A model generated the notes under the pieces. That model saw only the letters and a list, made by a program, of their open reading frames with translations, was not told where the DNA came from and made no database searches. A stretch of 64,000 nucleotides of DNA from an uncultured delta proteobacterium (lineage in GTDB: Bacteria; Desulfobacterota; Binatia; JACPRU01): positions 1 through 64,000 of the forward strand of contig CAVUWD010000013.1 in the NCBI GenBank assembly GCA_963745025.1, written 5' to 3'. The stretch's first letter is position 1, and every line of letters starts with the position of its first letter. Shown here in pieces: positions 1-64,000 of the stretch. A program made the translations under genes and the position numbers.

Positions 1-225
1 CTCGGTCGCGAATCCGCGCCCGCTCCGTCACTCACTCGTCTCGCCGGCACGTACGTGCCCTCGACCGTGGCGTTCCAGAGCACTGCCGACGTTTGGGAGG
101 TGCCGAGCGTGACGACGTATGCGAGTCGGCTCGTCGCCGCGCCGAAGCCTGCGAAGACGATCTTGCCCGGCACGTAGGGCACGTCGCCGAGAATCGCTCC
201 CGCATACGCGCTGACTCCGCACGAC
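1..225 (-). pseudogene. Possible startless fragment of a small membrane protein gene
   Basis: A minus frame not in the ORF track reads CGVSAYAGAILGDVPYVPGKIVFAGFGAATSRLAYVVTLGTSQTSAVLWNATVEGTYV. This is protein-like and hydrophobic but has no start codon after the upstream gene's stop, and it runs off the window edge. Confidence 0.3.
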
Positions 226-246
226 TCCTGTCCGGAGGCTCTAGTT

Positions 247-1104
247 CTAGCGGCTTCGCACCCGCTCGAGCGCCGCGTCCAGGTCTCCGAGCCCGCTCGA
301 TCCGAGATTCGGCCGCACCACCTCGATCGGATCGCGCAGGTCGTCGACGTAGCCGAGCGCGTAGGCGCCGCGCGAGTAGCCCATGAGGCGCAGCAGGTCC
401 ACCGGCAGCTTGCGCGCCGTCTCGAGCGGCACGGCGAGATATTGGTTCTCCTCCTGGCGGAGCCAGGAAACGCTGTAGGTGATGTTGATGCCGCGGCGAG
501 TGTGATCGGAGCGATTGGCGCCGGCGCCGTGATAGAGGCTACCGGTGTAGAGCAGCACCGAGCCCTTCTTCATCTCGGCGGGGATGGTCTCGGCGGCGTC
601 GAGCTCGAGGCGATCGTCGAAGCGGTGGCTTCCCGGAATCACGCGCGTCGCGCCGTTTTCTCCCGTGAAGTCCGTCATCGCCCAAAGGGTGTTGCACGAG
701 ACCTCGTATCCTTTTGGGAACGGGAAGAAGGCGAACGCCCACTGATCGCGATGGATCTTCTGCGCCGGCTCGCCGGGGTCGATCGAGATCACTTGCGTGA
801 GGTGAAGCTGAAAGCTCGACGAGTGCGAGAGCACCTTGTCCACCCCGCCGAGCACCAGCGGGTGGACGACCAGATCCCGGCACGTCTCCGAGCGCGCGAT
901 CAGAGCTCCCGTGCGCTTGGTGCGGCGCCCGGCGAAGTCGTCGGGGCCGAAGGAAGTGGCGGCGAGGAACGGGTCGAGCTCGCGCTTCGCGCGATCAAGC
1001 ACTGCGGGATCGACGAGGCAGTCGACGATCGCGGCGCCGTCCTCGCTTAGCACCATGGCGACTTCCTCGGCCGAAGCGGTTGCGGGCAGATGGCGGATCT
1101 CCAT
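247..1104 (-). CDS. Phytanoyl-CoA dioxygenase (PhyH) family Fe(II)/2-oxoglutarate oxygenase
   Basis: HxD motif IHRDQ, NGATRVIPGSH, distal His in LYHGAGAN, WLRQEENQYL; GAGGAGG RBS upstream of the ATG. Confidence 0.9.
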   Translation of the reverse strand: MEIRHLPATASAEEVAMVLSEDGAAIVDCLVDPAVLDRAKRELDPFLAATSFGPDDFAGRRTKRTGALIARSETCRDLVVHPLVLGGVDKVLSHSSSFQLHLTQVISIDPGEPAQKIHRDQWAFAFFPFPKGYEVSCNTLWAMTDFTGENGATRVIPGSHRFDDRLELDAAETIPAEMKKGSVLLYTGSLYHGAGANRSDHTRRGINITYSVSWLRQEENQYLAVPLETARKLPVDLLRLMGYSRGAYALGYVDDLRDPIEVVRPNLGSSGLGDLDAALERVRSR

Positions 1105-1271
1105 AGCGCCTCCTCGAGCAGGGACGTTGCCGCATTATTGGAAATTGTTTCCATCGCTGGCAAACGGGGGACGACGATTTGGGGACGTTGTAACCGCGGG
1201 TGGCAAATCCCGCGGCTTCACCCTCGGGCATTTTGTGATAGGCAGCCGCAGGCAGACGATTGGGGGACCCT

Positions 1272-1724
1272 ATGGAGAGAGACGTCCTGATCCGACTTCA
1301 GCGCCTCGAGCGCGATAACCGCATCTTCAAGTATTCGTTCGTCTCGTTGCTCGGCGTCGTGTTCCTCGCATGCGTGGTCGCTGCGACGTCGGTGTCCCCG
1401 ATACCCGAGGAGATCGTCGCGCGATCCTTTCGAGTCATCGGCAAGAACGGCGAGAACACCGGGCTTCTCTCCGCGACCGACGACGGCTACGTGGGTCTCT
1501 TCTTCCGTGACGCCAAGTTCAAGATGCGGTTCATGACGCTGATGACGCCGGGGGGTGATTTGACCATGTCGTTCGCGGACGCAGCCTTGAAGAACCGCCT
1601 GGAGATCGGCGCGATCCCGGAGGGCTCCGGCAAGGAATATTCGCTCCGGCTGCTTCGCAGCGATGGTTCGGAAGCCTGGAAGCCGCCGGTGCGGAATGAA
1701 GTGGTGTCGACCCCGGCTCGCTGA
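1272..1724 (+). CDS. Hypothetical membrane-anchored protein
   Basis: RLQRLERDNR short coil, one TM helix, then a beta-rich region (EEIVARSFRVIG); ATG at 1272. Confidence 0.65.
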   Translation: MERDVLIRLQRLERDNRIFKYSFVSLLGVVFLACVVAATSVSPIPEEIVARSFRVIGKNGENTGLLSATDDGYVGLFFRDAKFKMRFMTLMTPGGDLTMSFADAALKNRLEIGAIPEGSGKEYSLRLLRSDGSEAWKPPVRNEVVSTPAR

Positions 1725-1775
1725 GCCCGCCGCTCACTCGACCCCCATCGATCTCCGGTGAGATCGCCGGGGTCT

Positions 1776-2969
1776 ATGTCGGGTTTCATCCTCCTCGCGC
1801 ACCTGTTCACGGCGCTCCTCGCGCTACCCGCTGCGGCCGAGACCAAGCCGGTCCCCGCCCGCGTGGTGCTCGAGGTGTTCACCCGCGAAAGATGCCCGCA
1901 CTGCGAAGAGGCGAAGCGGTTTCTCGAGGCCTTCCACCGCGAGCGACCGGACGTGGAGGTGGTCGAGCACGACGTGCTGCGCGACCCGCGTGCGCGCGAG
2001 CGTCTGCGGAGCCTCGCCTCGGAGCATGGCGTCGAGGCACCAGGAGTGCCCGCGTTTTACGTGGGAGGCGAGCTCGTCGTCGGCTACCGCGGTGCGGATG
2101 TCACCGGAAAGCGCCTCGAGGCGCTCGTGGAACGGGCCGAAGCGACGCAAGGCGAAGCGCAGGCTCCCGAGGGAGCCTGTCTTCCGGAGGACACTGCGTC
2201 GTGCGAAGGCGCCGTTTCCGCGCCGGCCCGCGACGCCGAGGCGATCGAGATTCCTTTCCTCGGCCACCCGATCACGGTTTCCCAACTCGGGCTCCCGCTC
2301 TTCACGTTCGCTCTCGGGCTCCTCGACGGGTTCAACCCTTGCTCGATGTGGGTGCTGATCCTCATGCTGTCCATGCTGGCGAGCCTCCGGGATCGGGTGA
2401 AGATGCTGCTCATCGCGGGCACGTTCGTTGCCGTCGAGGGTATCGCGTACTTCGCCTTCATGGCGGCGTGGCTCAACGCATTCCTGCTGATCGGTTTCTC
2501 CCGCACCTCGGAGATCGCTCTTGGAGGCATCTCCTGCCTGGCCGGGCTGATACATCTCAAGGACTTCTGGGCGCTCGGTCGCGGGATCTCGCTCAGCATT
2601 CCGCAGGGGGCGAAGCCTGGAATCTACGCCCGGATGCGCCGGATCCTCGTCGCCGAAAACTTGCTCGGCGCGCTCGTCGGCACCGTCGTGCTCGCCGTTC
2701 TCGTCCAGGTCGTGGAGCTCCTCTGCACGAGCGGATTTCCTGCGCTCTACACGAGAATCCTCACCTTGCGGCGGATGGACCGGTGGTCTTACTACGGTTA
2801 TCTCCTGCTCTACGATCTCGCCTACATGCTCGACGACGTGCTCATCCTGGCGGTCGGAGTGGTGACGCTCAGCCGGCGGCGACTACAGGAGCGGGAAGGG
2901 CGATGGCTGAAGCTCGTCAGCGGAGCGGCAATGGTGGGCCTGGGCGTCTATCTGCTCGTCGCGCCCTGA
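1776..2969 (+). CDS. Glutaredoxin/thioredoxin-domain membrane protein with DsbD/CcdA-like TM domain
   Basis: Signal peptide, CPHC redox motif, GVPAF cis-Pro motif, TM region with DGFNPC and ELLCT cysteines. Confidence 0.85.
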   Translation: MSGFILLAHLFTALLALPAAAETKPVPARVVLEVFTRERCPHCEEAKRFLEAFHRERPDVEVVEHDVLRDPRARERLRSLASEHGVEAPGVPAFYVGGELVVGYRGADVTGKRLEALVERAEATQGEAQAPEGACLPEDTASCEGAVSAPARDAEAIEIPFLGHPITVSQLGLPLFTFALGLLDGFNPCSMWVLILMLSMLASLRDRVKMLLIAGTFVAVEGIAYFAFMAAWLNAFLLIGFSRTSEIALGGISCLAGLIHLKDFWALGRGISLSIPQGAKPGIYARMRRILVAENLLGALVGTVVLAVLVQVVELLCTSGFPALYTRILTLRRMDRWSYYGYLLLYDLAYMLDDVLILAVGVVTLSRRRLQEREGRWLKLVSGAAMVGLGVYLLVAP

Positions 2970-3010
2970 TCCAGGAGCGGCTGACCGCGATGGCGAGAGG
3001 GAGCGAGGAT

Positions 3011-3874
3011 CTACCGACGCTCGCGCTCTTCGCGCACGCGCCCGAGGAAGTCGGGATCGCCTTCGCCGCCGAGGGCGAGCAACCCGCACTCCCGCAGGCT
3101 CTCTCTCGCACGCGCGAGGATCTCGTCGTCGCAGGTGAACGACGAGCCCTCGAGCGCGCGAGCGACGTCGACCTCGTAGGCCTGGCTGTGAAAGAGCGCG
3201 ATCGCGCGTTCGGATAGCGGCAAGACCTGGTAGCCGGCGCGCCACGATGCGGGATTTCCGGACTGCTCGCGCACGGCCCCGCAGGCAAGAGCCACCGAGG
3301 CGTCGGTGAGCGATAGGCGCGCGAGGTCACGCACCAGCGCCTCGAATCGCCCTTGCTCGGCTCCGTCGAGGAACAGGAAGAGACGCGAGCGGTAGAAGAG
3401 GACGGCATCGTGAAAGAACTTGGGTACGCTCGCCACGCCGTCCTTGCCGAGCTCGGTCGCCATCGACACCACGACGCGAAAGGCACTCCGCAACACTCCG
3501 AGGCCGGGGTGGCGCTGCAGCGGCAGCGGCGGCCGGACGGGCGAGAACCGGCGCGTCGGATCCTGCTCGCGTAGCCAGTAGACGAGCAGGAACTCGAGCG
3601 GGCGATCGGCGGGGTATCCGCGCCGGGCGAGGATCTCCGCGTCCATCGTCAACTCTCCGAGGGATGCCTCCAACAGGAGATGACGATCACCTGCTCGGCA
3701 GGCGGAGAGCAAGACGGATGGCAATGCGTGCGATGTGGCGTCGATCGTGAGGTCGAAGGCCTCGAAGCCCTTCCCCTCCAGGGCGCGGAACACCCCCGCT
3801 GCGGCCAGTCGCTCGCAGAGGTCCCGCGCGTCGTACCGACCGAGCAGCTTGGCCTCAGAGCTCGTGGTTTGCAT
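3011..3874 (-). CDS. Deacetylase-associated hypothetical protein, possible GNAT-like fold
   Basis: ATG at 3874 overlaps the end of the HDAC gene; contains WLREQDP, QRHPGLG and PKFFHDA motifs. Confidence 0.7.
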   Translation of the reverse strand: MQTTSSEAKLLGRYDARDLCERLAAAGVFRALEGKGFEAFDLTIDATSHALPSVLLSACRAGDRHLLLEASLGELTMDAEILARRGYPADRPLEFLLVYWLREQDPTRRFSPVRPPLPLQRHPGLGVLRSAFRVVVSMATELGKDGVASVPKFFHDAVLFYRSRLFLFLDGAEQGRFEALVRDLARLSLTDASVALACGAVREQSGNPASWRAGYQVLPLSERAIALFHSQAYEVDVARALEGSSFTCDDEILARARESLRECGLLALGGEGDPDFLGRVREERERR

Positions 3875-4784
3875 CGCGGAGCAGCCATCGGAAGTAATTG
3901 AAATGAATCCGCCAGCTCGCGGCGCCGTAGCCTCCGGCCGTGACCACGGCCATCGGGACGCCACTGCCGAACACCTCGCGAGTCACCAGCCGATCGCGCT
4001 CGAGGAGCCCCGCCTCGCTGAGATCGAGGTCACCGAGCGTGTCGTCGACGTACGGGTCGCTTCCCGCGAGATAGACGGCGAAATCCGGCCGAAACTCTTC
4101 GAGGATGGCGGGCAGGTGCGCGCGCAGCGTGGCGAGATACGCGTCGTCGGAGATGTGGGAGGGCAGCTCGATGTCGCGGTTGTGCTGCTTGGTGATCCAG
4201 CACCAGTTGCCGTTGTGCATGGAAAAGGTGAACACCGAATCGTCCTCGCGGAAGATCTCGGCGTTGCCGTTCCCATGGTGACAGTCGAGATCGACGATCA
4301 GCGCCCGCTCGATTGCCTGGGCGCGCTGCAGCACGCGGACTGCGATGGCGACGTCCGCGATGGCGCAGAAGCCCTCGGCCTTGTCGGCCTGGGCGTGATG
4401 GAAGCCGCCACCGAGATTGACGGCGATCGAACGCTCGGCGACGGCCCGGCGTGCCGCCGCCACGGTGCCCCCGGCGGCGTAGAGAAACGGCTGGAGCAGA
4501 CGTTCGTCCCACGGGTGCTCCGAATCGAGCAGCAACAGGCTCGCGAGCCGCTCGGGCTTGCGGATCTCGGTGAGGTAGGGGGCCGTGTGGACCAAGGCGA
4601 GCTCCTCGTCGAGAATCGGCCGCGGGGCGATGAAATCCTCCGGACGCGCGCAGCCGTCCGCGACCAGCGCGTCCCGGATCCGCCGCGGCTTCTCGACGTC
4701 GTACGCGTGGCGAGGGCCGGCTTCGACGGCGTCATAGAGGTAGGAATCGCAGTAGAACAGTCGTACCGGTCGTGCTCGCGTCAT
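3855..4784 (-). CDS. Zn-dependent histone deacetylase family protein
   Basis: GGGFHHA, GFC, DLDCHHGNG, GSDP and GGYG catalytic and Zn-binding motifs. Confidence 0.95.
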   Translation of the reverse strand: MTRARPVRLFYCDSYLYDAVEAGPRHAYDVEKPRRIRDALVADGCARPEDFIAPRPILDEELALVHTAPYLTEIRKPERLASLLLLDSEHPWDERLLQPFLYAAGGTVAAARRAVAERSIAVNLGGGFHHAQADKAEGFCAIADVAIAVRVLQRAQAIERALIVDLDCHHGNGNAEIFREDDSVFTFSMHNGNWCWITKQHNRDIELPSHISDDAYLATLRAHLPAILEEFRPDFAVYLAGSDPYVDDTLGDLDLSEAGLLERDRLVTREVFGSGVPMAVVTAGGYGAASWRIHFNYFRWLLRDANHEL

Positions 4785-4913
4785 CGCCTCGCGTCCGCTG
4801 GACCCCTATGACACACTTTATCGCGAACGGGGACGCTGCTTGCCCGCTCGCCGCGCACCTTGTCGCACGCGCACCCGATGTGTCATCTAGCAACCAAGCG
4901 GAAGGGGAGAGCC

Positions 4914-5321
4914 ATGAGAATTCGGAAGACCCGCATCGCACTCGTGGCCGCCGTTGGAGCGCTGATGTTCGCCCTCGTCGCTTCGGCGCAGCTGGACGAG
5001 CTCAAGAACACGACTCCCGAGCAGAGGGCGAAGGCGCTGACGGAAATCATGAAGACGAAGGTCGGCTTGACGCCGGAACAAACCGGCAAGGTGATGGATC
5101 TCAATCTCGAGTACGCCAAGAAGATGGATCCGCTCATCAAGGGCTCGGCAGGCCCGCTCGTCCGGATGCGCGAGATGAAGCAGATCAACGAGGCGAAGGA
5201 AGCCGAGCTGAAACAGATTCTATCGCCGCAGCAGTTCGAGAAGTACCTCGCCTCGAAAGAGGAGATGCGCGAGAAGCTAGTCGAGAAGGTAGGAGAAAAG
5301 TCCAAGGCTGGCGCCGAGTAG
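4914..5321 (+). CDS. Exported alpha-helical protein (Spy/DUF4890-like)
   Basis: GGGGAG RBS, signal peptide ending ASA-Q, LTPEQ and LSPQQ helical repeats. Confidence 0.75.
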   Translation: MRIRKTRIALVAAVGALMFALVASAQLDELKNTTPEQRAKALTEIMKTKVGLTPEQTGKVMDLNLEYAKKMDPLIKGSAGPLVRMREMKQINEAKEAELKQILSPQQFEKYLASKEEMREKLVEKVGEKSKAGAE

Positions 5322-5370
5322 CGCGCCAGCGCGCCTGGCACGGGGCCTTTCAACGGACGCGGCCCGCGGG

Positions 5371-5706
5371 TCAGGAAGACAAGATGCTCACTTCATCTGC
5401 CAGGATGTCTCCGTGATCGTTCGTTCCTTGAACGCTTGCGCGCGTTCCTTTGGTGAGATCGACGCAAGGCGCGGGCTTCCCGCTCGAGGCGTGGACGATC
5501 GTGGTGTCGTCCGTGACGATCACGATCACGACGAGGCCATCCTGCTGCTCGAGCGGAAAGCTGCCGCCCCCTCCCGAGCACCTCGCGTCGTCGGCGACCG
5601 TGCCGGAGCTGAAGTGCACGGAGACCGAGGTGTCCGACCCGCACGACACGAGCCCGAGCAAGAGCGAGGAGAGGAGCCACGGCATTTTCGAGCGCGGGGC
5701 GTTCAT
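5371..5706 (-). CDS. Small lipoprotein, DUF5666/OB-fold-like
   Basis: Lipobox LVS-C; VTDDTTI...DLTKGTRASVQG...ILADEV pattern; start overlaps the SDR stop (TGATG). Confidence 0.65.
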   Translation of the reverse strand: MNAPRSKMPWLLSSLLLGLVSCGSDTSVSVHFSSGTVADDARCSGGGGSFPLEQQDGLVVIVIVTDDTTIVHASSGKPAPCVDLTKGTRASVQGTNDHGDILADEVSILSS

Positions 5707-6509
5707 CAGGCCGAGGTATCGTCGAAGTCGACGTCGACGAAGCGGCCGGCGGCCGAGAAGCCTCCGTCGACGGCGATGTCTTGGCCGCTCACGAACGACG
5801 CCTCGTCGCTCGCGAGAAAGAGAACGAGGCTGGCGACCTCTTCCGGCCGTCCGAAGCGCCCGAGCGGCGCCATCTTCCGCCAGCGACGGGCGAAGCGGGG
5901 CTCGGGCTCGCCCGGCGATCGCCACCGCGGGGTCTCGATGATTCCTGGGCAAACGCAGTTGACGCGAATGCCGCGGGGGCCCAGGCGCTGTGCGAGCTTC
6001 CGCGTGAGGCCGACGACTCCGCCCTTCGCGGCGCTGTACGCCTCGCTCGCGAACTCGATCGCGATCTTCGCGCCGGCGATCGATGCGTTCGAGACGATCG
6101 CGCCGACACCCGAGCGCTCGAGCAGCGGCGCGGCCTCGATGGAGGCGGCCCAGTAGGCGGCAAGGCCGCTCTCGAGCATCACGTTCCAGCGCTGGTCGTC
6201 GCCATAGTCGTCGCGCGGGTCGGCCATCGCGTTGTTGAAGAGGACGGCGACGCCGCCGAGGAGGCGCTCGGCGTCGCGCACCATCTGCCGGACGTCGCTC
6301 CGGTCGGCGACGTCCGTGTGGCGGAAGTGGGCCCGCCCTCGCGCCGCTCGAATCTCTTGGGCGATCTCCTCCCCCTTGCGGTCCTGGATGTCGGCGATGA
6401 GGACGCTCGCGCCTTCGGCGGCGAAGCGCCGCGCGGTCGCTGCTCCGATGCCCGAAGCGCCGCCGGTCACGATCGCCGGCCGCCCGTCGAGCCGTCCGCT
6501 CTCCGTCAT
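5706..6509 (-). CDS. Classical SDR oxidoreductase
   Basis: TGGASGIG, YSAAK, NCVCPG, FVSGQDIAVDGG; true start is the ATG at 6509 after a GGGGGAG RBS. Confidence 0.95.
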   Translation of the reverse strand: MTESGRLDGRPAIVTGGASGIGAATARRFAAEGASVLIADIQDRKGEEIAQEIRAARGRAHFRHTDVADRSDVRQMVRDAERLLGGVAVLFNNAMADPRDDYGDDQRWNVMLESGLAAYWAASIEAAPLLERSGVGAIVSNASIAGAKIAIEFASEAYSAAKGGVVGLTRKLAQRLGPRGIRVNCVCPGIIETPRWRSPGEPEPRFARRWRKMAPLGRFGRPEEVASLVLFLASDEASFVSGQDIAVDGGFSAAGRFVDVDFDDTSA

Positions 6510-6517
6510 TCTCCCCC

Positions 6518-7240
6518 CTACTTGAAGTCCGGATAGTAGCGATCGCGCATCCGATCGCAGTACGCGACCAGGTTCGGAAGCGAGTTGCCGTAGTCCTTGA
6601 TGGGGCCTGGGAACGGTACGCGCATTGCGTGGATCAGCCAGGCGTAGAGAGTGGCGTCGATCGATCGCGGCTTGCGGCCCATGAAGTAGGGCTTGTCGGC
6701 GAGAAACGCCGAAAGCGCGTCGTACTCTTGGCGAGCGAGCTCCTCCACCTCTTCGGCCGAATGGCGACCTTTCCCGCACCAGTAGAACTCGTGGAGGATC
6801 CGCTCGCGGAACTCCTCGACCGGGCCGGTACGCTGTTCCGGCGGGACGAAGTCGAGGAATTCGACCCAGATGGGATCGTAGACCTTGAAGCTCTCGTCCC
6901 TTCGGTAACGCATCTGCACCAGGTACCAGTAGAAGCTCTCCTCGAGCATGCGACCGAAGGCGACGGCGATCGCCCGGTCGCTCGCGCTCATGTCCGCATC
7001 CAGCGTGTCGCCGTATTCCTTCTTCAAGTATTCGACGATGAAGACGCTGTCGCAGACGGTCTTGCCGTCGTCTTCGATGACGGGGAGCTTTCCCTTCGGC
7101 GTCTTCGTCAAGTCGCCTCGCTCGAGCTTCACGAGCTCGTAGGGGAGGTCCACCATCCTCAGATAGCAGTCGATCTTGGTGACGAAAGGGCTCACGTCCG
7201 GGACTCCCCACGCCGGTATGTAGCCGTGCATCTTGATCAT
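6518..7240 (-). CDS. Glutathione S-transferase, metaxin/FAX-like subfamily
   Basis: SPFVTK, PKGKLPVI, DS..IVEYL, KPYFMG..P..ID, PNLVAYCDRM. Confidence 0.9.
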   Translation of the reverse strand: MIKMHGYIPAWGVPDVSPFVTKIDCYLRMVDLPYELVKLERGDLTKTPKGKLPVIEDDGKTVCDSVFIVEYLKKEYGDTLDADMSASDRAIAVAFGRMLEESFYWYLVQMRYRRDESFKVYDPIWVEFLDFVPPEQRTGPVEEFRERILHEFYWCGKGRHSAEEVEELARQEYDALSAFLADKPYFMGRKPRSIDATLYAWLIHAMRVPFPGPIKDYGNSLPNLVAYCDRMRDRYYPDFK

Positions 7241-7277
7241 CTGTGGCTCCTCCGTACCCGCCCTCCCGGCGGGCACG

Positions 7278-7958
7278 CTACCAGGGAAGCGTTTCGCCGT
7301 TTGCGTGGCGGAAGGTTCCCGTCGTCTCGAGCGTCAGCTCGTCGATGCGAGCGAGGAGGCCTTTCGCCGCTTGCGGAGGATCGACGAAGGGTCCCGCAAC
7401 GCCGCCGGTCAGTCCTCGGGTCATTTCGGTTCGGACGCTTCCGGGGTGGAGACAGATGACCGCGATTCCGCGCTTCGCGAGATCGCGTGCCAGGCAGATC
7501 CCCGCCATGTTCGCCGCCGCCTTCGACATGCGATAGCCGTAGAGGCCGCCCGAGAGATTTTCGCCGAGCGAGCCCACGCGGCTGGTGATGATCGCGACTT
7601 TCGAGCCTTCGTCGAGGCACGGCAGCAGAGCTTGGGTCACGCGCAGCGGGCCGAGCGCATTCACTTCGTACTCGCGCCGGAGCTTCGCAAAGTCGAGCCG
7701 CCCGAGCTCGCCGAGCTCGACGACCCCCGCGTTGCTGATGAGCACGTCGAGACTGATTCCCGCGAGCCGCTCGGCGAGCCCACGGATCGCCACATCGGAG
7801 GTCACGTCGACCGCGGGCTCGACCCACATGCCATGATCGCGAAGCGTCTTGGAATCATCGAGGCATGCGGCGATCACGCGGTCGCCGCGCGCGTGGATCT
7901 CGCGGCAGAGCGCTTCCCCGATGCCTCGATCTGCGCCGGTCACCAGGAAGGTCTTCAT
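7278..7958 (-). CDS. SDR oxidoreductase, CsgA/C-factor-like
   Basis: TGADRGIG, NAG, ITSRVGS, YRMSKAA, LHPGSVRTEM, C-terminal LPW. Confidence 0.9.
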   Translation of the reverse strand: MKTFLVTGADRGIGEALCREIHARGDRVIAACLDDSKTLRDHGMWVEPAVDVTSDVAIRGLAERLAGISLDVLISNAGVVELGELGRLDFAKLRREYEVNALGPLRVTQALLPCLDEGSKVAIITSRVGSLGENLSGGLYGYRMSKAAANMAGICLARDLAKRGIAVICLHPGSVRTEMTRGLTGGVAGPFVDPPQAAKGLLARIDELTLETTGTFRHANGETLPW

Positions 7959-8438
7959 CTCGCTAGAACCTCCGGCACGTCAAGAGCATCGGTCACCGCG
8001 ATAGTCGAGATGCTCGGCGGCGGTCAAGCGGGACTGTCGGTCCTCTGTAGAGAGCTGCGGATGTCTGGGTCATGGGCGGTGCCGCGCGTACGCAAATTCA
8101 CCTTGCGGTGCGCGAGTATCGTTTCGAGCAAGACCATCTACATAGCGTTGACTTCGTCGGCTCAAAGCGAGTACTGCCGTGCGATGATCCGCATCGACGC
8201 GCCGCGGTTCCAGAGCTTCAGCGGGTATCCCGCGACGCGTGGGTGCCTTGTTTTTGACCGAGCCCCGTTCATGAACGCCGACCCCGTGGGTGCCGCGACG
8301 CGAAAAAGACTCGTGGCCGATGGAGGGGCGTGCGGAGCGGTTTCTGCCGACCAACACATGGGGGGGACGGGATCCGAACGAAGCGCGAGGGTTCGTGGGA
8401 GGTTCCGGGCCTCGAGTGGCTCGATTGAGGGGGCGGCA

Positions 8439-9320
8439 ATGATTCGAAACCGATCGGTTCGATGGGCGCTGGTCGCGCTTGGGATGCTGTTGTCCGTGAA
8501 CGGCTACGCCGCAGAGAAGCAGGCGCCGCCGCACGCTGCGAAGACGAAAGGACCGCCCCCGCCGGCCGTCGGGGTCATCCAGACCGGCCTCGAGCCCAAG
8601 GCGGTCGACCTTCTGAAGGCGGCGAGCAGCCGCTTGGCGGCCGCGCACTCGATGTCGTTCACGGCGGTGATCTCTTACGAGAACCCGAGCACGCTCGGTC
8701 CGCCGCTGCTCTATACGGTGAAGAACGAGGTCACGCTCCAGCGGCCCGACAAGCTTCGCGTCATCGCCTCGGCCGACGGACCTCCGTCCGAGTTCTATTA
8801 CGACGGCAAGAACATGGTGGCATACGCGCCGGCCGAGAAGCTCGTCGCCGTGGCTCCGGCGCCGCCCACGATCGACGCCGCCTTGAAGGCCGCCTTCGAC
8901 TCCGCCGCGATCTACTTTCCCTTCTCGGACTTGATCGTCGCCGACCCGTACCAGGACATCGCCCCAGAATTGAAAACGGTTTTCTACATCGGCCAATCCA
9001 ACGTGGTCGGCGGCACGACGACCGACATGCTGGCATACGTCAGCGACGCCGTGTTCGCGGAGATCTGGATCGGCGCCGACGACAAGCTGCCGCGAAGGAT
9101 CCGCGCGGTGTACCGCGACGATCCGTCGCGGCTGCGCCACGACATGGAGCTCTCCAACTGGCAGCTCGACGTGGCCGTCCCTGCCGACGCTTTCAAGGCT
9201 CCGACCGAGGGCGCGAAACCGATCGAGTTCGCCCGGCCGGACCCGCAGATCCCAGCCGACCTGAGGGCCGAGCCGCCGCGCAAGGGTGCGGCGAAGAGCA
9301 CGTCAGCTAAAGGTCAATGA
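8439..9320 (+). CDS. DUF2092 periplasmic protein (LolA-like fold)
   Basis: Signal peptide; LQRPDKLRV, FYYDGK, APPTID, PFSDL, IWIG motifs. The 5' extension of the 7233 ORF is spurious. Confidence 0.85.
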   Translation: MIRNRSVRWALVALGMLLSVNGYAAEKQAPPHAAKTKGPPPPAVGVIQTGLEPKAVDLLKAASSRLAAAHSMSFTAVISYENPSTLGPPLLYTVKNEVTLQRPDKLRVIASADGPPSEFYYDGKNMVAYAPAEKLVAVAPAPPTIDAALKAAFDSAAIYFPFSDLIVADPYQDIAPELKTVFYIGQSNVVGGTTTDMLAYVSDAVFAEIWIGADDKLPRRIRAVYRDDPSRLRHDMELSNWQLDVAVPADAFKAPTEGAKPIEFARPDPQIPADLRAEPPRKGAAKSTSAKGQ

Positions 9321-9333
9321 GGAGGAACGGGCA

Positions 9334-10173
9334 ATGATGAAACCTCTCATCGTCGGCTTCGCCGGTCTTTTGATCGCAACCCTGGCGCCACGTCCTGCGG
9401 CAGCGTGGAGTCACAGCGGATATCACGGCAGTGCGTCTGGTGGGGGCGGATCCTGGAGCGCTTCGGGGAGTCACGGCGGCAGCGCGTCCGGTGGCGGCGG
9501 CTCGTGGAGCGGGTCGGGTGCCCACGGCGGCTCCGCATCTGGCGGTGGGGGCTCGTGGAGCGCCCACGGCGCGGCCGGCGGCTCCGCATCCGGCGGCGGC
9601 GGCACCTGGAGCTCCCATAGCGCCTATGGAACCTCGACGTACCACACCAGCGGGTATTACGGCGGATCAACGACTCACACGAACTACTCCGGAGGATCGA
9701 CGACGACGGCTCACACGACGAACTACTACGGTGGAACCTATTCGTCGTACCATCCACCGACGACCGTGAACTACTACGGATCGAGCTGCACCAACTGCGG
9801 CGGGTGGTCGACGGGTGGCGCCGCCGCCGCTGGTATGGCGGTCGGCATGGTGACGGGGGCGGCGATGGCGTCGTCGCAAGCCAATGCGGCCTCGGCGAAC
9901 GCTTACAACTCCGGCTACGTCGCGGGTACGAGCACGGCGAGCTCGAGCAACGCGTACAACGCGGGCTACGTCGCGGGGAGCTCGAACACCGCAGCGATCG
10001 CGACGTCTAGCGGCAGCGCGAGCTACCCGGTGGGCGCGATCTACGCGACGCTACCGGCGGGATGCATGCAACCGAGCGGCCTCAGCTCGACGTACTACCT
10101 GTGCGGCAATAACTGGTTCCAACCGTCCTATGGCGCAAACGGCGTCTATTACCGTTCCGTATCGGCGCCTTGA
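9334..10173 (+). CDS. Secreted Gly/Ser/Tyr-rich repeat protein with a C-terminal Cys-containing domain (DUF6515-like)
   Basis: GAGGAGG RBS, signal peptide ending AAA-W, 17-aa repeats, LPAGC...YYLC...WFQP...YYRSV tail. Confidence 0.8.
   Translation: MMKPLIVGFAGLLIATLAPRPAAAWSHSGYHGSASGGGGSWSASGSHGGSASGGGGSWSGSGAHGGSASGGGGSWSAHGAAGGSASGGGGTWSSHSAYGTSTYHTSGYYGGSTTHTNYSGGSTTTAHTTNYYGGTYSSYHPPTTVNYYGSSCTNCGGWSTGGAAAAGMAVGMVTGAAMASSQANAASANAYNSGYVAGTSTASSSNAYNAGYVAGSSNTAAIATSSGSASYPVGAIYATLPAGCMQPSGLSSTYYLCGNNWFQPSYGANGVYYRSVSAP
9430..9633 (+). repeat. Four 51-bp coding tandem repeats (SASGGGGSWSxxGxHGG)
   Basis: Visible in the translation; codons differ between units. Confidence 0.85.
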
Positions 10174-10211
10174 CGGTCGACGCCTCGAGACTCGAGAAAG
10201 GGAGAAAGAGA

Positions 10212-10502
10212 ATGATCAGACGACGTTCGTATTGGCTCGCAGTGCTGTCCGCGCTCGCCTGTGCCGGTGCCCTCTACGCGCAGCAATATCCGGTCATGGA
10301 CATAGTCGCGGACGAGCTCGTCCAGAAATACCAGAGCGCTACCTGCGAAACCCTCTGGCAACAGAAGCAACAGCCGAAATCAGAACGCCAGAAGGAAATG
10401 ATCCAGCTGCTGCGCGACGATCCGCAGATGCGTGCCGCATTTCTCAACAAGGTAGCGGCTCCGATCGTCAACAAGATGTTCGAATGCGGCATGGTTCCGT
10501 GA
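10212..10502 (+). CDS. Small exported helical protein with two Cys
   Basis: Signal peptide ending LYA-Q; KYQSATCE...APIVNKMFECGMVP. Confidence 0.75.
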   Translation: MIRRRSYWLAVLSALACAGALYAQQYPVMDIVADELVQKYQSATCETLWQQKQQPKSERQKEMIQLLRDDPQMRAAFLNKVAAPIVNKMFECGMVP

Positions 10503-10530
10503 GCTCGGATCCCCAAGGGCGCCACTGTCG

Positions 10531-10875
10531 ATGGGTCGGCGCGGAACTCCGGTCGTCGCCGCAACGCTTCTGTTGCTCGCCGGCTGCGTCTCGTTCCGCG
10601 ACATGCGAGCCAAGAACGCATACCTGAAGGGCGACATCGATACCGCGGAGGCGCTGACCGAGAGCTCGTTGCAAAGCGATCCGAGCGATCTTCAGGCCCG
10701 GAAGCTCGGGGCCAAGATCGCGACGCGGCGCGGCACCGATGCGCTCGGCCGCGGCGAGATCGCCGTTGCCCGCGGCTATTTCCAAAAGGCGGTGAACCTC
10801 TATCCCGCGGATGACGTTGCCGAGAAATACCTCGACATGATCCAGCGGGAAGAAGCGACTCGTCAAGTGAAGTAG
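10531..10875 (+). CDS. TPR-like lipoprotein
   Basis: Lipobox LAG-C; TPR-like helices (ARGYFQKAVNLYP). Confidence 0.7.
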   Translation: MGRRGTPVVAATLLLLAGCVSFRDMRAKNAYLKGDIDTAEALTESSLQSDPSDLQARKLGAKIATRRGTDALGRGEIAVARGYFQKAVNLYPADDVAEKYLDMIQREEATRQVK

Positions 10876-10968
10876 CGGTTTGCCTCTTGCGTCGGGTGGC
10901 AACGAGGAGGAGAGAAGTGGCCTGCTGCGGCGTCCTGGCCACGGCGGTGTGATCGAAGGAGAGAAGAG

Positions 10969-11532
10969 ATGAACAGATCGAAACAGGTCCGAGGAACCGC
11001 GTTGGTTCTCGCGACGGCGCTCTTGATGGGCATGAGCCCGGCGAGGGCGCTGGCAGACTCCGCGGAAGACATCGACAGTAGCGTCGATGCCACCCTGCAG
11101 CGGCTCTACCAGAACCAGCCGTCGGCGCAGATGCTCGCGCAGAGCGCCAAGGCCGTCCTCGTCTTCCCGAACATCGTCAAGGCCGGGTTCATGTTCGGCG
11201 CTCAGTACGGCGAGGGTGCCCTTCGCGAGCACGGCGCCACGGTCGGCTACTACAGCTCCAGCGCCGTCTCGTACGGATACCAGGCCGGCCTACAGGTGTT
11301 CGGCTACGCGATGTTCTTCATGAACGAGAACGCGCTCAGTTATCTCAAGAAGAGCGAGGGCTGGGAGGTGGGCGTCGGTCCGAGCATCGTCATCATGGAC
11401 GAGGGCATAGGCAAGTCGCTGACCAGCACGACGCTCACGCAAGACGTCTATGCCTGCATCTTCGATCAGCAAGGGCTGTTCGCGGGCGCCGGCATACAGG
11501 GGTCGAAGATCACCAAGATCAATCGCAATTGA
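10969..11532 (+). CDS. YSC84/SYLF lipid-binding domain exported protein
   Basis: AKAVLVFPNIVKAGFMFGAQYGEG, S.GYQAGLQ, GWEVG, QQGL.AG...QGSKITKI. Confidence 0.9.
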   Translation: MNRSKQVRGTALVLATALLMGMSPARALADSAEDIDSSVDATLQRLYQNQPSAQMLAQSAKAVLVFPNIVKAGFMFGAQYGEGALREHGATVGYYSSSAVSYGYQAGLQVFGYAMFFMNENALSYLKKSEGWEVGVGPSIVIMDEGIGKSLTSTTLTQDVYACIFDQQGLFAGAGIQGSKITKINRN

Positions 11533-11555
11533 TGGCGGTCCGAGGTGAAAGGAAA

Positions 11556-12047
11556 ATGACGATGACGCTCTCACGAATGCTGGTCACAGCTTCTGCGGCA
11601 ATGCTCCTGTTCGCGGCTCCGGCGGTTCGCGCCGCCGATGCCCCTCAGAGCAACATGGACATCGCCCGCGAGGCGATGCGCGCCGACAAGAAGGCACTGG
11701 TGGCGACGAACCTGCAGTTGACCGACGCGGAAGCCAAGGCGTTCTGGCCGGTTTACGACAAGTACGAAAAGGATCTGCTCACGGCGAACAACAAGCTCTA
11801 CCAGGTCATCGAGGAATATGCGCTCGGCTACAACAAGGACAAGCTCACCGACGCCAAAGGGCTAGATCTCGTCCGCGGCTACCTTTCCGCCGAAGAGGCT
11901 CGCACCAAGGTGCGGAGCTCGTACCTGGAACAGTTCTCGAAGGCTCTTCCCGGGCTGAAGGTCGCCCGCTTCTACCAGATCGAGAACAAGCTCGACGCGA
12001 TCGTCCGCTACGAGATGGCGGGGCGGATCCCGCTGGTCAAGCAATAG
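11556..12047 (+). CDS. Exported helical protein
   Basis: Signal peptide ending VRA-A; LQLTDAEAKAFWPVYDKY and KVARFYQIENK conserved-type motifs. Confidence 0.8.
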   Translation: MTMTLSRMLVTASAAMLLFAAPAVRAADAPQSNMDIAREAMRADKKALVATNLQLTDAEAKAFWPVYDKYEKDLLTANNKLYQVIEEYALGYNKDKLTDAKGLDLVRGYLSAEEARTKVRSSYLEQFSKALPGLKVARFYQIENKLDAIVRYEMAGRIPLVKQ

Positions 12048-12053
12048 CCGCAT

Positions 12054-12072
12054 CCGCGGCAAGTTGCCGCGG
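12054..12072. other. Perfect inverted repeat CCGCGGCAA-G-TTGCCGCGG (RNA hairpin or operator)
   Basis: Lies just after the stop at 12047 and upstream of the HdeA-like gene; no U-tract follows. Confidence 0.45.
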
Positions 12073-12130
12073 GAATTCAAGTCTGAAAGGCACGAATCGC
12101 AATGGTTGGACTTCCACAGAGGAGGAAATC

Positions 12131-12442
12131 ATGAAGAAGCAATCGATCATCGTGTCGGCGACGGTGGCTTCGGTGCTCGGCGGCCTGGTGGTGGCTCTAC
12201 CGGTGCAGGCCGGCGAGAAGCAGCAGGTAGACATGATCACGTGCGAACAGTTTCTGAAAATGGCTCCCGCCGCCCAAGAGCGCGTCGCCTACTGGGTAGA
12301 CGGTTACCAAGAAGGTACCGGCAAAGCCGCCATAGAGGTCATCGAGCTCGACAAGTTCGGCCAGCCGGTCGGTGAAATCGTCGAAGACTGCAAGACGACT
12401 CCGAAGGAGACGCTCTGGCAGAAGCTCAAGAAGCATCTCTAG
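12131..12442 (+). CDS. HdeA/HdeB family acid-stress periplasmic chaperone
   Basis: GAGGAGG RBS, signal peptide, ITCEQFL...VAYW and IVEDCKTTPKETLWQK, the two-Cys HdeA pattern. Confidence 0.8.
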   Translation: MKKQSIIVSATVASVLGGLVVALPVQAGEKQQVDMITCEQFLKMAPAAQERVAYWVDGYQEGTGKAAIEVIELDKFGQPVGEIVEDCKTTPKETLWQKLKKHL

Positions 12443-12486
12443 AATCCACACCTAACGGAGGGCCACTACGGCCACTTGATGGAGGC

Positions 12487-15009
12487 ATGCCAATGAAGAT
12501 GCTCCGTCGTGCATTGACGATGGTGGCTCTGGCTACCGTGCTCGCGGTTACCGTTGGCAAGGTGGCAGCCGCGGAGGTCACCGGCACGCTCGGCTCCCCG
12601 AGCGCAACGACGACGATCGACGGCAAGCAACTCCCGCCGCCCGACCCGAAATTCGGCGGCGTGATCAAGGAGAACGCGGCCCAGTCGAAACCGTGGTGGG
12701 CACCGCGCATCGTGCCGCCCAAGGGCGCGCCCAACGTGCTGCTCATCATGACCGACGACTCCGGCTTCGGCGTCCCCAGCACCTTCGGCGGCGTCATCCC
12801 CACGCCGGCGCTGGATCGCATCGCCAAGACCGGCCTGCGTTACACGCAGATTTGATTCCACCGCGCTCTGCTCGCCGACGCGCGCCGCGCTGATCACCGG
12901 CCGCAACCATCACTCGGCCGGCTTCGGCGTGATCTCCGAACAGTCCACCGGCTTCCCCGGCTACAACAGCATCATCGCCAAGGACAAGGCCACCATCGGC
13001 CGCATCCTCAAGGACAACGGCTACGCCACCTCGTGGTTCGGCAAGGACCACAACACGCCGGCCTTCGCGGCCAGCCAGGTCGGGCCGTTCGACCAGTGGC
13101 CGATCGGCATGGGCTTCGAGTACTTCTACGGCTTCGTCGGCGGCGACACCAACCAGTGGCAGCCGAACCTGTTCCGCAACACGACCCAGATCTATCCCTT
13201 CGAGGGCAAGCCGGGCTGGAACCTGACCACCGCCATGGCCGACGACGCCATCGATTGGCTGAACCGGATCAACCAGATCGATCCGAGCAAGCCGTTCTTC
13301 TTCTACTACGTTCCCGGCGGCACGCACGCGCCGCATCATCCGACGAAGGAATGGGTGGACAAGATCCACGACATGCACCTGTTCGACGAGGGCTGGAACA
13401 AACTCCGCGAGACGATCTTCGCCAACCAGAAGAAGCTCGGCGTGATTCCGCAGGACGCCAAGCTGACGCCCTGGCCGAAGGACATCCTGAAGGAGTGGGA
13501 TCAATGCACGCCGGACGAGAAGAAGCTGTTCATCCGGCAGGTCGAGGTCTTCGCCGCCTACGTGGCCTACACCGACCACGAGATCGGCCGCGTCATCCAG
13601 GCCGTCGAGGACATGGGCAAGCTCGACAACACGCTCATCATCTACATCAACGGCGACAACGGCACCAGCGCCGAGGGCAGCCTGATCGGCACGCCCAACG
13701 AAGTCGCGTTCTTCAACGGCGTCAACGTCCCGGTCGAGGACCAGCTGAAGTATTTCTACGACGTCTGGGGCACCGAGAAGACCTACAACCACATGGCCGT
13801 GCCATTGGGCGTGGGCCTTCGACACGCCGTTCAGTTGGATCAAGCAGATCGCCTCGCACTTCGGCGGCGTCCGCCAGGGCATGTGCGTCTCCTGGCCCGG
13901 CCACATCAAGGACGTCGGCGGCATCCGCAACCAGTTCCATCACGTCATCGACGTCGTGCCGACGATTCTCGAAGCTCGCGGCATCCGCCGCCCGAATATG
14001 TGGACGGCATCAAGCAAAGCCCGATCGAAGGCGTGAGCTTCGCCTACACCTTCGAGCAAGGCCAACGCCAACGCGCCCTCCCGGCACAAGACGCAGTACT
14101 TCGAGATGATGGGCGACCACGCCATCTATCACGAAGGCTGGATCGCCAGCACCAAGGTCATCCGCCCGCCGTGGGAGGCCTTCGGCCCGGCCAATCCGGA
14201 CCCCGTCAACAACGTCACCTGGGAACTCTACGACCTGACCAAGGACTGGACGCAGTCCGACGACGTGGCGGCCAAGCATCCCGAGAAGGTGAAGGAGATG
14301 AAGGAACTGTTCCTGCAGGAAGCCCGGAAGTATCAGGTGCTCCCGCTGGACGCCTCGGTGGCGGCCCGCATCGTGGCCCCGCGCCCCAACATCACCGCCG
14401 GCCGCACCGAGTTCGTTTACACCCGGCCGCATGACCGGCCTTCCGCAGGGCGATTCTCCGTTCCTGCTCAACAGCTCCTACACCATCACGGCGGACATCG
14501 AAGTGCCGGAGGGCGGCGCCGAGGGCATGATCCTGACCTCCGGCGGCCGGTTCGCCGGCTACGGCTTCTACCTGCTCAAGGGCAAGCCGGTGTTCCTCTG
14601 GAACCTGATTGACCTGAAGCGCATCAAGTGGGAAGGCCCGGACGCGCTCACGCCCGGCAAGCACACCGTCGAGTTCGACTTCAAGTATGACGGCCTGGGC
14701 CTGGGCACGCTCGCCTTCAACAACATGAGCGGCCTCGGCCGCGGCGGCACCGGCACGCTCAAGGTGGACGGCAAGGAAGTCGCCACGCAGAAGATGGAGC
14801 ACACGCTGCCCATGATCCTGCAATGGGACGAGAGCTTCGACATCGGCTCCGACACCCTGACCGGCGTGAACGACGCGGACTACCAGCCGCCGTTCACCCT
14901 CACCGCCAAGCTCAACAAGCTGACGATCAAGGTGGACCGGCCGAAGCTGTCGCCCGAGGACGTCAAGAAGCTCGGAAGCGGCCAGCGGAACAACCGGGCG
15001 AGCGAGTAG
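12487..15009 (+). pseudogene. Exported arylsulfatase (Cys-type formylglycine), broken by about 6 frameshift sites
   Basis: PNVLLIMTDD; CSPTRAALITGR near 12868 in a shifted frame; FGKDH, THAPH, GDNG; LamG-like C-terminus. Frame breaks near 12850, 13806, 13988, 14056, 14428 and 14975. May be an intact gene with sequencing errors. Confidence 0.9.
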
Positions 15010-15144
15010 CGGAATCTCGGGAGGCGGGTCTTGCGCTGCAACACGCCAATTGCAGCGCGAGACCTGCGGCATACGGCAACTGCCCTTTGCCGCGATTTTT
15101 TCGCACCCCAGAATCAACCGCAAGCCCTCGAGGCATTCAATTCC

Positions 15145-17046
15145 GTGAGCGACACCAAAGAACCCAAAGAGCGACTGGCAGCGATTCTCGCCGCCGATGC
15201 CGTCGGGTTTTCGCGCTTGATGCACGATGACGAAAGAATCACGGTCGCGACGCTGGATGAATTTCGCGGTGTCTTCCGGCAACGGATCGACGCGCACGAT
15301 GGTAGGGTCGTCGACATGGCTGGCGATTCCATCCTGGCCATATTCGACAGCGCGACCGGCGCGGTCAATGCGGCGACAGAAGCCCAGCTGGAGCTATCAA
15401 AGCGGAACGAAGCGCTGCCACCACAGCGCCAGATGTGGTTCCGCGTCGGCGTCAATCTCGGCGACATCCTGCTGAAGGACGACGGCACGATCTATGGCGA
15501 TGGGGTCAACGTAGCGGCACGCCTGCAGTCCATGGCAAGCCCCGGCGGTATCAACGTCTCGGGCAGCGTGTTCGACAGCGTGCGTGCAAAAATTGGCGGA
15601 CCGTTCGACTTTCTCGGCGATCAGGAACTGAAAAACATCGCCGCACCGGTACCGGTCTACAGTGTCGGCATCGCCGCGGGCGACGCGGGCAAACGTCAGC
15701 TGCCCCCACCCAGCAAGAAACCCGCTGGCAAGACGCGGCCGACAGTCCGCGTCATGCCGCTCAAGGTGATCAGTGGCGGAGACGACGTAGAAGAACTCGC
15801 GGCGGGGCTTTATCAGGACATCGTTGGTGGCCTGACCCGACAGACGGCGATTGATGTCAGCGGCGACTCCGTCCGCGCTGGTGGCCGGACTAATCCCGAG
15901 GATGCCGGCGATTTTCAGCTTGAAGGGAGTATCCGCGCGGCAGGTGAACGGCTCCGCCTGTCCTTCACCCTCCTCGACACCGCCGCGCGGCGCCAGATCT
16001 GGTCGGAGCGATACGACCGCCAGCTCCAGGATATTTTCGAGCTGGAAGATGAAATCTCCCGAAGCGTGGCGTCTGCGGTACGCATCAGAATCAAGGCGGG
16101 CGCTTTCGAGAAGCTGCGCGACACGAAGAACGATCAGCTCTCCGTGCCTGAGCTGTTGTCGAAAGCCGCCGGATATTTCGTCAACTCGTATGCGCACAAC
16201 GAAGAGGTGGCGGAAATTCTACGCCTCGCCCTGGAGCGGATGCCGGATAACTCGATGGCAAACGCGATGGCGGTCCTCTGTCGCTATCGCATGTTTGAAT
16301 TTTCACCCTTCGCAATCCCGGATGACGCTCAAGAGGCGCTGTTCGCACAGAGCGGTCGCGCGCTTGCGCTGGACGCCTCGAGCTACTTTGCGCACCTGAT
16401 TGCGGCACTGATTCATCAGGATATCAGGGGTGATTACGAGGCGTCGTTGGTACACGCGGAAACCGCTCTGAGTCTCAATCCGAGTTTTTCGCAGGCGACG
16501 GCCATGGCCGGTATCGTCAAGATTCACCTGGGCGAGCTGGATGCCGGACTCCGCATGTTGCAGAACGGAATCGACGCGGCACCGGAAGATCCGCACCGCT
16601 TCCGTCACCTGCGAGAATTGGCGATCGGTTGTCTCATTGCCGGAGATGCGCGCCGAGCCGCTGCGGTGGTCGACAAGCTGATGCACCAGGCGCCTGACCT
16701 GCTGCGCAATGAGCTCGTATTCGTCCCCGTCCTCTGGCACGCCGGACGACAGGAAGAGGCAAAACGACGCGTTGAGCAATTGCTCGCCCGTCATCCTGAT
16801 CTCACTCAACGGAATATGCGGCCCGTGAACGTCCGGGACTCCGGCCTCGCTGCTCGCTTGGCAGACGGTTTGACGCTGGCAGGTCTGCCCGCACACCTCC
16901 GTGATGCGCGCAGATTGAGGTCGACTGGTAGTGTTCGGGGTCGCGCAACGGCGGCGGAGGTTCCTCCGAAATGTCGGAGGTCGGGTTCGAGCTGCCCGGG
17001 CGGTTGCGTGTCGAAAGCATCCGTGAGCTTTGATAGATTTAGTTGA
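15145..17046 (+). CDS. Class III adenylate/guanylate cyclase with TolB-like and TPR domains
   Basis: LAAILAADAVGFSRLM, AGDS, FRVGVNLGD, IYGDGVNVAARLQ, IWSERYDR, C-terminal TPRs; GTG start inferred. Confidence 0.9.
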   Translation: MSDTKEPKERLAAILAADAVGFSRLMHDDERITVATLDEFRGVFRQRIDAHDGRVVDMAGDSILAIFDSATGAVNAATEAQLELSKRNEALPPQRQMWFRVGVNLGDILLKDDGTIYGDGVNVAARLQSMASPGGINVSGSVFDSVRAKIGGPFDFLGDQELKNIAAPVPVYSVGIAAGDAGKRQLPPPSKKPAGKTRPTVRVMPLKVISGGDDVEELAAGLYQDIVGGLTRQTAIDVSGDSVRAGGRTNPEDAGDFQLEGSIRAAGERLRLSFTLLDTAARRQIWSERYDRQLQDIFELEDEISRSVASAVRIRIKAGAFEKLRDTKNDQLSVPELLSKAAGYFVNSYAHNEEVAEILRLALERMPDNSMANAMAVLCRYRMFEFSPFAIPDDAQEALFAQSGRALALDASSYFAHLIAALIHQDIRGDYEASLVHAETALSLNPSFSQATAMAGIVKIHLGELDAGLRMLQNGIDAAPEDPHRFRHLRELAIGCLIAGDARRAAAVVDKLMHQAPDLLRNELVFVPVLWHAGRQEEAKRRVEQLLARHPDLTQRNMRPVNVRDSGLAARLADGLTLAGLPAHLRDARRLRSTGSVRGRATAAEVPPKCRRSGSSCPGGCVSKASVSFDRFS

Positions 17047-17268
17047 ATTCGGCTTGTCGCCACGGCAGGCCGCGCCTGGCTCGGAACTGGCTTCTCGCAG
17101 AAGACGACACGGCCGGGCATTCGGCGGATCAGACAATCGATGGCGATGAAGTGAAGCCATGAAACTACGTTGGACCTCGCACCACGTCGAGGCGGTCGGG
17201 CTCGCTACAGCCTCGCTGGTGACCGCGTGCGTATCCAAGCTGCTTCGCAACTTGAACGTGTGAGACTC

Positions 17269-18324
17269 ATGCAAAGCCCCCAGACTTCGGACCTCGCTCG
17301 TACCACACTCCAGCTGCTGGCCCTCGGCGCACTGATCGCCGCTAGCGTTTGGATCGTGCGGCCATTCCTCGTCGCCTCGACCTGGGCAACCATGATCGCA
17401 GTCGCCACGTGGCCGCTGTTGCTGCGTGCGGAGGCATTGCTATGGGGCAGGCGCTCTCTCGCCGTGGCATTGATGACGCTCGCGTTGCTGCTGATGCTCG
17501 TGGTGCCGCTCTACCTCGGCGTCGCGACGGTCGTGAACAATGTTGCCCAGATCGCGGACTGGTCGAGATCGGCCGCGACGCTCACCGTCCCGCAGCCTCC
17601 CGCGTGGGTCGCGGAGGTTCCGCTGGTGGGATCGAAGCTGGCGGGGCGCTGGCAGCAGATCGCGGCTGCAGGGCCGGAGGGGATCTCTGCGCACCTCGCG
17701 CCCTTGACCGGCGAGCTCGCCCTCTGGTTCGTCGGCCAGGTCGGCAGCATCGGACTGCTGCTCCTCCACTTCTTGCTCACGGTGATCATCACCGCGATTC
17801 TGTTCGCGAACGGCGAAACGGCGGCCCGCGCCGCGGACCGTTTTGCTCTGCGGCTTGCTGGACCGCAGGCCGAGAACGCCGTCCACCTCGCGGCGCAGGC
17901 GGTCCGAGCCGTCGCGCTGGGCGTCGTCGTCACGGCCATTGTCCAATCCGGTCTTGCTGGACTTGGGCTCGCGATCGCCGGCGTGCCCTTCGCCCCGGTT
18001 CTGACCGTGGTAATGTTCGTTCTAGCGGTTGCGCAGATCGGCGTCTGGCCTGTGCTGATACTAGCGGTCATCTGGGTCTACAAGACGAGCAGTTTGTTGT
18101 GGGGCACCGTGTTTCTCGTCTGGGCGAGCTTCTGCGGCACCTTCGACAACTTTTTACGCCCGATGTTGATCAAGCGCGGTGCCGACCTGCCGCTGCTGCT
18201 GATCTTCGCGGGTGTCCTCGGTGGGCTCGTTGCATTCGGCGTCGTCGGGCTCTTCATCGGGCCGGTGGTGCTGGCGGTGGCTTATACGCTGCTGGCGGAC
18301 TGGGTGTCCGAGAGCGCTCCGTAG
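17269..18324 (+). CDS. ydiK: AI-2E family transporter (YdiK-like)
   Basis: DLARTTL, WATMIAVATWP, DNFLRPMLIKRGADLPLLLIFAGVLGGL..FG..GLFIGPV. Confidence 0.85.
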   Translation: MQSPQTSDLARTTLQLLALGALIAASVWIVRPFLVASTWATMIAVATWPLLLRAEALLWGRRSLAVALMTLALLLMLVVPLYLGVATVVNNVAQIADWSRSAATLTVPQPPAWVAEVPLVGSKLAGRWQQIAAAGPEGISAHLAPLTGELALWFVGQVGSIGLLLLHFLLTVIITAILFANGETAARAADRFALRLAGPQAENAVHLAAQAVRAVALGVVVTAIVQSGLAGLGLAIAGVPFAPVLTVVMFVLAVAQIGVWPVLILAVIWVYKTSSLLWGTVFLVWASFCGTFDNFLRPMLIKRGADLPLLLIFAGVLGGLVAFGVVGLFIGPVVLAVAYTLLADWVSESAP

Positions 18325-18540
18325 GAAAGACCAGGCCGTGCGAGTCGACCGGCCTTCACGGAGCCACCTCCGAAGCTTCGCAGGGAACTCCGAGATTTCA
18401 GAGGCGCCGACCAGCTGCTGGCTGCTTGATTCTTCTCGGCGAATCGTATTGATGCGAACCGATAGGATTTCTTGGATGTGACGGACTAGTGGACTCGTGA
18501 CCCGAGTCGTGCTTCATACAGCCGGTCGGAGGTAATTCCA

Positions 18541-18876
18541 ATGACGAACCCGTTCGTACGCTTGGCACTCATCGCGACGATGGCAGTGGCTGGATGTGCC
18601 AGCCAGAGCCAGATGATCGCCGACAAACAACCGATGGCGATCCAGGCGGCCCTAACCCGCGGAAAATTCGATTTGAATTGCCCGCAGGCGACCGCGGAGA
18701 TCCTTTCCACAGAGGTCACCCAGCCCGCCGTACAGGGGCCCTTCGCCGCTGGGATCCAACGCGCCGAGTACACGGTCGGCGTGAGCGGCTGCGGGCAGCG
18801 CGCGACGTTCCTCGTGCTTTGTCCGCAGGGTGGAGAAGGCTGCTTTGCCGGAGATCCCGGCGCCAGGATCAGATAG
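18541..18876 (+). CDS. Small Cys-containing lipoprotein
   Basis: GGAGG RBS, lipobox VAG-C, RGKFDLNCP...YTVGVSGCG...C. Confidence 0.75.
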   Translation: MTNPFVRLALIATMAVAGCASQSQMIADKQPMAIQAALTRGKFDLNCPQATAEILSTEVTQPAVQGPFAAGIQRAEYTVGVSGCGQRATFLVLCPQGGEGCFAGDPGARIR

Positions 18877-18881
18877 TTCGT

Positions 18882-19010
18882 ATCCAGAAGGACTCGCCGG
18901 GGAGGGACAGGAGTCGAACTCCCTGCGCCGAATGGCCCGAGCTACATGGTCATGCGGCTCTACCGGCCGAAGCAGGCGGCCGCTCGATGGTGGGTGGAAG
19001 CAATCCGACG
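18882..19010 (+). pseudogene. Relic of a DUF1254/DUF1214 gene 3' end
   Basis: Across frame shifts it reads IQKDSPGRD-ESNSL-APNGPSYMVMRLYRPKQAA-LDGGWK, matching the family tail IQ..SPG...ESNWLPAP.GP...MRLY.P...LDG.W. Confidence 0.7.
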
Positions 19011-19052
19011 GCCAGCTCCGGCCAGGGCGAACGACGTCGGCTCCGCGAGCAT

Positions 19053-20711
19053 TCATGTATCTCGCGTCTGACCCAGCGCGCTCTGCACGATCTCCTGGGC
19101 CTCGCTCACGATGGAATTCAGATGAGCCGCGCCTTCGAAGCTTTCCGCATAGATCTTGTAGATGTTCTCGGTGCCGGAAGGCCGCGCCGCGAACCAGCCG
19201 CTCGGGGCGACCACCTTCAGGCCACCGATCGGGGCGTCGTTGCCGGGCGCATGGGTCAGCCTGGCGCTGATCGGCTCGCCCGCGAGCACCGATCTCGTGA
19301 CTGCCTCGGGCGACAGGTTTCCGAGCTTCGCCTTCTGCTCGGGCGACGCCGGCGCGTCCCTGCGGGTGTAGTATGAAGTGCCGAGCTCCGCGGTCAGCTC
19401 GCGATAGCGTTCCCCGGGGTCGCTTCCGGTCCGGGCGGTGATCTCCGCGGCGAGCAGGTTCGGGACCAGCCCATCTTTATCCGTCGTCCACACCGTGCCG
19501 TCGCGCCTCAAGAACGTCGCTCCCGAGCTCTCCTCGCCGCAGAAGCCGATCGAGCCGTCGATCAGCCCGTCGACGAACCACTTGAATCCGACCGGAACTT
19601 CGATCAGCCGCCGCTTCAGACGCGCGGCCACGCGATCGATCATGCCGCTGCTGACGACCGTCTTGCCGACGGCGGCCGACGCCGGCCACTGCGGGCGGTT
19701 GGCGAACAAGTAGTCGATCGCGACGGCAAGGTAGTGGTTCGGATCGAGCAATCCCTGAGTATGGCTGACGATCCCGTGCCGGTCGGCGTCGGCGTCGTTC
19801 GCGAAAGCGACGTCGAAGCGCTCTTTGAGGGCGACCATTCCCGCCATGGCGTATGCCGACGAGGGATCCATGCGGATCTGCCCGTCCCAATCCACGGTCA
19901 TGAAGCGGAACGTGGGGTCGACGGCGTGATTCACGACTTCGAGATCGAGGCCGTAGCGCTCGCCGATGGCATCCCAGTACGCGACGCTCGCGCCGCCGAG
20001 CGGGTCCACGCCGATGTGCATCTTGCTCTCCCGGATCGCTTGCAGGTCCACCACCGCAGGGAGATCGCCGACGTAGGTGTCGAGGTAAGGATGCTCGTGC
20101 GTAGTGGAGGCTTTGCAGGCGCGCTCGTAAGGGACTCTCGTCACTCCGCGTAGCTCGTCGGCGATGAACGCGTTGGCCCGCTGCTCGATCCACTGGGTCA
20201 CCCGCGTGTCCGCCGGTCCCCCGTGGGGCGGGTTGTATTTGAAGCCGCCGAATTGCGGCGGATTGTGTGACGGCGTGATGACGATGCCGTCGGCGAGCCC
20301 GTGCGTGCGGCCCCGGTTGTATGTGAGAATCGCGTGCGAGATGACCGGGGTTGGCGTGTAACCCTTGCCCGCGTCGACCATGACCTCGACGCCGTTGGCC
20401 GCCAGTACCTCCAATGCGCTGGCGAAAGCCGGGGCCGAGAGCGCGTGCGTATCGATGCCGAGGTAGAGGGGGCCGTCGATCCTCTGCTCCTGGCGGTAGA
20501 GACAGATGGCCTCGGTGATTGCCAGGATGTGCGCCTCGTTGAAGCCATTCTCCAGCGAGGAGCCGCGATGCCCGGAGGTTCCGAAGGCCACGCGCTGGGC
20601 GGGCACGGAGGGGTCTGGCTGCCCCGTGTAGTACGCCGTCACCAACCGCGGGACGTCGACGAGAATCGAGGGTTCGGCGGGCTTTCCTGCGAGCGGACTG
20701 ACGTGCTGCAT
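19053..20711 (-). CDS. pgm: Phosphoglucomutase (alpha-D-glucose phosphate-specific)
   Basis: [14 protein letters not shown] phosphoserine motif, [27 protein letters not shown]. Confidence 0.97.
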
Positions 20712-20862
20712 GCCTGGTGCTCCTCGGATGCGGGCGATCGGACCTCTACTTCACGGGGCAGGGTTTCGCGCCCCAGATCTCGGCCGCGTATTGGGCGATC
20801 GTGCGATCGCTTGAGAACTTCCCTGAGCTCCCGTCGATGGTGGCGGCCATGGGCGTCCCTCA

Positions 20863-21447
20863 TCAACCGGCGAGAGGCCCATTCCAGATTCTCACGGCGG
20901 GTATCCCGCGATAGTAGGCGAGCACGTTCAACGTACCCGTATCGAGCAGAAAGTGCTCCCCGGCGCGGGCGGGCAGCCCGACCCAACGGGCCACGAGCAC
21001 GCGCAGTAAGTGTCCATGGGCGAAGAGCGCGACGTTGCCTTCGACGGCACGTGCGCGGGCAATCACGCGATCCACCCGTGCGGCCACCTCGGCCGGTGTC
21101 TCGCCGCCCGGGCACCCATCCCGGAAGATCAACCAGCCGGGCACCTTTTCGTGGATCTGTCCGGGCGTCAGTCCCTCGTACTGCCCGTAATTCCACTCGA
21201 CCAGGTCGGAATCGATGATGGCATGCTCACCGAGACCCGAGAGCTCGCAGGTCTCCCGCGCGCGCTGCAACGGGCTGGTCAGGACGAGCGCGAATTTCTC
21301 CTTGCTCAGCACGGGCCTGATCCGCTCGGCGAGCCGACGCCCGTTGTCGGTCAAGGGGATGTCCGTCGTGCCCGTGTGCTGCCCGGAGAGGCTCCACTCG
21401 GTCTCCCCGTGCCTGATTGCAAAGACCTCTTGTTCGGGACTCGCCAT
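20863..21447 (-). CDS. Histidine phosphatase / phosphoglycerate mutase family
   Basis: RHGETEW, SPLQRARET, LVEWNYG.YEG, AHGH. Confidence 0.92.
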   Translation of the reverse strand: MASPEQEVFAIRHGETEWSLSGQHTGTTDIPLTDNGRRLAERIRPVLSKEKFALVLTSPLQRARETCELSGLGEHAIIDSDLVEWNYGQYEGLTPGQIHEKVPGWLIFRDGCPGGETPAEVAARVDRVIARARAVEGNVALFAHGHLLRVLVARWVGLPARAGEHFLLDTGTLNVLAYYRGIPAVRIWNGPLAG

Positions 21448-21501
21448 GAGTCGGAAGATTCAAGGTCCTCTCATCGAACCCGCAGGCCGCCTTGTCTCGG
21501 C

Positions 21502-23913
21502 TCAGACGTTGTCGGACTCCGTTGAGCTGCCCCGTCGGCCGGCGACCGGCGCGGCCTGCCCCCATTTCCATCCGGTGATCTCGGGCATGTCGTCGCCGTG
21601 CCGGGCGATGTACTGCTTGTGCTCCATCAGTTTGTCGCGGATCGCCTGCTGGGCATAGGCGGCCCGGGCTCCCAGCCGCGGCACGCGGTCGATCACGTCG
21701 CTCACCAGGTGGAAGCGATCGAGATCGTTCAGCACGCACATGTCGAACGGCGTGGTCGTCGTGCCTTCTTCCTTGTAGCCGCGCACGTGCAGATTCGGGT
21801 GGCCCTTCCGCCGATAGGTCAGCCGGTGGATGAGCCACGGATAGCCGTGGAACGCGAAGACGATCGGCTTGTCGGTGGTGAACAGCGTGTTGAACTCGCT
21901 GTCCGACAGGCCGTGCGGATGCTCGCTCTGCGGCTGCAGCTTCATCAGGTTCACGACGTTGATGACGCGGATCTTCAGCTCGGGGACGTGGCGGCGCAGC
22001 AGATCGACGGCGGCGAGCGTCTCCAAGGTCGGCACGTCGCCGCAACAGGCCATGACTACGTCAGGCTCGCCGCCGCGATCGTTGCTGGCCCATTCCCAGA
22101 TCCCGAGCCCGGCGGTGCAGTGATTGATCGCCTCGTCCATGGTCAACCACTGAGGGGCCGGCTGCTTGCCGGCGACGACGAGATTCACGTAGTTGCGGCT
22201 CCGCAGGCAATGATCGGTCACCGAGAGCAGGCAGTTGGCGTCGGGCGGCAGGTATACGCGGACGACGCCTGCCTTCTTGTTGACGACGTGATCGATGAAG
22301 CCGGGATCCTGGTGGCTGAAGCCGTTGTGGTCCTGGCGCCAAACGTGAGACGAGAGTAGATAGTTGAGCGAGGCGATCGGCCGGCGCCAGGGGATGTGAT
22401 CGCATACTTTCAGCCACTTGGCGTGCTGGTTGAACATCGAGTCGATGATGTGGATGAAGGCTTCGTAGCACGAGAAGAAGCCGTGCCGGCCGGTCAGGAG
22501 ATAGCCCTCGAGCCACCCCTGGCACTGGTGCTCGCTCAACATCTCCATCACGCGGCCGTCCGGCGCGAGATGATCGTCCCAGGCGTAGGTCTCCGCGACC
22601 CAGGCTCGATTGGTGACCTCCATCGCGTCCTGCCAGCGGTTCGAGTTGTTCTCGTCTGGACTGAAGAGCCGGAAGTTACGGGCCTCCATGTTGAGCTTCA
22701 TCACGTCGCGGAGAAACTTGCCCATGATCCGCGTCGACTCGGCATTGCTCGCGCCGGGGGTGGTCACCTTCACGGCGTAGTCGCGGAAGTCGGGTAGGCG
22801 CAGGTCGCGAAGAACGGCGCCGCCGTTCGTGTGCGGGTTGGCGCTCATGCGCCGGGCGCCCTTCGGTGGCAGCGCGGCGAGCTCGGGCTTGAGCCGGCCG
22901 TCCGCCTCGAAGAGCTCTTGCGGTTTGTAGCTCTTCATCCATCGCTCGAGGATGCGCACGTGCTCAGGCTTCTCGTGCATCTCGCCCATCGGCACCTGGT
23001 GGGATCGCCAGTAGTCCTCGGTCCGCTTGCCGTCGATCTCCTTAGGGCAAGTCCATCCCTTGGGCGTGCGCAGAACGATCATCGGCCAGAGTGGGCGCTT
23101 CTTGAAGCCGTGCTGACGCGCGTCGGCCTTGATCCGCTGGATGTCCTTGACGATCGCGTCGAGCGTTTCCGCCATGAGCTGGTGCATCGCCTTCGGCTCG
23201 TGGCCCTCGACGAAATAAGGCGTGTAGCCGTAGCCCCGGAAGAGGTGGTCGAGCTCCTCGTGGCTGATGCGCGCGAGTATGCAGGGGTTGGCGATCTTGT
23301 AGCCGTTCAAGTGAAGGATCGGCAGGACCACTCCATCGGTGACCGGATTCAAGAACTTGTTGGAATGCCAGCTCGTCGCCAGCGGGCCGGTTTCGGCTTC
23401 GCCGTCGCCCACGACGCAGGCCGCGATCAGATCGGGGTTGTCGAAGACGGCACCGTACGCGTGCGAGATCGCGTAGCCGAGCTCGCCGCCCTCGTGGATC
23501 GAGCCGGGCGTCTCGGGAGCCACGTGGCTCGGAATCCCGCCGGGGAACGAGAACTGCTTGAAGAGGCGCTTCATGCCCTCCTCGTCTTGCGAGATGTTCG
23601 GGTAAACCTCGCTGTACGTCGCCTCGAGGTAGGCGTTGGCGACGAGGCCGGGCCCGCCGTGCCCGGGGCCGGTGATGTAGAGCATGTTGAGGTCGTGCTT
23701 CGTTATCAGCCGGTTCAGATGGACGTAGATGAAGTTGAGGCCCGGCGTGGTTCCCCAGTGGCCCAGGAGCCTCGGCTTGACGTGCTCCTTGGTCAGAGGA
23801 TTCTTCAGCAACGGATTGTCGTACAGGTAGATCTGGCCGACCGAGAGGTAGTTGGCGGCCCGCCAGTACGCGTCGATGAGACCGAGTTCCTTGTCAGACA
23901 GCGCTTTCGTCAT
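21502..23913 (-). CDS. xfp: Xylulose-5-phosphate/fructose-6-phosphate phosphoketolase
   Basis: [26 protein letters not shown] ThDP motif, [26 protein letters not shown]. Confidence 0.97.
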
Positions 23914-24100
23914 GATCTCCTCCGTGATCCATTGCTACGATCGCGGCCCAGGCTTTCGCGACTCCGCTAGGGGGTCCGCACCACAGATCGCTCTCGTTGG
24001 TCGCGACTTGCTTCGACCGAACACCCTGCCGAGCCGGCTCTCAGGTCTTCGCCCTGGCTTCCGCGGCGTTGGATGCTGCGCGTAACAGGCCAGTCACCCT

Positions 24101-25177
24101 TCAATCGTCGTCCTCTTCTCCGCGACGCACCGCAGTATGCGTACCCGCGGGCGCCGGCTCCATCTCGTCGGAGTAGGCCCCGAGGCTGGCCGCGACATTG
24201 CACCTGGCCCGGTGGGACAGGGCCTCCTGTCCCGCCTTCAGGTTCTCATCGCCGCCGCGCCACGCCGCGAGCGCCGGGTCTTGGAGAGCGCGCCCGTAGG
24301 AGAAACCGATCTTCCAGGGTTTGGCCCCGGGCAGTCGATTGATCGCGTTCAGGTGGGCGGTGGCCATGCGGCCGCTCTGGCCGCCCGACAGGAACACGAT
24401 GCCGGGAACCGCCGCGGGAACGTGCCGGCGCAGGCAGCGAAGCGTCGCGGTCGCGACCTCCTGCGCGGAGGCCTGGCGGGGACATTCCCCGCCTGCGATG
24501 ATCATGCTGGGCTTGAGCAGCATGGATTGCAGCGAGACGCGCTGCTCGAAAAGGGAGTCGAACACCGCGTGGAGGACCACGCTCGTGACCTCTTCGCACC
24601 GCTCGATCGTGTGGGGCCCGTCCATCAGCACTTCCGGCTCGACGATCGGCACGAGGCCCATTTCCTGACAGAGCGCAGCGTATCGCCCGAGGGCGTGTGC
24701 GTTCACGTTCACGCAGGTCGAGCTCGGTAACGAGTCGGCGATGCGAATGACGGCGCGCCACTTCGCGAAGCGGGCGCCCATTCCCCTGTATTCGGCGAGG
24801 CGGTCGCGGAGCCCGTCGAGCCCCTCGGTGACGCTCTCGCCGGGGCAGGCGGCGAGGGGCTTCGCCCCGGTATCGACCTTGATGCCGGGGATGATGCCTT
24901 GGTTCGAGAGGACCTGTGGGAGCGGTATCCCGGCGGAGCTCTTCTGGCGGATGGTCTCGTCGTACATGATGACGCCGCTGATGAGCTCCGCCACGCCGGG
25001 CGACGTGAAGAGCATTTCGCGGTAGGTGCGCCGGCTCTGCGCGGTCGACTCGATGCCGAGCGCGACGAATCGCTTGGTCAGGGTCGGGGAGGTCTCGTCG
25101 GCTGCCAGGATGCCCTTCCCGTCGGCCACTAGCGCGCTTGCGGTGCTTTCGAGACCGTCGGCCGTCGGGAATGTCAT
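24101..25177 (-). CDS. Fructose-bisphosphate aldolase class I (eukaryote-like type)
   Basis: GKGILAADE, GIKVD, FAKWR, VPIVEPEV, LLKP Schiff-base Lys, FLSGGQ, FSYGRALQ. Confidence 0.96.
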   Translation of the reverse strand: MTFPTADGLESTASALVADGKGILAADETSPTLTKRFVALGIESTAQSRRTYREMLFTSPGVAELISGVIMYDETIRQKSSAGIPLPQVLSNQGIIPGIKVDTGAKPLAACPGESVTEGLDGLRDRLAEYRGMGARFAKWRAVIRIADSLPSSTCVNVNAHALGRYAALCQEMGLVPIVEPEVLMDGPHTIERCEEVTSVVLHAVFDSLFEQRVSLQSMLLKPSMIIAGGECPRQASAQEVATATLRCLRRHVPAAVPGIVFLSGGQSGRMATAHLNAINRLPGAKPWKIGFSYGRALQDPALAAWRGGDENLKAGQEALSHRARCNVAASLGAYSDEMEPAPAGTHTAVRRGEEDDD

Positions 25178-25539
25178 GGGCAGGGTCTCCCGACTGCGGA
25201 ACGATCGACAGCAATTGAGCTAACGTCACGCTGAACACTCCGCGAAGTACGCCGCCGCAACGCCTGCTGAAATCGCAACCGAATCGCGGCCGCGGTTTCT
25301 CGATGAGTCGATTCCTCGCGATTGCGCCTCCGTCGATCTATTTTATCTATTGGAGGGCTCTCCAACTCTTTCGGGTACTGGGCGAAGAGTGGGAGCCGCG
25401 GGGATGGGTTTCGGCAACGCCCACCCGCGGAGACGTACCGGATCACCTTCGTAGCGCGCACGCCGTTGCCCGCGCCGGTTAGGCGCGTGGAGAGCCAGGA
25501 GCCCTGAAGTGGCGAGAGCTCCTGCTCCCAGCGCAGGGT

Positions 25540-25980
25540 TTACTTGCTGATTTTCATATCGACGCCGCCAGCACCTAACGTGAACTTCAAGCCTTGGGTA
25601 GTTGCCACCAAGTTGATCTTCACTCCGTTTTGGTTCTTCATGGCGGTCGCCGAGGCTCCTCCGGCCACCGTCGCCCCGATGCCCGCGGCCGTGTAGTTGC
25701 CGTCAAAGTCGGCAAGTTTCTTCAGGTTGTAGACGCTGCCGGACGCCTCTACCTGGCTTGCGCCCACGTCACCGACCGAGAGGCCCTTCACTGAGATCGG
25801 ATAGTCCTTGCCCTTGTAAGTGAGTGTGCCGCCTCCCCAGCTATACCCAATGCCGACCGCGACCGACCCTGCGCTCAGCTTGAGCGTTGCATCGGGTGTC
25901 TCCTCCTCCGCCTGAGCCACGCTCAAGGCCAAACCCAGGGCGGCAACTGCCATCAACGCGCTGATGCTCCGAATCTTCAT
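25540..25980 (-). CDS. Exported DUF1134/EipA-like protein
   Basis: Signal peptide; GSVAVGIGYSWGGGTLTYKG, VYNLKKLADFDGNY, MKNQNGVKI. Confidence 0.85.
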   Translation of the reverse strand: MKIRSISALMAVAALGLALSVAQAEEETPDATLKLSAGSVAVGIGYSWGGGTLTYKGKDYPISVKGLSVGDVGASQVEASGSVYNLKKLADFDGNYTAAGIGATVAGGASATAMKNQNGVKINLVATTQGLKFTLGAGGVDMKISK

Positions 25981-25995
25981 ACTTTCCCTTTCTCT

Positions 25996-26037
25996 TGCAT
26001 CGTTAGACTAACCCGATGCGTCGTTAGAGTAACCCGA
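25996..26037. promoter_or_regulatory. Tandem 21-bp direct repeat, each unit with a GTTAG-N-CTAAC palindrome; candidate operator
   Basis: TGCATCGTTAGACTAACCCGA and TGCGTCGTTAGAGTAACCCGA (19/21 identical) in a divergent intergenic region. Confidence 0.5.
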
Positions 26038-26189
26038 ACGTGACCTCCGCCCCAGCTGGCGACCGCGCCACTCGCTCTCTCCGCTGAAGCACGCCGACGC
26101 TCGATTTCAATCTCTCCGCTTGCCGTCAGGGAAGAGGTTTGTCAATGGTCGTTGGAAAATGACTGCCGACGTCGGTATGAAGATCAATT

Positions 26190-28541
26190 ATGAAGATCAA
26201 TAAGGCGAGTTGCAGAAGGAAAGGTCCCTTGACCCGACGGCCCCCCAGTGCCCGCCGCGGCGTGGTCATGCTCACCGCCTGGAGCTTCCTATTCTCGACC
26301 AGCGTCCCCGTCGGCGCGCAGACGCCCCCTACAGCCGCACCTTCCGCCGCCGGTACAGCCACCACCGCGGCGGCGCCTCCCGACGGCGGCTGGCCGCGCG
26401 GCTACAGCACGTCGAGCGGCGGCCACATCCTCATCTACCAGCCGCAGGTCGCGAGCTGGAACGCTCAGAAGCACATGATCGCCCCTTCCGCGGTCGCGTT
26501 CACGCCGAAGGACGCCGCGAAGGCCGAGATGGGCACGATCCGCATCGAAGCCGACACCTCGGTCGCGATGGAGGAGCGGCTGGTCCGCTTCACGAACTTC
26601 CAGATCGCCGAGGCGAGCTTCCCGACGCTCGACAAGGACAAGACCCGCGAAGTCGTGACCGAGATCGACAACGCGTTCCCGGACGACGAGCGCGTCATCG
26701 GGCTCGACCGCGTCCTCGCCGCCATCGACCGCAGCCAGATCATGCCCAAGAACGTCGAGGGAGTGAAGGCCGATCCGCCCAAGATCTTCTTCAGCCAGAA
26801 GCCCGCTTTCCTCGTCAACCTCGATGGCAAGGCGATCTGGAGCCCCATCAAGGACAACGACCTCAAGTACGCGGTCAACACCAACTGGGACCTGTTCCAG
26901 CACGAGCCGTCGAGCAGCTATTTCCTGCGCGTCGAGTCGTCGTGGCTCGAGGCCAAGGACGTCAACGGGCCCTGGGTGCCGGCGGCGGCGCTACCGGAGA
27001 GCTTTTCGAAGCTCCCGAGCGATGACAACTGGAAGGACGTGAAGGCGGCCGTCCCGGGCACGGCGCTCGATCCCGCGAAGGCCCCGATCGTGTTCGTCAG
27101 CGAGGAGCCGGCCGAGGTGATCCTGCTCGACGGCGAGCCCAAGTACGCGCCGGTGCCGGGGGCGGGCAATCTCCTGTGGGTGAGCAACACCGAGAGCGAC
27201 GTGTTCCGGCTCGGGGCGGGGGGAGCGGTGTACTACCTCGTGTCCGGCCGCTGGTTCACCGCCCCCAACTTCAACGGTCCGTGGACCTTCGCGACACCGA
27301 GCCTGCCGGGCGAGTTCCGGAAGATCTCGCCCGAGCACCCGCGCTCCCGCGTGCTGGCCTCGGTGCCGGGCACGCCGCAGGCGGTCGACGCCGTACTGCT
27401 CGCCCAGGTGCCGGAGACCGCGCGCGTCAAGCGGAGCGAGATCAAAGCGCCGGAGGTCACCTACGCCGGCGAGCCGAAGTTCGAGCCGATCGAGCAAACC
27501 TCGCTCCAGCGCGCGAGCAACACCGACAAGGCCATCATCAAGGTCGGCGACATGTACTACATGTGCTTCGACGGAGTCTGGTTCATGGGCAGCAGCCCGC
27601 AGGGGCCGTGGAAGGTCACCGACTCGGTGCCCGGCGAGATCTACCAGATCCCGGCGAGCTCGCCGGTACACAACGTCACCTACGTCACGGTCGAGGATCA
27701 CGACGACGAGTGGGTCCAGTTCGCGGCCGTGGCCGGTTACACCGGCATGATGATCGCCTGGGGCTGTGCGGTCTCGGGATCGGGCTGGTACTACCCGCCG
27801 TATTACGGTTGGTACGGAGGCTATCCGGCCTACTATCCGTACTACCGAAGCTACGGCTACGGCTCCTACTACAACCAATGGACGGGGGCGTACGGATCCG
27901 GCGGCCGCGTATACGGGCCATACGGCAGCGCCGGCTGGGGCAGAAGCTACAACCCCTCGACCGGCACCTATGCGCGGGGTGCCTCCGCCTACGGGGCCAA
28001 CGGCTCCCGCTACGCCGGCCAGGCTTACAACCCGCGCACCGGCGGCTACGCGCAGACGCGCGGTGGCTCGAACGTGTACGGGAGCTGGAACCAGACCGCC
28101 GTTCAGCGCGGCGACAGTTGGGCGCAGAGCGCGCGCTACACCAACAGCGCGACCGGCAGTACCACGCGCGTGGCTACCGGCAGCGGCGGCAACGTCTACG
28201 CCGGCCGCGACGGGAACGTCTACCGCAAGGAGGGCGGCTACTGGCAGAAGTACGACAACGGCGGCTGGGACAGCGTGCAGAAGCCCAGCCAGTCGCAGAC
28301 CAATCAGGCGCGGGGCCAGGCGCAGCAGCGTGCCGCGCAGGTCGATCGGAGCACGTACGAGGGGCTGAACCGCGATTCGGCCGCCCGCGCCGACGGGGCG
28401 CAGCGCACGCGCGACTTCAGCAGCTACCAGAGGAGCGGCGGGAGCACCGCCGGCAGCTACCGTTCGAGCGGGGCGAGCCGGCCGAGCGGTGGGTACCGCG
28501 GCGGGGGAGGGCGCGGCGGCGGAGGCGGCCGGCGGCGCTAG
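26190..28541 (+). CDS. Large exported protein with Trp-rich repeats and a Gly/Tyr-rich tail (family often labelled carbohydrate-binding V/XII)
   Basis: Signal peptide; GWPR, YQPQV, repeated N(T)xxD..YY...GxW...GPW modules; YNPxTGxY repeats; RGG tail. Start uncertain. Confidence 0.85.
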   Translation: MKINKASCRRKGPLTRRPPSARRGVVMLTAWSFLFSTSVPVGAQTPPTAAPSAAGTATTAAAPPDGGWPRGYSTSSGGHILIYQPQVASWNAQKHMIAPSAVAFTPKDAAKAEMGTIRIEADTSVAMEERLVRFTNFQIAEASFPTLDKDKTREVVTEIDNAFPDDERVIGLDRVLAAIDRSQIMPKNVEGVKADPPKIFFSQKPAFLVNLDGKAIWSPIKDNDLKYAVNTNWDLFQHEPSSSYFLRVESSWLEAKDVNGPWVPAAALPESFSKLPSDDNWKDVKAAVPGTALDPAKAPIVFVSEEPAEVILLDGEPKYAPVPGAGNLLWVSNTESDVFRLGAGGAVYYLVSGRWFTAPNFNGPWTFATPSLPGEFRKISPEHPRSRVLASVPGTPQAVDAVLLAQVPETARVKRSEIKAPEVTYAGEPKFEPIEQTSLQRASNTDKAIIKVGDMYYMCFDGVWFMGSSPQGPWKVTDSVPGEIYQIPASSPVHNVTYVTVEDHDDEWVQFAAVAGYTGMMIAWGCAVSGSGWYYPPYYGWYGGYPAYYPYYRSYGYGSYYNQWTGAYGSGGRVYGPYGSAGWGRSYNPSTGTYARGASAYGANGSRYAGQAYNPRTGGYAQTRGGSNVYGSWNQTAVQRGDSWAQSARYTNSATGSTTRVATGSGGNVYAGRDGNVYRKEGGYWQKYDNGGWDSVQKPSQSQTNQARGQAQQRAAQVDRSTYEGLNRDSAARADGAQRTRDFSSYQRSGGSTAGSYRSSGASRPSGGYRGGGGRGGGGGRRR

Positions 28542-28661
28542 GACGGTCCGAGATCGCCCGTCATGTAACTTCCGGCTCGAGAAAGAAGCTCGTGGCGGAC
28601 AAGCCAGGCGCGAGCCCGCCGCGTTCAGGTCACAGAAGAAATTTCGGATCGAGCTAGATCG

Positions 28662-29090
28662 ATGGTGTGCCGACTCGTTACGACGGCGCTCGCGGTTCTC
28701 ATCGCGACTGCCCTAGTCGCACCGCGGGTCGGTCGTGCCGAAGAAGCGCGGGCACCGGATGCGACCATCGTCGTGTCGAGTAGCGGCGCGGCATCGGTGC
28801 TCGGCCTGACGCTGGTCGAAGGTACATTGCGTCATCGCGGCAAGGTTTATCTGCTGACGTTGCGCGGCGCGCAGCCCTCGATCGCCTCGGCGGGCAAAGT
28901 GTACGGTCTCGGACAGCCGCGCGATATCGAAGGCTCCTACAAGCCGGCCGATGGCGGGCTGCGCAGCGACCGCGGGGTGACCATCGTCTTCGAACCGCCG
29001 CTCGATCTGCCGGGCGGCCACCTCGAGGTCGATCTCGGCAGCCGCGTCTATCCGAAGGCCTCGACCGGCCAGCGCGGGACGGTCGACTAG
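28662..29090 (+). CDS. Exported divergent DUF1134/EipA-like protein
   Basis: PDATI, GTLRHRGKVY, GKVYGL...DIEGSY and LRSDRGVTI parallel the motifs of 25540-25980. Confidence 0.6.
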   Translation: MVCRLVTTALAVLIATALVAPRVGRAEEARAPDATIVVSSSGAASVLGLTLVEGTLRHRGKVYLLTLRGAQPSIASAGKVYGLGQPRDIEGSYKPADGGLRSDRGVTIVFEPPLDLPGGHLEVDLGSRVYPKASTGQRGTVD

Positions 29091-29097
29091 AGCCAGG

Positions 29098-30881
29098 ATG
29101 AGATCGCGCCCTGGAGCTCTGGGCGGCGTGCTCGGCGTCCTCTTCGTCGTAGTCGCGACTCGCTTTCGCGCAGACGGAAGCCCCACCGCCGCCAGCCGTT
29201 GCCGATGCCACGATCACGCTCACCGCGCGCTCGGCGGCTGTCGGCGTGGGATTTGCTTGGGGCGCAGGGACGCTTGAGTACAAGGGACAACGTTATCCGG
29301 TGCGCGTCGACGGCATGGGGATCGGCGCCGTCGGTCTAGCTTCGGTGACGGCGCGCGGCGTCGTGTATCACTTGAAACAGGTCGACGATCTGAACGGGCA
29401 GTACACGGCGGTCGGTGGAGGCTTGGAGGTCGGGCGGGGTGCGAACCGGCTGCGCATGCGCAACGCCAAGGGTGTCGTGATCGAGGTCGACCGCCGAGGG
29501 CACGGGCGTCTATCTCGGTGTCGGGCTGCGCGGTGTCACGCTCGAGGTCGGTACCGCGGGCGGGCCGCCGGCGTCCGCGGGATTCGCGCTGCCGAAGACC
29601 CTCGGGTTCGGCCAGGCGGCGTTCGGACCGCTGTCGCTGCAGCCGACCCTCAACGTCCAGCTCGCCGGCTTCGCCGAAGGCAACGCGGGGTTCGGGGGCG
29701 AGTGGGCGGCAGGACCGATCCAGAAGAGCGATTTGTCCATGCAGCACTCCAACGAGGTCGGGATGAACGCGGGGGTCGATCTCGGCCAGTACGGGAGCGT
29801 GCGGGGGCGCATCAGCGGCGTCTTTTCGCTGTCGGGCGGGGGCATCGACCCCGGCGCGACGAGCTTCCCGGACTTCAACACCAACTCCTACTCCATCGAA
29901 GCGGCCTTCCTCAGCTGGCAGTCGGGGAACGCCTTTCCCGGCCTCGGGTACAACGCCATCGAGATGGGCTACGGCAACCAGAACTATCAAGTGTTCGACG
30001 GGCTGCTCTTCTGGGAGGGAGGGGTGGATTGCGGCACGCGCGGCGCCTGCTGGCTCTCGCCTCGTAAAGCGTTCCGCGAAGCCGGCACCCTGCGACTGAC
30101 GCTCGGAGGTTGGCTGATCGAGGGCTACCATCTGAAGCTCAACGACGACCCGAGCACCGGCACGCGCCTCGGCGGCGGCCGCATCGAGTACGCGTTTCAA
30201 GATTGGCTCGTGAAGGACATGAAGAGCGGGTTCATGTACTTCAACATCTACGAATCGGATGAACCGTCGCGTGATGGACTGAACGGTTTCTACTTCTACC
30301 AGGAGGCGACGCCGGTCGCGCGGCTGCCGGATTTCCACTACACGACGAGCTTCGTTGCCGAGACGAACTCGGCAGCGGTCGGTAACGCGGAGGCCTACGG
30401 CTGGTACGTTGCTCCCGCCTACACCATCTCGGAGTTGCCGTGGTCGCCGGAGCTCTCCTATCGCTTCGCTTCGTTCAGTGGCGGCGCCGCGCGCAACTTC
30501 GATCCGCTGTTCGCCGGCCTCTCCGACTGGGGGTACTGGTCCCAGGGAGAGCTGCTCGGCGAGTGGGTGCTGCCCAACAGTAATCTGAAGTCGCACATGG
30601 TGCGGCTCAAGCTGACGCCCAACGACGTCTTGACGCTGAACCTCTTCTACTACAAGTTCCTGCTCGCCGACCTGGAGGAGAGCTTCGGCGCGACGCCGAT
30701 GCGCGTCAGCAGTCACCAACTCGCCGACGAGTTCGACACCATTGTCGACATCGCGGCGACCAACTGGTGGTCGATGACGGTCGATCTCACCCTGGCAGTG
30801 CCCAATACCGGCTTTCGCGAGGCCACCGGCGGTAACGCCACCTGGGTCAATGCCATGCTCTACACGAACTTCAACTTCTGA
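29098..30881 (+). CDS. DUF1134-like domain fused to an alginate-export (AlgE-like) outer-membrane beta-barrel; two frameshifts
   Basis: Signal peptide from ATG 29098; shift near 29160; AVGVGFAWGAGTLEYKG domain; shift near 29490; then an open frame into ORF 29733-30881 with YRFASFSG..FDPLF.G..DWG.W.QGE and a C-terminal Phe. Confidence 0.75.
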
Positions 30882-30898
30882 CGGTGGAGACGAAGAGA

Positions 30899-31177
30899 AT
30901 GACAGTCTCCCGCGCGCTTGACCTGTCCTACCGGGCGGTTCAAAACGCCGGGACGATGGCGGTGCGTGCGGACGTCGCAGCTCCACGCGTCCTCGCACCC
31001 GGCGACGTGCGCAACGTGGAAGAACGCACCGCGAAGTCCGTAGGCGAGCCGGTGGATCTGACGGTGCGGGCCCGTACGGACGTCTTGGTCACGGGAAGGC
31101 AATACCAGGCGGTGGGAGACGTGCCGCTACCGGAGGAGAGAAACGGCATGCCGACGCCGGAGGCGCGATCCCCGTGA
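30899..31177 (+). CDS. Small hypothetical protein, possibly the orphan C-terminal fragment of a DUF389-type protein
   Basis: VRADVAAPRVLAPGDVRNVEE...GEPVDLTVR pattern; no signal peptide. Confidence 0.4.
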   Translation: MTVSRALDLSYRAVQNAGTMAVRADVAAPRVLAPGDVRNVEERTAKSVGEPVDLTVRARTDVLVTGRQYQAVGDVPLPEERNGMPTPEARSP

Positions 31178-31231
31178 GCGCCCCGAAGAGCTGATCGGCG
31201 CCACTGTTGGGCGGGTGAGTCGGAGCAGACC

Positions 31232-31909
31232 ATGAGCGACGGGCCAAAATCAGAATGGTTCCTCGAGAGATACCTCGATCCCGCCAGTCGGTTGGGCGAG
31301 GTGCTGTTCGGGCTCATCATGGTGCTGAGCGTTACCCTCACCGCCGGATTGACCGTGGCGGAAGGCGCCGCTGGCGTGCGCCAGCTGCTGGAGGCGGCGC
31401 TCGGCTGCAACGTCGCCTGGGGCATCATCGACGGCATCATGTACGTCATGAACTGCATGACCGCGCGCGGGGAGAAGGCGCACTTCATCCGGGCGATTCA
31501 AAACGCCCCCGACGCACGCGCCGCCCTCGACATCGTCCAGGTCGAAATCGAGCCGCGATTCGAAGCTCTGACCGGACCGGAGAGCCGCGAGGCTCTGTGC
31601 CGGTCGATCCTGGAGTACCTCGCTCGGGCCGAAGCCCCGAAGATCGGCGTGACGAAAGACGATCTCTACGGCGCGCTCGCGTGCTTCTGGCTGGTTTTCC
31701 TGTCGTGCCTGCCGGCGGCAGTGCCGTTCCTGATCTTTTCGGAGCCGAGATGGGCGCTGCGCGTCTCCAACTTTCTCTTGATCGCGATGCTCTTCGTTGT
31801 CGGCTACATTTGGGCGCAGTATGCGCACACCAACCGTATCGTCGCCGGCCTGGTCATGGTGGCCATCGGGCTCGCGCTGGTCGGGGTAGCCGTGCTTCTC
31901 GGTGGATGA
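31232..31909 (+). CDS. VIT1/CCC1-like membrane protein
   Basis: LDP..RLGEVLFGLIMVL, LGCNVAWGIIDG, PAAVPF; about five TM helices. Confidence 0.8.
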   Translation: MSDGPKSEWFLERYLDPASRLGEVLFGLIMVLSVTLTAGLTVAEGAAGVRQLLEAALGCNVAWGIIDGIMYVMNCMTARGEKAHFIRAIQNAPDARAALDIVQVEIEPRFEALTGPESREALCRSILEYLARAEAPKIGVTKDDLYGALACFWLVFLSCLPAAVPFLIFSEPRWALRVSNFLLIAMLFVVGYIWAQYAHTNRIVAGLVMVAIGLALVGVAVLLGG

Positions 31910-31927
31910 CGACGTAGAGGGGATGCC

Positions 31928-32302
31928 ATGTCGATGGAAGTGCATATCGAAGGTCAACGCCTCCTGGTGGTGCGGATTCACGGTGTCTTGCGGCTCAGGG
32001 AGCTCGAGGAAATCCAGCGCGCGGCAGCGAAGTTGATCGGGGAGGTCGGAAAGATCACCCCCCTCATCCTCCTAGACGAGTTCCAGGGTTGGGAGCACGG
32101 AGAGGAATGGGGTGACGTGAGCTTCCTGATCGAATACCAAGACGACATCGAGAAGATGGCGATCGTCGGTCAAGAAAAGTGGCGCGAGGAGGTGCTCCTG
32201 TTTGCCGGCGTCGGGATCCGCAGAAGCCCCGTGCGCTATTTCAACGACTCCGAGAGCGCTCGAGCTTGGCTCGCTACTTCCCGGTGCGAAAGCCGCCGCT
32301 GA
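31928..32302 (+). CDS. SpoIIAA-like (STAS/SEC14) protein
   Basis: FQGWE...WGD..F...IEKMAIVG..KW...VRYF....ARAWL. Confidence 0.88.
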   Translation: MSMEVHIEGQRLLVVRIHGVLRLRELEEIQRAAAKLIGEVGKITPLILLDEFQGWEHGEEWGDVSFLIEYQDDIEKMAIVGQEKWREEVLLFAGVGIRRSPVRYFNDSESARAWLATSRCESRR

Positions 32303-32384
32303 GAGCCAAGATCGGCACCAGGGGCCCGAGGCGGCGACGCCCAGGCAATCACCATCGAACGCGGGCCGGAGCGGCTCGCTCACG

Positions 32385-32891
32385 TCAACCTCTGCCGCGC
32401 TCATCGCCACCGTGTCGCAAGCGCGCGAGGCGATTCGAGAGAGCCCGGGCGAGCGAGTACGGTCCAGCGATCAGACACGGTCCCACGACGAGCGCTGCGC
32501 CAGGATACGAGGCGCCGAGGATCAGCCATTGGCAGACTGCATCCAGGAGGATGCCCATCAACAGGAGGTTCCCGACGCTCTCGAAGCCGCTCTTCATGAG
32601 CTCCCGCCGAAGACCGCGATGGAGGAGGACCCCCTGGAGAAACGGCGGCCGCCCCGCCCGTGCGTCGACCATGCCACCGCGGATGCCGAGGAGAATCGCG
32701 ATCGCGGGTTGCAAGACGAAGCGGAAACGCCCCGGCCCCGTAAGCCGTTTGGGGAGGTCTTCTAGGAACGCACGCGAGAACAGATAGATCCCTCCTCGGT
32801 CGAAGGCATCACGCAGCGACCCGGGCAGCGACAGCGCAAACACGAGTAACGTGAGGACTGCGAGCGTGGAGCTCACGTATCGACCCCTCAT
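32385..32891 (-). CDS. Hypothetical membrane protein
   Basis: RLTGPGRFRFVLQPAIAILLGIR.G..DARAGRPP motif, several TM helices; ATG 32891 preferred. Confidence 0.7.
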   Translation of the reverse strand: MRGRYVSSTLAVLTLLVFALSLPGSLRDAFDRGGIYLFSRAFLEDLPKRLTGPGRFRFVLQPAIAILLGIRGGMVDARAGRPPFLQGVLLHRGLRRELMKSGFESVGNLLLMGILLDAVCQWLILGASYPGAALVVGPCLIAGPYSLARALSNRLARLRHGGDERGRG

Positions 32892-33019
32892 GATCGGCAC
32901 TCGGATCACGCCGGCTCTCGTCCCGCGACTTTCAGCACGGCGGCGCCGGTCGGGGCGCCGCGTCGAAGAACCGTCTTCAACGCCACCGTCCTTCTGAAGA
33001 AGTCGCCATTGGTTCCGGC

Positions 33020-33634
33020 TCAATCGAGAAAGCGGACGCGGCCGGTCCTGAGGTCGTAGATCGCGCCGACGAGCTTCATCTTACCCTCGGCCCTCCGCGC
33101 TCGCCCTTCCGGCGACTCGAGGAGCCGGCGCATGGACCAGCGCACGTTGGCCTCCACCGCGGCCTGGAGCCGCTCTTCGGGGGGCAGCGCGGGATCCACG
33201 TCCGCGAGGCCCGGCAACATGCTCTGTATGATCACCTCGATGCGGCTGCGCTGGCGGACGCCATGAAGCTTCGCGGCGAGCGCCGCTTCGACCGCTCCGC
33301 AGCGTTCGTGCCCGAGCACGACGAACAGCGGCGTCGCGAGGTGGATGCCCGCGTATTGCAGGGTGCCCGCGACCGCCGGCAAGACGACGTTCCCGGCGAC
33401 GCGCACGATGAAAAGCTCGCCGAAACCGGCGTCGAAGACCAGCTCCGGCGGCACCCTCGAGTCGCTGCAGCCGAGGACCGTCGCGTAGGGATGCTGCTTC
33501 TTCGCGAGGCTGGCGAGCACCTCCTTCTGCACGGTAGGGAAGCGCGCCGTGCCGCGCACGAAGCGCCGGTTGCCGGCGGCGAGCCGTGCGAGAGCCGCGT
33601 CGGCGGAGCGGGGGTATACCGGTTTGCGGGTCAC
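33020..33634 (-). CDS. Beta-class carbonic anhydrase
   Basis: CSDSRV, RVAGN and GHERCGAV Zn ligands; GAIYDL.TG.V. Confidence 0.95.
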   Translation of the reverse strand: MTRKPVYPRSADAALARLAAGNRRFVRGTARFPTVQKEVLASLAKKQHPYATVLGCSDSRVPPELVFDAGFGELFIVRVAGNVVLPAVAGTLQYAGIHLATPLFVVLGHERCGAVEAALAAKLHGVRQRSRIEVIIQSMLPGLADVDPALPPEERLQAAVEANVRWSMRRLLESPEGRARRAEGKMKLVGAIYDLRTGRVRFLD

Positions 33635-33710
33635 GCTCGTGGCGAAGCGATGGGCCTGCGGAGCGGAGGACCAACCGAAGGAGGACCCGCTGCCTGCCGG
33701 CGGCGAAGAC

Positions 33711-34276
33711 CTACGGGGTCAGCGCCTTCTCGATCGCCGCGAGGACCACCGCTCGCCGCCCACGTCGAGGAGCAGCCTCTCGAGGTGGCCGGTCGCGGCG
33801 ACGATCCCCCGGGCGCGCTCCAGGAGGTCATTGCGAAAAGTCTTGAGCTCGCGGGGAGAGAGAATCTTCTTCAGCTCCTCGGCATAGAGAAACCAGATCT
33901 TCCTGAGCTCGGGGTCCGGGCCCTTGTGCAGTCGGTCCTCCAGCATCCGGTACGGCCTCGTGCCGGGACGGACACCTTGTTTTTCGCCCGCGGCGAGCAC
34001 GCTCTTGGCCTCGCTCTCGCTGAGATCCCCGTCCGCCCAGGCGATCTCGACGAGGGGGTAGAGCTGGAAGGCGTTCATCAGCTCGCCGTTGAGCTGCGCC
34101 GCCACCAACCGGTCGAGGACCTGCTCGTTCGTCACGCCGGTCGCCTTGCGGATGCTCTCCTTGTCGACCTTCTTCTGAAAGACCGCCTTCAGCTTCTCGA
34201 GGAGCTCGAACTCCTTCTTACGGAAGTACTCCTCCTCCAAATACATCTCTCGGTTCCGGAAGATGTCCTTGGCCAT
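33711..34276 (-). CDS. Protein with an IF1/zeta-like N-terminal helix and a TerB-like domain
   Basis: GAGG RBS; FRNRE..LEEEYFRKKEFELLEKLK; PLVEIAWADGDLSESE TerB-type motif. A probable frameshift near 33750 would restore the ending VLAAIEKALTP* (stop at 33711). Confidence 0.75.
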
Positions 34277-34331
34277 GGCTCGCTACCTCGTGTGGTGATT
34301 TAGCACGGTGCGCCGAACTTGCCGAGCGGAG

Positions 34332-35288
34332 CTATGCTTCCGCCGCGAGCTGCCGGCGGGCGGCGGCGAGTTCCTTCCGCTGCGCGGCGCTCACCTCGGG
34401 ATAGCGCAGATCGAGCGAGGCGAGCGCATCGATGATTGCCGCCGCCACGACCACGCGCGTGAACCACTTGTTGTCGGCGGGCACCACGTACCACGGGGCC
34501 CCCTCGGTGGCAGTCTCGCGGATCGCTTCCTCGTAAGCGTCCATGTAGGCGTCCCAGTGGCGGCGCTCGCGCACGTCGTTGGCGGAGAATTTCCAGTTCT
34601 TCTCGGGATTCTCGAGGCGCTCGAGGAACCGCCGCTTCTGCTCGTCCCGCGAGACGTAGAGGAAGAACTTGCGGATGAGCACGCCGTTGCGGCCGAGGTA
34701 GCGCTCGAACGTCCGGATGTCCTTGTACCTCTCGTCCCAGATCTTCTTGCCGACGAGCTCGGCGGGCACTTTCTGCGCCGCCAGGATCTCCGGATGTACC
34801 CGCACGACGAGCACGTCCTCGTAGTAGGATCGATTGAAGATGCCGATGCGGCCGCGCTCGGGCATCTTCACGTGCGTTCGCCACAGGTAGTCGTGATCGA
34901 GGTCGATGGACGTCGGGGCCTTGAAGGACGTCACCTCGCATCCCTGGGGGTTGACGCCGGACATGACGTGTTTGATCGCGCCGTCCTTGCCGGCCGCATC
35001 CATCGCCTGGAAGACCAACAGGAGCGCCCAGCGATCCGCGGCCCAGAGACGGTCCTGGAGATCGGTCAACGCCCGGATGCCGATCTGCAGCGCCTCCTTG
35101 GCGCGCGGCTTGTCCTCCGAGCCGATCCCGGCCGTGTCGCCCGGATCGACGTCCTTCAGGCGGAAGCCCCTTCCTTTGCTGATTCGGTATGGCTCGGCGA
35201 ACTTGTGAGCGCGCTTGACGAACTGCTTCAGCGAGAGATCGGCCGGAGGCTCGTCGCTGGACGGGGCACGCTTTGCGTCATTGGCCAT
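34332..35288 (-). CDS. ppk2: Polyphosphate kinase 2 family (class III-like)
   Basis: QAMDAAGKDG Walker A, SFKAP, IFNRSYYEDVL, KNWKFS, APWYVVPADNKW. Confidence 0.95.
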   Translation of the reverse strand: MANDAKRAPSSDEPPADLSLKQFVKRAHKFAEPYRISKGRGFRLKDVDPGDTAGIGSEDKPRAKEALQIGIRALTDLQDRLWAADRWALLLVFQAMDAAGKDGAIKHVMSGVNPQGCEVTSFKAPTSIDLDHDYLWRTHVKMPERGRIGIFNRSYYEDVLVVRVHPEILAAQKVPAELVGKKIWDERYKDIRTFERYLGRNGVLIRKFFLYVSRDEQKRRFLERLENPEKNWKFSANDVRERRHWDAYMDAYEEAIRETATEGAPWYVVPADNKWFTRVVVAAAIIDALASLDLRYPEVSAAQRKELAAARRQLAAEA

Positions 35289-35432
35289 GGCTCTGCGAAG
35301 CTCCTCTGTGTCCTACGGGAAGAACCGGAACGGATCGTCGGCCTGCTGCGCTATTCCTGGAACGACGAACTCTCCTGCTCGTGATCGACGATCACGACAT
35401 AGCACCGCCACTCGATCCCGAACTCCTCGCCG

Positions 35433-36911
35433 CTACTCGGGATGCACCTGCCGACCTTGCTTCGGGACGAACGCATCGAGCGCCTCGCGCCGCAGCACAT
35501 AGATGCCGGGATGCGCGGCTTCTTCCTGGCGCCATCCGCCGCCGAGCGCCTTGTAGATCTGAACGGCGGAAACGAGCTGATTGAGCTCGTTGCGCGCCAG
35601 CAAGATCTCGGCGGGAAACAGCTCCTGCTGTGAGTCGAGCACTTCGAAGTAGCTCGAAAAGCCGTCCATGTAGCGCACCAGCGCCACCCGAACGGCCTCC
35701 TGAAGCGCCGCGACCTGACGCCTGCGCTCGACTCCCGCGGCCGCGAACTTCTGCCGCGCCACCAGCGCGCTGGAAACATCGCCGAGCGCGTTCAGCACGG
35801 TCTGCTCGTAGGCGAGCACCGCCGCCTGCCAGTCGACGACGCTGCCCTTGTAGCCATAGTAGAGCCTTCCACCCTGGAACAGCGGGCCCGTGATCGAGGC
35901 GCCGATCGCCCACACGTTGCCGGCGCTCTTGACGATCTTGTCGATGTCTCCCGACTGCCCGCCGTACAGGGAAGTGAGCCCGAAGCGGGGGAAAAAGTCG
36001 CCGACGGCGACGCCGACCAGGGCGTTGGTCGCGACCACGTTTTGTTCCGCCGCCAAAACGTCCGGGCGGCGCTCGAGCAGCGTCGACGGCAGCCCCGGAG
36101 GAACGTCGGGTGGAGGAGGCTGATCGCCGAGATCGGCGCCGCGAGCGATCTCACCCGGCTGGCGGCCGAGCAGAATGCTCAGCTGGTTCTCCTTGGCGAC
36201 GATCTGTCTCTCGATCTCCGGGATCGTCGCCGCGGCGTCGGCGAACGCCGCCTCGGCTCGCGAGGTCGCCAGTTTGTTTCCGACTCCCCCGACCAGCTTT
36301 CGCGTGAATAGGTCGAGCGTCCCTTGGAACGCGTCGCGCGTGCGCTTGGCGATCTCGAGCTCGAGATCGAGCTCGCGGAGCTCGAAGTAGGCCTGCGCCA
36401 CGTCGGTGATCACGTTGAGCACCACTGCGCGACGAACGTCCTCGGTTGCGAACAGATCGGCCAGCGAGGCTTCGGTCGCGCGGCGAATGCGCCCCCAGAC
36501 GTCGATCTCCCAAGCCATCTGGAACGCCCCGAGAAAGACGTTCCCCGTCTCGTTCGGGAAGTCCGGGGATACGAAGAATTTGCCGCGCACCGCTTCGCCG
36601 GTGTAACCCACCTGCGGCATGAGATCCGCGCGCGTGACGCCGACGCTGTAGCGTGCCCGCTCGACCCGCGCGGCGGCGATGCGGGCATCGTAGTTGGCGA
36701 CGAGCGCCTCTTCGACCAAGCCCTTGAGCGTGGGATCCTGAAAGACCTCCCACCAGGGCAGATCCGCGAGCGACTTTTCGTCCGACGGGGCTTCCGCGCC
36801 GCGGTAGCCGGCCGGCGCCTGAACCGTCGGCCGCGAGTAGTTCGGCCCCACCGCGCACCCGGAAAGCGCGAAGGCGACGACCGTGGCGAGGACCAGCGCC
36901 GAGTGCTTCAT
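35433..36911 (-). CDS. RND efflux outer-membrane lipoprotein (NodT/OprM family)
   Basis: Lipobox LSG-C-AVGPNY, WEIDVWGRIRR, LLERRPDV, YKALGGGW; ATG at 36911 overlaps the permease stop. Confidence 0.95.
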   Translation of the reverse strand: MKHSALVLATVVAFALSGCAVGPNYSRPTVQAPAGYRGAEAPSDEKSLADLPWWEVFQDPTLKGLVEEALVANYDARIAAARVERARYSVGVTRADLMPQVGYTGEAVRGKFFVSPDFPNETGNVFLGAFQMAWEIDVWGRIRRATEASLADLFATEDVRRAVVLNVITDVAQAYFELRELDLELEIAKRTRDAFQGTLDLFTRKLVGGVGNKLATSRAEAAFADAAATIPEIERQIVAKENQLSILLGRQPGEIARGADLGDQPPPPDVPPGLPSTLLERRPDVLAAEQNVVATNALVGVAVGDFFPRFGLTSLYGGQSGDIDKIVKSAGNVWAIGASITGPLFQGGRLYYGYKGSVVDWQAAVLAYEQTVLNALGDVSSALVARQKFAAAGVERRRQVAALQEAVRVALVRYMDGFSSYFEVLDSQQELFPAEILLARNELNQLVSAVQIYKALGGGWRQEEAAHPGIYVLRREALDAFVPKQGRQVHPE

Positions 36912-39900
36912 GAATGTGCCCGCTCGTGCGCAGGGACAGCCGCGGCGGGGACTTCGACCCTCTCCCCCTTCTTTCTTCCGAGGCCCTCCACGAAGGCGAA
37001 GTTGCCGGGGATGAGGAAGACGCCCATGAAGGTCGCTATGAGCATTCCGAAGAACACCGCCGTGCCCATGACGTTCTGAGCCCCCGCGCCCGCGCCGCTT
37101 GCTATCATCAGCGGCACCACGCCGAGGATGAACGCGAACGCGGTCATCAGGATCGGCCGGAAGCGCAGCCGTGCGGATTCGAGCGCGGCCTCCTCGACCG
37201 GCATGCCCTCCTCGTGCTTGGCCTTGGCGAACTCGACGATCAGGATCGCGTTCTTGGCGGCGAGGCCGATCAGCATGATGTTGCCGACCTGCACGAAGAC
37301 GTTGTTGTCGTAGCCCATGAGCCAGACGCCGAAGAACGAGCCGAGGGCGACGAGCGGCGAGCCGAGCAGCACCGCCCACGGCAACCGCCAGCTCTCGTAG
37401 AGGGCCGCGAGCAGCAAAAACACGAAGACGATCGCGAGCACGAACGTCGGGCCCGCCGGCGGTGCGACCTTCTCCTGGTATGACATCTGACTGTAGGCGT
37501 AGCCCATTTCCTTCGGCATCGTCTGCGCAAACACCTCCTCGAGTGCCGCCAGCGTCTGGCCCGAGGCGTAGCCGCGCCCGGACGCTCCCTGGAGCTCGAC
37601 GGAACGGAGCATGTTGAAGCGCGTGACGAGCTCGGTGCCGTCCTGGGTGCTGATCCGGACGAGCGTGGAGAGCGGGACCATCTGGTCCGTGGTCTTGCTG
37701 CGCACGTAGATCTTGCCGATGTCGTCAGCCTTGCGTCGGTAGTCCGAATCGGCCTGGACGTACACGCGGAACAGCCGCCCGAAGCGGTTGAAGTCGTTCA
37801 CGTACGTGCCGCCGAGCACGGCCGACATCGCCTGGAAGACTTCGTCTATCGGGACGCCGACTAGCCGCGCCTTCTCGCGGTCGAGGTCGACCTTGACCTG
37901 CGGGTAGCGGGGATCGAACGAGGTGAACAGGTTGCCGATCTCGGGTCGCTGCCGCGCGGCCTCCATGAACTGGCGGCTGAGCGCGCCGAGCTGGTCCACG
38001 CTGAGCGTCCCGCTCCGGTCCTGGAGGAGGAAGTTGAAGCCCGCTGCGGCGCCGAAGCCCGAGATCGTCGGGAGGTTGAACGGGAAGATGATCGCGTCCG
38101 GGATGCGGGAGAACTCTTTCTGTAGCCGCGCCATGATGCCGGTGACGTGCAGCTCGGGGGAGTGGCGCTCATCCCACGGCTTCAGGCGAACGAAGAGCGT
38201 GCCGAAGTTCGGCTGGTAGGTCGAGGTGACGATGCCGTAGCCGCCGACCGTCTGAAAGGACTCGACTCCCTCGGTCTTTTCGACGATCTGCTCGACTTTC
38301 GCCAGGACCGCGCTGGTGCGCTCGAGCGAGGAGGCAGGCGGCAGCGTGACGTTGATGCCCATGATGCCCTGATCCTCGTCGGGAACGAAGCCCGCGGGAA
38401 GCGCGCTGCCGAAGAGGCCGGCGCCGACAGCGACCCCCGCGACGATGACGATCGTGAGCGTGGCCCGCCGCACCAAGAGGCGCGTCCAGTTGACGTACCC
38501 TCCCGTGGTCGCGTCGAACGCCTTGTTGAAGAGCGAATAGAACTTGCCGAGAAGGCCGGTGGTCTTTGCGTGGTGCGGCTTCAGCAACATCGCCGCAAGC
38601 GCCGGCGAGAGCGACAGCGCGTTGAAGGCCGACAGCAGAACCGAGATCGCGATGGTCAGCGCGAACTGCTGGTACATCCGGCCGGTGAGACCGCCGAGGA
38701 ACGCCACGGGAATGAACACCGCGGAGAGGATGAGCGCGATGCCGACGACGGCGCCCGACACCTCCTTCATCGCCTGCTGCGTCGCTTCCTTCGGCGCCAG
38801 GCCGTGCTCGATGTGATGCATGACGGCTTCGACGACGACGATCGCGTCGTCGACGACGATGCCGATCGCGAGCACGAGGCCGAACATCGACAAGGTGTTC
38901 ACCGAGAAGCCGAGCAGCGGGAAGAAGATGAACGTGCCGAGCAGCGAGACCGGGACGGTCACGAGGGGAATGAACGTCGCGCGGAAGTTCTGCAAGAAGA
39001 CGAAGACGACCAGCGTGACGAGAACGACCGCCTCGAAGAAGGTGTGGACGATCGACTCGATCGACGCTTCCACCGCCGGCGTCGTGTCGTACACGATCTT
39101 GTAGTCGAGGTCGGGCGGGAAGATCTCCTTGGCGTGCTTCATGGTCTCGTAGATCGCCTCGGAGGCCTTCAGCTGGTTCGCCCCGGGCAGCAGATAGACG
39201 GCCATCGCGCCGCCGGGCTTGCCGTTCAGCCGGCCGAATGAGTTGTAGTCTTGCGAGCCGAGCTCTGTCCGCCCCACGTCCTTCACGCGGATGATCGCGC
39301 CGGTTTCGGTCTCGCGGATGATGATGTTGTCGAACTCTTCCGTCGTGACGAGGCGCCCGGGAGCGGCCACCGTGTAGGTGAACTCCTGGTCCTTGGGCGA
39401 GGGCGCCATTCCCACGCGCCCCGCGGGAGCCTGCAGGTTCTGCTCCTTGATGGCGGAAATGACGTCGGAGGGCGTGAGGCCGAGCTTGGCGAGCTTGTCG
39501 GGGTTGATCCAGATGCGCATGCCGTAGTCGGTGCCGCCGAATAGGTCGACCTGGGCGATGCCGGGGATGCGCAGCAGCTGGTCGCGCAGGTTGATGCCGC
39601 AGTAGTTGATCAGGAAGTTCGCGTCGTAGCTTCCGTTCGGTGAGTAGAGCGAGATCACCATGAGGATGCTCGGGCTCATCTTCTTGACCGTGACGCCCTG
39701 AGCGATGACTTCCTGGGGCAGGCGCGCCTGGGCGATGGAGACGCGGTTCTGGGTGAGAACGTTCGCCGTGTCCTGGTTGACGCCCACGGTGAAGTTGACG
39801 TCGAGCTGCATGCGGCCGTCGCTGGTGTTGGACGACTTCATGTAGATCATGTTCTCGACGCCGTTCACCTCCTGCTCGATCGGAGTGGCCACGGACTGCT

Positions 39901-40072
39901 CAACGGCCACGGCCGAGGCGCCCGGGTAGGTCGCGGTCACGCGTATGTTCGGCGGGGCGAGGAATGGGTACTGCTCGATGCTCAGCCCCTTGAGGGTGAA
40001 GAGCCCCATGATCACCGTGATGATCGCGATGACGATCGCGACGATCGGCCGCCGGATGAAGAACTCTGCCAT
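36908..40072 (-). CDS. RND efflux permease, HAE1 (AcrB-like)
   Basis: FFIRRPI, GIVVDDAIVVVE, GLAAKNAILIVEFA, RFRPILMT proton-relay motifs; 1054 aa. Confidence 0.97.
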   Translation of the reverse strand: MAEFFIRRPIVAIVIAIITVIMGLFTLKGLSIEQYPFLAPPNIRVTATYPGASAVAVEQSVATPIEQEVNGVENMIYMKSSNTSDGRMQLDVNFTVGVNQDTANVLTQNRVSIAQARLPQEVIAQGVTVKKMSPSILMVISLYSPNGSYDANFLINYCGINLRDQLLRIPGIAQVDLFGGTDYGMRIWINPDKLAKLGLTPSDVISAIKEQNLQAPAGRVGMAPSPKDQEFTYTVAAPGRLVTTEEFDNIIIRETETGAIIRVKDVGRTELGSQDYNSFGRLNGKPGGAMAVYLLPGANQLKASEAIYETMKHAKEIFPPDLDYKIVYDTTPAVEASIESIVHTFFEAVVLVTLVVFVFLQNFRATFIPLVTVPVSLLGTFIFFPLLGFSVNTLSMFGLVLAIGIVVDDAIVVVEAVMHHIEHGLAPKEATQQAMKEVSGAVVGIALILSAVFIPVAFLGGLTGRMYQQFALTIAISVLLSAFNALSLSPALAAMLLKPHHAKTTGLLGKFYSLFNKAFDATTGGYVNWTRLLVRRATLTIVIVAGVAVGAGLFGSALPAGFVPDEDQGIMGINVTLPPASSLERTSAVLAKVEQIVEKTEGVESFQTVGGYGIVTSTYQPNFGTLFVRLKPWDERHSPELHVTGIMARLQKEFSRIPDAIIFPFNLPTISGFGAAAGFNFLLQDRSGTLSVDQLGALSRQFMEAARQRPEIGNLFTSFDPRYPQVKVDLDREKARLVGVPIDEVFQAMSAVLGGTYVNDFNRFGRLFRVYVQADSDYRRKADDIGKIYVRSKTTDQMVPLSTLVRISTQDGTELVTRFNMLRSVELQGASGRGYASGQTLAALEEVFAQTMPKEMGYAYSQMSYQEKVAPPAGPTFVLAIVFVFLLLAALYESWRLPWAVLLGSPLVALGSFFGVWLMGYDNNVFVQVGNIMLIGLAAKNAILIVEFAKAKHEEGMPVEEAALESARLRFRPILMTAFAFILGVVPLMIASGAGAGAQNVMGTAVFFGMLIATFMGVFLIPGNFAFVEGLGRKKGERVEVPAAAVPAHERAHS

Positions 40073-40086
40073 GGCCTGCTCCCGCC

Positions 40087-41290
40087 CTAGTGGCTCGCTG
40101 CCGGTTCTGCTTTGGCGCTCGTCGCCGCCTCTGCCGACTTCGGGTTGACGGTCGCGCCGTCGCGCACCTTCTGTAGGCCCTCGACGACGATTCGTTCTCC
40201 CGGCTTGAGGCCTTCGTTGATTACCCAGAGATCGCCGATGCGCGCACCGGCCTTGACCGTCCGCATGGCGACCTTGTTGTCGGCTCCGACCACCGCGACC
40301 TGATGGCTGCCCTGGAGCTCCTGCACGGCGCGCTGCGGCACGAGGAGGGCGCCTTGCCTGGTCTCGGTGGTCGCGCGCACCTTCGCGTACTGGCCGGGCC
40401 GCAAGAGATTGCGAGGGTTCGGGAAGAGGGCCACGATCGTCATGGTGCCGGTCTTTATCTCGACTTCGCGGTTGGCGACCGATGCCCTCCCTCGCTCCGG
40501 GTAGACGTTGCCGTCGGCAAGGATCAGCTCGAGCTTCGCCTCACGTGGCTTCGGGTTGTTGAGTTCGATGCCGTCCGCGAACCGCAGGTACTCTTGCTCG
40601 CTGATCGGGAACGAGACCTTGATCGGGTCGACCTGCGACACCGTCGTGAGCAGCGTGTTCTCGCTCACGAGGTCGCCGATTTGCGCGACGGCGATGCCCG
40701 CGATGCCATCGATGGGTGATTTGACCTGCGTCCAATCGAGGTTCAGCTGCGCCTTCTCGACCACGGCCCGAGCCGAGTCGACGGCCGCCTTGGCGGCGCG
40801 CCTCGCCTGAATGGCGTTGTCGAGCTCCTCCTGGCTGATCGCCTTCTCGGCGGCCAGCGGCGTATAGCGCGTGACGTCTTGCTCCGTCTTGGTCCGTATG
40901 GCTTCGTCGCGCCCGAGGTCGCCCTTGGCCTGATCGAGCGCCGCTTGATACGGCCGCGGATCGATCAGGAACAGCAGGTCGCCGGCGCGGACGAGGGTGC
41001 CTTCCTGGTAGCTGCGTTGCTGCAGATAACCCTGAACGCGGGCTCGAATCTGAGCTGTGATGTTGCCCTCGGTGGTGCCGACCCACTCGGCGAAAATGGG
41101 CACGTCCTTTTGGATCACTTCGGCGACGACGACGTCCGGGGGCGGGGGTGGAGGCGGCGCGGACTTGGCTGCACGCAGAGAGTGTGAGCGCTACGACGAC
41201 CGCGGCTTTGAAGACGGCAATCTCCAAGGGGCCGCGATCGGCAGCGGGAATCGCTTCGACCGTCGCACGGCCGATTCTTCGGCTTGTCAT
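40087..41290 (-). CDS. RND periplasmic adaptor (MFP); one frameshift near 41168
   Basis: Lipobox LSA-C lies in ORF 40541-41443; IRARVQGYL, IDPRPYQAAL, SPIDG and GLKPGERIVVEG lie in ORF 40087-41118. Confidence 0.9.
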
Positions 41291-41884
41291 TCGTGATGCT
41301 CCTTGCCCACCAGATCCCGGATGGGCTTCGTGGCCTCCATCGAGGTGAGCAAGACGCAATCCCTCCAGAGCGGGTGATGGATTCCCCCGCATTCTCAGGG
41401 AATTTCTTCGCTCCTCCAGTGGGGTGCTGGTCGTCCCGGGCACTCGCCCCCGAGATTTGGGAGACGAGCGGATCGGTCGGAGCCATTTCTACTTGTACCA
41501 TTTGTCTTTCCACTCGCACCTCGCACCGATGCTCGGCGCTCCTCTAGCAATCGCGGGGGATTCTCGCTAGCCCCGCTTCCTCAGTAGGCGTAGCTCGTCC
41601 CAGACCTTCTTGCCGATGAGTTCTCGCCCCTCCTCAAAGGCCGGTGAACAGCAGCACCACGGAGCGCGACTCGGCCCGATAGGTACGACCCGGAATGAAC
41701 TGCGCCGTTCGCCAAGACGGCATCGCGGTAAACCTGGCGCTCGTGACGTGGCCTGCGCCAGGCGCGAGCCCGCCGCGTTTCGCCCCACCGGATAATTTCG
41801 CTTCGGGGCTATCATGACATCTTCGCCGCTATGCCACTCGATTCGAGGCTTTCGTCAAGGCGCGGATCGTGCCAAATCGAGGGC

Positions 41885-43200
41885 ATGGTGAGCTATAACC
41901 AGCCGCTGGGCGATGCCTCGCTCATCGCCTGCCCGGACTGCGACCTACTGCAGCGCCTACCCGAGCTCGCGCCGGGCGCGTCGGCGCGCTGTCCGCGCTG
42001 CGACAAGGAGCTCTGGCGCCGCCGCGAGGACTCGCTCAACCGCACGCTCGCGCTGGCGACTCGCGGCCGCGGTTCTCTACGTGGTCGCGAACTCCGTGCC
42101 GATGCTCGGCCTGACCGTCGTCGGGCGCGAGGCCTCCACCACGGTCGCCGGCGGCGCGCAGCAGCTCTGGCACGACGGCCACGAGATCGTCGCCGTGCTG
42201 GTGCTCTTCACCGCGGTCGTCGCGCCGGCGCTGCAGATCGGCTTCATGCTCGCGATCGTGCTCGGGGCCCGGCGCCAGCGCCCGCCGGAAGTGGGTCGGC
42301 GACGCTGCTCCGCCATCACCCGACGGCCTCGCACCTGGAGCATGATCGAGGTGATGATGCTCGGCGTGCTGGTCGCGCTCATCAAGATCGCCGACTACGC
42401 GACGGTGATCCCGGGGCTGGCGCTGTTCGCGCTCGGCGCGCTGATCTTCCTGCTCGCCGCGATCCAGGCGAGCTTCGACCCCCGGGAGGTGTGGGACCGG
42501 GTCGAGTGGGCGGAGACGGAAGCGCGACGCGCGACGTCGCCTGGGCGCAGTGATCGAGGCGCCGTCGTGAGCGCGACCGCGATGCAGCACGGCCTGCAGG
42601 GCTGCGAGGTCTGCGGCCTGCTCTCGCGCCCGGCGCCGGGCGAGAGCGAAGGACGCTGCCCGCGCTGCGACGAGGAGCTCGTCTTCCGCAAGCCCGCGAG
42701 CCTCCAGCGCACCTGGGCGCTTCTGATCGCCGCCGCGATCTGCTACGTGCCGGCGAACCTGCTTCCGGTGCTGACGACGATCACCGCCGCGGGCGCGCGA
42801 GTCCGACACCATCCTGCAAGGCGTCGTGCTCCTCTGGTCGCCGACCGGGTGGCCGCTGTCGCTCATCGTGCTGTTCGCCAGCATCATGATCCCGAGCGCC
42901 AAGATCGTGGCGCTCGGCTACCTGCTGGTCACCGTGCAGCGCGGCTCGATCGAGAACAACGAGCAGCGCATCCGGCTCTACCGCATGGTCGAGCTCATCG
43001 GACGCTGGTCGATGGTCGACGTGTTCGTCGACACCTTCACCGCCGCGCTCGTGCAGCTCCAGCCGCTCATGTCGGTCGAGCCGGCGCCCGGTCTGTTCTT
43101 CTTCGCGGCGGTCGTGGTGCTGACGATGCTCGCCGTCGAGTCCTTCGATCCCCGCCTGATCTGGGACCCGGCCAGCTCGCGAGAGGTCCGACATGCCTGA
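41885..43200 (+). CDS. pqiA: PqiA membrane protein (two PqiA domains, fused or two genes), frameshifted
   Basis: CPDCD..CPRC, WSMIEV, a second C..C..CPRC, YVPANLLP, IGRWSMVDVF, SFDPRLIWD; frame breaks near 42060, 42290-42330 and 42798. Confidence 0.9.
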
Positions 43201-44764
43201 TCCGAATACGCCGCCCGGCGTCCCCGAGTCGCGGACGGTCGTCAAGAAGAAGACGCGGCTCTCGCTCGTCTGGATCGTGCCGATCGTCGCCGCGCTCGTC
43301 GGCGCCTGGGTCGCCGTGACGAGGATCCTGAGCGAGGGGCCGACGATCACGATCGTCTTCAAGTCCGCCGAGGGCCTCGAGGCCGGCAAGACCAAGATCC
43401 ACTACAACGGCGTCGACGTCGGCACCATCACGACGATCCGGCTCTCGGACGACCACCAGCGGGTGATCGCCACGGCGCAGATGGCTCCAAAGACGGAGGA
43501 CTTCCTGGTCGAGGACACGAAGTTCTGGGTCGTGCGACCGCGCGATCTCCGGCGCCACCGTCTCCGGGCTGGGCACCCTCATCTCCGGGGCCTACATCGG
43601 CATGGAGATCGGCAGCTCGCACAAGAAGAAGCGCGAGTTCGTGGCGCTCGACACGCCACCGGTCGTGACCAGCGACGTCCCGGGCCGCTTCTTCGTGCTG
43701 AAGACGCCGGACCTCGGCTCGCTCGACAACGGCACGCCGATCTTCTTCCGGCGGCTGCAGGTCGGCGAGGTCGCGTCGTACGAGCTCGACAAGGACGGCC
43801 AGTCCTTGAGCGTCAAGGTGTTCGTGAACGCGCCCTACGACCAGTACGTCAACCCGGACACGCGCTTCTGGCACGCGAGCGGGATCGACGTGTCGCTCTC
43901 CGCGAGCGGCCTCAACGTGCAGACGCAGTCGGTGCTCTCGCATCCTGATCGGCGGCATCGCCTTCGAGACGCCCGCCACCGGTGCGGTCCTGCCGGCCGG
44001 CCGACGCGAACACGGTCTTCACCCTGTTCCGCGACCGCACCCACGCCTTCAAGCCGCCCGCCTCGCGATCCGCAGACGTTCGTGCTCGTCTTCAAGCAAT
44101 CGGTCCGCGGGCTTGCACCGGGCGCACCGGTGGAGTTCCGCGGCATCCCGATCGGCGAGGTCGTGGAGGTCGACCGCCCAGGTCGATGCGAAGACCGTGG
44201 AGTTCTCCGTGCCGGTGACGGTCCGCGTGGACGCGCAGAGGCTCGGAGTCAAGCTCCTGAACGCGCCCTCGCCGGAGGTCTTCGAAGCCGCGCGGAGAAA
44301 GATGATCGACACCATGGTCTCGCGTGGCTTCCGTGCACAGCTGCGCACGGGGAACCTGCTGACCGGGGCGCTGTTCGTGGCGTTCGATGCGTTTCCCGAC
44401 GCGCCGCCGGCGACGGTCGACTGGTCGCAGACACCGCCACAGCTGCCGACCATTCCGGGGGAGCTCGAGGCGATCGAGGCGAGCATCGTCAAGATCATCA
44501 AGAAGTTCGACAAGCTGCCCATCGAGGCGATCGGAGCCGAAGCCCAGAAAGCACTCGTCGATCTCCGAGGTACGCTTGCATCCGCGAACGCGCACGCTCG
44601 ACACGGCGGACAAGACCATCGCGCCGAACTCGGCGCTCAGCAACGAGCTGATCGGAGCCCTGGGAGAGGTGAGCGGCGCCGCGCGGGCAGTGCGCGTGCT
44701 CGCGGACTATCTCGAGCGTCATCCCGAGTCGCTCCTGCGCGGCAAGAGCGGGGAGGCCAAGTGA
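43193..44764 (+). CDS. pqiB: PqiB multi-MCE-domain protein, several frameshifts
   Basis: SLVWIVP, AEGLEAGKTKI, SVRGLAPGAPVEFRG, LRTGNLLTG and YLERHPESLLRGK distributed over alternating frames. Confidence 0.9.
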
Positions 44765-45363
44765 TCGCATATCGTCGCATTGCACAGCTGCTCTCGGTCG
44801 CGCTTGTGGCCACGACCGTAACTGCTTGTGGGCCCTCCGCGACGGCACGGTTCTACACCCTCACCTCCACGGCGACGGCGGAGGGTACGCCAGCTGCGAA
44901 CTACGCGGTCGCGGTCGGGCCGGTCTCCGTCCCGGGTTACGTCGACCGCCCCGAGTTCGTGGTGCAGGTCGCGCAGAACCGCGTCGAGCTCGAAGAGTTC
45001 GACCGCTGGGCCGCTCCGCTCGACGACGGAATCGCTCGCGTCGTCGCGGGCGACCTCGCCACCCTGCTCGGCACGACCCAGGTCGCCGCGGCCCCGTTGC
45101 CGCCGGGCTTCGCCCCCGCCTATCAGGTGACGATCGACGTCCAGCGATTCGAGTCGACGCCGGGCCAGGGTGTGCTGATCGATGCCGTCTGGGTAGTACG
45201 GAAATCGGCGGGCGGCGATCCTCGCATGGGCCGCACGGTTGCCAGCGAAAGCGCCGGAGGCGAGGGTTTCGAGGCGCTCGCCGCCGCGCACAGCCGCGCC
45301 CTCGCGAAGCTGAGCGCCGATATCGCGGCTGCGATCCGAGCGGCGGCCTCGATGAAGCCATAG
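44761..45363 (+). CDS. pqiC: PqiC outer-membrane lipoprotein
   Basis: GTG start overlapping the pqiB stop; lipobox VTA-C; RFYTL, VGPVSVPGYVDRP, RWAAPL, DVQRFE. Confidence 0.9.
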   Translation: MIAYRRIAQLLSVALVATTVTACGPSATARFYTLTSTATAEGTPAANYAVAVGPVSVPGYVDRPEFVVQVAQNRVELEEFDRWAAPLDDGIARVVAGDLATLLGTTQVAAAPLPPGFAPAYQVTIDVQRFESTPGQGVLIDAVWVVRKSAGGDPRMGRTVASESAGGEGFEALAAAHSRALAKLSADIAAAIRAAASMKP

Positions 45364-45558
45364 GGGCCTGCTGACGAACGAAACGAGAGCGGAGTCGGCG
45401 CGGACGGCGAAGAGTCCCAACCAAGCCAGCCCTCATCGACCCCGCGCATACCGCCGCTTCGGTTGTTTCGTCGTGACTAGTTGCAGATATTGCGAAAACC
45501 GATAGGAAGCCAAAAAACAGCGGGTAGAATTCGCTCAACCAACGAAAGGGAGGAACGA

Positions 45559-46159
45559 ATGAAGACCACGATTGGAAAAGGCCTCGCACTCGCGGCCATC
45601 GCCGCGTCGATCGCCGGCTTCGCACCCAAGGCGATCGCGGCAGACGCCGCGCCGTCGGCGAAGGTCACCAGCGGGAAGGTGGGCGGAACCGTCACGGTGA
45701 CGGCGACGGTCGAGGACGTCGACGTCGCCAAGCGGGTCGTCAAGCTGAAGGACGAGAACGGGGAGGTCACCGAGCTTCAGGTTCCCGAAGGAAGTGAGGA
45801 ACTTGCCACAGGTCAAGAAGGGCGACCTGGTCGTAGCGACTTATCACGAGGCGGTCGCCTACGAGGTGTTCAAAGCCGGGACAGAGATGCCGGGCGGGCA
45901 AGGCTCGGTGGTCACCGAAAGGGCCAAGCTTGGGGAGAAGCCGCACGCCGGCGTCGCGGAGATTTCGTCCGTGACGGCCACGATTCAAGCGATCGACAAG
46001 GCGACCTCGAAAGTCACGTTGAAGGGGCCCGAGGGCAACGAAGTCACCGTGAAGGTCAAGGACCCGAAGAAGCTCGAGGGTGTGAACGTCGGCGATCAGG
46101 TCCAGCTCACCTACACCCGCGCGCTGGCGATCTCCGTGCGTCCGGCACCGAAGAAGTGA
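45559..46159 (+). CDS. Exported protein with two OB-fold-like repeats; frameshift near 45790
   Basis: GGAGG RBS, signal peptide; two TATV..ID....VTLK..G...GD.V...Y..A.A units split between ORFs 45481 and 45794. Confidence 0.8.
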
Positions 46160-46200
46160 TCGGACCGAAGTTCGAGCCGGCGGCGAACGAGGAGTCGACG

Positions 46201-46695
46201 ATGTACCGAGTGAAGAGAGCCTTCCTCGGCGCAGCGCTGGGTCTCGCAGCGGTCGTTTTCGCGGCCGGAACCGCCGCTGCGCAGCCCTACATCTATCCTG
46301 CCAAGGGGCAGTCGCCCGCGCAGCAGCAGAAGGACGAGGGGGAATGCCGCAGCTGGGCAATGCAGCAGCCCGGCGCGCAACCGCCGCCTCCTCCGGCGCC
46401 CCCGCCGAGCGCGCCGCAGGGCCCGCAGGGTCACGTGGTTCGGGGTGGCGCGAGGGGCGCGGCGCTGGGCGCCGTCGGCGGCGCGATCGCCGGAGACGCG
46501 GGCAAGGGAGCCGCGGCGGGTGCGGCGATGGGAGGAATGATGGGAGGCTTCAAACACATCGATCAGCAACGCGCGGCCCAGCAGTCCCAGCAGAGCTACT
46601 ACCAGGCGCAGTCCCAGGCCCAAGCGCGGGCCAACGCGTCGTACGAGCGCGCCCTTGCCGCCTGCCTCGAGGGCCGCGGCTACACGGTCAAATAG
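46201..46695 (+). CDS. Exported glycine-zipper (YMGG-like) protein
   Basis: GAGGAG RBS; YPAKGQS..QQ.KD..EC..WA, GxxxG zipper, ACLEGRGYTVK. Confidence 0.88.
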   Translation: MYRVKRAFLGAALGLAAVVFAAGTAAAQPYIYPAKGQSPAQQQKDEGECRSWAMQQPGAQPPPPPAPPPSAPQGPQGHVVRGGARGAALGAVGGAIAGDAGKGAAAGAAMGGMMGGFKHIDQQRAAQQSQQSYYQAQSQAQARANASYERALAACLEGRGYTVK

Positions 46696-46713
46696 AGCCG
46701 CGAGGGGAGATCG

Positions 46714-47109
46714 ATGCGAAGCGTCATTATGTTCGGTGCGTTGGTCGGGCTCGGTCTGGCTTCTTCGGCTCTTGCGGCTCGCGCCTTCGATGGCTCGGTG
46801 CCCCTGATCTGCGCCGTCACGTCGATGTTCGATTGCACGCGCGAGGCGGGATGCGAGCGCCAAGTTCCGGGCGAGGGCGAGGAGCTCTGGCGGGTCAACG
46901 TGGAGAAGCGCGTCGTCAGCAACCTCGATGGCGCCCGCAGCTCGCCCATCAACACGGTCGAGCACAAGGACGGGCAGCTCCTCCTGCAAGGCATTCAGAA
47001 CGGGTGGGCGTGGAGCCTCGTGCTCTACGAGGAGACCGGCCGCATGTCGGCAGGAATCGCCGACGCCGACGGTGTCATCGTGATCTCGGGCGGTTGCGCC
47101 GCTCCGTGA
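46714..47109 (+). CDS. Exported small beta-barrel-like protein with 4 Cys
   Basis: Signal peptide; FDGS.PLICA, LLLQG...WS, GGC. Confidence 0.75.
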   Translation: MRSVIMFGALVGLGLASSALAARAFDGSVPLICAVTSMFDCTREAGCERQVPGEGEELWRVNVEKRVVSNLDGARSSPINTVEHKDGQLLLQGIQNGWAWSLVLYEETGRMSAGIADADGVIVISGGCAAP

Positions 47110-47139
47110 GACGATGCTCCCTCTCGACGTGCTATCTCC

Positions 47140-47901
47140 ATGAGTTTCGTTCTCAGAACTCTGCTGTTCGATCTCGGCCTGTTCCTCGGCATGCTGCTCC
47201 TCCTCGAAATCGGCCGGCGGATCGCCGAGAATCGCGGGGCAGCACCCTCGGGCGCCGGCGTGGTGGACGGGGCGGTCTTCGGCTTGCTCGGCTTGCTCAT
47301 CGCGTTCACCTTCTCGGCGGCGGCCTCGCGCTTCGACACGCGACGGCACCTGGTCGTCGAGGAGGCAAACGCGATCGGCACCGCGTACCTGCGGCTCGAT
47401 CTGCTGCCGGAGAGCGCACGGCCGGCGCTGCGCGAGAGCTTCCGCCGCTACGTGGATTCGCGGCTCGCGGTCTACCGGAAATTGCCGGACGTTCAGGCGG
47501 CGAAAGAGGAGCTGGCCCGATCCACGAGCTTGCAAGGCGAGATCTGGGCGCAGGCGGTGGCCGCCTGCCGCACGGACGCTCCTCCCTCCGCGGCCATGCT
47601 GCTGCTACCCGCGCTGAACGAGATGATCGACATCACGACCGTGCGGACGGTGGCGGCTCTGACGCACTCGCCGGTGATCATCTTCGCGATCCTCGCCGCG
47701 CTGGCGCTCGCCAGCTCGCTGCTCGCCGGCCACGGCATGGCGGGGTCCGGCAGGCGGAGCTGGCTTCACATGCTAGTGTTCGCGGCCACGATGTCGATGA
47801 CCCTATACGTCATCCTCGACCTCGAATTTCCGCGGCTCGGGTTGATCCGCCTCGATGCGTTCGACCACGTCCTGGTCGAAGTGCGTGAAAGCATGAAGTG
47901 A
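47140..47901 (+). CDS. DUF4239 (bestrophin-like) membrane protein
   Basis: GAVFGLLGLLIAFTF, EANAIGTAYLRLDLLP, ILDLEFPRLGLIR. Confidence 0.85.
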   Translation: MSFVLRTLLFDLGLFLGMLLLLEIGRRIAENRGAAPSGAGVVDGAVFGLLGLLIAFTFSAAASRFDTRRHLVVEEANAIGTAYLRLDLLPESARPALRESFRRYVDSRLAVYRKLPDVQAAKEELARSTSLQGEIWAQAVAACRTDAPPSAAMLLLPALNEMIDITTVRTVAALTHSPVIIFAILAALALASSLLAGHGMAGSGRRSWLHMLVFAATMSMTLYVILDLEFPRLGLIRLDAFDHVLVEVRESMK

Positions 47902-47930
47902 CCGGGCAGGATGGGGAGGGCACGTGAAGC

Positions 47931-48352
47931 TTGACGATCAGCTTGATGGTGTTCGCGTGCGTTTTTGGCGGTGCGCTGTTTGGCATGCTGCTTCGCGCCG
48001 CTCTGCCCGAGCATCATCTCAATAGCGATTCCAAAGACATCGTGAAGCGCAGACCCAGGCATTGAATATTGCGGTTGGTGTCGGTCAAACGCGCTGGTCG
48101 ATGTACGAACAGGGAACCACTTCGGTTTCGGTGCCTTTGCTGGTCGTACTGGTCCTGTGGCTCACCCTCATTCTCGGCAGTTTTGGACTCTTCGCTCCTG
48201 CCAACGGCACCGTGATCACCAGCTTGTGCCTCTCCGCGCTGTCGGTTTCGGGCGCGATCTTCCTGATCCTGGAGATGTACTCTCCCTATTCGGGGGTGAT
48301 CCAGGTCTCCAGCGCCCCGCTGCGCGCCGCCCTCGCCCACCTCGGCCAGTAG
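47931..48352 (+). pseudogene. Second DUF4239-type gene with a large internal deletion
   Basis: N-terminus ISLMVFACVFGGALFGMLLRAALPEHHLNSDSKDIVK joins out of frame near 48047 to the C-terminus QALNIAVGVGQTRW...SSAPLRAALAHLGQ. Confidence 0.75.
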
Positions 48353-48358
48353 CCGCTT

Positions 48359-49282
48359 CTATCTCCAGGGTCGCCACCCGGGAAAGGCGATAGTCAACCC
48401 GAATCGAATGGTCGTTTGAGGAGCCACCGGCGCGAACTGGCGATAGGCCATCCATTCGCCGGTCACGAAGACGTTGATCGGCGGCAACCCCTCGCGAACC
48501 GTCACGTGCCCGATCCCGAAGCTGAGCGGCAACAGCGTCGCGGTGTGATGCTGCCAACTGATCGTCCAGCTGGCGTCGCCGGATTTCACATAGAAGCCCC
48601 GCCCGACGTACGCGAGCAAGATCGGTTGAATCGCGAGCACGCTCGTCCTCCTGCTATCCGGGGAGGTGTAGGCGAACGAGATCGGGTTCTGGATCAGGCC
48701 CCCCAGCAGGATGCCCGGGATGCCTTTGTAGATCGCCCCAAACCCGGGACCGACTTGCCACGAGCCCTGCCCCGCGGATTTGTCCGTCGCGGTTGGAAAG
48801 GAGAACACCGGCCCAACGCCCATCATCAGGCCGGTCTCCCTGCCGGGCCACGGGAGCACGGCGAAGTCGAAGAGCTGCATGTCGCCGAACTCGGTACGTG
48901 TAGCGCTGCCTCTGCCGGTCGGCACCGTCACCAGTTGGAAAGTCGGTCGGACGAGCTGGACGAACGGAAGCAGAGAGAAGCTCGGAATGCGTGGAATGAT
49001 CGCCCGCGCAATCACTCGGTTGGTCTGGGCGTCCGTGCCGTAGTTCGCTGGCGTGTATGCGTCCTGAATGAAGATTTGCGGCAGGGTCGTGAGCGGATCG
49101 GTGAACTCCCGAGCGAGCTTGGAGGTGTCACTGCCTACCTCCTCGTCCTGTGCGGAGGTGTCACTACCTCCCCCCTCGTTCTGTGCGGCGGTGTCGCTGC
49201 CTCCCGCCTCGTTCTGTGCGAAGGCGGTTGAGGCACAAGAGAGCATCAAGCCAATCAACAGCGCGTGGGTCAGGCGGGGCAT
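48359..49282 (-). CDS. Putative outer-membrane beta-barrel (family often mislabelled neuromedin U)
   Basis: Signal peptide; LA....DPL, FGD, GVGPVFSFPTATD...G.G.W.VGP, terminal RFGLTIAFP. Confidence 0.75.
   Translation of the reverse strand: MPRLTHALLIGLMLSCASTAFAQNEAGGSDTAAQNEGGGSDTSAQDEEVGSDTSKLAREFTDPLTTLPQIFIQDAYTPANYGTDAQTNRVIARAIIPRIPSFSLLPFVQLVRPTFQLVTVPTGRGSATRTEFGDMQLFDFAVLPWPGRETGLMMGVGPVFSFPTATDKSAGQGSWQVGPGFGAIYKGIPGILLGGLIQNPISFAYTSPDSRRTSVLAIQPILLAYVGRGFYVKSGDASWTISWQHHTATLLPLSFGIGHVTVREGLPPINVFVTGEWMAYRQFAPVAPQTTIRFGLTIAFPGWRPWR
49121..49219 (-). repeat. Three 33-bp coding tandem repeats (AQNExGGSDTx)
   Basis: Units at 49121-49153, 49154-49186 and 49187-49219. Confidence 0.85.
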
Positions 49283-49623
49283 ACTTACCTCAGTGTGCAA
49301 GCAGCGATCCAACGGGGCTTGGTAAGTTGCGCTATTCTTTCGATTGGCATGCCTCTGAAATGGCGGAATCTCCTCCGACCGGCAACAACGTCAAGGTCGA
49401 CCTCACCTTCCGCGGCCCCTCGTCGGCTTCGGCGGGCGATTCTGACGCGGCTACCGGAGCGCGCAAGGGGGCTCTTGGCTTTCTTGCCTTCGATCTGCAC
49501 GCCGCGTGCGGGCCGGCAGCCGTCGGTAGGCCGTGAGGCTTGCATGTCGCCCCGCGGGATGATTCGAAAGGCAGGGGGCGGTGGGGTTCTGGCTGCGCGC
49601 GAATGGGAACAGGAGGGCTCTGA

Positions 49624-50709
49624 ATGAGCAAGATCGCCGCGGCGGTCGGGGTGCTGGTCCTCGTGATCGCTGCGTATCTCGCGTACCGCTACTGGCAGAT
49701 TCAGAGCCTGGCGAAGAAGTACGCGACGGCCAGCGAGATCGCCGCGGCCTCGATCCAGAAGAATGGCCCCACGTGGACCATCCACATCGAATCCGTCATC
49801 GCCGACCCGATCGACGCGGTCTGGAAGGCGCTGCGTCAGCCGGAGCGATCGGCGGAGCTCGTGCCCACGGCGTTCCATCGCTCCACCCTGGTTAAGGAAG
49901 AAGGGAGCAAGAAGACCGTAGAGCTCGAGGTCACGCTTCTCTCTCTGCCCTCGCAGAAGATGCTGGCGGAGCTCGCCTACGACGACGCCGCCCGCCAGGT
50001 GAAAATCGAAACCTCGAAGGGGTTGCAGGACATGCGCGGGCGATACCAGCTGACCGCGCTATCCCCGGAAAAGACGCTTCTCGTGTTCGAGGGAACGGCC
50101 GTCGAGAAGGTCTCGCTGCCGCTTCCGCAGTCGGTCGTCGAGGGAGCCTTGCGAGAGCTCTTCGTCGTGCAGGTGAGAGCCGTCCAGGTGGCGATTCACG
50201 GCAAGTCCACGGGGGGCACCACCACGCTAGCCGCGGCCGAGCCGCCGAAGCTCTGCGCGGGCCCTCCCCCGCCGGATTCGTCGAAGCTGGTGACGGTGAC
50301 CGTCGCCCGCGCGGCGACGAGCGAATCCGCGCCTGCGTCCGAGACGGAGTTCCGCCGCGATGTGCCCCAGGGGTACGACCGCGGTTATCTCGTGGAGGGC
50401 GTCCCGGTTCGCGAGAGCTTCCGGGCCGACACGAGATGCACCACGGCGACCGCCACCGTCGGCACGCTCACGCTGCAGGTTCAGTCCGTCCTGCTCTCGC
50501 CCGACAACCTCGAGTCTTGGGTGAAAAAGATCGATCTCAAGGCGCTCGCGTCGCTTGCCCCTTCGGGGGAAACGCAGGCGGATCAGCAGCAGAAGCTCCT
50601 CGCGTCCTTCCCGACGCCGCCTCTCGGGTGGCAGATTGTGCCGCCGACGACGGCCCCGACGCTGCCGGGGCCGCTGGCGTTTCAGGTCTACGAACAGGGG
50701 CTTTTCTGA
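49624..50709 (+). CDS. Membrane-anchored SRPBCC/START-like domain protein with an unknown C-terminal domain
   Basis: GGAGG RBS, N-terminal TM, I.DPIDAVWKAL..PE, G.Y.LTALSPEKT pattern. Confidence 0.7.
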   Translation: MSKIAAAVGVLVLVIAAYLAYRYWQIQSLAKKYATASEIAAASIQKNGPTWTIHIESVIADPIDAVWKALRQPERSAELVPTAFHRSTLVKEEGSKKTVELEVTLLSLPSQKMLAELAYDDAARQVKIETSKGLQDMRGRYQLTALSPEKTLLVFEGTAVEKVSLPLPQSVVEGALRELFVVQVRAVQVAIHGKSTGGTTTLAAAEPPKLCAGPPPPDSSKLVTVTVARAATSESAPASETEFRRDVPQGYDRGYLVEGVPVRESFRADTRCTTATATVGTLTLQVQSVLLSPDNLESWVKKIDLKALASLAPSGETQADQQQKLLASFPTPPLGWQIVPPTTAPTLPGPLAFQVYEQGLF

Positions 50710-50806
50710 GACGGCGACGGGAATACTCTTCCGCCAACTTTGCGAACGCGCCCGGAGGCGGACAGGCGACCGTCGGCGTGCTAGGTTGGCGTCACTGGAG
50801 GTGGCA

Positions 50807-50998
50807 TTGAGCAAGGCACGTCCGTCGGTTCTGAAGCGTCGTAAGGAGGAAACCCGCAGGGAGCGCCAGCGGCTGAAGGCCGCGCGCCGCGCCGAGCGAG
50901 CCGCTGAACAGCGCGAGCAGCCCGACCTCAAGCCAGGGGAAGATCCGGACATCGCGGGCATCGTGCCTGGTCCGCAACCCCGGCACGAGGAGGATTGA
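50807..50998 (+). CDS. Small basic protein
   Basis: GGAGG RBS then TTG; RPSVLKRRKE..R.ER...K..RR..R...GEDPDIAGIVPGPQP. Confidence 0.65.
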   Translation: MSKARPSVLKRRKEETRRERQRLKAARRAERAAEQREQPDLKPGEDPDIAGIVPGPQPRHEED

Positions 50999-51259
50999 GG
51001 GTTCCCGGGGCTTACGGACCTGCGCGCGCCTTCCTTTCGAGCAGCCGCGCATATTTCTGGATCCGCTGCACCAGGACCTCGTAGAGCGGCGGGGCAACAT
51101 ACGGAAGATTGAGTAGCAGCAGGGTCGGCGGCTCTCCGCAGACGAGGGAGGCGTGGGGCATGCCGATTTCTCCAGCCCCGTGCCGATCGCCGCCGACCGC
51201 GACTTCGACGGTCTTCTGTGAGCTCACGCGCGCGAGGAGCTTCCGCCGTGGCGCAGCTC

Positions 51260-52447
51260 CTAGGCTGCGATCGCGTCACGCACGCGGCCGATGAAGCGAT
51301 CGACGTTTCCGTATTCGCTCTCGGCGTACTGGCGGCCTTGACGGCCGAGCGCCAGGCGAAGCTCCGCCGAGCGCAGCGCGTCGAGGCAAGCGCGGAGTTG
51401 CGAGTCGCTCTGATACCACAAGCCGCCGTTCCCCAACTCGGCGTGCTCTCGAGCAGCGCCACCATGAGCAGGAACGAGCACGGCCGCGCCGCAGAGCATC
51501 GCTTCGAGCACGTCGAGTCCGAGCATGCGATCGGGCTCGGCATCGAGAAACGCGAAAGCGACGTTCATCCACCTCCAGGCATCCAACCGCGAGACGGTCT
51601 CTTGGCGGACGAGACCCGCAGACGAGGGCAGGCTTCCCGCACCTGGCCCGATCAGCGCGAGCGCGATCTCCGGAGTCTTGCGCGCCAACGAATCCGCGAA
51701 TTCGAAGAGCCATCCGAGCCCGAACGGCCGCCGCCAATCACGGGCGAGCACGACATACGATCCGTGCAGAGAGTGATAGGGGAGCGTCGTCGCCGCGAGC
51801 GAGTTGATGCGGACGGGAAAGCCGACCCGCCGGATTCGCCCAGTTGCGCGACCCTTCAGGCGATTCACGATCAGACGACGCTCGCGCTCGGTGAAGACGA
51901 GGATGCGCTCGGCGCGCTCGAACAAGCGATCGTACACCGAGAAGTAGAGACGGGGCTCGTCCCGTGCGAGCGGGACGAGGACGACGCGCGACCGCCCGAG
52001 CGCGTCTTCGAGAGCGTGATCGAAGAAGGCAGCGTCGAAGCCGCCGAACAGGACGACGTCGTAGCGGCGATCTCGCAGATGAGACACCAGCTCGGGGGAT
52101 GTCGGTCCGGTTGTTCCCGCAAGCCTTTGCTGCAAGGCGCGCGGCAAATTCTCCGCCAGCGCGCCGGCCAGACGCTGTGTACAGTCACACGCCGTCGGCC
52201 AGCAGAGATCTTCCGGGCCGATCGCGTTCTCGAGAGCGGCGCGGCGATCGTGCGCCGAGAGGACCGGAGCCTCGAAGCGCAAGATCTTCAGAGCCCCGTC
52301 GTGCTGATGGCCCCCGGAGGCTGTCGCCGGGACGAGCACGTCGATCTCTGCGGCGGAGACCATGGCGCCCACGACGCGCCGCAGGGCGAGGCACCGCTCG
52401 CGCCAGTCGTCCTTGTCCCAGGACGAAGCCAGGACGGCGATTCGCAT
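51260..52447 (-). CDS. Glycosyltransferase family 4 (GT-B), divergent
   Basis: VPLARDEP, FTERER, LGLDVLEAMLCG donor motif, GGLWY, LGRQGRQY. Confidence 0.85.
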   Translation of the reverse strand: MRIAVLASSWDKDDWRERCLALRRVVGAMVSAAEIDVLVPATASGGHQHDGALKILRFEAPVLSAHDRRAALENAIGPEDLCWPTACDCTQRLAGALAENLPRALQQRLAGTTGPTSPELVSHLRDRRYDVVLFGGFDAAFFDHALEDALGRSRVVLVPLARDEPRLYFSVYDRLFERAERILVFTERERRLIVNRLKGRATGRIRRVGFPVRINSLAATTLPYHSLHGSYVVLARDWRRPFGLGWLFEFADSLARKTPEIALALIGPGAGSLPSSAGLVRQETVSRLDAWRWMNVAFAFLDAEPDRMLGLDVLEAMLCGAAVLVPAHGGAAREHAELGNGGLWYQSDSQLRACLDALRSAELRLALGRQGRQYAESEYGNVDRFIGRVRDAIAA

Positions 52448-52487
52448 CGGGTCCGCGTTGCTCCTCTCGCTGTCCTGACTCCGGATA

Positions 52488-52946
52488 CTAGGATTGCCCG
52501 TGCAGTTCCGCCTCGAGCTGCGCGAGCCGAGCTTCGAGCAAGTGATGGCGGAGATCGGCTCTCTCGCGCTCTGCCCGTGCCACGATCCGGATCTCGTCCG
52601 AGAGCCGGTCGCATCGTCTGGAGAGATCGTTCTGGAAACGGACCAGATTCTCGACGAAGTCTCGCTCGTCGCGGAGGTATCGCTCGAGAACGTTCCACAC
52701 GAACCGTGCCAAGCGGATCTTCAAGCGACTGAACAGAGAGTCGGCAAGGCCACCGGTTTGCGGCGGGGCGTAGCTGGCGTCCCAACACCAGTGCCGATTC
52801 AGATGTGCCAGCTCGGGGCGGTGCAATAGATGATCACTCGGAGGTAGCTCCGTCATCATGGCCCTCGCCATGGGATCCTCGTCAGCGCGGGCTTCGGCGC
52901 TCAGTTCCGCAACCAACTTGCGAGTGTTTACGGGGGTGGCGTGCAC
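52488..52946 (-). CDS. Hypothetical coiled-coil protein of a glycan cluster
   Basis: Helical, with a C-terminal heptad LEARLAQLEAEL; sits between two glycosyltransferase genes. Confidence 0.65.
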   Translation of the reverse strand: MHATPVNTRKLVAELSAEARADEDPMARAMMTELPPSDHLLHRPELAHLNRHWCWDASYAPPQTGGLADSLFSRLKIRLARFVWNVLERYLRDERDFVENLVRFQNDLSRRCDRLSDEIRIVARAERERADLRHHLLEARLAQLEAELHGQS

Positions 52947-52957
52947 GATTCGGCCTC

Positions 52958-55588
52958 CTATTCCAACGCAAGCCCGAAGCCCGACTTGCTGAGATTCGGA
53001 TTGAAGTACGGATCAGACCTGCCTGAGGCGCCCCAGCGCTTCGCCAGCTGGCCTGCGTCGTCGATCTCGTCGGCGGCGCCTCGAGTCATCGATTCGAAGT
53101 GAATCAACTCTGCGAACGGCGTGTAGACGATCCAGTAGCCCCGCTCGCGCAGCCGCAAACAGAAGTCGATGTCGTTGAAAGTGACCCCGAAGCGCTCGTC
53201 GAAGCGGCCCATCTCCTCGAAGACCCTGCGGCGGACCATCATGCATGCACCGGTGACGGCGCTGCAGTTGCGGATGCTCCTGGCGAGCGCCAGATGTCCG
53301 GGAGCATCCGCCGGGAGAAACCGGAAGGCGTGGTCGGCGACCTTGTGAAGTCCGAGGATGACCCCGGCGTGCTGCACGAGCCCGTTCGGATAAAGAAGCC
53401 GCGCGCCGACCGCGCCGACTTCCGGACGCTGCGCGTGCTCGATCATGGCGGTCAGCCACCCCTCGCGGCACGCCTCCGTGTCGTTGTTCAAGAAGAGCAG
53501 CAGATCGCTGCCGGATCGCTCGACCGCCCAGTTGTTGATGCCCGACCAGTTGAACGGCTTGTCGTAGTGCAGAACGCGGCAGCGCGAATCGCTCTCGAGG
53601 CGGGCGAGCAGCGCGTGAGTCTCGGGTTGCCAGGATTGATTGTCGACGAGCAGCGCTTCCCAATGCTCGTACCCGGCGAACCGATGGATCGATTGGAGGC
53701 AATGGGCGAGAAGATCGGGCTCGTCACGAAACGGGATGACGATGCTCACTCGGGGCGTCGAGGGGATCGCCCGTCTCACCCGGAACGTACCCGGAGCGTC
53801 CCCATCCTCGACGGTCGCCTCTTCGCCTCGCCGCAGCAGCGCGTCGGCGATGGCCGCGCGCGCGCTGGTCGCGGAGGACGATCCGGCTCCATTCGAGATC
53901 TCCCGCGCCAAACCATGGCAGAGGATTTTCGGCAGATGAGTCACCTGGCGCGCACGCTCGGTCGCACGCAACGCGAGATCGTAGAGCTCCGCACGGTCGA
54001 ACCCGGGGCGGAACCCATCCATCTGTTCCACGAGGCCGCGGCGGACGGCGAGAAGCCCGCCGAGGTAGGGCTGCGCGAGCAAGAGATCCGGCGACCAATC
54101 CGGCTTGAATCGCGGGTCGAAGCGCCCGCCCGAGGCATCGAGGCTGTCCTCGTCGCTGTAGAGAACGTCCGCTTCGGGCTCTGCGCTCAGTTGAAGCGCG
54201 ATCTCGCCGAGTGCTTCGACGTCCAGTCGATCGCCGTCCCGAAGGAAAACGACCCACTCTCCGGTTGCGCGCTCGAGAGCCGTTTGCAGCGCCCGCCAGA
54301 GCTCGCGCGTTTCGGCGCGGTGCGAGACCAGCACCCGCGGATCAGAGCGACTCGCCTCGTCGAGGAATCGCGGGACGGCATCGTCGCCACGTTCGGCGCA
54401 GACCGAGAGCTGCCAGCGGGGATAGATTTGCGCGCGCAGCGAATCGACGACGGACGCCAGCGGCTCGAGAGCGGATGACGACGGCGCGAACACGACGCTG
54501 ATCTGGGGGCGGTCCGCGAGAGCGGCGAGGCGTTCGGCGAGCCGAGTGCGCCGCTCGTCGACACGCCCCGTCTCGCGTTCCAGCCACCGGTCATACTGGG
54601 CGCGATCGTCGCGCCGCTCGGCGGCGGGCGGCGCAGCCGACGATCGCAGCATGCTCCACGACGGCGTCTGTCGAGCCCGGTTCACCACGTCGTCGAAGAG
54701 CGACATCGTCGTTCGCTCAAGCCGCTGGCACTCGCGCCGCTCGCGCAGAAGCTCGAGCTCGATGCGGCGCCGCTCGGCGAGTAGATCCTCGGTCGTCGCG
54801 CTCTCGGGGCCCAGCGCGGGCGGCGCGAACGCTTCGCTCGCCTCCGGGAGCTTCTCGAGCTCGCGAAACAGATCGCGTTGCGGCCGGGTGAGGTCGGCGT
54901 CGTCGGCGACGGCGGCGACCCCGTATTCGGCGTGCCGCAGCTCCGGCGCGAGAAAGCCTTGGATCTCCGCGCGGCGATCGGCGGGGTCGCAGGGAATCCC
55001 CCGCGCGATGAGGAAGGAGCGCAGCGCGCCGCAGCGCTCCTCCGGATCATGGAGCAAGCGCTCGTACGCCAGCACGAAGACGGGCAAGCCCGAAGCGTGA
55101 ACGAGAGCTTGCCGCGTGTATCGTTCCCAGAGCGCGATCGCTGTCGGCTTCGAGAGGGCGTCGCGCCGAGCGAGCGAGCGCCAGATCTCCAGCGGATTGC
55201 GATGAACCAGCACGACGACGGGACGGATCCCGAGAGTCTTGACCCAGAATGGAAGGAGAAGGCAGTTCCGGGGATCCTTCCAGATCCACACCGAGGTTCG
55301 GTAGACCGATGGAAAGAGCAGGCGCGCGCGTATCGACAGGAGCCGGAGATCCGCCGAAGATTCCCAGCCGGGCTCGAGCCGCGGCGGAGCGGACCAGGTG
55401 CCGCCGAGCCGCTCGAGCAGCTCGTCGTTCAGCAGGTGCAGCGCCGAGCTCTCCCAGTAGCCGCGGGGGTTGGCCTCGTTCGCCGGCATCAAATCCGCTT
55501 CCTCGCCGAGCGAAACGCCGAGCAAGTTGACCGTGCGCGCCACGGCGGACGTGCCGCTGCGATGCATTCCTAGGACGAAGACGGCCAT
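52958..55588 (-). CDS. Sulfotransferase-like domain + coiled coil + two GT2 domains
   Basis: LGMHRSGTS, NPRGYWE, WKDPR; YSDED..FKPDWSPD; SIVIPFRD, FLNND, SAVTGAC, FNDIDFCLRL, DPYFNPNL. Confidence 0.9.
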   Translation of the reverse strand: MAVFVLGMHRSGTSAVARTVNLLGVSLGEEADLMPANEANPRGYWESSALHLLNDELLERLGGTWSAPPRLEPGWESSADLRLLSIRARLLFPSVYRTSVWIWKDPRNCLLLPFWVKTLGIRPVVVLVHRNPLEIWRSLARRDALSKPTAIALWERYTRQALVHASGLPVFVLAYERLLHDPEERCGALRSFLIARGIPCDPADRRAEIQGFLAPELRHAEYGVAAVADDADLTRPQRDLFRELEKLPEASEAFAPPALGPESATTEDLLAERRRIELELLRERRECQRLERTTMSLFDDVVNRARQTPSWSMLRSSAAPPAAERRDDRAQYDRWLERETGRVDERRTRLAERLAALADRPQISVVFAPSSSALEPLASVVDSLRAQIYPRWQLSVCAERGDDAVPRFLDEASRSDPRVLVSHRAETRELWRALQTALERATGEWVVFLRDGDRLDVEALGEIALQLSAEPEADVLYSDEDSLDASGGRFDPRFKPDWSPDLLLAQPYLGGLLAVRRGLVEQMDGFRPGFDRAELYDLALRATERARQVTHLPKILCHGLAREISNGAGSSSATSARAAIADALLRRGEEATVEDGDAPGTFRVRRAIPSTPRVSIVIPFRDEPDLLAHCLQSIHRFAGYEHWEALLVDNQSWQPETHALLARLESDSRCRVLHYDKPFNWSGINNWAVERSGSDLLLFLNNDTEACREGWLTAMIEHAQRPEVGAVGARLLYPNGLVQHAGVILGLHKVADHAFRFLPADAPGHLALARSIRNCSAVTGACMMVRRRVFEEMGRFDERFGVTFNDIDFCLRLRERGYWIVYTPFAELIHFESMTRGAADEIDDAGQLAKRWGASGRSDPYFNPNLSKSGFGLALE

Positions 55589-55808
55589 CCGTACGCCTCG
55601 ATGTGCGAACTCTCGTGCGATTCGACCCATGCCGAATCGACGCGCCGCGCTTCTGCGCTCTTACAGAATGAGGTGGGGACTGCAAGCGTGGGTGGCGGCG
55701 CTCCGATTGATTTCGCGGCCCACCCTCAGCATAAGAGCGTCAGAGCGGAATGCCCGTGGCGGAGCTGCAGAAAGACTTCCGATCCCTCGGGGGTCTTCGC
55801 TCACCGGG

Positions 55809-56795
55809 ATGAACCAGGCGGGCGGAAGCGTGGGCCGCGATGTCGCAGCCGCGGCGCTGTCGGCCGTCGATGCCGAGCTTCAAGCGGCGCTGGCGATCCT
55901 ATTCGACCGGCGTTGCCGCGACGGAGCTCAGGCATGCGTTCATCTCGCCAGGGCGTGGCGCGGCCTCGCCCGCTTCGCGTCGACGAACGATGGCGATACC
56001 GGTTCGGCGAACGACGATCTCGTGAGCCGCCTCCAGGCAGAGGACCTGGTGTCGCTCGGTGCTCGCGAGCGAGTCGAATGGGAGCGCTCGTTGCGTGCGA
56101 TCGTCGGGATCGGCGCGACCGAGCCCTGGGAGCTCGCGCACGAGCACGAGGTGGCTCCTTCGCGTGGTGAGCTGCTGCGGCATTGTCGATGGCTCGAGCG
56201 GTCGATCGGCACTGCTCGAAGTCGATTCGGGGTGGAGATCGGAGCACGTCCGAGACGGATCTGGCTTCTGTCGATCGGTGCGCTGGCGACCGTGGTCGCG
56301 ATCTCCGCGTGGATCTCGCCACGCGGTGGATCAGCCGGCGCCGTATGGCGAGGAGCCTACTATGCCAGCACGGAGCTGACCGGCGAGCCGATCATCCGCA
56401 ACGACCCGGATGTCTTCTTCGACTGGGGAGACGCTTCTCCCTTGCCCGCAATCCCAGCCGACGGCTTCTCGGCCACGTGGGACTCGTGCCTCCATCTCGA
56501 CCGGCGGGCGACGATTCGATTCGTGCTGGGTTCGGACGATGGCTCGCGTCTGTCTGTCGCTGGCAAGCTCGTGGTCGACAACTGGGGCGCGCACGATTTT
56601 CGCATCGCCGAAGGGGAGATGACTCTCGGCCCAGGTGTGTACCCCGTGCACATCGAGTTCTTCGACAAGCTGGGCGCGGCTCGCGTGGCGTTGCGGGGCG
56701 CATTCGACTCGGGGCCGCTGCAGGCGCTGCCAACCGACCACCTATCGCTCCCCCGCCTCGGCGGCGACGGAGCGCCCGGGTGCCCCGCGCCGTGA
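55809..56795 (+). CDS. Single-pass membrane protein with a C-terminal PA14 domain
   Basis: TM IWLLSIGALATVVAISAWI; W.G.YY, FDWG..SP, DGFSA.W, SDDGSRL, DNWGAH, IEFFD. Confidence 0.85.
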   Translation: MNQAGGSVGRDVAAAALSAVDAELQAALAILFDRRCRDGAQACVHLARAWRGLARFASTNDGDTGSANDDLVSRLQAEDLVSLGARERVEWERSLRAIVGIGATEPWELAHEHEVAPSRGELLRHCRWLERSIGTARSRFGVEIGARPRRIWLLSIGALATVVAISAWISPRGGSAGAVWRGAYYASTELTGEPIIRNDPDVFFDWGDASPLPAIPADGFSATWDSCLHLDRRATIRFVLGSDDGSRLSVAGKLVVDNWGAHDFRIAEGEMTLGPGVYPVHIEFFDKLGAARVALRGAFDSGPLQALPTDHLSLPRLGGDGAPGCPAP

Positions 56796-58789
56796 TTCGC
56801 GAAGCATTGTGGCGTCTGCGCCGACGCGACGGGGTTCTCGAGTGGGCGGCCCTGCTCGTTTGGCTGGCGATCGCCTTTCGCCTCGTCGGCTCGACGGGGA
56901 TCTCCCGAGCGGGTCTGTTCGACGACCTGGCGGTGGTTTCGGGCGGTCTCGTTCTCTACGCGCTCCTCGAGCACGTCTCGCCTCGGCTACGTGCCGCCGT
57001 CCTCTTCGCCGTGGGCTTCGGACTGATCACGGCATACGCCTCTACGCTACTCTTCTTTCGCTTCTATCAGAGCTACATCCGCGTCGGGACGCTGGCGATG
57101 ACGGGAGCGGTGGGGGGCGGGGTGAGCTCCGTCTTCGCGCTCTTCACGCCGGCGTTCCTGATCGGATGCGTGATCGGGCCGATCGCGTTGCTCGGGTCAG
57201 CGACCGCCGGCGGGAGCGGTCGGCGCGGTCACGCCGTTCGCGGTCTCCTGCTCGGCGCCCTGGCGGTATGTGCGGCGACGCTGGCCTTCGGCCGCGGCTC
57301 TGCAGAGAGCTTCGTGGCCGCTGACAACGACCCGGTGATCTACCTGCTACGCGATGCCGTTCACGCTCTGCGGGAACGGCAATCTCCCCGGACGGCGCTT
57401 CGTCCGCTCGACATGTTGATCAGTCGGGACGAGACCTACAATTTCGCATTCGAGCGCGGGCTTCGCAGCGGAGCGTCGAGCGCGTACCCCTTGCTTCGGT
57501 TGCCGGTTGCGACAGCCGAGGGCGGTCGAAGGGGGAAGGGCTGGAACGTCGTCCTGGTGCTCATGGAGTCCGTTCGTGGCTTCGAAACCAATCTCACCCA
57601 CGAAGCCCCCGCCGTGGCTCCGAATCTCACCCGGCTCGCCGAGCAGGGAGTGTTCTTCAGCAACGTGTATTTCAACGCCACCCAAACGGCGCCTGCCGAG
57701 GCGTCCGTCCTCTGTAGCGTGCTGCCGGATTCCGCCGGAGGGCCAATCTATCTGAAGTCTCCGCGGCTTTCGGTCCGCTGCCTTCCCGAGATTCTCTCCG
57801 ACCACGGCTACGAGACGCACTGGATCAGCTCCTTTCACGCCTCGTTCACCAACAAGCGCGAGTTTCTTTCCGCCCACGGGGTTCGGTTCATTCATGACCA
57901 GACGGACCTCGAACGGAGGGGCCTCAAGCGAGAGAAGATCGGCTGGGCTGCCGCAGACGACGATCTCGCGGATTTCGCCACCGAGATCCTCGACCGGGCT
58001 CACGAGCCCTTCTTTGCGGAGGTGATGACGGTATCGAACCACTTTCCATGGGAGCTCGACTCGTTCGGAGTTCCCGTGCCGGCGGCGATCCGATCGCTCG
58101 GCGGATCCGGCGACTATCGCGGCTATCTGATGGGGATGCACTATACCGACCACGCCGTCGGGCGCTTCTTGGAGGGGGCCCGATCGCACCGGTGGTTCGA
58201 TCGCACGCTCTTCGTGATCGTCGGCGACCACGGTGTGTGGATCTTTCCCGAGACGGCCGACGGTCAGCGCGTCGGCTTTCTGGAAAAGACCGAGATCTAC
58301 TACCGGTCCGGGCTCCTCTTCTGGGCGCCCTCGCTCCTCGCGTCGCGACGAGTCGAAACGCTCGGCAGCGAGATCGATCTCGCGCCGACGATTCTCGATG
58401 TGCTCGGAATCGCGGAAGCGAACAGCTTCGAAGGAGTGAGCCTGCTTGCGGAGGTTCCGCCCGAGCGGCGCTTCGCGATGATGGTCAGCGAGAGCTCCTG
58501 GAGCGTCCGCGCGGGAGATCGCTACTGCTATGCTCTCGGGCAAAGCTGCTTTGTGGACGCCGAGCCCCGCTGTGCTCTGGGAGAAAAGCCGCGAGCCGCT
58601 GCGCGAGCCTGTTTTCGCTACACGAAGGACCTTCTCGATTTCACCGTTCGGCCCGGCGAGCTCATGCCCCTCTCGGAAGCCGAGAGGGCAGCCCTAGTCG
58701 CGCGCGGTGACCGGCTCGTCCGCTACAACGACGCGCTCATCCGAAGGGATGGCTTCTTCCCGCCGGAGCTGCGCGCGGGCGCTCGCTGA
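56792..58789 (+). CDS. LTA synthase (LtaS)-like membrane sulfatase-fold transferase
   Basis: GTG overlapping the PA14 gene stop; about five TM helices; NVVLVLMES, Thr nucleophile in QTAPAE, TVSNHFP, YTD, GDHG, DLAPTIL. Confidence 0.88.
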   Translation: MIREALWRLRRRDGVLEWAALLVWLAIAFRLVGSTGISRAGLFDDLAVVSGGLVLYALLEHVSPRLRAAVLFAVGFGLITAYASTLLFFRFYQSYIRVGTLAMTGAVGGGVSSVFALFTPAFLIGCVIGPIALLGSATAGGSGRRGHAVRGLLLGALAVCAATLAFGRGSAESFVAADNDPVIYLLRDAVHALRERQSPRTALRPLDMLISRDETYNFAFERGLRSGASSAYPLLRLPVATAEGGRRGKGWNVVLVLMESVRGFETNLTHEAPAVAPNLTRLAEQGVFFSNVYFNATQTAPAEASVLCSVLPDSAGGPIYLKSPRLSVRCLPEILSDHGYETHWISSFHASFTNKREFLSAHGVRFIHDQTDLERRGLKREKIGWAAADDDLADFATEILDRAHEPFFAEVMTVSNHFPWELDSFGVPVPAAIRSLGGSGDYRGYLMGMHYTDHAVGRFLEGARSHRWFDRTLFVIVGDHGVWIFPETADGQRVGFLEKTEIYYRSGLLFWAPSLLASRRVETLGSEIDLAPTILDVLGIAEANSFEGVSLLAEVPPERRFAMMVSESSWSVRAGDRYCYALGQSCFVDAEPRCALGEKPRAAARACFRYTKDLLDFTVRPGELMPLSEAERAALVARGDRLVRYNDALIRRDGFFPPELRAGAR

Positions 58790-58806
58790 GCGGGCGCAGG
58801 GCCGAT

Positions 58807-59433
58807 TCACTTGCGGCCGGGGAAGTGGCTCAGCCCGATCGTGAAGAACACCGAATTGAGGCCGCGGTTCTCGTTCGAGATCCCCAGATTTGAGATGTGC
58901 CGCAGGCGAACGTCGAAGGACAGAGCGTTCTCGTGGGAAAGGTGATCAAAGAACAGATGGAAGCCGCCGCCTGCCTGCGAGCTGAACTCGAACGGCCCGC
59001 CGATATGCATGTTGCTGAGGGTCGTGAGCACGATTCCCTCCCCGCCCTCGACATACGGGACGAAGAAGCTGCCGGTGTCGTATCGGTAGTTGAAGATCAG
59101 CGGGCTGAACGCGAACTCGCCGTTCCCGTCGTGGCCGCGGCCGTAGATGATCGAGCCGGTCGCCTCGATCGCCAGGCGGATGCGATTGCCCAAGATCGCC
59201 GGAACGAAATCGGGCAAGCCGTACGCCACGCGCGGGCCGAACGTATAGAAATCGATCGCGTCGCGCTCACCGTATCCGTAGGCGAAGCGGAACGATATCT
59301 CCTGAGGCGAAAGCAGAGGGCACGCGGGAGCGCCTTGGCTGCCCTGCGTCGAGGGCTCCGCGCGAGCCGGCGCGTCCGCGAGAACCGTGCCGAGAATCGC
59401 CGCAAGCAGGAATCCACCGCAGCCCCTCGCCAT
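58807..59433 (-). CDS. pagL: Lipid A 3-O-deacylase PagL-like outer-membrane protein
   Basis: Signal peptide; PYVEGGEG, FEFSSQAGGG, RHISNLG....NRGLN catalytic His-Ser motif. Confidence 0.85.
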   Translation of the reverse strand: MARGCGGFLLAAILGTVLADAPARAEPSTQGSQGAPACPLLSPQEISFRFAYGYGERDAIDFYTFGPRVAYGLPDFVPAILGNRIRLAIEATGSIIYGRGHDGNGEFAFSPLIFNYRYDTGSFFVPYVEGGEGIVLTTLSNMHIGGPFEFSSQAGGGFHLFFDHLSHENALSFDVRLRHISNLGISNENRGLNSVFFTIGLSHFPGRK

Positions 59434-59627
59434 CTTTGCTCTCGTCACCCTGGGAGTCCTCCCCTCGACACTCACGCCCGATTGCCGAATAAACGGTGAA
59501 ATGGCCCAGTCGAAGCTCTGCAGCCTGATGCCACCGCTCTTACAGGGGCGAGTTCCCGAGCGTCAAGAAAGCCTCTATGGAACCTGATCGTGCGGTTGCG
59601 ATAGTGCAGCGAGCGTCGTCCAGGTCG

Positions 59628-61097
59628 ATGACGGTCAAGCGCTGGCTCTGGGGCGAATCCGCGACTATTGTCCTGCTCCTCACAGTCTCCGCCGCCGTTC
59701 TTCTCGGCAGGCTCGGGGCCGCCGAGCTCTGGACCGAGGAGGGGCGATGGGCGGCGATCTGCAGCCACATGATCGCCTCCGGCGACTACTTTCATCCCTA
59801 CCTGTTCGGCGAGCCCTACTACGACAAGCCGCTGCTCTCCTACTGGCTGATGATCGGCGTGGCGCGGCTCCTCGGCGGGTTGAACGAGACCGCGCTGCGC
59901 CTGCCGTCCGCCCTCGCCGGCCTGTTGTCGCTCTGGTGCGTCTATCGCCTCGGCAAGGGCCGGTTCGATCGCCCCACGGGCTTGATGGCAGCCACGCTCC
60001 TGGCGAGCTGCTACATGTTCGTCTTTTGGGCGCGCGTCGCGAGCGCGGACATGTTGAACGTCGCGGGAACGCTCGCAGCCGTGACCTGGTATTTCGAGCG
60101 GAGAGAGCGGCCGGGATTCACGACCGCCGCGGTCTTCTTCGCCCTGCTCGCGATCACCGCGTTGATGAAGGGCCTGGTCGGTCCTGCCGTCGCCATACTC
60201 GTCTTGTTGCCCGACCTGGCTCGCGAGGGTCGGTGGCGAGCCGTGCTCCGCCCCTCGCTCGTGCCCGCGCTCCTCTGCGGCGCCGCGGTCTACCTCGCGC
60301 CGTTCGTGGCCTCGGGCCTCAGCCAACCGCAAGGGTATGCGGAGAGCGGTCTGGCGATGGTCTTTCGGGAGAACGCGGTCCGGTACTTCGACGCGTTCGA
60401 CCATGAAGACCCCTTCTACATCTACTTCACCGTTCTGCCCGTCTATCTGTTGCCCTGGTCTCCGTTCTTGCCGTTCGTCCTCTGGAGCCTCGTGCGGCGG
60501 TGGCGAACTTTGCCCGAGGCTTCACGGTGGCCGGCGTTCGCCTGCCTGTTCATCTTCCTGTTCTTGACGGCGAGCAGCTCGCGCCGCAGCTATTACCTTC
60601 TGCCAATCGTTCCTTTTGCGGTCCTGATGATCGCCGAATGGCTTCAGCATGAGGAAGCGGGCGCACGTTGGGCGACAGTCTCGGCCTGGGGGGTCGTCTA
60701 CGGACTGGCGGGCATGTTCGTGTGGTTTGTCCTCGTCGTGCCGGTCAGCTTTCGCTACGGCGGCGAGAGGCTCCTCGCTCGCGAGGTTCGCGCGCAGGCG
60801 GGGAGAGAGGCTCCGTGGTCGACGTGGCACGTCCTCATCTGCGGCGCGCCGCCGTCGGCCGGGTACTATTTTCGCGCCAGCTACGAAGCCGAGGTGATCC
60901 CCGCCGAAGATTCCGGAAAGGTCGGGCGCCTCGTTGCCGAGAATCCCCATACGATCGTGTTGACCAAGCGCCGCTTCGTGGAAGCGGTGCGCTCACAGGT
61001 CCCGGCGGCGAAGATGTTCGTGCAGCGACCGCGAATCCCGAGCTTCCTCCGGCCCCGGCAAGGCTCGGATCGGGATGTCATTGCCCTCGTCCCTTGA
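59628..61097 (+). CDS. ArnT/GT83-like (GT-C) glycosyltransferase 1
   Basis: EGRW....M..SGD...P, DKPLLSYW, RLPSA, AR....DM, KG, LLPW, YYLLP. Confidence 0.9.
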   Translation: MTVKRWLWGESATIVLLLTVSAAVLLGRLGAAELWTEEGRWAAICSHMIASGDYFHPYLFGEPYYDKPLLSYWLMIGVARLLGGLNETALRLPSALAGLLSLWCVYRLGKGRFDRPTGLMAATLLASCYMFVFWARVASADMLNVAGTLAAVTWYFERRERPGFTTAAVFFALLAITALMKGLVGPAVAILVLLPDLAREGRWRAVLRPSLVPALLCGAAVYLAPFVASGLSQPQGYAESGLAMVFRENAVRYFDAFDHEDPFYIYFTVLPVYLLPWSPFLPFVLWSLVRRWRTLPEASRWPAFACLFIFLFLTASSSRRSYYLLPIVPFAVLMIAEWLQHEEAGARWATVSAWGVVYGLAGMFVWFVLVVPVSFRYGGERLLAREVRAQAGREAPWSTWHVLICGAPPSAGYYFRASYEAEVIPAEDSGKVGRLVAENPHTIVLTKRRFVEAVRSQVPAAKMFVQRPRIPSFLRPRQGSDRDVIALVP

Positions 61098-62783
61098 ACT
61101 CGGCGGCGGCCGGTTCGAGGGCGCGATCCGGAGCAGGTGAATCGCCATGGAGCGCCGCGCGAAAACTCGCGCGTACCCCGACGCGACGGTCTCGGCGTCG
61201 GCGAGCCAATGGGGGGGAACCTCAGAGGCCAGCGAGTCGGGAACGATCAGATAGAACGGCTGCGCGGGCCGATCGACATCGGGGTCGCGGAGCGTCGGAA
61301 TGCGGCGCTCGGCGTAGAGCGCGACCGCCGGAAGCGGCCGGCGGAAGAAGAGCACCTGCTCGTCTGCGCCGACGTGGTCTCGGATCTCCTGCGCAAACCG
61401 CTTGAGGGAGTGACAGTCGGCGAGAAGGCCCCCGACTTGATCTGCCAGCATCACGAACGCAGCCATCAAGGCGAGCGAGAAGGCGAGCCCGGCGCCCCAG
61501 TGCCGCCACCGAGCTGCCGAGGCGAGGCCCCAGACGGAGCACGAGAACAAGCAGAGGCTCGGGATCGAAATCAGCGGTTGGCCGCGGATTCCGCTGGCGA
61601 CGGCTTGAACGTCGCAGGTCGCGCCGCGGACCGCGAAGGCCGCGAGCCAGAGGAGAACGCTCGCCGCGAGCAGGCACCCGGCCCGCCACCGCGAAAGACC
61701 GAAATCGAAGGGTTCGGAGGCAAGCGAGGCGTGCACCCGCTCGAAGATCCAAGCCGCCGCGAGCAGCGCTGCGGCTGGCGCGAGCGGCAACAGGTAATAG
61801 GGCGACTTCCGCGACACGAGCGTGAAGAACGCGAGGCCGGCGACGAGCCAGACGGCGAAGAATCGCAACGGTGACTGCCCAGGCGCCGGCTTCCGCAAGG
61901 CGAGAAGAGCCCCCGGGAGCAGAACGCTCCAGGGAAACATCTTCGAGAAGAGCGGCGCTGCGTAGTAGACGAGATGCGCCGCCAGCGGGGTCTTGCCCGA
62001 GCCGCTGTCGGAGATGCCGCCTCCGCCGAAGAGGTGATGCAGGTTCTCGCCGACGAGCTGTTCGTCGACGAACCGCGCGCCCCAGTGCGCGGCGGCGATC
62101 GCGTACCAGCTTCCGCCAATGACGAAGAGCGCGGCGACGGAAGGATGGACGAGCTCGCGCAGCCGGCGCGCATCGCGCTCGACGAGCGCCGCCGAGACGA
62201 CGATGACCGCGACGAGCCCGAGCCCGGCGCCGCCCTTGGCGAGCACCGCGAGGCCGAGAAGCGACCAGAAGAGCCAGCGGGCGGGGTGCGACATCGGCGG
62301 GGCGCGCGCGGGGCCGACGAGGAGAAGGCAGGCCGTTACCAGGAACGTCAGCACCATGTCGCAGCGTCCGATGCGCGATTCCCCGACCATGATCGGCATC
62401 GTCGCGAGCATGGCACCGGCGAGCGCGGCCGGACCAAGACCGACCGCCGGCGCGGCGCCCGCGACGGTGATCGCGACGGTCGCCGCCCCCGCCACCGCCG
62501 AAGGCACTCGCAGGCTCGCTTCGTCGACGCGGCCGCGCATCTTCGAGACCGCCGCCGCGGCCCAGTAGAAGAGGGGCGGCTTCGGTGGAAGATACTGGCC
62601 GTTGAATTCGGGAAACATCCAGTCCCCGGTCCGTCTCATTTCCCAGACGATCCCCGCGTCGAGGGACTCATCGTCACCGACGAAATCGCCGATCCCGATG
62701 CCGGGAAGGTATAGCGCGAGCGCGAAGAGACCGGTCGCCAGCGCCAGCGAAAGTCGAGCACGAAGGCCGGGGGGATGCGTCAC
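60993..62783 (-). CDS. ArnT/GT83-like glycosyltransferase 2
   Basis: DE......EM..GDW..P, KPPLFYW, RVPSA, LAKG, FPWS, K.PYYLLP. Confidence 0.9.
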   Translation of the reverse strand: MTHPPGLRARLSLALATGLFALALYLPGIGIGDFVGDDESLDAGIVWEMRRTGDWMFPEFNGQYLPPKPPLFYWAAAAVSKMRGRVDEASLRVPSAVAGAATVAITVAGAAPAVGLGPAALAGAMLATMPIMVGESRIGRCDMVLTFLVTACLLLVGPARAPPMSHPARWLFWSLLGLAVLAKGGAGLGLVAVIVVSAALVERDARRLRELVHPSVAALFVIGGSWYAIAAAHWGARFVDEQLVGENLHHLFGGGGISDSGSGKTPLAAHLVYYAAPLFSKMFPWSVLLPGALLALRKPAPGQSPLRFFAVWLVAGLAFFTLVSRKSPYYLLPLAPAAALLAAAWIFERVHASLASEPFDFGLSRWRAGCLLAASVLLWLAAFAVRGATCDVQAVASGIRGQPLISIPSLCLFSCSVWGLASAARWRHWGAGLAFSLALMAAFVMLADQVGGLLADCHSLKRFAQEIRDHVGADEQVLFFRRPLPAVALYAERRIPTLRDPDVDRPAQPFYLIVPDSLASEVPPHWLADAETVASGYARVFARRSMAIHLLRIAPSNRPPPSSRDEGNDIPIRALPGPEEARDSRSLHEHLRRRDL

Positions 62784-62914
62784 AGATCGCTCCCGTTGGT
62801 TGTGAACCGTCTCCGGCCGGAGCAGCGTGCCGAGCCAGCCCCCGCAGCATGTCCTGCGTCGCTCATGGCGGCGCCATTTGTACCCGCTCCCGGAAGCAAG
62901 TACACACCCTCCTC

Positions 62915-64000
62915 GTGCTTCGTTGGCTCGTGGTCTCGCTGGTCGCGCTGCTCGTCTATCTCCCGGGGGGGAGTGAGCGCTTCTCCAACACGGCCGAATG
63001 CCAGGAGGCGCTCGTCGTGTGGGAGATGGTGGACAGCGGGGACTGGGTGCTGCCGCGAATCAACGGCGAGCAGATTCCCTCGAAGCCACCGCTCTATCAC
63101 TGGATCGCCATCGGCTTTGCCAAGCTGACCGGCGGCGTCAGCGAGCTCTCGGCCCGTCTACCGTCAATGGTCACGGCTGCGGCTACCGTAGGCTTGGTAT
63201 TCGTGGCCGGCTCGGCGGAGTGGGGGGCCGTCGCAGGGACGGTCGGTGCGGTGGTGCTCGCCACGTCTCCGGAATGGGTCAAATGGGCGACCACGGCTCG
63301 GACGGACGCAACGTTCGTGTTCTTCCTGACCTGCGCTTTCCTGCTCGGCGAGCGCTGGCTCCGCAGCGGCCGATCGAGCGCGCTCGTCGGGCTCGCCGCC
63401 GCCACCGGGGCGGCGACCCTCGCCAAGGGCTTTGCCGGGGCCGCGCTCGTCGGCGTCGTCCTCGTCGTCGAGATCTGGCGCCGGGGCGAATGGCGGCTCC
63501 TCCGCCTTCGTGACCTCGCGGCCGCCAGCGTGATCTTCTCCGCGATCGCCTGCAGCTGGTATGCGGCGGCGCTCGCGCACGCGGGGGGCGCCTTCTTTCA
63601 GAAGCAGATCATCCTCGAAAACGTGCTCCGCTTCTTCCCCTACGAGAAGGGCGGCCCGAGCCGTCGGCACTCGCGGCTCTTCTACGTGCCGATGCTCTTC
63701 ACGGGCATGCTGCCGTGGAGCCTCGCGCTACCGGCGGCGCTCTGGCGCGGTGTGGGCGAGCGCGCCCCGACGGCTCGAAGCTCGGGCTTTTCCGGCTATC
63801 TCGTCGGCTGGCTGACGATCGTCTTTCTCGTCTGCACCGCAGCATCGGGCAAGCGCACCAACTACTTGTTGCCGCTCTATCCCGCGGCGGCGCTGCTCAT
63901 CGGCCGCGAGCTGTCGGTCTTGTTGGACCGAAGCCCCTCGCGGGCACCGTCGAGAGCGCTCTCGATTGCCGGCGTGCTGGCGGCGTTGGTCGCTCTGCTG
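62915..64000 (+). CDS. ArnT/GT83-like glycosyltransferase 3 (runs off the window)
   Basis: Open frame from GTG 62915 (or ATG 62849): ECQEALVVWEMVDSGDWVLPRINGEQIPSKPPLYHW, ARLPS, LAKG, LPWS, KRTNYLLP. It is absent from the ORF track because there is no stop in the window. Confidence 0.88.
   Translation, partial: MLRWLVVSLVALLVYLPGGSERFSNTAECQEALVVWEMVDSGDWVLPRINGEQIPSKPPLYHWIAIGFAKLTGGVSELSARLPSMVTAAATVGLVFVAGSAEWGAVAGTVGAVVLATSPEWVKWATTARTDATFVFFLTCAFLLGERWLRSGRSSALVGLAAATGAATLAKGFAGAALVGVVLVVEIWRRGEWRLLRLRDLAAASVIFSAIACSWYAAALAHAGGAFFQKQIILENVLRFFPYEKGGPSRRHSRLFYVPMLFTGMLPWSLALPAALWRGVGERAPTARSSGFSGYLVGWLTIVFLVCTAASGKRTNYLLPLYPAAALLIGRELSVLLDRSPSRAPSRALSIAGVLAALVALL

Follow-up and report, generated by a model that had tools for sequence, protein, structure and literature searches.

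An IF1-like N-terminal helix on bacterial TerB-like and Zn-ribbon proteins: a candidate F1-ATPase inhibitor module

The stretch of DNA analysed here (the window, 64,000 nucleotides) carries on its minus strand a gene for a protein of about 188 residues, in which an N-terminal helix resembling that of the ATPase inhibitor IF1 precedes a small TerB-like domain. The gene and its family are real and conserved, and the helix is a conserved, exposed and portable interaction element that occurs on at least two scaffolds, one TerB-like and the other a Zn ribbon. At the level of sequence, the helix resembles IF1 reproducibly, specifically and in the right place; yet the likeness is short, sub-threshold and was chosen for that very resemblance among a great many open reading frames (ORFs), and charged amphipathic helices inflate profile scores of this kind. 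It is tentatively proposed that the protein may be a conditional, modular inhibitor that would bind and block F1-ATPase in the manner of IF1, a reading that is possible, if short of probable, and stands ahead of each single rival. The proposal is that the protein would work like IF1, not that it is a family member; curated thresholds place it neither in the IATP nor in the zeta family, nor strictly in TerB. The features on which the argument draws are the following (positions in the window).

33711..34276, minus strand: gene for the helix plus TerB-like protein, in its ancestral frame of 188 residues (from the ORF listing and relatives)
34286..34289, minus strand: GAGG, 9 nt ahead of the ATG and a likely ribosome-binding site (read from the sequence)
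33748..33749, minus strand: place where one base is missing in comparison with three relatives, so that the frame shifts after ...GGER
34175..34264, minus strand: IF1-like core, residues 5-34, aligned without gaps to bovine IF1 21-50
34139..34273, minus strand: predicted single long projecting helix, residues 2-46 (AlphaFold2 (AF2) model of the relative P0003)
33711..34099, minus strand: TerB-like all-helical domain, residues ~60-188 (from Pfam TerB matches of relatives and VIA-align)
34028..34048, minus strand: EIAWADG motif with E77, A79, W80, A81 and D82 invariant, followed by E89

Gene, family and C-terminal domain

As assembled, the reading frame stops at 33719, which gives an ORF of 185 residues (33719..34276, minus strand). 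M1 is the start, because only two codons separate the upstream stop from the ATG in the stop-to-stop frame and the GAGG lies 9 nt before the ATG; the IF1-like motif sits, as the initial annotation had it, at the extreme N-terminus. By alignment with three relatives, the deletion at 33749/33748 was found to replace the last 12 residues. Intact relatives have 188 residues and end in ...GGERKV.AAIEKALTP, and an 819-nt metagenome contig carrying a relative about 96% identical has one extra base exactly at this point; the span 33711-34276 that was originally assigned therefore describes the ancestral gene, although 33711 is the stop of a different frame from the assembled one. The alpha-subunit gene on contig C8 of the same assembly is likewise split over two frames, which makes an indel introduced by the assembly no less likely than a true mutation, and no more so. 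That the gene is a decaying pseudogene in this genome, with no functional product from this locus irrespective of the role of the family in other genomes, is very improbable: the deletion close to the 3' end and a second family remnant comprising the 3' half only (C16:642100-642411) could be read in this way, but just the last 12 of the 188 residues are hit, the remainder is 92% identical to an intact relative, and the split alpha-subunit gene fits indel errors of the assembly.

A search of a 5.8-billion-protein set yielded 640 candidates, 111 of which were relatives at E ≤ 0.001. Those to which the source gives a name are nearly all called "hypothetical protein" (one is called TerB-like and one a trigger-factor-type isomerase), and one originates from a Candidatus Binatia metagenome-assembled genome (MAG). 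When contigs from one genome per species were used, a relative was encoded in 163 of 229 matched stretches; the best 80 of these 163 were retained and underlie all species-level counts given below, and together with the window protein they form the set of 81 N-terminal segments. According to the record titles, the 80 species comprise Binatia or "delta proteobacterium" MAGs, Phycisphaerae and other Planctomycetota, Acidobacteriota, Myxococcota, Omnitrophota, Verrucomicrobiota, Kiritimatiellia and others. The distribution of the family is patchy, since even in its own phylum it was present in only two of 121 sampled genomes.

The initial annotation described the remainder of the protein as TerB-like and not zeta-like, a description in line with the TerB profile matches of relatives and with the two best structural matches, while the family sequences searched gave no match to the zeta profile. 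Of 25 relatives, 18 matched Pfam TerB (PF05099) at E ≤ 1 (best E 3.6e-5) and 14 matched DUF533 (PF04391); the TerB cut-off of 24.4 bits was not reached by relatives whose scores were shown (18.3 and 21.2 bits), and the window protein had no TerB match in Pfam at E ≤ 10. An AF2 model was made for P0003, an unbroken relative with 92% identity (49 sequences, pLDDT 80.5), and from around residue 50 onwards it shows a helical domain predicted with confidence. Among 48,161 chains compared by VIA-align, two TerB-type structures came out on top, 2ou3_B (Z 8.1, rmsd 3.4, 104 aligned residues) followed by 2h5n_A (Z 7.9), with the next chain at 5.6, over model residues 63-187, where the tool itself treats Z below about 13 as weak for helical bundles. 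Foldseek against the PDB returned no match at E ≤ 0.001 and had 2ou3_A at rank 6. The TerB-type motif that had been claimed, VEIAWADGDLSESE, is found at residues 76-89, and its residues E77, A79, W80, A81, D82 and E89 are invariant in both the 25- and the 49-sequence sets, with the acidic positions spaced as EIAWADG..(5)..E; an A-D-G ... E motif is a defining feature of TerB. On account of the profile matches of relatives, the two top structural matches and the invariant EIAWADG...E, "TerB-like" is a fair label, although the Pfam cut-off does not place the protein in the family.

The N-terminal helix and its likeness to IF1

Residues 6-30 of the translation read FRNREMYLEEEYFRKKEFELLEKLK, exactly as initially annotated, and the bovine IF1 stretch quoted for comparison agrees with the sequence of the PDB chain. 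A recount from the translation and the PDB alignment again gave 12 identities in 25 positions, without gaps, to bovine IF1 22-46. The core contains F6, R9, E14, Y17, F18, L26, L29 and K30. It belongs to the long helix of the AF2 model, the confidence of which is low to middling over residues 1-30 (pLDDT 57-65).

In Pfam, IATP (PF04568) was the top match of the full protein and its sole notable one (E 0.01, 16.7 bits; residues 3-36 on profile positions 49-82), and the helix segment alone, compared with 24,736 Pfam models, matched it with E 8.8e-4 and 20.1 bits at a cut-off of 25, which exceeds what chance would give. Among the 81 N-terminal segments, 44 matched IATP (best 6.6e-5, all below cut-off) and 37 did not, while no other Pfam family was matched by more than three. 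Profile comparison with IF1 and zeta, which had been suggested as a check, thus shows a recurrent IATP signal that never reaches the cut-off, and the zeta profile was matched by none of the 81. In the reverse direction, a 41-column N-terminal profile of the 81 sequences was searched against 177,635 distinct PDB sequences and gave three matches at E ≤ 10, all of them bovine IF1 (E 0.04, 0.16 and 0.19), aligned without gaps with query positions 5-34 on IF1 21-50, the register originally proposed; coiled-coil proteins other than IF1 were absent from these matches. Taken singly, each of these figures is weak, and some searches favoured other proteins. In the PDB search with the profile of the whole protein, IF1 (0.04-0.76) was outscored by calbindin (8.4e-4) and by type III polyketide synthases (0.001-0.03), and IF1 was not among the 25 PDB matches of the single full-length protein. 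Among NCBIfam models the window protein had only far sub-threshold DnaX rows, and an ESM Atlas look-up with residues 1-45 returned no usable match. A search with the same residues for stand-alone short forms of 30-100 residues, which requires shared 5-residue words and therefore carries little weight, found two candidates, both fragments of family members.

Six-frame scans with the IATP model addressed whole genomes. In the 5.6-Mb genome that contains the window, this ORF was the best match (E 0.0096, 18.6 bits), a 111-residue Zn-ribbon protein on contig C9 was second (E 0.05), and the remaining two matches had E of at least 0.17. Nothing among 121 genomes of the phylum exceeded the cut-off; the five best matches (E 1.9e-4 to 0.0099, 23.7 to 18.4 bits, the highest being a Zn-ribbon protein) were this ORF and four orthologues of the C9 Zn-ribbon protein, in every case at the N-terminus. 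Control genomes gave matches in three of 14 at E ≤ 0.5 and in eight of 14 at E ≤ 10. Because the five best matches among the 121 genomes belong to these two protein types, the IATP model appears, from these scans, to select one kind of N-terminus in these genomes and not charged helices generally. The early expectation that the helix would score better than generic charged helices is thereby sustained, both by the 121-genome scans and by the PDB search.

The conservation of individual residues can be compared with the F1 contact sites of IF1. Across the 80 species, E14 and F18 are invariant (80 of 80 each) and position 17 is always aromatic (Y in 43, F in 37). Conservation is lower at R9 (60 of 80), F6 (48, with L in 21), L13 (57) and E/D15 (71), and further along the helix at L25 (62), V/I/L26 (73), K28 (56), L/M/F29 (62) and R/K30 (72). 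The pattern F-x2-R-x4-E-x2-[YF]-F, whose conservation in homologues had been suggested as a check, is accordingly kept in full at E, [YF] and F and in the larger part of the species at R and the first F. According to Bason et al. (2011; PMC3041923), bovine IF1 in its inhibitory complex touches F1 through F22, A28, E30, Y33, F34, Q41, L42 and L45; E30 forms the single important salt bridge, to R408 of beta-DP, F34 occupies a pocket of beta-DP V404/S405/R408, and Y33, L42 and L45 lie against helices 2 and 6 of beta-DP. The same text gives F22 as essential, R25 as essential without making contact, and K24, E26, E29, E31, R32 and R35 as unimportant; it also notes that yeast IF1 has F at the Y33 position, and that A28 is strictly conserved, an A28V change producing a clash in the bovine complex (PMC3041923).

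At an offset of 16, the three invariant residues of the family, E14, Y/F17 and F18, coincide with E30, Y33 and F34 of IF1, and the next-best conserved positions with R25, F22, L42, L45 and K46. The matches to F22, E30, Y33, F34, L42 and L45 that were first pointed out are all present (F6, E14, Y17, F18, L26 and L29), and with R9 the window protein matches seven of eight F1-binding residues, A28 being replaced by Y12. The mismatches carry weight too: position 12 is Tyr in the clade of the window protein and variable in the others, with S in 26, A in 19 and G in 15 of the 80, the Q41 equivalent is Leu, and IF1 residues 1-20, which touch gamma, have no counterpart in the window protein.

The same helix was also found in front of a different domain. 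The C9 protein of the same genome (C9:66502-66834, 111 residues) contains Zn_ribbon_TFIIB (PF13453, E 4e-12) and an IF1-like stretch at residues 8-39, and a hidden Markov model of the TerB-type helix, run against 75,087 ORFs of the genome, recovered it with E 0.0041, the next match having 2.2. A search of 1.84 billion representatives at 50% identity with the helix profile gave 687 matches at E ≤ 0.001; the best 150 of these were classified as 63 with a TerB-like domain, 39 short fragments, one complete Zn-ribbon protein and 47 "other", the last including at least six truncated Zn-ribbon proteins recognised by eye and many frameshifted or cut members. The complete one, P0195, has 98 residues (PF13453 E 1.5e-16; 47 bits with the helix profile). 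AF2 models of both architectures have one long helix, with middling confidence, before a small globular part (residues 2-46 in the window type, 6-50 in the Zn-ribbon type). Six of 29 Zn-ribbon N-termini matched IATP; a large Desulfobacterota-type subgroup has only an E-E-E-Y-F core, with no IF1 likeness beyond it, and a joint profile of Zn-ribbon N-termini found nothing in the PDB. The fusion to a TerB-like domain that was initially described is true of this protein, but the helix has at least one further scaffold besides that domain. Because the invariant aromatics lie on what the models predict to be a projecting helix, they point to an intermolecular interface.

Host ATP synthase, proposed action and rival readings

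In the window, the gene for PPK2 (34332-35288) lies upstream and that for a beta-class carbonic anhydrase (33020-33634) downstream, both on the minus strand like the gene itself. PPK2 was found in none of the 80 related loci, and carbonic anhydrase directly downstream in three, with distant copies in two more. No atp genes were present within 8 kb in any of the 80 loci, and ORF clustering gave no conserved neighbour; three clusters (12-52 loci) were rejected as antisense frames of the gene itself. In seven loci (four from Omnitrophota and three from Syntrophaceae or "delta proteobacterium" MAGs), a P-type cation ATPase of about 895 residues follows directly downstream, an assignment confirmed by Pfam for two of the seven. 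IF1 is likewise unlinked to atp operons. The same is stated for zeta in a 2022 review (PMC9317440).

A complete F-type operon (b', b, delta, alpha, gamma, beta, epsilon) is present on contig C10 of the same genome, and F-type beta, 66-79% identical, was found in all five distant genomes examined that carry the family. No zeta homologue was found in the own genome, where the sole profile match (PF07345, E 0.108, sub-threshold) lies elsewhere than in this gene. The own beta subunit keeps ...DELSEEDK..V.RAR..., with V397, R399, A400 and R401 invariant, a target segment that F1 beta subunits generally keep. Nothing supports a lack of an inhibitory epsilon in carriers: the own epsilon is full length (135 residues), and in five other carriers the coverage of these 135 positions is 1-133, 5-133, 2-132, 1-84 and 54-130, so that the C-terminal domain is covered in three of the five, or in four when the partial 54-130 is counted. 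As epsilon retains its C-terminal domain here and in most of these carriers, there is no missing inhibitor to replace. The means by which bacteria outside the alphaproteobacteria avoid burning ATP include the epsilon C-terminal domain, Mg-ADP inhibition and, in cyanobacteria, AtpTheta, and are only partly understood.

In the proposed mode of action, the family would consist of cytoplasmic two-module proteins with an exposed N-terminal helix of about 45 residues, in which E14, Y/F17 and F18 are invariant and F/L6, R9, L/M29, K/R30 and the hydrophobic character of position 26 are mostly conserved, and a small TerB-like domain that would remain outside the enzyme. When the cell is de-energised and ATP synthase reverses, the helix would enter a catalytic alpha/beta interface, where E14 might pair with the conserved Arg after the DELSEED loop (R401 of the own beta, equivalent to bovine R408) and Y17 and F18 might fill the adjacent hydrophobic pocket, so that rotation in the hydrolysis direction would be blocked. 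The C-terminal domain, in a putative sensing role, may make inhibition conditional on a metal or cation, on redox state or on oligomeric state, and would thereby take the part played by the pH-sensing coiled coil in IF1 or by the helical bundle in zeta. Complex prediction with the own alpha (96-504), the own beta (80-469) and the 41-residue helix, using alignments, gave scores of 0.43, 0.44 and 0.37, and controls gave 0.00 and 0.00 with the partner replaced and 0.45 with alpha replaced; these values speak neither for nor against binding.

Two other readings of the helix have to be weighed against an action on F1. One, which is unlikely, is that the helix serves self-association, as a coiled coil or helical stalk by which small proteins sensing metal or stress dimerise and then act through the TerB-like domain, its likeness to IF1 being due to chance or convergence among amphipathic helices rich in Glu, Lys and Arg. 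Every IATP match is sub-threshold, and the region of the profile that is matched (~45-92) extends into the coiled-coil part of IF1 itself; positions 13, 25, 26 and 29 repeatedly hold Leu, Ile or Val, with V32/F33 in many clades, a pattern known from dimeric helices. The two scaffolds, being small domains, possibly need dimerisation, the TerB-like domains bear conserved acidic residues (E77, D82 and E89 are invariant), and a genomic link to ATP synthase is lacking. However, what is invariant in the helix, in 80 of 80 species, is one Glu and a pair of neighbouring aromatics and not an aliphatic heptad, the reverse PDB search yielded IF1 and no coiled-coil protein, and the IATP scans of 121 genomes ranked no other charged helices ahead of these N-termini.

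Docking on a partner other than F1, which might be a P-type cation ATPase or some other ATPase, or else machinery of membrane stress, is likewise rather improbable; the TerB-like domain or Zn ribbon would in that case report the cation or redox state, and the protein would regulate ion homeostasis instead of ATP synthase. TerB and DUF533 function in metal or tellurite stress, to which they are also tied by name, and the sporadic spread of the family (two of 121 genomes in the phylum) fits an accessory stress gene. The P-type cation ATPase directly downstream in seven loci fits as well; but such a neighbour is absent from the other 73, among them those of all close relatives of the window protein, the members beside a P-type ATPase have the most reduced helix, without F6 and R9, and the helix shows no similarity to known P-type ATPase regulators in Pfam or the PDB.

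Significance and relation to known systems

To our knowledge, IF1 is regarded as a eukaryotic invention. No description of a bacterial IF1-like TerB or Zn-ribbon protein, and no TerB protein with such an N-terminal helix, was found in the openly accessible literature searched. In the 2022 review (PMC9317440), BLAST is reported to find no prokaryotic IF1 apart from two likely transfers, and the slot for a bacterial IF1-type inhibitor is therefore open.

If the inhibitor reading were confirmed, bacteria would have a new variant of an inhibitory principle that is already known. A wider proposal, possible but somewhat doubtful, is that many phyla share a bacterial class of F1-ATPase inhibitors, in which interchangeable sensor domains (TerB-like or Zn ribbon) bear a portable IF1-like plug helix; mitochondrial IF1 would have descended from this bacterial module or converged on it. 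Such a class would overturn the notion that IF1-type inhibition is confined to eukaryotes with zeta as its only bacterial counterpart. The phyla that might hold such a class, with the same doubt, are Binatia, Planctomycetota, Acidobacteriota, Myxococcota, Omnitrophota, Verrucomicrobiota and others. Should the helix bind F1, it would define a modular inhibitor widespread in bacteria, with sensor domains that reveal when inhibition switches on. This would provide a bacterial system for studying IF1-type inhibition and would be relevant to where IF1 came from and to ATP synthase as a drug target. Even with a target other than F1, a portable and strongly conserved N-terminal interaction helix common to two families of unknown function would have been recognised. 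E14, Y17 and F18 are the three residues named for mutation.

The closest comparison is with IF1 (IATP, PF04568). Both are small proteins with a solvent-exposed N-terminal helix, alignable without gaps (12 of 25 identities to bovine 22-46), and with the non-inhibitory part at the C-terminus; the invariant residues of the family fall on E30, Y33 and F34, and mostly conserved ones on F22, R25, L42, L45 and K46. The window protein differs in being bacterial and below the Pfam cut-off, in lacking residues 1-20, and in its changed equivalents of A28 and Q41. The C-terminal part of IF1 is an antiparallel coiled coil with a pH-sensing His region, whereas a globular TerB-like domain, or a Zn ribbon, takes the place of this His-rich coiled coil in the candidate inhibitor.

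The zeta subunit (ATPaseInh_sub_z, PF07345, formerly DUF1476) shares the design of a small helical protein encoded outside atp operons with an inhibitory element, in the present case a candidate one, at the extreme N-terminus. The N-terminus of zeta presumably has a similar F-x2-R-x4-E-x2-F spacing, which is taken as a lead only. PF07345 matched none of the 81 helix segments at E ≤ 10 and none of 25 full-length relatives at E ≤ 1. The inhibitory N-terminus of zeta is said to mimic IF1 (PMC10469736; PMC9317440). Unlike zeta, which is alphaproteobacterial and has the zeta bundle, the family described here lies outside the alphaproteobacteria and has a TerB-like globular part.

With TerB proteins (PF05099, PF04391; 2ou3, 2h5n), the likeness covers residues ~60-188 and consists of profile and fold matches and the acidic A-D-G...E motif, whereas the window protein itself has no TerB match at E ≤ 10 and relatives with known scores (18.3 and 21.2 bits) stay below the cut-off. 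Zn_ribbon_TFIIB (PF13453) proteins differ from it in their C-terminal domain, which is not TerB-like, but share with it the N-terminal helix and, in the models, the overall shape of a long helix followed by a small domain.

Other carriers of the IF1-like helix

In the source organism's own genome, the IF1-like helix was also found at the N-terminus of a small zinc-ribbon protein, where it lies within the first ~45 residues, as in the family protein.

Own genome C9:66502-66834, plus strand: 111-aa Zn_ribbon_TFIIB protein (also loci L002:1525-1860 and L093:1501-1833)

This protein ranks second among the matches to IATP (the Pfam profile of mitochondrial IF1) in that genome, and its gene is flanked by genes for a rhomboid-like membrane protein and a riboflavin-synthase-like protein, both named by eye only. 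Perhaps a third variant of the helix-bearing scaffold is represented by a frame at a further locus.

L193 (G099:C243), ORF 1288-1728, minus strand: 147-aa frame with the helix motif, then a degenerate ribbon

Here, the motif (...LGFEDAYFRQRDQEKIRALREQ...) precedes a ribbon with fewer Cys pairs, and the frame was matched by the profile of the helix with an E-value of 6e-6 (in a small ORF set from 29 loci).

A second family copy and a metatranscriptome match

Part of another family member, belonging to a subclade different from that of the window protein, was detected in the same genome.

Own genome C16:642100-642411, minus strand: 3' half of another member of the family (E 2e-39 over profile positions 86-189)

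Since only the 3' half is present and no N-terminal half was found in any frame upstream, this copy is a gene remnant. Run X19, a sediment metatranscriptome library, yielded a contig of 227 nt that matches window positions 34056-34271 with 6 differing letters and spans the 5' part of the family gene, including the helix. Because such libraries can contain DNA, the contig serves only as a hint that the gene is expressed in a relative.

Neighbouring genes and a second alpha/beta pair

Upstream of the PPK2 gene, the window carries an efflux gene set.

Window 35433-41118, minus strand: RND efflux set comprising an outer-membrane factor (OEP), an AcrB-type pump of 1054 aa and a membrane-fusion protein of the HlyD type

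Among the 80 loci of best species-level relatives, seven, representing two lineages (L057, L059, L060, L063, L072, L074 and L078), have a P-type cation ATPase of ~895 aa (E1-E2_ATPase, Cation_ATPase_N/C) as the next gene downstream, no more than about 100 nt from the family gene; the members adjoining it have the shortest N-termini.

The own genome also encodes additional F-type subunits.

Own genome C8, about 63.6-69.6 kb, minus strand: second, divergent F-type alpha/beta pair

Its alpha gene is broken across two frames at about 64557, through a frameshift or an indel in the assembly, and the pair is about 52% identical to the copies in the complete F-type operon on C10.
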